Source: an uncultured archaeon (lineage in GTDB: Archaea; Asgardarchaeota; Lokiarchaeia; Sigyniarchaeales; SOKP01). Taken from it: a stretch of DNA of 14,072 bases. The stretch covers positions 13,116 through 27,187 of the forward strand of contig CAYLZE010000068.1 in the NCBI GenBank assembly GCA_964388035.1, in the 5' to 3' direction. Every line of letters begins with the position of its first letter. Positions within the stretch are counted from its first letter, which is position 1. Positions 1 through 14,072 of the stretch are shown here, piece by piece. Position numbers and translations under genes: made by a program. The notes under the pieces are model-generated. The model searched no databases, was not told the DNA's origin, and was given only the letters and a program-made list of their open reading frames with translations.

Positions 1-217
1 ACCAAAAAATAGTTTACTCTAATAATCAGCCAAATCTAGGCAGTAAGATTTAAATTACCGAACTATATTACTATATTAGAGGTATAATTTATCTTGATTT
101 GATTTTATTAACTAAAAGTATTTATTATTCAAGATAATATTTTACAATATCGTATAAGAATTATTATTTAATTTGTAATAGTCAATCATTTCTAAAAAGA
201 AGAGTCGGGATTTCTTC

Positions 218-802
218 ATGAGCGAACAAAAGTTAGTCCGTTCCATTTGTCCGAAATGCCAACAAACGTTTTCGTTTGAGGTTTCCACTAAATTTTTCCA
301 TGATAATAAAAGCCCTCAAGTTCCTTTTGTTATTCACCATTGCGGGAATACTTTTATCACATACATCGACCATAACTTTAAGGTCCGGAGTATCAATGCA
401 GTATTTTCTTCCTTAGACTTTAACCAGGATGTGGATATAATAAATTGCCTTGATGCCCAACCCTTAAACAAGAAACTATTAGATAAAATGACGCTTGAAG
501 ACAGAACTAGATTCATATGTGAAATAGGGTGTGAAAATGTGGATAAAGAAAGCATTCCTAATGTTTTGGATAAAACCATTGTTTCTATCATCGCAAAAAA
601 GAAAGAAATAACCCTCGCGGAATTAATTTTGAAATTACATCCTTTAGAGAAAGCCTTAAATCGACAGCTTGGCACCGAAACCATTTTGAAAGTGCTACAT
701 AAATATATAGAAAAAGGAATTATTAGTAAGCAAATTATTTCCGCCTATGATGGAGTTCCCGATACTCAATTCTCTAAAATAACAGAACCAGGTGAATTAT
801 AA
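218..802 (+). CDS. Zn-ribbon (CPxC...HHCxxxF(I)xYID.NF.VR) protein with C-terminal winged-helix-like domain; putative regulator
   Basis: 194-aa ORF. N-terminal CPKC...HHCGNTFITYIDHNFKVR is shared with ORF 1558. The C-terminal ITLAELILKL...TETILKVLHKYIEKGIISK resembles a wHTH recognition helix plus wing. Confidence 0.6.
   Translation: MSEQKLVRSICPKCQQTFSFEVSTKFFHDNKSPQVPFVIHHCGNTFITYIDHNFKVRSINAVFSSLDFNQDVDIINCLDAQPLNKKLLDKMTLEDRTRFICEIGCENVDKESIPNVLDKTIVSIIAKKKEITLAELILKLHPLEKALNRQLGTETILKVLHKYIEKGIISKQIISAYDGVPDTQFSKITEPGEL
791..795 (+). promoter_or_regulatory. Archaeal Shine-Dalgarno-like GGTGA for ORF 805, inside the 3' end of ORF 218
   Basis: GGTGA lies 9 nt upstream of ATG 805; the two genes are only 2 nt apart. 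Confidence 0.5.
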
Positions 803-804
803 AA

Positions 805-1293
805 ATGAAATTCTTTAAAAGACATGCAAATATCATCGACAAATCGTTTATAAATAAGGCAATAATAGGATTAGGCTATGGCCTGATAAAAACGAGAGAT
901 TTAATCTTAAATAAGGAATTAGGCATCTCCACTCAGGATGCAATGGATTCCTTGAGCTTGTGGATTGGACGGGAAATAATGAAAGGAATGTTGGAGAAAG
1001 AAGTTGTAAGCGTATCCGATTCCAATGAAACTCTCATTAATTCTCTCATGGATGTGATTAACTTGGCGGAGATGTTGGACATAGAAGTAACTGAAAAGAA
1101 AATAACGACCATCATCCAGAAATGCCTGATTTGTCCCAAACGAGTGGGGGGGTATGATCTGGAAGGAAATACCGCATGTCCCGTGGGAGGAATTTTAATG
1201 GGTGCGATATCTTATGCCCGGGGCATTGATCCTCTCATTTCTAAAAACCGACTTCAAACAGGAGAAATCTGTCATATTGAAATGGAATTATAA
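805..1293 (+). CDS. Stand-alone V4R/HNOB-like small-ligand/metal-binding protein
   Basis: 162 aa. The helix SLWIGREIMK is followed by KCLICPKRVGG...ACPVGGILMGA...ICHIEMEL, the Cys pattern and terminal C-x-hydrophobic strand typical of V4R-like domains. Confidence 0.6.
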   Translation: MKFFKRHANIIDKSFINKAIIGLGYGLIKTRDLILNKELGISTQDAMDSLSLWIGREIMKGMLEKEVVSVSDSNETLINSLMDVINLAEMLDIEVTEKKITTIIQKCLICPKRVGGYDLEGNTACPVGGILMGAISYARGIDPLISKNRLQTGEICHIEMEL

Positions 1294-1301
1294 AGCTCTT
1301 A

Positions 1302-1317
1302 TTTTTTTTTACTTTTT
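1302..1317 (+). terminator. Oligo-T archaeal terminator-like tract
   Basis: T9 plus T5 runs just after the stop of ORF 805. Confidence 0.45.
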
Positions 1318-1557
1318 AAGATATCTAATCTTCATGAGGGCACTAATCTCATGATAAAGGTGTCATTTTAAGCAAGTGATAAAAATTTCTTAATGATGTT
1401 CTAGAACATCTGTTTTTACTTTATTACTTTTTTATGATAAACAATTTATAAAAATCGCATTTAAATCCAAGCAAATTGCTTTTTTAATTTATTAAGCATA
1501 AATATTTATGCAAAAAAGATCACGTAATGCAATAATATTAAAATTAATGAAATAAAA

Positions 1558-2403
1558 ATGAGTGTTCGACTCCGTTGCCCGTATTGCTCCAAGCAAGGTA
1601 AGATCGAGATTTCAGAGGAATCTCATAAAAACATGATTCGGGGAGTATTAACTGTGAACGTTGCTAAGGGAACCATATGTGAACATTCATTTATCGCTTA
1701 TGTCGATAAAAATTATCAAGTCCGAGATTATTTCACGCCCGATTTTCAACTGGAGCTATCGGAAGAATCTCAGAAGGAAGAAATAAAAAAAATAATTCCT
1801 TACAAAGAGAAATTAAACGTCGATTTGATTAAACTCAATTTTCCTCCCGCTCTATTGGCGTATTCCTTGCGATTAATTTTCTTTAAGAAAAACCTGATTT
1901 TAGTATTAAAAGAATCTTTTCTAAAAGATCATTTTCGTGCGTTTTATGAGTTTATCACCCAGCATTCGTTCGAATTTAATTTTACTTTTCTGGATACGAA
2001 TGAATACAAGGAAAGATTCTCAGAATTTAAAGAATGCATGGTTATCAAGGATAATGAACTGTTAGTAAACAACGGGGCAATGGAGAATCAAAACAAGGTT
2101 GATGTGGAAAATGATATGATCCGACCTTTTTTCGATGAAAATGATCCAAACGTGAGCTTAATCTTTCTGGAAAATGAGATGCAAAAAGTATATGAATTTG
2201 CGAAAAAATTACGTGAACTTATCGAGCAAACCGAGAATAAAGATAATTTAACTACCAAGAAAATGGGGAAATTCTTGAAAGTGGAGACTCATGAAAAAAT
2301 TTCCGAGAGATATCTTGATCTTATATTGGATATCGTAGAACATTATTTTGAAACTAAGATTCCTAAAAGATCAAATGTTTCCAACTTGCTAGATATTCTT
2401 TAA
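1558..2403 (+). CDS. Zn-ribbon (CPYC...CEH) domain protein of unknown function, Lokiarchaeia-type
   Basis: 281 aa. CPYC...ICEHSFIAYVDKNYQVRDY gives a C3H metal site, followed by an alpha/beta middle domain and a helical C-terminus. Confidence 0.65.
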   Translation: MSVRLRCPYCSKQGKIEISEESHKNMIRGVLTVNVAKGTICEHSFIAYVDKNYQVRDYFTPDFQLELSEESQKEEIKKIIPYKEKLNVDLIKLNFPPALLAYSLRLIFFKKNLILVLKESFLKDHFRAFYEFITQHSFEFNFTFLDTNEYKERFSEFKECMVIKDNELLVNNGAMENQNKVDVENDMIRPFFDENDPNVSLIFLENEMQKVYEFAKKLRELIEQTENKDNLTTKKMGKFLKVETHEKISERYLDLILDIVEHYFETKIPKRSNVSNLLDIL

Positions 2404-2559
2404 TTTTAATTCCCTCCTGGTTCATGCGAAAATAAGTTAGTAACAATATAATACCATCACGGGAATTTATATCATTTTCCTCAAGGTTGCTTTCAACCTG
2501 GCGTGCCTTTTTACTAAACAAACTGAAGTAATTTAAAGAGTCATGCTTTAATTATAATC

Positions 2560-3759
2560 ATGAAACTTGGAAAAACCAGTCTGAATGGTTTGGCGAAATT
2601 AAGACCAGATTCCGTAAAGCGAAGAAGAGAATCCAGCTACGATCGCACGGGAGATAATTATGATTGGTTGGACGTGAAAGCGGGAGAGAAGGTCATCTTA
2701 GCGGAAGTGGAAGGAGCGGGCATGATCACGCACATCTGGTGTACCATGACATGTCGAGCCAAGCATTATCTTAGGAATATAATCATTCGATTTTATTGGG
2801 ATGGTGAAAGTGAGGATACCCCAAGCGTGGAAGCTCCAATTGGAGATTTTTTCGGAATGGGGCATGCCAAACGAGAGAATTTTGTTTCTTTACCCCTGCA
2901 GATGAGCCCACAGGGAGGGCGCGGATTCAATTGTTGGTGGACCATGCCTTTTTTAAAAGGGTTTAAAATTACCTTGGAAAATGATACTGATACGAAGTAT
3001 AGAATATATTATTATATCGATTATGAATTACATGAGAATGGTCTCGAAAAGGAGGTTGAATATGGCAGGTTTCACGCTCAATGGAGGAGAGAGAATCCCC
3101 CTCTAGTAAAAAACTTGGATGATGTAACCGGAAAAAAGCTTACTCCCTTGCACCCTATTCGATTTAATCTCTTTGGAACCAAAAATACCGAACCTTTAAA
3201 ATATAACTATAGAATATTGGAGGCTCGAGGGAAGGGACACTACGTGGGATGCAATCTCAATATTGATAATCGAACGTTCATGCCCTGGTTTATTAATTGG
3301 CCCGGTGAAGGGGACGATATGATTTTTATTGACGAGGATATTGAAAAAAAAGTCCCTACTCTTTTTGGAACGGGCACCGAAGATTACGTGAATCAAGCAT
3401 TTTGTCCTAGAGAGAGGCAATCAGCGCCTTATCACGGTACGATAAGACCCGGGGGATTTAATTGGCATGGGAAGATTACCTATTATCGCTATCACGTGGA
3501 AGATCCCATCTATTTTAACAAGCAAATCATCGTAAGCATCGAACACGGACACGATAATCATCGAGCAGATGACTTTTCTTCCACGGCGTATTGGTACCAA
3601 AAAGAACCGCACGATCATTCTCTTTATCCCGCTTTACTTCCTCGTGAAAAAAGAATGCCCCTTTCAAGTGTAGCTCATACTATCAGAAAAGCGTCGTGTC
3701 TGGGGGTGATTCTCGTCTTACTAATATGGATTTATCTAATGGTCATTCTCATGATCTAA
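2560..3759 (+). CDS. Glycoside hydrolase family 172 (DUF2961) with C-terminal transmembrane helix
   Basis: Motifs SSYDRTG.N.D, GAGMITHIWCT, YWDGE..PSVEAPIGDFFG, FNCWW.MPF, YYYIDYE, GRFHAQWRR, WPGEGDD, GTGTEDY, YRYHVEDPIYF, IEHGH.N, SSTAYWYQ. Confidence 0.92.
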   Translation: MKLGKTSLNGLAKLRPDSVKRRRESSYDRTGDNYDWLDVKAGEKVILAEVEGAGMITHIWCTMTCRAKHYLRNIIIRFYWDGESEDTPSVEAPIGDFFGMGHAKRENFVSLPLQMSPQGGRGFNCWWTMPFLKGFKITLENDTDTKYRIYYYIDYELHENGLEKEVEYGRFHAQWRRENPPLVKNLDDVTGKKLTPLHPIRFNLFGTKNTEPLKYNYRILEARGKGHYVGCNLNIDNRTFMPWFINWPGEGDDMIFIDEDIEKKVPTLFGTGTEDYVNQAFCPRERQSAPYHGTIRPGGFNWHGKITYYRYHVEDPIYFNKQIIVSIEHGHDNHRADDFSSTAYWYQKEPHDHSLYPALLPREKRMPLSSVAHTIRKASCLGVILVLLIWIYLMVILMI

Positions 3760-3762
3760 TCC

Positions 3763-3771
3763 TTTTTTTTT
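3763..3771 (+). terminator. Oligo-T terminator-like tract
   Basis: T9 starting 4 nt after the GH172 stop. Confidence 0.45.
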
Positions 3772-3849
3772 ATTAATCTTGGAGGAAATCAAGGGATCAG
3801 TTAAGACTCGGTGTTAAAAAATAAAGTATAAAGAGAGGGAGTAAAAATA

Positions 3850-4266
3850 CTATGGATTGCTCTCTAATTTTTTTATTATTTCATCTACCCTCCGCAATAG
3901 ATCATTTCCGGAAAATGGTTTGGTAATATAATAATCCGCACCTAGACGTTTTCCTTTTTGAACGTCTTCATTGAAGCTCCTCACGGTGAACAAGACCACG
4001 TTAATATGCTTGTAACTTTCATTTGTTTTGATTTCTTCCAGAACGTTATATCCCGATTTTCCCGGCATCATGATATCTAATAAAATTAGGGAAATGTCTT
4101 GATATTTTTCTTCCACGATCTTCATGGCTTCTTTTCCATTATTGCATGTGAGTGTATTATATCCTCCCATTTCCAGAAATCTCTTTGTAAGTGTTAAAAT
4201 ATCTGGCTCATCATCGCACACCAAAATGGTGTGCTTTTTTTGAGGGTTCATTTCCATCAAGAGCAA
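3850..4266 (-). CDS. Stand-alone CheY-like response regulator receiver domain
   Basis: ILVCDDE acidic pocket, phospho-acceptor LLDIMMP, conserved T (LFTVR) and K (ITKPFS). The true start may be ATG 4257 or 4251 rather than TTG 4266. Confidence 0.93.
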   Translation of the reverse strand: MLLMEMNPQKKHTILVCDDEPDILTLTKRFLEMGGYNTLTCNNGKEAMKIVEEKYQDISLILLDIMMPGKSGYNVLEEIKTNESYKHINVVLFTVRSFNEDVQKGKRLGADYYITKPFSGNDLLRRVDEIIKKLESNP

Positions 4267-4387
4267 TATGTTATTTTAAATTTAATAATTATACATGTTA
4301 TTTGTCATCTTGAAATATTTAAAAATATTATGTATTAAATAAAGATTTTTATAATTTTAGGTTACACTATTGTGATATATAAGGATC

Positions 4388-5026
4388 ATGTCTAAATTAC
4401 CTCGGTTTCCCGACTCGTATAAAGGAACAGCTGCAAATGATTATGATGCAGAACCATGGATGGAACGAAATCAGAAAAAGACCACACTGAAATTGCTGCA
4501 GTTTTTGAGAGACCCTCATTTGGGCAACTCTAATGAAATTAAAGGAGATTTTTCGAATATCCTTTTAGACTTAGGGTGCGGAACGGGATTTTCCTCGGAA
4601 ATCATGGTAGAACAAGAATTTCGAGTAATTGGCGTGGATATTTTATGGGACATGCTTTCCATCGCCAAAGAAAAATTTGAATTATCTCAATGCATTCATC
4701 TACATTTCATTTTAGCAGATATCAATCATCTTCCAATCAGACCAAAAACAATGGATCATGCCTTATCCATTTCAGCATATAATTTCATTACTCACGCCAT
4801 GAAATCGCAAGATCACGTGAAAATGAGATTAAAAAGCACCGCGAAACACATTCATGAAATATTAAAGGCAAATGGAAGATTGATTATTGAATTTTATCCT
4901 ACAGGAGATACAGATTTAAATCTATTTACGGATTCTTTCATCCGAACTGGTTTTGAGGGATTCAGGATCAAAAAAAATCCCCAACAAAAAGCCGGACAAA
5001 CCTTTCTTTTATTAAAGAAGAAATAA
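4388..5026 (+). CDS. Class I SAM-dependent methyltransferase, Bud23/WBSCR22-like
   Basis: Motif I LLDLGCGTG and GVDI, plus Bud23-like segments P..Y...A..Y, Q...T...L, DHALSISA, LK..G....FYP and GF.G......P..K....L.L. Confidence 0.8.
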   Translation: MSKLPRFPDSYKGTAANDYDAEPWMERNQKKTTLKLLQFLRDPHLGNSNEIKGDFSNILLDLGCGTGFSSEIMVEQEFRVIGVDILWDMLSIAKEKFELSQCIHLHFILADINHLPIRPKTMDHALSISAYNFITHAMKSQDHVKMRLKSTAKHIHEILKANGRLIIEFYPTGDTDLNLFTDSFIRTGFEGFRIKKNPQQKAGQTFLLLKKK

Positions 5027-5137
5027 AAGGTTTTAGAGACATGGATAGCATGTATCGTTTTCAAACTCAAAAATCATGGAAAGGAATCATACCACTTACA
5101 ATAAAGGAAAAATAAATAAAAAAGCATTGAGGATATC

Positions 5138-6274
5138 ATGGGAAGCTGTCAATTTTGCGGGAAAAATGACCCCTTGATTTCAAACGCGCTTCAAGCGTGT
5201 AGAGACTGCATCTTATCCTTGGATTGGTCCAAGATGATAGAACATTTTGAATCTATCCATGTAAAATATCATCATTTTCCTCCCATCTCTCAACCTTCAG
5301 CGACTAATCAATCTTCTGGAATTTCCTACTCTTGTGATTATTGTATCAATCAATGTATAATACATCCCAGAGAAAGCAGTTATTGCGGTCTTAGGAGGTT
5401 AGACCCCCAGGGAAAACCCGCTTTTCCCTTTCCTACGAAAAATATTGGGTACATGCACGGATATTTGGATCCGAATCCCACCAACTGCTGCAATGCTTGG
5501 ATTTGCCCCGCTGGAAGCCAAATAGGGTATCCGATTTATTCTGATCAAAATGGTCCTGAACTTGGGACTTATAATTATGCTGCATTCTTTTATGGGTGCT
5601 CGATGAATTGTCTATTCTGTCAGAACGCTTCCCATAAAACTATTTCAAAACAATACCTGGTTAAAGCGGAAGAGATTGCTATGGAAATAGCATATAATGT
5701 CAAGATAAGTTGTTTATGCTACTTTGGAGGAACTCCCGAACCCCAGCTCCCTTTTTCTATCAATCTGGCTAAACAAATTTTGAATAATATTCAAAAATCG
5801 GGAAAAAATCGAATATTCCGGATTTGTTGGGAGTGGAATGGCACCGGAAAACAGGCACTTGTTGAAAAATGCATGAAGATTGCCTTGAAAACAGGAGGAA
5901 ATATCAAATTTGATTTAAAAAGTTATCATGAGAAGCTGAATATTGCCTTGTGCGGGGTGAGTAATAAAAGAACGCTCGATAATTTTATATACTTAGCAGA
6001 AAAATATTTTGGAACACGAAAAAACGTGCCCGAGATGACCGCTTGCACCCTTTTAGTACCAGGATATGTAAATCACGAGGAAGTCGAGCAAATAGCACGA
6101 TTTGTTGCTTCCATTAACGATGAAATCCCGTATAGCTTGTTAGTGTTTCATCCCGACCATCGAATGAAAGACCTTCCCATCACTCCCAAAGAGGAGGCGC
6201 TTAAATGTCTAGCCACGGCGAAACAGTATTTAAAAAACGTAAATTTGGGAAATCAATTTCTATTACATCTCTAA
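5138..6274 (+). CDS. Radical SAM protein, PflA/AmmeMemoRadiSam-related archaeal type
   Basis: CxxxCxxC (GCSMNCLFCQN), YFGGTPEP, WEWNG, KFDLKS, TLLVPGYV, YSLLVFHP. The N-terminus carries extra Cys clusters (CxxC...CxxC and CxxCxxxC...CG). Confidence 0.88.
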   Translation: MGSCQFCGKNDPLISNALQACRDCILSLDWSKMIEHFESIHVKYHHFPPISQPSATNQSSGISYSCDYCINQCIIHPRESSYCGLRRLDPQGKPAFPFPTKNIGYMHGYLDPNPTNCCNAWICPAGSQIGYPIYSDQNGPELGTYNYAAFFYGCSMNCLFCQNASHKTISKQYLVKAEEIAMEIAYNVKISCLCYFGGTPEPQLPFSINLAKQILNNIQKSGKNRIFRICWEWNGTGKQALVEKCMKIALKTGGNIKFDLKSYHEKLNIALCGVSNKRTLDNFIYLAEKYFGTRKNVPEMTACTLLVPGYVNHEEVEQIARFVASINDEIPYSLLVFHPDHRMKDLPITPKEEALKCLATAKQYLKNVNLGNQFLLHL

Positions 6275-6288
6275 AGTCAAGATTTATA

Positions 6289-6301
6289 TTTTTTATTTTT
6301 T
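6289..6301 (+). terminator. Oligo-T terminator-like tract
   Basis: T6-A-T6 shortly after the radical SAM stop. Confidence 0.4.
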
Positions 6302-6404
6302 ATGAAAGAACTTCACGCAAAAATTTAATTATTAAGCTTCCCTTTACATCTTACTAATTAAAGAGTAATATTAAAAATGCATGGATTATATTAAAACAAG
6401 CATC

Positions 6405-6410
6405 GGTGAG
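6405..6410 (+). promoter_or_regulatory. Shine-Dalgarno-like GGTGAG upstream of uS10
   Basis: GGTGAG ends 5 nt before ATA 6416. Confidence 0.6.
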
Positions 6411-6415
6411 AAACT

Positions 6416-6721
6416 ATACAAAAAGCTAGAATACGATTATCATCGACAGATTTAGAAGCCCTACGATTAGTTTGTGAACAAATTGAAAATGTCACAGCCA
6501 GCCAAGGGATAAAAAAATACGGCCCCATTCCTCTTCCTACCAAGCACTTGCGCGTGCCCGTTCGAAAAGCTCCCTCGGGTCAAGGGACTGATACGTGGGC
6601 AAAGTTTGAAATGCGCATACATAAGAGACTCTTCGAAGTTATCGCAAATGAACGTAGCATGCATCTCATCATGAAAATACAAATTCCAGAGACCGTGCTG
6701 GTCGAAATAGAATTGATGTAA
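6416..6721 (+). CDS. rpsJ: 30S ribosomal protein uS10 (archaeal S10p), probable ATA start; missed by the ORF track
   Basis: Manual translation: (I/M)QKARIRLSSTDLEALRLVCEQIENVTASQGIKKYGPIPLPTKHLRVPVRKAPSGQGTDTWAKFEMRIHKRLFEVIANERSMHLIMKIQIPETVLVEIELM*, 101 aa. Carries the S10 signatures GPIPLPTK, RKxPxGxG and FEMRIHKRL. Confidence 0.95.
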   Translation: MQKARIRLSSTDLEALRLVCEQIENVTASQGIKKYGPIPLPTKHLRVPVRKAPSGQGTDTWAKFEMRIHKRLFEVIANERSMHLIMKIQIPETVLVEIELM

Positions 6722-6953
6722 AACCTTTTCATCATTTATATTTTCTTCATGACTTTAAAATCTCATGTTTTAATTCTTCCATGAGAAGATTGTGTTAATT
6801 TCCTCCCTCATAGTATTGAAATAAATGGGAGAAAATTATGGTTCTCACTTCTAATTCTTTAACCTCTTAGAAAAACTCTTCATGAATTACTTTATATCAG
6901 ATATTTTCTTATATTTTAAATGTACAATAGCCGATTAGAGAAGTGAGGATGCC

Positions 6954-7682
6954 ATGACAGATTATCACATAAAAAGTTTCTTTGGCGTGGAAACCGCCCT
7001 AATATTCACCAGTCCTTCTCGGGCGGTTCCCTACATATTTATCAATTGTATTCGGAAAAAAGATAATAAAAGCTGGGAAAAACCTTCCAGGGGCCAAGGA
7101 AAAACGGTCAAGATATCCATTGAGGAACTCATTTGCATTTTGGAGGTGTTACACAGGAAAAGTGCAAATTGGCGGGGATTTCACATCTTTAAAGATTATA
7201 AGACCGAAATCTATGTTGGTTGGGAAGATGAGTCTCGTCAAGTCGTCACGTTCAAAATAGGAGATTACATCAAGAAACTCCGTTTTCCGAATCTTAATTT
7301 TCTCACTTTATTGTTAGAACATGTTCTTTCTGAAAAGATTGAATTTGCCACTTCAGGAACATTTGAACCTTCTATAAGCGATTCTGATAAAGATCTAGAG
7401 GCAGAAGATCAATATGGATTTTTCTCTGAGCATATTACAGCCCGAGATGGTCTTCAAGTAGTGGAGACTACGGAATATGATGTTTCTAACGAGACCGTAG
7501 AAATAAAAGCTAAATTAAAAGTAGAAAGTCCTAAAGCATTATTAATAACGCTAGATTCGGGAGAAGAATTCTGGCTTCCTAAAAGTACCATTCATAATGA
7601 GCCTGATCTTAAAGAAAGAGAGAATTTTCAAAATCTGATCGTGGATAAATGGATAATAGAGAAAAATAAAATCTTAAAATGA
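6954..7682 (+). CDS. Hypothetical two-domain protein: possible Whirly/PC4-like N-domain, acidic linker, small beta-rich C-domain
   Basis: 242-aa ORF with SD-like GTGAGG upstream. Apparent repeated beta4-alpha pattern and a C-terminal ESPKALLI...EFWLPKSTI...IVDKW module. The stop overlaps the next start (ATGA). Confidence 0.6.
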   Translation: MTDYHIKSFFGVETALIFTSPSRAVPYIFINCIRKKDNKSWEKPSRGQGKTVKISIEELICILEVLHRKSANWRGFHIFKDYKTEIYVGWEDESRQVVTFKIGDYIKKLRFPNLNFLTLLLEHVLSEKIEFATSGTFEPSISDSDKDLEAEDQYGFFSEHITARDGLQVVETTEYDVSNETVEIKAKLKVESPKALLITLDSGEEFWLPKSTIHNEPDLKERENFQNLIVDKWIIEKNKILK

Positions 7683-8926
7683 ATGAAATAAAGAGTCCTT
7701 CTTCATATTTTGAGCGACCGGATATTTTAAACGTGCTATTATTAATCATTAATTCCGTTTTATTTTTACTAAAATTATACATTGGATTCCTTTCTAATAG
7801 CATTGCCCTCCAAGCAGACGCATATGATAGCTTGAAAGATTTGGTCATGGCTGTAGCTGCACTGATTGGAATTCTCTATTCTAACAAGAAGCCAAATGAA
7901 AAATTTCCTTATGGTTATTATCGGATTGAAAACATTATAAGTCTCATTATATCTATTTTAATTTTTTTTACCGCCTATACGATCTTCCAGCAGGCTATCG
8001 CAGAAATTTCGTTATTTTTCACGGGGATGGCTAGAAGAATAAATCCTTCCCCACTATTTATCGGATTTTTGGTAATTTCTCTCGCGATATCCTTATTATT
8101 GACTTATTACTTGAAACATGTAGGCAAAAAAACGAATTCTCCAATAATCCAAGCACAAGGGCGGGAAAAATTATTCGATAATCTCATATCTTCTTCCGTG
8201 CTTATTGGATTCATTGGAGCTCTTTTCAATATTTATTATCTGGATTCTATCATTGGGTTAATCATTGGTGGTTTCATCATTAAGGGAGGATATGATATTT
8301 TTATTAATTCTACAAAAACACTGTTGGATGCGGTTATTGATTTTGAAAATAAGAAAGAGTTATATGAAATGATTGAAGGTTTTCCCAGGGTTAATACCAT
8401 GGAACATTTTGAAATTCGATCTTACGGCAAGTATCTCTTTTTAGAGGTAGATATTACCCTTAATCAAGATCTCCCCCTTTCAAAAATTGAAAAATTAAAA
8501 AGAAAGATTTCCGATGATATTAGAAAAAAGTTCCCCATTATTTTCAAAGTCGTGATTCTCACTCATGCTCAATCCATTAGAAAGGTAAAAATAGCCAGTC
8601 CTGTTTCTCAAAACAATAGTTTGAATTCGGAGATTGCTTCTCATTTTGGGGACGCTCCCTATTTTGCATTCATGGAAATTGAAAATACAGGACTTTCTAA
8701 AATCGAGATCATTTCCAATAAATATGTACATTTGGAGAAGCAAAAAGGAATCCAGATTTCAGACTGGTTATGTTCCGAAAAAATTGATAAGCTGTACCTG
8801 AAAAAGGAACTACAGAGAGGCCCCTTGGTTATATTTGAGAATAGCTTGATAGAGGTTGTCATTACGAATGCGGAGACGTTAAAAGAAATCCTCGAAATGG
8901 AGAGGGATCTCCTAAAAAATAAATAA
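7679..8926 (+). CDS. Cation diffusion facilitator (FieF-like) with dimerisation domain and C-terminal NifX/NifB-like (FeMo-co-binding fold) domain
   Basis: SIALQADAYDSLKD, KPNEKFPYGYYRIE, six hydrophobic segments, IRSYGKYLFLEVDI and C-terminal IASHFGDAPYFAFMEI. Confidence 0.9.
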   Translation: MNEIKSPSSYFERPDILNVLLLIINSVLFLLKLYIGFLSNSIALQADAYDSLKDLVMAVAALIGILYSNKKPNEKFPYGYYRIENIISLIISILIFFTAYTIFQQAIAEISLFFTGMARRINPSPLFIGFLVISLAISLLLTYYLKHVGKKTNSPIIQAQGREKLFDNLISSSVLIGFIGALFNIYYLDSIIGLIIGGFIIKGGYDIFINSTKTLLDAVIDFENKKELYEMIEGFPRVNTMEHFEIRSYGKYLFLEVDITLNQDLPLSKIEKLKRKISDDIRKKFPIIFKVVILTHAQSIRKVKIASPVSQNNSLNSEIASHFGDAPYFAFMEIENTGLSKIEIISNKYVHLEKQKGIQISDWLCSEKIDKLYLKKELQRGPLVIFENSLIEVVITNAETLKEILEMERDLLKNK

Positions 8927-9143
8927 ACCTGTTTTGCATGGTACTAAATCCTCTTAAAAGTTTCCAATGGAAATTTGGACTCCTGTATATTAGACGGAAA
9001 AAAATGATAGTGCTTTCTGGTGGTTTTTGAACTCCTTCCTCTTTTCCAATCCATGGATTTCCATGAGCAAGTTTAACTTGCGGGGAACATGTTCCGTTCA
9101 AAAAATAAATTATATTTGAGAGAAATAATTCTCGTAATTAATC

Positions 9144-9974
9144 ATGCGTAGCGCAGATATTGATATTCCATTCCTCAAGGAAATGGCCAACAGAGTACAT
9201 GATACCATTGCACCATATATCGGGACTCCCGAGGGCGCAGAAGAAATAGAGCGAGGTGCGGGAGGTGACATGTCCATGAGAATTGATTTATTAGCAGAGA
9301 AAGTCGTCATCCAAATGATTGAAGAAGCTCAGTTAGATATTTTACTGATCAGTGAAGAATTGGGTGAAAAATATTTTGGAAAGGAATCAGATGCCCCGGA
9401 TAACCAAGCCATTCTCATTGTTGACCCCGTTGATGGTTCTCTCAATGCAAGCAGGGGGATCCCTTTTTGCTCAGTTTCCATAGCTCTTGCTCGAGGAAAA
9501 GGATTGGAGGATATAACTTTAGCCGTGATCATGGATTTAACAACAAGAGACGTGTATTGGGCTAAAAAGAATGAAGGCGCCTATTGGAATGACCGCAAGA
9601 TCCACGTGTCTAATAAAAATTTGAATGACAATGTCGTTTTTGAACTTGATGCCAGTAAGACCGACGCTCCTTTAAAAATGCGAGAACATGACTCAATTTT
9701 TAATAAAATCTATAAATTGCGGGTAATGGGAAGCTTGGCGTTAAGTTTATGCTTGTTGGCACGGGGAACCCTGGATGGGTACATAAACATCACGAGAGGC
9801 ACTCGAATAGTGGATATGGCAGCGGGATATTTAATCATTAATGAAGCAGGTGGGAAGACCTTTTCCATGAATGGGAAGGAATTAAATCCGAAGCTTTCAT
9901 TGGATACTAAAATTCCTTTAATTGCATGTAATGCCCAATTAGAACCCTTTTTAAGAAAAGAATTAAGTAAATGA
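9144..9974 (+). CDS. suhB: Inositol monophosphatase / bifunctional FBPase-IMPase
   Basis: GAGGD...IDLLAE, ISEE, IVDPVDGSLN, RVMGSLAL and RIVDMAAG motifs. Confidence 0.9.
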   Translation: MRSADIDIPFLKEMANRVHDTIAPYIGTPEGAEEIERGAGGDMSMRIDLLAEKVVIQMIEEAQLDILLISEELGEKYFGKESDAPDNQAILIVDPVDGSLNASRGIPFCSVSIALARGKGLEDITLAVIMDLTTRDVYWAKKNEGAYWNDRKIHVSNKNLNDNVVFELDASKTDAPLKMREHDSIFNKIYKLRVMGSLALSLCLLARGTLDGYINITRGTRIVDMAAGYLIINEAGGKTFSMNGKELNPKLSLDTKIPLIACNAQLEPFLRKELSK

Positions 9975-10040
9975 ATGAAACCCCGCTAATTGCATGAATA
10001 CCAATACCTATTAATGCATTAACTTTAAGACGAGAGCATC

Positions 10041-10649
10041 ATGAGGGATTTTATACACCTTTCCAGAACCTTCTTTTCAAGAAAACCAGAACTTGTTGCG
10101 AAAGATCTGATTGGAAAATATCTCGTGAGAATTCCCGAAAAAAAGGAATACAGTCAGATGGTTGGGAAGATCATTGAGGTGGAAGCTTATCTGGGACCAA
10201 ATGACAAGGCTAGCCATTCTTATAATTGGAAAAAAACTGAAAGAACAAAAACCATGTATGAAGCACCCGGTACGCTTTACGTGTATTTAATATATGGTAT
10301 GTATCACTGTTTAAATGTCATCACGGAAGAAATAGGTATTCCCAGCGCGGTTTTAATTCGCCAGTTATATCCCATTGAAGGGATTGATAGGATGAAACAA
10401 AACAGACAGGTGAAAATTGGGAAGAATTTTAAAAATCTGTTGGATGGGCCGGGAAAATCATGCAAAGCTCTCGATATTACGAAAGATTTATTCAATGGAA
10501 AAGACTCTTGTGCAAAAGATTCTCACCTCTTTTTTGCCGAAGGTGAAGAGGTCAACACTGAGAGGATTCAATTAAGCAAGAGAATAGGGATAGATTATGC
10601 AGCTGAAGATAAAGACCTATTATTGAGATACACGCTTAAAGGTGATTGA
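10041..10649 (+). CDS. mpg: DNA-3-methyladenine glycosylase (MPG/AAG family)
   Basis: GKIIEVEAYLG..DKASHS, YVYLIYGMYHCLNV, AVLIR, GPGK...AL.I and RIGI. Confidence 0.95.
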   Translation: MRDFIHLSRTFFSRKPELVAKDLIGKYLVRIPEKKEYSQMVGKIIEVEAYLGPNDKASHSYNWKKTERTKTMYEAPGTLYVYLIYGMYHCLNVITEEIGIPSAVLIRQLYPIEGIDRMKQNRQVKIGKNFKNLLDGPGKSCKALDITKDLFNGKDSCAKDSHLFFAEGEEVNTERIQLSKRIGIDYAAEDKDLLLRYTLKGD

Positions 10650-10757
10650 AAATAAACACGCCACGTTTATATTTAATAACATTATTATTCCTTGTTTTAG
10701 AAGAATGAAAATTTTTATAATAGAAAATACATGAATTATTATTGAATCTTTTTTTAT

Positions 10758-11246
10758 TTGAAAGTGGGATTAGTCATGACTCGAGATGTGTTAAGGTTTT
10801 ATCAAGCCTATATTAATGAAATGTTCGACATTGGGGGAGAAAACCTTCCGAAATCAATATCTACCCGATTAGGAGCAAAATTGGCACGATCCTATAAACA
10901 GGAGGGAATTCAGGATATAGAGTTTGGAATAAAGACCCTTTTTGGAGGAATGAATGCACGAACTAAAGTTGTAGAGCGAGATCGAGATCGAATTGAAATC
11001 ACCGCGAAATATCGCAAGAGATTTTGTCCTGTCGGTGGCATGTTAAATCCAGAACAAGCAGAAAAAACACAAGAAATGATTTGCCGTCCATACATTTTGG
11101 GATTTCTGAACGAATTGGATCCACAATTTAAATATCACGCGGAATCTAAACAATGTATTTTAGAATCTAACGGAAAAACGTGTTCATTTATTTTAAAAAC
11201 CGAAAGAAAGCATGGCGATGCAAGTAATTCCAACTCTTCTGATTAA
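10758..11246 (+). CDS. V4R-like Cys-rich protein, array copy A
   Basis: RLGAKLA helix, FCPVGG, ICRPYILGFL, QCIL...TCSFILK. The start is uncertain (TTG 10758, GTG 10764 or ATG 10776). Confidence 0.7.
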   Translation: MKVGLVMTRDVLRFYQAYINEMFDIGGENLPKSISTRLGAKLARSYKQEGIQDIEFGIKTLFGGMNARTKVVERDRDRIEITAKYRKRFCPVGGMLNPEQAEKTQEMICRPYILGFLNELDPQFKYHAESKQCILESNGKTCSFILKTERKHGDASNSNSSD

Positions 11247-11384
11247 GTAATTTTGAATTTTGTTCTTACCTTTCTTTTAAAAAGAAAAATTCTCTTCCAT
11301 TAATCAGCTATTTATTATTTAATATTCACTTTTGTTCTTAATTTTTTTAAGGTTGGTTAATTTTCAAAATCGGTATTTTAAATT

Positions 11385-11397
11385 GTTATTTTATAAC
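11385..11397. promoter_or_regulatory. Palindrome GTTAT-TTT-ATAAC, putative operator overlapping a TATA-like element
   Basis: Perfect 5-3-5 inverted repeat ending 73 nt before ATG 11470; conserved at 12089-12101. Confidence 0.55.
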
Positions 11398-11469
11398 GAA
11401 TTATCTATATAATTCATATATTTTTGTAAAAGTTAGAAAAAATATTTAATATATAACTGTAAATAAGGG

Positions 11470-11928
11470 ATGGTTAGTATTACACTAGACGCTCTTAAAT
11501 TTTTTCATTCTTTTTTGCAATCATTAATTGATCTCGGAGGGACCCATTTGCCCGCATCTGTTGCTACTCATTTAGGGGCCAAAATAGGAAAGATATACCA
11601 AAAAAATGGAATTTTGGGAATAGAAAATGGGTTAGAACATATCTATAAAGCTTTAAATGGTAAAATTCAAATAAACAAGCTTGATGATTATACCTATGAA
11701 TTTATAATAGAATATCCCAATAATTTCTGCCCAATTGGTGGAGAATGTAATCCTGATCGAGCACAGATCATACAAAAAAGCATTTGCACTCCTTATACCA
11801 CGGGATTCTTAAAAATAATGGATCCAACCACTAACTATTTGGGTGATATTAAAGAATGCATTCTACAAACAAATGAAAATAAATGCAGATATACATTAAA
11901 AGCATCGAAAGAAAGCATGGAAATGTAA
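11470..11928 (+). CDS. V4R-like Cys-rich protein, array copy B (chimeric tail)
   Basis: HLGAKIG, NFCPIGGEC, SICTPYTTGFL, KECILQTNENKCRY; close paralogue of 12176. Confidence 0.75.
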   Translation: MVSITLDALKFFHSFLQSLIDLGGTHLPASVATHLGAKIGKIYQKNGILGIENGLEHIYKALNGKIQINKLDDYTYEFIIEYPNNFCPIGGECNPDRAQIIQKSICTPYTTGFLKIMDPTTNYLGDIKECILQTNENKCRYTLKASKESMEM

Positions 11929-12088
11929 ATAATTTTAGATCTTCTGATTAAGTAATTTGGGGTAATCTTTTTACCTTTTCTTTATATAAAATATCCCTTT
12001 TCACTAATCGGGAATTTATAGCTTTTCTTTTCCTTTCTTCGGAGTGCTATTAATAAATAATAATTTTTCAAATTGGCATTTTTATATT

Positions 12089-12101
12089 GTTATCTTATAA
12101 C
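12089..12101. promoter_or_regulatory. Palindrome GTTAT-CTT-ATAAC, putative operator
   Basis: Arms identical to the 11385 copy with the spacer changed; ends 75 nt before ATG 12176. Confidence 0.55.
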
Positions 12102-12175
12102 GAACAATCTACTATATAATAATATATTTATATAGAAGAAGGAAGAAATAACTAATATAAAATAATAAGTTTGGG

Positions 12176-12667
12176 ATGGTAAGTATTACACTAGATGCTC
12201 TTAAGTTCTTTCATTCTTTTTTGGGATCATTAATAGATATCGGAGGATCTAATTTACCAGCAACCGTTGCTTCTCATCTAGGATCCAAGTTAGGAAAATT
12301 ATACAAAGAAAGGGGAATTTCAGGAATTGAAGAGGGGTTGAGACATAGTTATGAAGTTTTAAATGCCAAAACTCAAATAAACAGGATCGACACTCTAACC
12401 TATGAGTTTATAATGGATTATCCCGATAATTTCTGCCCAATAGGTGGAGATTGTGATCCTAAGCGAGCAGAAGTGGTGCAAAAAAGCATTTGCTATCCGT
12501 ATACCATAGGATTCTTGAATGAAATAGATCCCAACGCTAAATATACGGGTGAAATTAAAGAATGTATCCTTCAAACGAATGAAAATAGATGCCGATATCT
12601 ATTAAGATTGGAAGAACAAAGTAATATAGAAAAAGTACGTAATATTCCTATAAAGCAACCGCTTTAA
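12176..12667 (+). CDS. V4R-like Cys-rich protein, array copy C
   Basis: HLGSKLG, NFCPIGGDC, SICYPYTIGFL, KECILQTNENRCRY. Confidence 0.75.
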   Translation: MVSITLDALKFFHSFLGSLIDIGGSNLPATVASHLGSKLGKLYKERGISGIEEGLRHSYEVLNAKTQINRIDTLTYEFIMDYPDNFCPIGGDCDPKRAEVVQKSICYPYTIGFLNEIDPNAKYTGEIKECILQTNENRCRYLLRLEEQSNIEKVRNIPIKQPL

Positions 12668-12680
12668 CCTTGTAGCTATC

Positions 12681-12693
12681 TTTTCTTTTTTTT
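12681..12693 (+). terminator. Oligo-T terminator-like tract
   Basis: T4-C-T8 after the stop of copy C. Confidence 0.45.
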
Positions 12694-12810
12694 AAATTTG
12701 ATCTTTCATTAATTATTATAAAGCTGAAGGCTTAATTTTTCTTCGTGGAAATCTCATTTTAATAGTTCAAGTACATAAACTATTTAATTTCTTATTAATT
12801 CTATTTTTAT

Positions 12811-13114
12811 GGACAAGTTGGGCAATGTCTGCAGTCCCATGCTGGACGAACCGCGAAATGCTCATGGCGGAAAGTGCTTGATTTGAGGTTTCCTGAGCGT
12901 TGCTAACCTTGTTCATATCTCGTCGAAGCATCGGCCAATCAGGTGGATGCTTGAGCAGTGTTTTTTGTAGGAAAAATGCCAGCTCGTAATAATGAATCCG
13001 GACAGGCCCGGGAGGGAGCATCCGTAAGTTGAGGTGTTTACGCTTTTTGGTGCAGGTGTGGAGAGGTATGAATTTTTGGTCTTAGCAACGGGATTGAAAT
13101 CAAGAATCAAGTCT
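12811..13114 (+). ncRNA. ffs: Archaeal signal recognition particle (SRP/7S) RNA
   Basis: Helix 8 CGGA-CAGG-CCC-GGGA-GGG-AGCA-TCCG (12999-13024) with GNRA loop and CAGG/AGCA SRP54 loop. Helix 6 (12953-12985) has a GNAR loop GTAG. Helix 5 pairs CGTTGCTAA 12898-12906 with TTAGCAACG 13082-13090. Terminal helix GGAC/GTCT; ~304 nt GC-richer island followed by a T run. Confidence 0.93.
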
Positions 13115-13118
13115 TTTT
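13114..13118 (+). terminator. T-run at the SRP RNA 3' end
   Basis: TTTTT directly at the end of the closing helix. Confidence 0.45.
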
Positions 13119-13245
13119 ATAACGGTATCCTTATTCCCTTTTTCTTTTCTAATCTCATCGTCAAGTCCGTCTTAATACTAGAAAACTTTTTTGAAGAAAA
13201 TGAAAAACACAACCTTAATTTGCAATTCTTAGATATTTATAAGTA

Positions 13246-13989
13246 ATGCAGTTAGATCTATTACAATACTTTCAAGGGACATTCTCGTTAATATACGTTA
13301 TCATCTCCACTTTTGTTAGCTTGGTTATTTTAAGTCATTATTTCAGTGATAGGAGAAAAGAATATCTACTGGTAGGTGTTGCAGTATTTGGTCTGGCGGG
13401 ACCCTGGTTTCCGGATGCAATTACCTTCTTAGTTGCCATTTTTACGGGATTCGGCTCTCCGGATGCCATGTATTTACAAATCACGATTATCATGGTATTG
13501 ATAACTACCGTCTTCACTCCCATTTCCATTTTGAGCTGGTTAGCCGTCATCACGAAGTTTTTAGAATTAAGTTATCGCAAGATCCTATTAATAATTTTTG
13601 TAATTTTGATGATTATCTTTGAAATTATTTTAATTCTATTTGCCGTCATGGATCTTACTCTAATAGGAATTTTCACTGGTCCATTTAATTACCAATGGAG
13701 CATGTTTACCACTGTATTTTACCTGTTCTGTATTGCATTGGTAATTATTACCGGATTGCCCTTTGCACGGCGCTCCATGCTATCAAAAACCTCAGATATT
13801 CGATTAAAGGGAAAGTTCATCTTATTAGCCTTAATCTCTTTTGCCGTTGGAACGATTATTCCTTATTTGGTCTATAACATCCCTGCGCTAGTCCTTTCTA
13901 GATTAATCTTGGTCTCTTGCTCCATCGAGTTTTATATTGGATTTTTGTTACCAAAGTGGGCGGAAAATCTATTTTTAAGAGAGAAATAG
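13246..13989 (+). CDS. Seven-transmembrane protein of unknown function (Lokiarchaeia-type stand-alone 7TM)
   Basis: 247 aa with seven hydrophobic segments, basic short loops (SDRRKE, SYRK, ARRSMLSKTSDIRLKGK) and a C-terminal GFLLPKW. Confidence 0.75.
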   Translation: MQLDLLQYFQGTFSLIYVIISTFVSLVILSHYFSDRRKEYLLVGVAVFGLAGPWFPDAITFLVAIFTGFGSPDAMYLQITIIMVLITTVFTPISILSWLAVITKFLELSYRKILLIIFVILMIIFEIILILFAVMDLTLIGIFTGPFNYQWSMFTTVFYLFCIALVIITGLPFARRSMLSKTSDIRLKGKFILLALISFAVGTIIPYLVYNIPALVLSRLILVSCSIEFYIGFLLPKWAENLFLREK

Positions 13990-14072
13990 GCACAAAATAG
14001 GATGGGAAAAATAATTTAAGCTAAATTATTATTTATAATTAATTTTTATTTGATCTTTTAATAAATTTCCAA

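Follow-up and report, generated by a model that had tools for sequence, protein, structure and literature searches.

A probable AUA initiation codon for ribosomal protein uS10 in a family of Lokiarchaeia

Near-cognate start codons in described systems

The infC gene of Escherichia coli, which begins at AUU and is subject to autoregulation by IF3, offers a point of comparison for the uS10 locus described here, and there is a likeness between the two in that infC has a conserved near-cognate start codon whose weakness is functional. In E. coli infC, however, a feedback loop is closed by the gene product, which itself discriminates against the codon, and uS10 is no such factor; a closer analogue of infC in the present genome would be aIF1 (see below). 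The locus does not belong to the autoregulated fidelity-factor type (infC, eIF1), its product being uS10, and the suggestion of an earlier note on this DNA that the start might act as an initiation-fidelity sensor, in the manner of infC, found nothing specific to sustain it, as uS10 is not a fidelity factor and ATA and ATT starts occur on dozens of unrelated genes.

A second group of cases comes from Staphylococcus aureus, in which infC (AUA), ccpN (AUA), citZ (AUA) and cvfC1 (AUU) start behind extended Shine-Dalgarno (SD) sequences; the weak codons yield about 10-30% of the output of AUG, and the strong SD is thought to direct weak-codon selection (bioRxiv 10.1101/2025.06.19.660503). As with uS10, relatives share the AUA or AUU, and the distance from it to the strong SD in front is a normal one. 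The S. aureus cases are bacterial (IF3), number four genes per genome and have been shown by ribosome profiling and reporters, whereas the present case is archaeal (aIF1, aIF1A and aIF2), extends to dozens of genes including one for an essential ribosomal protein, and is predicted from sequence.

Among the archaea, ribosome profiling of Haloferax volcanii placed some 30% of putative alternative initiation sites at near-cognate codons, which the authors set aside so as to keep false positives down (PMC7261190). These are, however, alternative or novel sites rather than the sole conserved starts of essential genes, and Haloferax mRNAs are mostly leaderless, unlike the SD-led reading proposed here for uS10. 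A study using E. coli extracts describes AUA as translatable when placed in an optimised initiation region, and non-AUG starts as responsive to growth conditions (PMC5499595); the system there is a bacterial cell-free one with engineered mRNAs. A literature search for near-cognate starts in Asgard archaea found no paper.

The uS10 gene and the codon at its start

The window, by which is meant the whole stretch of 14,072 nucleotides that was analysed, contains a uS10 (rpsJ) gene (Table 1) whose product matches Pfam PF00338 Ribosomal_S10 (S10p/S20e) over the entire profile (positions 1-98 of 98, E 3e-25, 88.7 bits against a cut-off of 21.2) and is 73-90% identical to uS10 in 112 other genomes of the family. 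There is one copy, free of internal stops, in the 5.47 Mb genome (96.7% complete), in which no second match was found. None of the 56 conserved-residue columns in the uS10 alignment is written with a single codon throughout, which points to purifying selection. A pseudogene is ruled out by the intact frame, by the synonymous variation around conserved residues and by the fact that this is the sole copy. Upstream lie two conserved neighbours, a radical SAM gene and a gene for a SAM-dependent methyltransferase, which in 12 and 15, respectively, of 29 relatives' loci lie no more than 1.5 kb from uS10, sister families included; the oligo-T run that follows the radical SAM gene is likely, judging by its composition, to be an archaeal terminator.

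Table 1 Features at and around the uS10 start (positions are those of the window)
Feature	Position	Strand	Remarks
SAM-dependent methyltransferase gene	4388..5026	+	Conserved neighbour of uS10; Pfam methyltransferase families
Radical SAM gene	5138..6274	+	Conserved upstream neighbour; Pfam PF04055
Oligo-T run	6290..6301	+	3' of the radical SAM gene (ORF end 6274); likely terminator, from sequence
Conserved distal block	6320..6354	+	BRE/TATA-like AAAATTTAATTA plus 23 nt ending TTAC; candidate promoter
Middle TATA-like block	6366-6377		Would place the transcription start site (TSS) near 6398
Five-codon mini-uORF	6377..6394	+	In frame with uS10, ATG..TAA (MHGLY); 21 nt between its end and ATA
24-codon ATG uORF	6381..6455	+	+1 frame, ends with TAG, overlaps the uS10 start; probably without function
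Proximal AT-rich TATA-like block	6385..6396	+	Centred some 26 nt ahead of ATA, on which the TSS would then fall
Shine-Dalgarno GGTGAG	6405..6410	+	GGTGA is complementary to UCACC in the 3' tail of 16S rRNA; 6-nt spacer to ATA
In-frame TGA	6407..6409	+	Closes the uS10 frame three codons before ATA
ATA, proposed initiation codon	6416..6418	+	Presumed Met from initiator tRNA
uS10 (rpsJ) CDS	6416..6721	+	101 codons from ATA 6416, stop TAA 6719-6721; Pfam PF00338

At the 5' end of the gene the in-frame TGA is followed by GAA ACT, then by the ATA, and then by CAA AAA GCT AGA, so that the frame passes from the TGA into the conserved QKARIRL with no ATG, GTG or TTG on the way; the earliest canonical codon in this frame is the TTG at 6548, which is codon 45. 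The run of codons from the TGA onwards is as the earlier note had described it, as are the GGTGAG lying 5 nt before the ATA and the ATG uORF that overlaps the start in another frame, the translation of which agrees exactly. That note had also placed the ATA at the position where archaeal S10 has its Met, and this too is borne out, since in sister families the uS10 ATG stands in the same alignment column. Reassignment of ATA in the genetic code is ruled out by internal ATA codons of uS10, which align with conserved Ile.

The most direct evidence on the role of this codon comes from its relatives. Of the family's 135 species-level genomes, 113 yielded a uS10 gene, and the codon aligned to the ATA was read in 114 loci: it is ATA in 57, ATG in 22, TTG in 15, GTG in 14 and ATT in two, so that 110 of the 114 carry one of these five codons, the others being TCG (two loci), GTT (one locus) and ACA (one locus, where a TTG stands one codon upstream). 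The possibility raised in the earlier note, that all close relatives have ATG, is thus not what is found, and the genome of the same genus that was compared (G001) has ATA too. Where the aligned codon would read as Val it is GTG in 14 of 15 cases, and where it would read as Leu it is TTG in 15 of 15, while TTA and GTA occur at none of the 114 loci and GTT only once; since in a lineage of 33% GC an internal Ile, Val or Leu site would be rich in ATT, in GTT or GTA, or in TTA, this set of codons is the signature of an initiation codon. In many of the ATA loci a stop (TAA or TGA) comes one or two codons earlier, which leaves no upstream start on offer, while immediately downstream the QKARIRL is kept in relatives even as its codons vary synonymously (six different Arg codons are used), implying that the N-terminus of uS10 is coding. 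In sister families of the same order the gene has ATG at this point, or GTG or ATG one codon upstream, and the three single-contig genomes of one such family (f2) have ATG; the genomes searched included no cultured member of the family to which the window belongs.

Three loci do not fit this pattern. In two genomes of genus g9 (G009 and G019; loci L017 and L018) the codon is TCG, behind a perfect GGTGAG, and an ATT, 16 codons upstream, is the sole in-frame near-cognate codon; in the sister genomes the start position holds TTG, from which TCG differs by a single transition. In G120 (L116, a single MAG) the codon is GTT, behind a perfect SD, and at none of the three loci is a near-cognate start close by. 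Neither TCG nor GTT is near-cognate, and a model based on ATA starts leaves them unexplained.

A few further peculiarities emerged from the same comparison. One g11 genome (G106) contains a second uS10 match (L104), on a 5.8-kb contig whose upstream sequence and GTG start are of the type seen in genus g2, and this contig is probably mis-binned. In G006 (L020) the uS10 gene carries a 30-nt insert after nucleotide 185 of the CDS, and in G105 (L125) a 31-nt insert after nucleotide 84; in both, removal of the insert restores an intact frame of 101 codons, and the G105 insert folds as a helix, a 3-nt bulge, a 4-bp helix and a further 3-nt bulge, like a tRNA-type BHB intron.

Shine-Dalgarno pairing, selection and starts elsewhere in the genome

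The 3' end of the genome's own 16S rRNA reads GGATCACCTCCT (contig C189), and the energy of pairing with this tail (the anti-SD) was calculated for the 17 nt upstream of each uS10 start in the family. For the gene in the window, the duplex with the tail GGAUCACCUCCU has a dG of -7.6 kcal/mol, and in every ATA, ATT or GTG form that carries GGTG, the GGTG(A) stands 6-9 nt ahead of the start. When the loci are grouped by start codon, the median dG is -11.2 kcal/mol for ATT (2 of 2 at or below -6), -7.4 for ATA (56 of 57), -6.65 for GTG (8 of 14), -4.75 for TTG (5 of 16) and +0.5 for ATG (0 of 22), and the ATG form lacking an SD occurs in at least four separate genera. The weaker the start codon of uS10, then, the stronger its SD, as would be expected if the SD serves to position a weak codon and the total strength of initiation is kept in balance.

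Whether ATA is itself selected depends on the level at which the question is asked, and it must be remembered that the related genomes compared here are not independent samples. Within g11, a genus delimited by taxonomy, the ATA is invariant in 41 of 41 intact primary copies of uS10, even though the third base of 16 of 17 conserved Lys, Gln or Glu codons alternates between A and G (6.4 parsimony steps per site on average) and mean third-position identity in the gene is 58%; a single A-to-G change would turn the ATA into ATG, and none is seen in the 41 copies. On these counts, ATA in g11 is evidently held by selection against ATG, and such a preference within one genus would fit a tuning of expression. 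Over the family as a whole the start codon has changed some 20 times on the gene tree, and its third position took 11 parsimony steps as against 12-31 for synonymous sites, so that there is no clear family-wide constraint; the codon is evidently labile between genera, and the signal of selection comes from within g11.

An SD-anchored count was made over the genome, in which a codon was scored if it lay 5-9 nt after GGTGA with an in-frame stop no more than 12 codons upstream, at least 100 open codons downstream, and a stretch free of canonical starts from 12 codons before it to 8 after it (without the upstream-stop filter the count was swamped by GGTGA occurring inside genes). This gave ATG 47 times, TTG 17, ATA 13, ATT 12 and GTG 8, with every other codon appearing three times at most. 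Measured against three scrambled motifs, ATA reached an odds ratio of 14.7 (p 1.7e-6) and ATT one of 19.4 (p 2e-6), which may be compared with 9.7 for TTG and 4.5 for ATG, while the composition-matched codons AAA, TTA, AAT and TTT showed no enrichment after the SD relative to the same scrambled motifs. With three SD motifs merged, the counts were ATG 130, TTG 34, ATT 23, ATA 17, GTG 15, ATC 8, ACG 3 and CTG 2.

Further support for these starts comes from the encoded proteins. When 20 of the near-cognate-start genes were compared with Pfam, the domain was found in 12 to begin well before the first canonical start, and in those 12 the match starts at profile position 1-4 (position 16 in the case of an Arf match). 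Examples are PCNA_N (domain from residue 3, canonical start at codon 30), ATP-synt_D (residue 12, codon 63), two Ras-family GTPases (residues 10 and 21, codons 57 and 50), an aldo-keto reductase (residue 19, codon 82), AFOR_N (residue 4, codon 77) and DHDPS, for which the putative start is ACG (residue 6, codon 30). The ATA of uS10 is, on this reading, one case of a genome-wide practice of starting at near-cognate codons, and the non-AUG initiation of uS10 proposed in the earlier note is strongly supported by the comparative and genome-wide evidence taken together. A further likely case is the gene for aIF1 (the genome's only SUI1/aIF1 match, at L126 1426-1719, G000:C78), in which the first canonical in-frame start, a TTG, falls inside the N-terminal CPxC..CxC knuckle; its start is likely, from the position of the codons, to be an ATT five codons before this zinc knuckle.

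Proposed initiation at the ATA and competing explanations

Translation of uS10 thus very probably starts at ATA 6416 behind its SD. In mechanistic terms, uS10 would be a free-standing gene with its own leader, in which GGUGA (6405-6409) would pair with the 16S 3' tail and place the 30S subunit so that the AUA, 6 nt downstream, occupies the P site. Initiator Met-tRNA would accept the AUA with a mismatch at the third position, and the protein would begin M-Q-K-A-R-I-R-L, its predicted N-terminal peptide being (M)QKARIRLSSTDLEALR. AUA is a weak start and comes in this family with a strong SD, and the AUG relatives manage without one, so that the total strength of initiation seems to be balanced; that AUA has been kept over AUG in at least one large genus suggests that a low efficiency may actually be wanted, perhaps to tune the dosage of a gene that has left its usual operon. 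More broadly, the genome would seem to have a habit of SD-led genes that start at AUA, AUU or AUC, and less often at ACG or CUG. The sequence itself, its conservation, the signal of selection in g11, the correlation with the SD and the enrichment over the genome are observations, while the initiation event at AUA, the N-terminal Met, the efficiency and the TSS are all deduced here from DNA sequence.

As to the leader itself, the candidate promoter is the distal block, of which the pattern (AAAATTTA-TTTAAT... 23 nt ...TTAC) is more strongly conserved than the rest of the leader, and which starts, where it was located in the genera that were aligned or printed (ATG forms included), some 55 to 127 nt from the start codon. 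Its form and position fit a promoter, for which the predicted TSS would be near 6355 and the leader about 61 nt long. The idea that this block is a repeated or mobile element was dropped, as it has just four loose matches elsewhere, in unrelated contexts. Folding of 25 leaders (-100 to +45) with RNAalifold gave zero consensus pairs, and so no sign of a structured autoregulatory leader, and at E values up to 1 no Rfam family was matched in 6150-6950. The 24-codon uORF occurs in G000 (the present genome) and G001 only, both of one genus, differs between these two at 5 of its first 11 residues, and has no SD before its ATG at 6381. Five-codon uORFs resembling the shorter one are found at -39 to -42 in G144, in three g6 genomes and in one g7 genome, and the mini-uORF recurs at that distance in four genera, but 27 of 42 g11 genomes, and genus g13, have no ATG uORF in the uS10 leader, so that the mini-uORF cannot be required for an ATA start. 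The peptides encoded at the same place in g2, g6 and g7 are MNRKF, MTRKF, MPYKF, MPRKF and MNHKL.

Given that the sequence comes from a MAG and that a one-base difference would suffice, the simplest objection to an ATA start is that of a sequencing or assembly error, either of a true ATG or through the loss of one A, as the earlier note had itself considered. Public metagenome contigs were scanned with a flanking 35-mer in which the three start-codon positions were left free, and this returned one contig (L031, from a JGI metagenome), which matches the window at every position of 6100-6900 but for one SNP near 6826, and has the same ATA and the same run of three As; the same 35-mer, again with the start codon free, had no match in the genome collection. 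With an independent contig identical at the uS10 start, and with ATA carried by 57 species-level genomes, an error can be rejected as next to inconceivable. A more elaborate alternative, likewise anticipated in the earlier note (together with uORF control), would have translation begin at a canonical start in another frame, either at the ATG of the 24-codon uORF or at a GTG or TTG inside the SD, and then shift frame to yield an N-terminally extended uS10 (MDYIKTSIGEK...). It is true that the ATG at 6381 opens a +1-frame ORF running across the uS10 start, that a short overlapping ORF starts in many relatives from the NTG-GTG inside TTGGTGA, and that the spacer is A-rich. However, the distance from GGTGA to the start takes three values in g11 (6, 7 or 8 nt) and two in g6 (6 or 7 nt), and because it varies in this way among close relatives the shift that would be needed changes sign, leaving no fixed relation between the frames. 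In addition, the spacer of G001 (GAGTGGCC) lacks an A-run, the ATG uORF is confined to one genus with a peptide that is not conserved, no conserved slippery heptamer is present at the uS10 start in the family loci, and an Ile codon internal to a longer protein would not be limited to ATA, ATT and NTG. The overlapping ORF that opens from a GTG or TTG within the SD in 48 of the 57 ATA loci was set aside as a by-product of the GTG in GGTGA, its frame varying with the spacer. A frameshift is accordingly rejected as very improbable, and control by the uORF finds no support either.

Rather more deserving of attention is the suggestion that the mRNA is leaderless or nearly so, with a TSS at or beside the ATA directed by the proximal block, in which case GGTGA would be promoter DNA and no SD would be transcribed. 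In many genera a CGTAAA-TTTTAAA block does end about 22 nt short of the start codon, as the textbook spacing of TATA and TSS in archaea would have it. Leaderless initiation, in the systems where it has been studied, depends strongly on a 5' AUG, though, and the codon here is ATA; moreover GGTGA is conserved and pairs more strongly where the codon is weaker, and the same layout (GGTGA, 5-9 nt, then ATA or ATT) heads unrelated genes across the genome. Genes in general show a peak of G at -12 to -8, with no fixed TATA at -26 genome-wide in either SD or non-SD genes, and the leader has, at a distance from the start that varies, another promoter-like block further upstream which is better conserved, in the ATG forms as well; on balance a leaderless transcript seems improbable. 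A further suggestion is that regulation is built upon an SD-led start at AUA: the weak codon could make uS10 output sensitive to the stringency of initiation (that is, to the level of aIF1), or to termination and reinitiation at the mini-uORF. In favour of such an addition are the selection against ATG in g11, the recurrence of the five-codon uORF in four genera, the gene for aIF1, which also has no canonical start before its zinc knuckle and has ATT there, and the finding that the efficiency of AUA starts in S. aureus varies with the medium (bioRxiv 10.1101/2025.06.19.660503). Against this, an ATG uORF is missing from the leader in most genomes of the ATA type (as in g11 and g13, above), and dozens of unrelated genes share starts of this kind, so that no special circuit is needed. 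uS10 is not known to play a part in the choice of start codons, and taken together these points leave a regulatory addition rather unlikely, if by no means fanciful. Somewhat less doubtful, though still put forward tentatively, is a wider conjecture: that in this family stringency on SD-led mRNAs has been relaxed, with AUA, AUU and AUC becoming regular starts; that selection holds essential genes, uS10 among them, on the weak codon, trading strength of codon against strength of SD; and that, together with a near-cognate start for aIF1, this might form a circuit setting the dosage of translation components, a possible forerunner, among the nearest relatives of eukaryotes, of control of the eIF1 type.

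Consequences for annotation, and other ORFs in the window

Standard gene finders accept ATG, GTG and TTG only, with the result that proteins having near-cognate starts are missed or shortened. Some NCBI records for uS10 of this family do give M at the ATA (e.g. P0029, which corresponds to G088), but in public collections the ATA-type gene has been called variously as 94, 96, 101 and 103 aa, and uS10 of the present genome is absent from the protein collection when searched at E 1e-20 for lengths of 56-181 aa. As uS10 is a common phylogenetic and completeness marker, missed calls distort both the quality scores of MAGs and the trees built from them. The SD-anchored test used here is simple, and may be applied to any genome in which unusual start codons are suspected. 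Beyond annotation, an essential ribosomal protein whose gene keeps AUA in dozens of species of those archaea that are closest to eukaryotes would offer a natural system in which to ask how ribosomes working with aIF1, aIF1A and aIF2 set the stringency of start-codon choice, and whether weak starts set dosage.

Elsewhere in the window, the ORFs at 6954-7682, 218-802, 805-1293, 1558-2403 and 13246-13989 gave no match to Pfam, nor did the one ORF tested among three tandem paralogues at 10758-11246, 11470-11928 and 12176-12667, which encode proteins of about 150-165 aa with a common CPIGG motif. The ORFs at 218-802 and 1558-2403 both have a zinc-ribbon-like CPxC...C N-terminus.

Follow-up and report, generated by a model that had tools for sequence, protein, structure and literature searches.

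A tandem array of stand-alone four-cysteine proteins with a predicted V4R/Bet3/H-NOX fold in a Lokiarchaeial genome

The window analyzed here, a stretch of 14,072 nt from a Loki-type Asgard archaeon, carries three neighboring genes on the same strand, copies A, B and C. Their products form an unannotated family, new within a protein class that is already known, and do not amount to a new kind of system. The overall best explanation, which we hold with moderate confidence, is that they are dimeric binders of small ligands, braced by a Zn(Cys)4 site, and form a stand-alone family with the V4R/Bet3/H-NOX fold. The first-pass annotation had presented the array as a candidate novel system. This did not hold, as stand-alone, Zn-binding Cys4 proteins of the TRAPPC3/V4R fold have already been described from Asgard archaea with crystal structures (PMC10933270).

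The array and its family

The three open reading frames were judged real. Their products are paralogues with pairwise identities of 34–66%, and the family profile matches each of them at E 1e-63 to 1e-67. The three small proteins with shared motifs and four Cys that had been read from the sequence are confirmed. The motifs GG.(N/H)LP, FCP(I/V)GG, IC.PY..GFL and CIL..N...C are found in all copies, but the spacings first given need correction: the gap from GFL to DP is three residues, not two, and the gap from LP to LG is six. C87, C106, C130 and C139 (P0003 numbering) are among the residues that are invariant over 54 homologues, and the four Cys are likewise invariant in a larger set of 129 sequences. 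The fifth Cys reported for B and C was also confirmed; it is part of GG(E/D)C, is restricted to these two copies and adjoins the FCPIGG loop. The spacers upstream of A, B and C measure about 109–127, 223 and 247 bp, in agreement with the separate spacer of 110–250 bp first noted for each gene.

Table 1. Positions of the array genes and associated features in the window.
Feature	Position	Strand	Remark
P0004, claimed fourth relative, CxxC-x14-CPVGG...C	805..1293	+	kinship to array not demonstrated
Methylpurine-DNA glycosylase (MPG), conserved upstream neighbor	10041..10649	+	Pfam PF02245, E 2e-59
Copy A, first-position paralogue	10758..11246	+	162 aa from TTG; family alignment favors ATG 10776, 156 aa
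First unit of ~705-bp tandem duplication (A tail, spacer and most of gene)	11190..11894	+	repeats spaced 704–706
Palindrome GTTAT-N3-ATAAC, 85 bp upstream of B	11385..11397	.
Copy B, chimeric duplicate of copy C	11470..11928	+	152 aa
Palindrome GTTAT-N3-ATAAC, 87 bp upstream of C, duplicated along with spacer	12089..12101	.
Copy C, last-position-type paralogue, structure-model query	12176..12667	+	163 aa

Searches of Pfam, NCBIfam and PDB with copies A–C, as single proteins and as a 54-sequence profile, gave nothing meaningful, which bears out the earlier suggestion that no curated family holds them. By profile search the family comprises 421 clusters at 90% identity; an exhaustive search from a single sequence, run against 1.8 billion proteins, recovered no more than 28 representatives at 50% identity. 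Its phyletic range is one GTDB order of Asgard archaea within Lokiarchaeia. It is present in 89 of the 134 genomes of its own GTDB family and in four of the five genomes of two sister families, and was found in none of 261 other Asgard genomes. Every member found is stand-alone. An exhaustive search without length limit returned nothing above 203 aa except one spurious TPR match, so the reported lack of a fused output domain stands. That match, of 1149 aa, is a TPR/NB-ARC protein and was rejected as a fused form.

The gene at 805 (P0004) had been put forward as a fourth, more distant relative, which is unproven. It has only the CP(V/I)GG word in common with the array and is not recovered by a family-profile search of the genome, and hhalign of the array family against the P0004 family gave E 0.009 with a probability of 4.6%. 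The AF2 model of P0004, built from a 7-sequence alignment, was unusable (pLDDT 45). Unlike the array family, P0004 carries a Cys pattern of the Thor-TRAPPC3 type.

Predicted fold and cysteine cluster

The AF2 model of copy C is confident (pLDDT 87.7, pTM 0.80) and has its elements in the order H-H-H-E-E-H-E-E, in which the three N-terminal helices are followed by two beta hairpins with a long helix between them. This is the two-layer alpha/beta arrangement of the V4R/Bet3/H-NOX superfamily. A Foldseek comparison, one of the checks that the first-pass annotation had proposed, gave TRAPPC3/Bet3 and PoxR/MopR/DmpR as the best matches of the model (E 1e-5 to 1e-3). Structural Z scores lie between 8 and 11.4 over about 125–145 residues for all branches of the superfamily: 10.7–11.4 for subunits of the Bet3 family (at the best Z of 11.4, rmsd 3.1–3.2 with 139–140 residues aligned), 10.1–10.3 for Thor-TRAPPC3, 9.4–9.8 for PoxR/MopR/DmpR/MJ1460 and about 8 for H-NOX. 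The structural scores favor Bet3 slightly over V4R. Neighbors of the model in the ESM Atlas belong to the MetOD1, ATC_hydrolase and DUF6125 clusters (Atlas TM 0.62–0.68), and those from a feature search include the newer Pfam entries RdxA_C and MJ0207 (PF27323, PF27343). The model, the Foldseek matches and the Z scores support the V4R-like fold first proposed, and the array proteins are predicted to have the V4R/Bet3/H-NOX fold.

Known families of this superfamily do not take in the array. Among the invariant and near-invariant columns of the 54 sequences there is no His and no YxSxR, whereas H-NOX (PF07700) is marked by a proximal heme-ligating His and the Y-x-S-x-R motif. PF02830 (V4R) matched neither A, B nor C at E <= 0.1 and none of the 54 family members; a genome-wide scan with this model found two loci, neither of them in the array. 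About ten loci of the superfamily, besides the array, lie in the same genome. V4R proteins (PoxR/MopR/DmpR, MJ1460, MsvR and the Loki "predicted hydrocarbon binding protein," PF02830+PF10702) share with the array, besides the fold, an NFC before the long helix, the C-x8-C hairpin (C-[IL]-LQT...C-x-[YF]) and the first C-x18-C, and some of them are likewise stand-alone (MJ1460, Loki V4R). They differ in that about 17 extra residues are inserted in the array family between Cys two and Cys three, that GGxNLP, FCPIGG and CxPYxxGFL are specific to the array family, and that the array proteins are never fused to AAA+/HTH outputs.

The Cys spacing of the array family is C87-x18-C106-x23-C130-x8-C139, vs. 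C115-x18-C134-x6-C141-x8-C150 in the Pfam-V4R family of the same genome. When the two were compared with hhalign, NFC aligned on NFC and C-x8-C on C-x8-C over 101 columns, a statistically weak match (E 0.004, probability 8.7%). Of the four Cys, C87 sits in the FCPIGG loop that follows strand 2 and C106 within the long helix, while the C-x8-C of the C-terminal hairpin supplies C130 and C139. The array family thus has the Cys cluster of V4R, in which a Cys at the start of the long helix is followed by a C-x7-8-C hairpin, with C87/C106, C130 and C139 invariant; the spacing is comparable with that of MsvR and MopR. Thor-TRAPPC3 holds a Zn(Cys)4 site and PoxR a Zn site, and both are homodimers with cavities (PMC10933270). 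From topology and homology we infer that the four Cys cluster in space and that the array proteins have a cavity. C87, C106, C130 and C139 would form a structural Zn(Cys)4 site that links sheet and long helix in the manner of Thor-TRAPPC3 and PoxR/MopR and so gives the internal cavity its shape. The bound metal could instead be Fe or an Fe-S cluster.

We regard it as improbable that the four Cys act as a thiol switch or an Fe/Fe-S site whose oxidation alters the conformation or the binding of partners, a mechanism that has been put forward for the methanogen regulator MsvR and its V4R domain. In that domain C206, C232 and C240 govern redox-dependent DNA binding (PMC3729527) with a spacing that resembles C106/C130/C139; the host belongs to a strict-anaerobe lineage, and the fifth Cys of B and C sits beside the FCPIGG loop. 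However, every solved relative with an equivalent Cys cluster holds structural Zn (PMC10933270), the array proteins have no DNA-binding or other output domain, and there are no oxidative-stress genes among the conserved neighbors.

MetOD1 (PF18546), ATC_hydrolase (PF14196) and DUF6125 (PF19620) belong to the superfamily of the array. A 3-Cys cluster is common to V4R, MetOD1 and ATC hydrolase (PMC5847659), and the three families have many copies in the same genome, where their models match 3, 6 and 7 other places, respectively, but never the array (contig C68, 23888–25740). The array proteins might be ATC-hydrolase-like enzymes or else factors for DNA base modification or repair, both of which we consider highly improbable. 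For the enzyme, the nearest Atlas folds and the feature neighbors both include ATC_hydrolase and DUF6125 clusters, yet the Pfam models of both pass over the array in favor of other genes, and no catalytic residues can be named. The repair factor is taken up with the gene neighborhood below.

History and surroundings of the array

Tandem arrays of 2–3 genes are the rule for this family (42 of 76 loci). In the rooted tree the main split follows array position, with a first/middle type on one side and a last type on the other, and the gene order is maintained across many species. Copy A and its orthologue in the congener G162, which are 58% identical (dN/dS 0.06), branch at the base of the family-f1 clade, while B, C and G162_2 fall inside the "last-position" clade. 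Copy A is an old first-position type.

Copy B is derived from C through a 705-bp tandem duplication; its core comes from C, and its last ~11 codons are a copy of the 3′ end of A in another frame. The second duplication unit lies at about 11895–12600, and the two units are about 76% identical, spacer included (repeat families D1, D2, and D4). In an offset test of the duplication, the segment 11190–11246 recurs at +705 with 74–81% identity; it reads ERKHGDAS..SSD-stop in the frame of A, and its +705 copy reads KASKESMEM-stop in the frame of B. B and C are under purifying selection, with a dN/dS of 0.37 (dS 0.61), and dN/dS for array comparisons ranges from 0.06 to 0.37. The earlier description of a "diversifying set" is only half correct: the split between A and B/C is old, while B and C stem from this local duplication and are under purifying selection.

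The spacers upstream of B and C carry the palindrome GTTAT-N3-ATAAC. Within the window it is not significant (2 matches, a count reached in 32 of 200 shuffles). Since the two copies are one duplicated spacer and not significant alone, the palindrome draws its weight only from a count across genomes: a related TTAT-N3-ATAA core at about −99 was found for 26/51 non-first array genes of other genomes vs. 23/834 other genes. The array genes appear to be transcribed separately, each as a unit of its own, and the palindrome is a candidate operator of the later genes.

MPG is located directly upstream on the same strand at 61 of the 76 loci, with a median gap of 164 bp. The annotated conserved neighbor clusters are MPG, inositol phosphatase, Ldh_2, CDF, URO-D, uS10, a radical SAM enzyme, bactofilin and others. 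In the sister-family genomes MPG is not beside the array gene, and the neighbors are nadC and a C5 DNA methylase. The neighborhood is housekeeping synteny that is gone in the sister families, and we found no evidence tying the array to ORFs 218, 1558 or the receiver. The repair factor mentioned above has in its favor the position of MPG and that of the C5 DNA methylase, which is directly downstream in two sister-family genera. Against it, the association with MPG does not extend beyond the family and belongs to a long syntenic housekeeping block (uS10, radical SAM, inositol phosphatase), and the array genes have their own spacers and T-tracts. Because the adjacency is gone in sister-family genomes, a functional link between the array and MPG was rejected as unsupported. 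The contexts of distant relatives are mutually unrelated (metallo-beta-lactamase and ankyrin in one case, a HerA-like ATPase in another). Gene context gives no pointer to ligand, partner or output.

Relation to TRAPP and proposed function

The closest described counterparts are Asgard TRAPPC3/V4R-fold proteins, which include homologues predicted for MK-D1 (Loki) and for Heimdall (Tran et al., 2024; PMC10933270). The MK-D1 protein MKD1-TRAPPC3 (WP_147663132.1) may itself be a member of the array family. Thor-TRAPPC3 (PDB 7YH2/7YH3) resembles the array proteins in being a stand-alone Asgard protein of ~155 aa with the same fold, in its four conserved Cys, which are Zn-bound in Thor-TRAPPC3, and in having paralogous genes close together in the genome. 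The Cys of Thor TRAPP are, however, arranged as CxxC-x13-C-x32-C (columns 113, 116, 130, and 163 in 29/29), and the array lacks the CxxC. Comparison of the array family with the 29 Thor TRAPP proteins by hhalign gave no signal (probability 0.1%), and the phyletic ranges of the two are mutually exclusive. Eukaryotic Bet3 (TRAPPC3/C5/C6; PF04051) provides the best structural matches (139–145 residues aligned, rmsd 3.1–3.5 over the subunits) and is similar in length (about 150–160 aa) and in having multiple paralogues, yet identity is 8–10%. PF04051 (TRAPP) matches none of the array proteins, nothing else in their genome at E <= 0.1 and none of the 134 genomes of the GTDB family. Bet3 is also without a Zn site; mouse TRAPPC3 is reported to have a hydrogen bond in its place (Tran et al., PMC10933270).

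The array could be a Loki counterpart of Thor TRAPPC3, in which position-specific paralogues heterodimerize like Bet3-Trs33/Trs31 and provide the scaffold on which longin-domain proteins and Rab-like GTPases assemble. We think this unlikely. The Z scores and equal size of Bet3 subunits speak for it, as do the deep tree split by array position with its maintained gene order and the clade-specific changes on one face of helix 2, which is part of the dimer interface in relatives (PMC10933270). The distribution is complementary as well: Pfam TRAPP occurs in 79 of 89 Thor-type-family genomes, in most cases as a pair of paralogues separated by about 3 kb, and is absent from the window's family, where the array family is common. 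On the other hand, neither the Pfam model nor the profile comparison detects TRAPP similarity, and the Cys positions differ. V4R sensors have Z scores within 1–2 units and a higher identity (13–18%), several genera with one copy argue that a heteromer is not obligatory, and the annotated conserved neighbor clusters of the 76 loci, a subset of all clusters, include no longin, roadblock or GTPase gene.

We therefore return to the Zn-braced ligand binder. The proteins would dimerize through the two N-terminal helices, as in solved relatives, and homodimers must suffice, since a single copy is retained in whole genera. They would take up a small ligand, probably a hydrophobic one, and work in trans as soluble sensors or carriers. 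Clade-specific residues are 30, 34, 35, and 43 (helix 2), 101–118 and 132–142. The array paralogues diverge chiefly on a single face of helix 2 and along the long helix and last strand, so they probably differ in partner and/or ligand.

Current curated libraries have missed a family of several hundred sequence clusters. If the array proteins are just Zn-braced ligand binders, the gain for annotation is a new Pfam family and corrected start codons; first-position copies have putative starts at AUC/AUU/AUA. No known relatives of eukaryotes are closer than the Asgard archaea, and eukaryotic TRAPP tethering/GEF complexes are built in part from the Bet3/V4R fold. It is conceivable, if distinctly unlikely, that the array corresponds in Lokiarchaeia to the core of TRAPP that is made of Bet3 paralogues. 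Its ancient paralogues, of first/middle and last type and conserved in their order, would form specific heterodimers, take the place of the Pfam-TRAPP pair of Thorarchaeia and dock longin/roadblock proteins to control Rab-like GTPases. Hetero-oligomers of Bet3 paralogues would in that case have originated repeatedly, or else predate the split of Loki and Thor. The family offers a small, soluble set of targets for asking whether Bet3-fold paralogues heterodimerized already in archaea and which ligand or metal they hold.

Three tandem genes and the origin of copy B

The three paralogous genes A, B and C lie in a window of ~33% G+C, share 34–66% pairwise identity and are preceded by spacers of ~110–125, 223 and 247 bp, respectively, which end in T-tracts. 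Judged against the other family members, copy A appears to start at ATG 10776 and not at TTG 10758. Every motif named in the first-pass annotation (GGxNLP, FCP(I/V)GG, ICxPYxxGFL and CILxxNxxxC) was found in the ORFs, and the fifth cysteine is indeed present in B and C only. An alignment of 54 homologues contains 15 invariant residues (G23, G24, L27, G36, F86, C87, P88, G90, G91, Q102, C106, P108, C130, C139 and L143, in the numbering of protein P0003).

The congener (genome G162) has the same synteny with only two array genes. In the window, a tandem repeat unit of ~705 bp spans ~11190–11894 and recurs at 11895–12600; the two units are ~76% identical, spacer included, and the unit begins, on its left, within the 3′ end of A. 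In the duplicated segment of the A tail, the frame of A still reads ERKHG...SSD and a stop, and the frame of B reads KASKESMEM and a stop. Because B reads this segment in another frame, copy B is a chimera of the core of C and an out-of-frame copy of the tail of A. It has kept every conserved motif. B and C differ with a dS of 0.61 and a dN/dS of 0.37, and dN/dS between A and its orthologue is 0.06; all three copies are under purifying selection.

Coordinates of genes, sequence elements and comparison loci (own genome, G000; G, other genomes; C, contigs; L, loci in other genomes)
Feature	Location	Remarks
Copy A	10758-11246	ORF; same strand as B, C
Copy B	11470-11928	ORF; same strand as A, C
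Copy C	12176-12667	ORF; same strand as A, B
P0004	805-1293	Gene 218-802 just upstream
GTTAT-N3-ATAAC	11385-11397 and 12089-12101	At -85 and -87; local form of TTAT-N3-ATAA
TTAT-N3-ATAA, examples	L014-L061 spacers between array genes, e.g. L016:7257-7267, L021:7270-7280	
First-position copies without a usual start	L015:7429-7446, L017:6708-6725, L019:408-425, L025, L027, L036, L041, L045, L047, L051, L052, L058, L061, L066	
nadC (quinolinate phosphoribosyltransferase) / C5 cytosine DNA methylase flanks	L142:2980-5876 (G282), L144:5731-8460 (G280)	Two genera of one sister family
Superfamily loci (~10) of own genome	C2:58125-58981, C45:24434-25393, C8, C9, C18, C69, C71, C75, C96, C118	
TRAPP pairs of Thor-type genomes, examples	G320:C81:53728-57050, G319:C1:2601976-2605291	

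Predicted fold and proposed cysteine ligands

The Pfam models V4R, TRAPP, MetOD1, ATC_hydrolase and DUF6125 gave no match to A, B or C. An AF2 model built on the 54-sequence alignment (pLDDT 87.7, pTM 0.80) has the element order H-H-H-E-E-H-E-E. Its top Foldseek matches in the PDB were TRAPPC3/Bet3 (E 1e-5, TM up to 0.66) and the phenol-sensor domains of PoxR, MopR and DmpR, with BcsD/CesD, H-NOX and MJ1460 at lower ranks. An independent all-against-representatives structural search returned Bet3 (Z 10.9), Thor AB25 TRAPPC3 (10.0), PoxR (9.7), DmpR (9.6) and MJ1460 (9.6), and a second structural look gave Z scores of up to 11.4 for Bet3 (rmsd 3.1–3.2 Å, 139–140 aligned residues), 10.1–10.3 for Thor-TRAPPC3, 9.4–9.8 for V4R sensors and ~8 for H-NOX. 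Bet3 is ahead by 1–2 Z units, whereas sequence identity is higher for the V4R matches (13–18% vs 8–10%). These results bear out the initial guess of a V4R-like fold. In the ESM Atlas the family is represented by two clusters from Promethearchaeota (138 and 66 members), with no Pfam family common to their members; one was auto-named “putative 4-vinyl reductase 4VR domain-containing”, and the next neighbours are ATC_hydrolase, DUF6125 and MetOD1. The array family is real, well conserved and previously unmodelled, and falls within the V4R/Bet3 fold superfamily.

About ten other loci of the same genome are matched by V4R, MetOD1, ATC_hydrolase or DUF6125; the one on contig C2 is a tandem pair of superfamily genes and that on C45 encodes a 339-aa two-domain protein. 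The Pfam-V4R protein encoded in this genome is a member of a 159-aa Loki family that is highly conserved, carries the annotation “predicted hydrocarbon binding protein” and has C115, C134, C141 and C150 as invariant cysteines. By hhalign this family and the array family match weakly (E 0.004, probability 8.7%); the alignment covers 101 columns and sets NFC87 against NFC115 and C130-x8-C139 against C141-x8-C150. Both families have the same first C-x18-C spacing. A three-cysteine cluster of comparable spacing occurs in V4R, MetOD1 and ATC hydrolase (PMC5847659) and in MsvR (C206/C232/C240; PMC3729527). The solved Thor-TRAPPC3 is a homodimer in which four cysteines hold zinc, and among Asgard TRAPPC3/V4R proteins the zinc-ligand positions shift, yet the sheet is always tied to the long helix (Tran et al., 2024, PMC10933270). 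From the V4R-like pairing, these clusters and the Thor-TRAPPC3 site we infer a Zn(Cys)4 brace of C87, C106, C130 and C139. Most probably, at somewhat better than even odds, the proteins are zinc-braced dimeric binders of small ligands acting in trans. That they form a redox or Fe-S switch instead seems unlikely to us, and an enzymatic or DNA-modification role highly improbable.

Range, arrays and neighbourhood of the family

The source MAG, of Loki-type Asgard affiliation (5.47 Mb, 96.7% complete, 7.3% contamination), in which the window lies at the end of contig C68, has no family-profile matches other than A, B and C. A word-indexed search yielded 54 and then 421 clusters, all “hypothetical”, the named ones from Asgard MAGs and none with a Pfam domain. 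An exhaustive phmmer search of 1.8 billion representatives returned no more than 28 at E <= 1e-3; apart from one TPR/NB-ARC protein, a false positive, none exceeds 203 aa. The family is therefore narrow and stand-alone, in keeping with the proposed lack of a fused output domain. Its most distant members retain FCPIGG, CxPYxxGFL and the C-x8-C hairpin. When 400 genomes of the Asgard phylum were scanned with the profile, it matched 89/134 in the GTDB family of the window, 4/5 in two sister families from the same order and none of the other 261. Some records (L007, L009, L018, L024, L026, L031, L045, L050-L052) are titled Hodarchaeota, Hermodarchaeota, Thorarchaeota or Odinarchaeota. Because the GTDB-based range is a single order and the tree nests their sequences, with short branches, among those of Promethearchaeota, these NCBI phylum labels look unreliable.

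Across 76 loci (the window and 75 loci of species-representative genomes) one copy is present in 34, two in 32 and three in 10, and multiple copies are always in tandem on the same strand. The main split of the ML tree (SH-aLRT 99) separates a “last-position” clade (27 second-of-two, 9 third-of-three) from a “first/middle” clade (33 first-of-two, 8 first-of-three, 7 second-of-three), within which first and middle genes form sub-clades. Since the clades follow array position, the duplications are old and gene order has been kept. The separating residues lie in helix 2 (30, 34, 35, 43), the long helix (101, 112, 113, 116, 118) and the last strand (132, 140, 142). When the tree is rooted with sister-family sequences, B, C and the second gene of the congener fall within the last-position clade, and copy A and its congener orthologue branch at the base of the family-f1 clade, a basal placement made uncertain by long branches. 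Several genera have a single copy, which rules out an obligatory heteromer.

At least 17 family genes, first-position copies, lack ATG, GTG or TTG ahead of the invariant helix 1 (DALKFFQAY). Their frame opens only ~6 codons upstream, past a stop, where GGTGAT is followed 3–4 nt on by ATC, ATT or ATA. For these reasons the 133–138-aa database proteins starting MIDIGG are probably truncated calls, with AUC, AUU or AUA starts behind a strong Shine-Dalgarno sequence.

Of the non-first array genes, 26/51 have the palindrome TTAT-N3-ATAA, often within TTTATTAT(C/T)AAATAAATAA, at ~99 bp upstream; in the same range it precedes only 3/75 first genes and 23/834 others. The palindrome is a candidate for an operator or promoter element peculiar to inner and last genes, and each later gene thus seems to own a regulated promoter.

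An MPG (methylpurine-DNA glycosylase) gene lies upstream of the array in the window, and in 61/76 loci its homologue immediately precedes the family gene or genes on the same strand, with a median gap of 164 bp. Genes for inositol monophosphatase, a 241-aa protein of unknown function, uS10, a radical SAM enzyme and a CDF transporter are also conserved nearby, as is one for an Ldh_2 dehydrogenase on the downstream side. The CDF protein of the window (7679–8926; Cation_efflux and ZT_dimer) has at its C-terminus a Nitro_FeMo-Co (dinitrogenase cofactor-binding-like) domain, in place of which a homologue at another locus has three ZT_dimer stretches. The neighbourhood is a block of housekeeping genes whose synteny belongs to one GTDB family, and nothing was found to tie the array to ORFs 218 or 1558 or to the receiver (3850–4266). 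In sister-family genomes a single array-family gene is flanked by nadC and a C5 DNA methylase gene or lies elsewhere, and more distant relatives have unrelated neighbours. The methylase is a second DNA-base-related neighbour beside the MPG of the window's family, probably by coincidence.

Comparison with Thor-type TRAPP proteins

Genomes of Thor-type families carry Pfam TRAPP in 79/89 cases, usually with ~3 kb between two paralogues, whereas none of the 134 genomes in the family of the window does (0/134); its range is the mirror image of that of the array family. This complementarity, the ordered paralogues and the lean of the Z scores towards Bet3 would all suit a proto-TRAPP scaffold. However, the array family has no profile similarity to Thor TRAPP (hhalign probability 0.1%), whose cysteines (29 proteins collected) follow CxxC-x13-C-x32-C, and its own cysteine motifs are V4R-like. 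Single-copy genera also exist, and longin or GTPase genes are absent among the annotated conserved neighbour clusters. We regard a proto-TRAPP scaffold as improbable.

The gene at 805 (P0004) had been proposed as a fourth, more distant relative; it may be kin to the array at the level of the superfamily. Its cysteines have a Thor-TRAPPC3-like ligand pattern, CxxC-x14-C(PVGG)...C with the last one C-terminal, and hhalign places all four opposite those of Thor TRAPP, although the match is in other respects not significant. The AF2 model is of too low quality for use (pLDDT 45), but its helix/strand order would be compatible with the fold. The P0004 family has a patchy distribution, in 8/101 genomes of the GTDB family, yet is highly conserved (62–74% identity), and P0004 may correspond in Loki to the published Thor-TRAPPC3.

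Stand-alone Cys4 proteins of the TRAPPC3/V4R fold are already published from Asgard archaea. The interest of the array family lies in its ancient, ordered paralogues and in a range complementary to that of the Thor TRAPP proteins.
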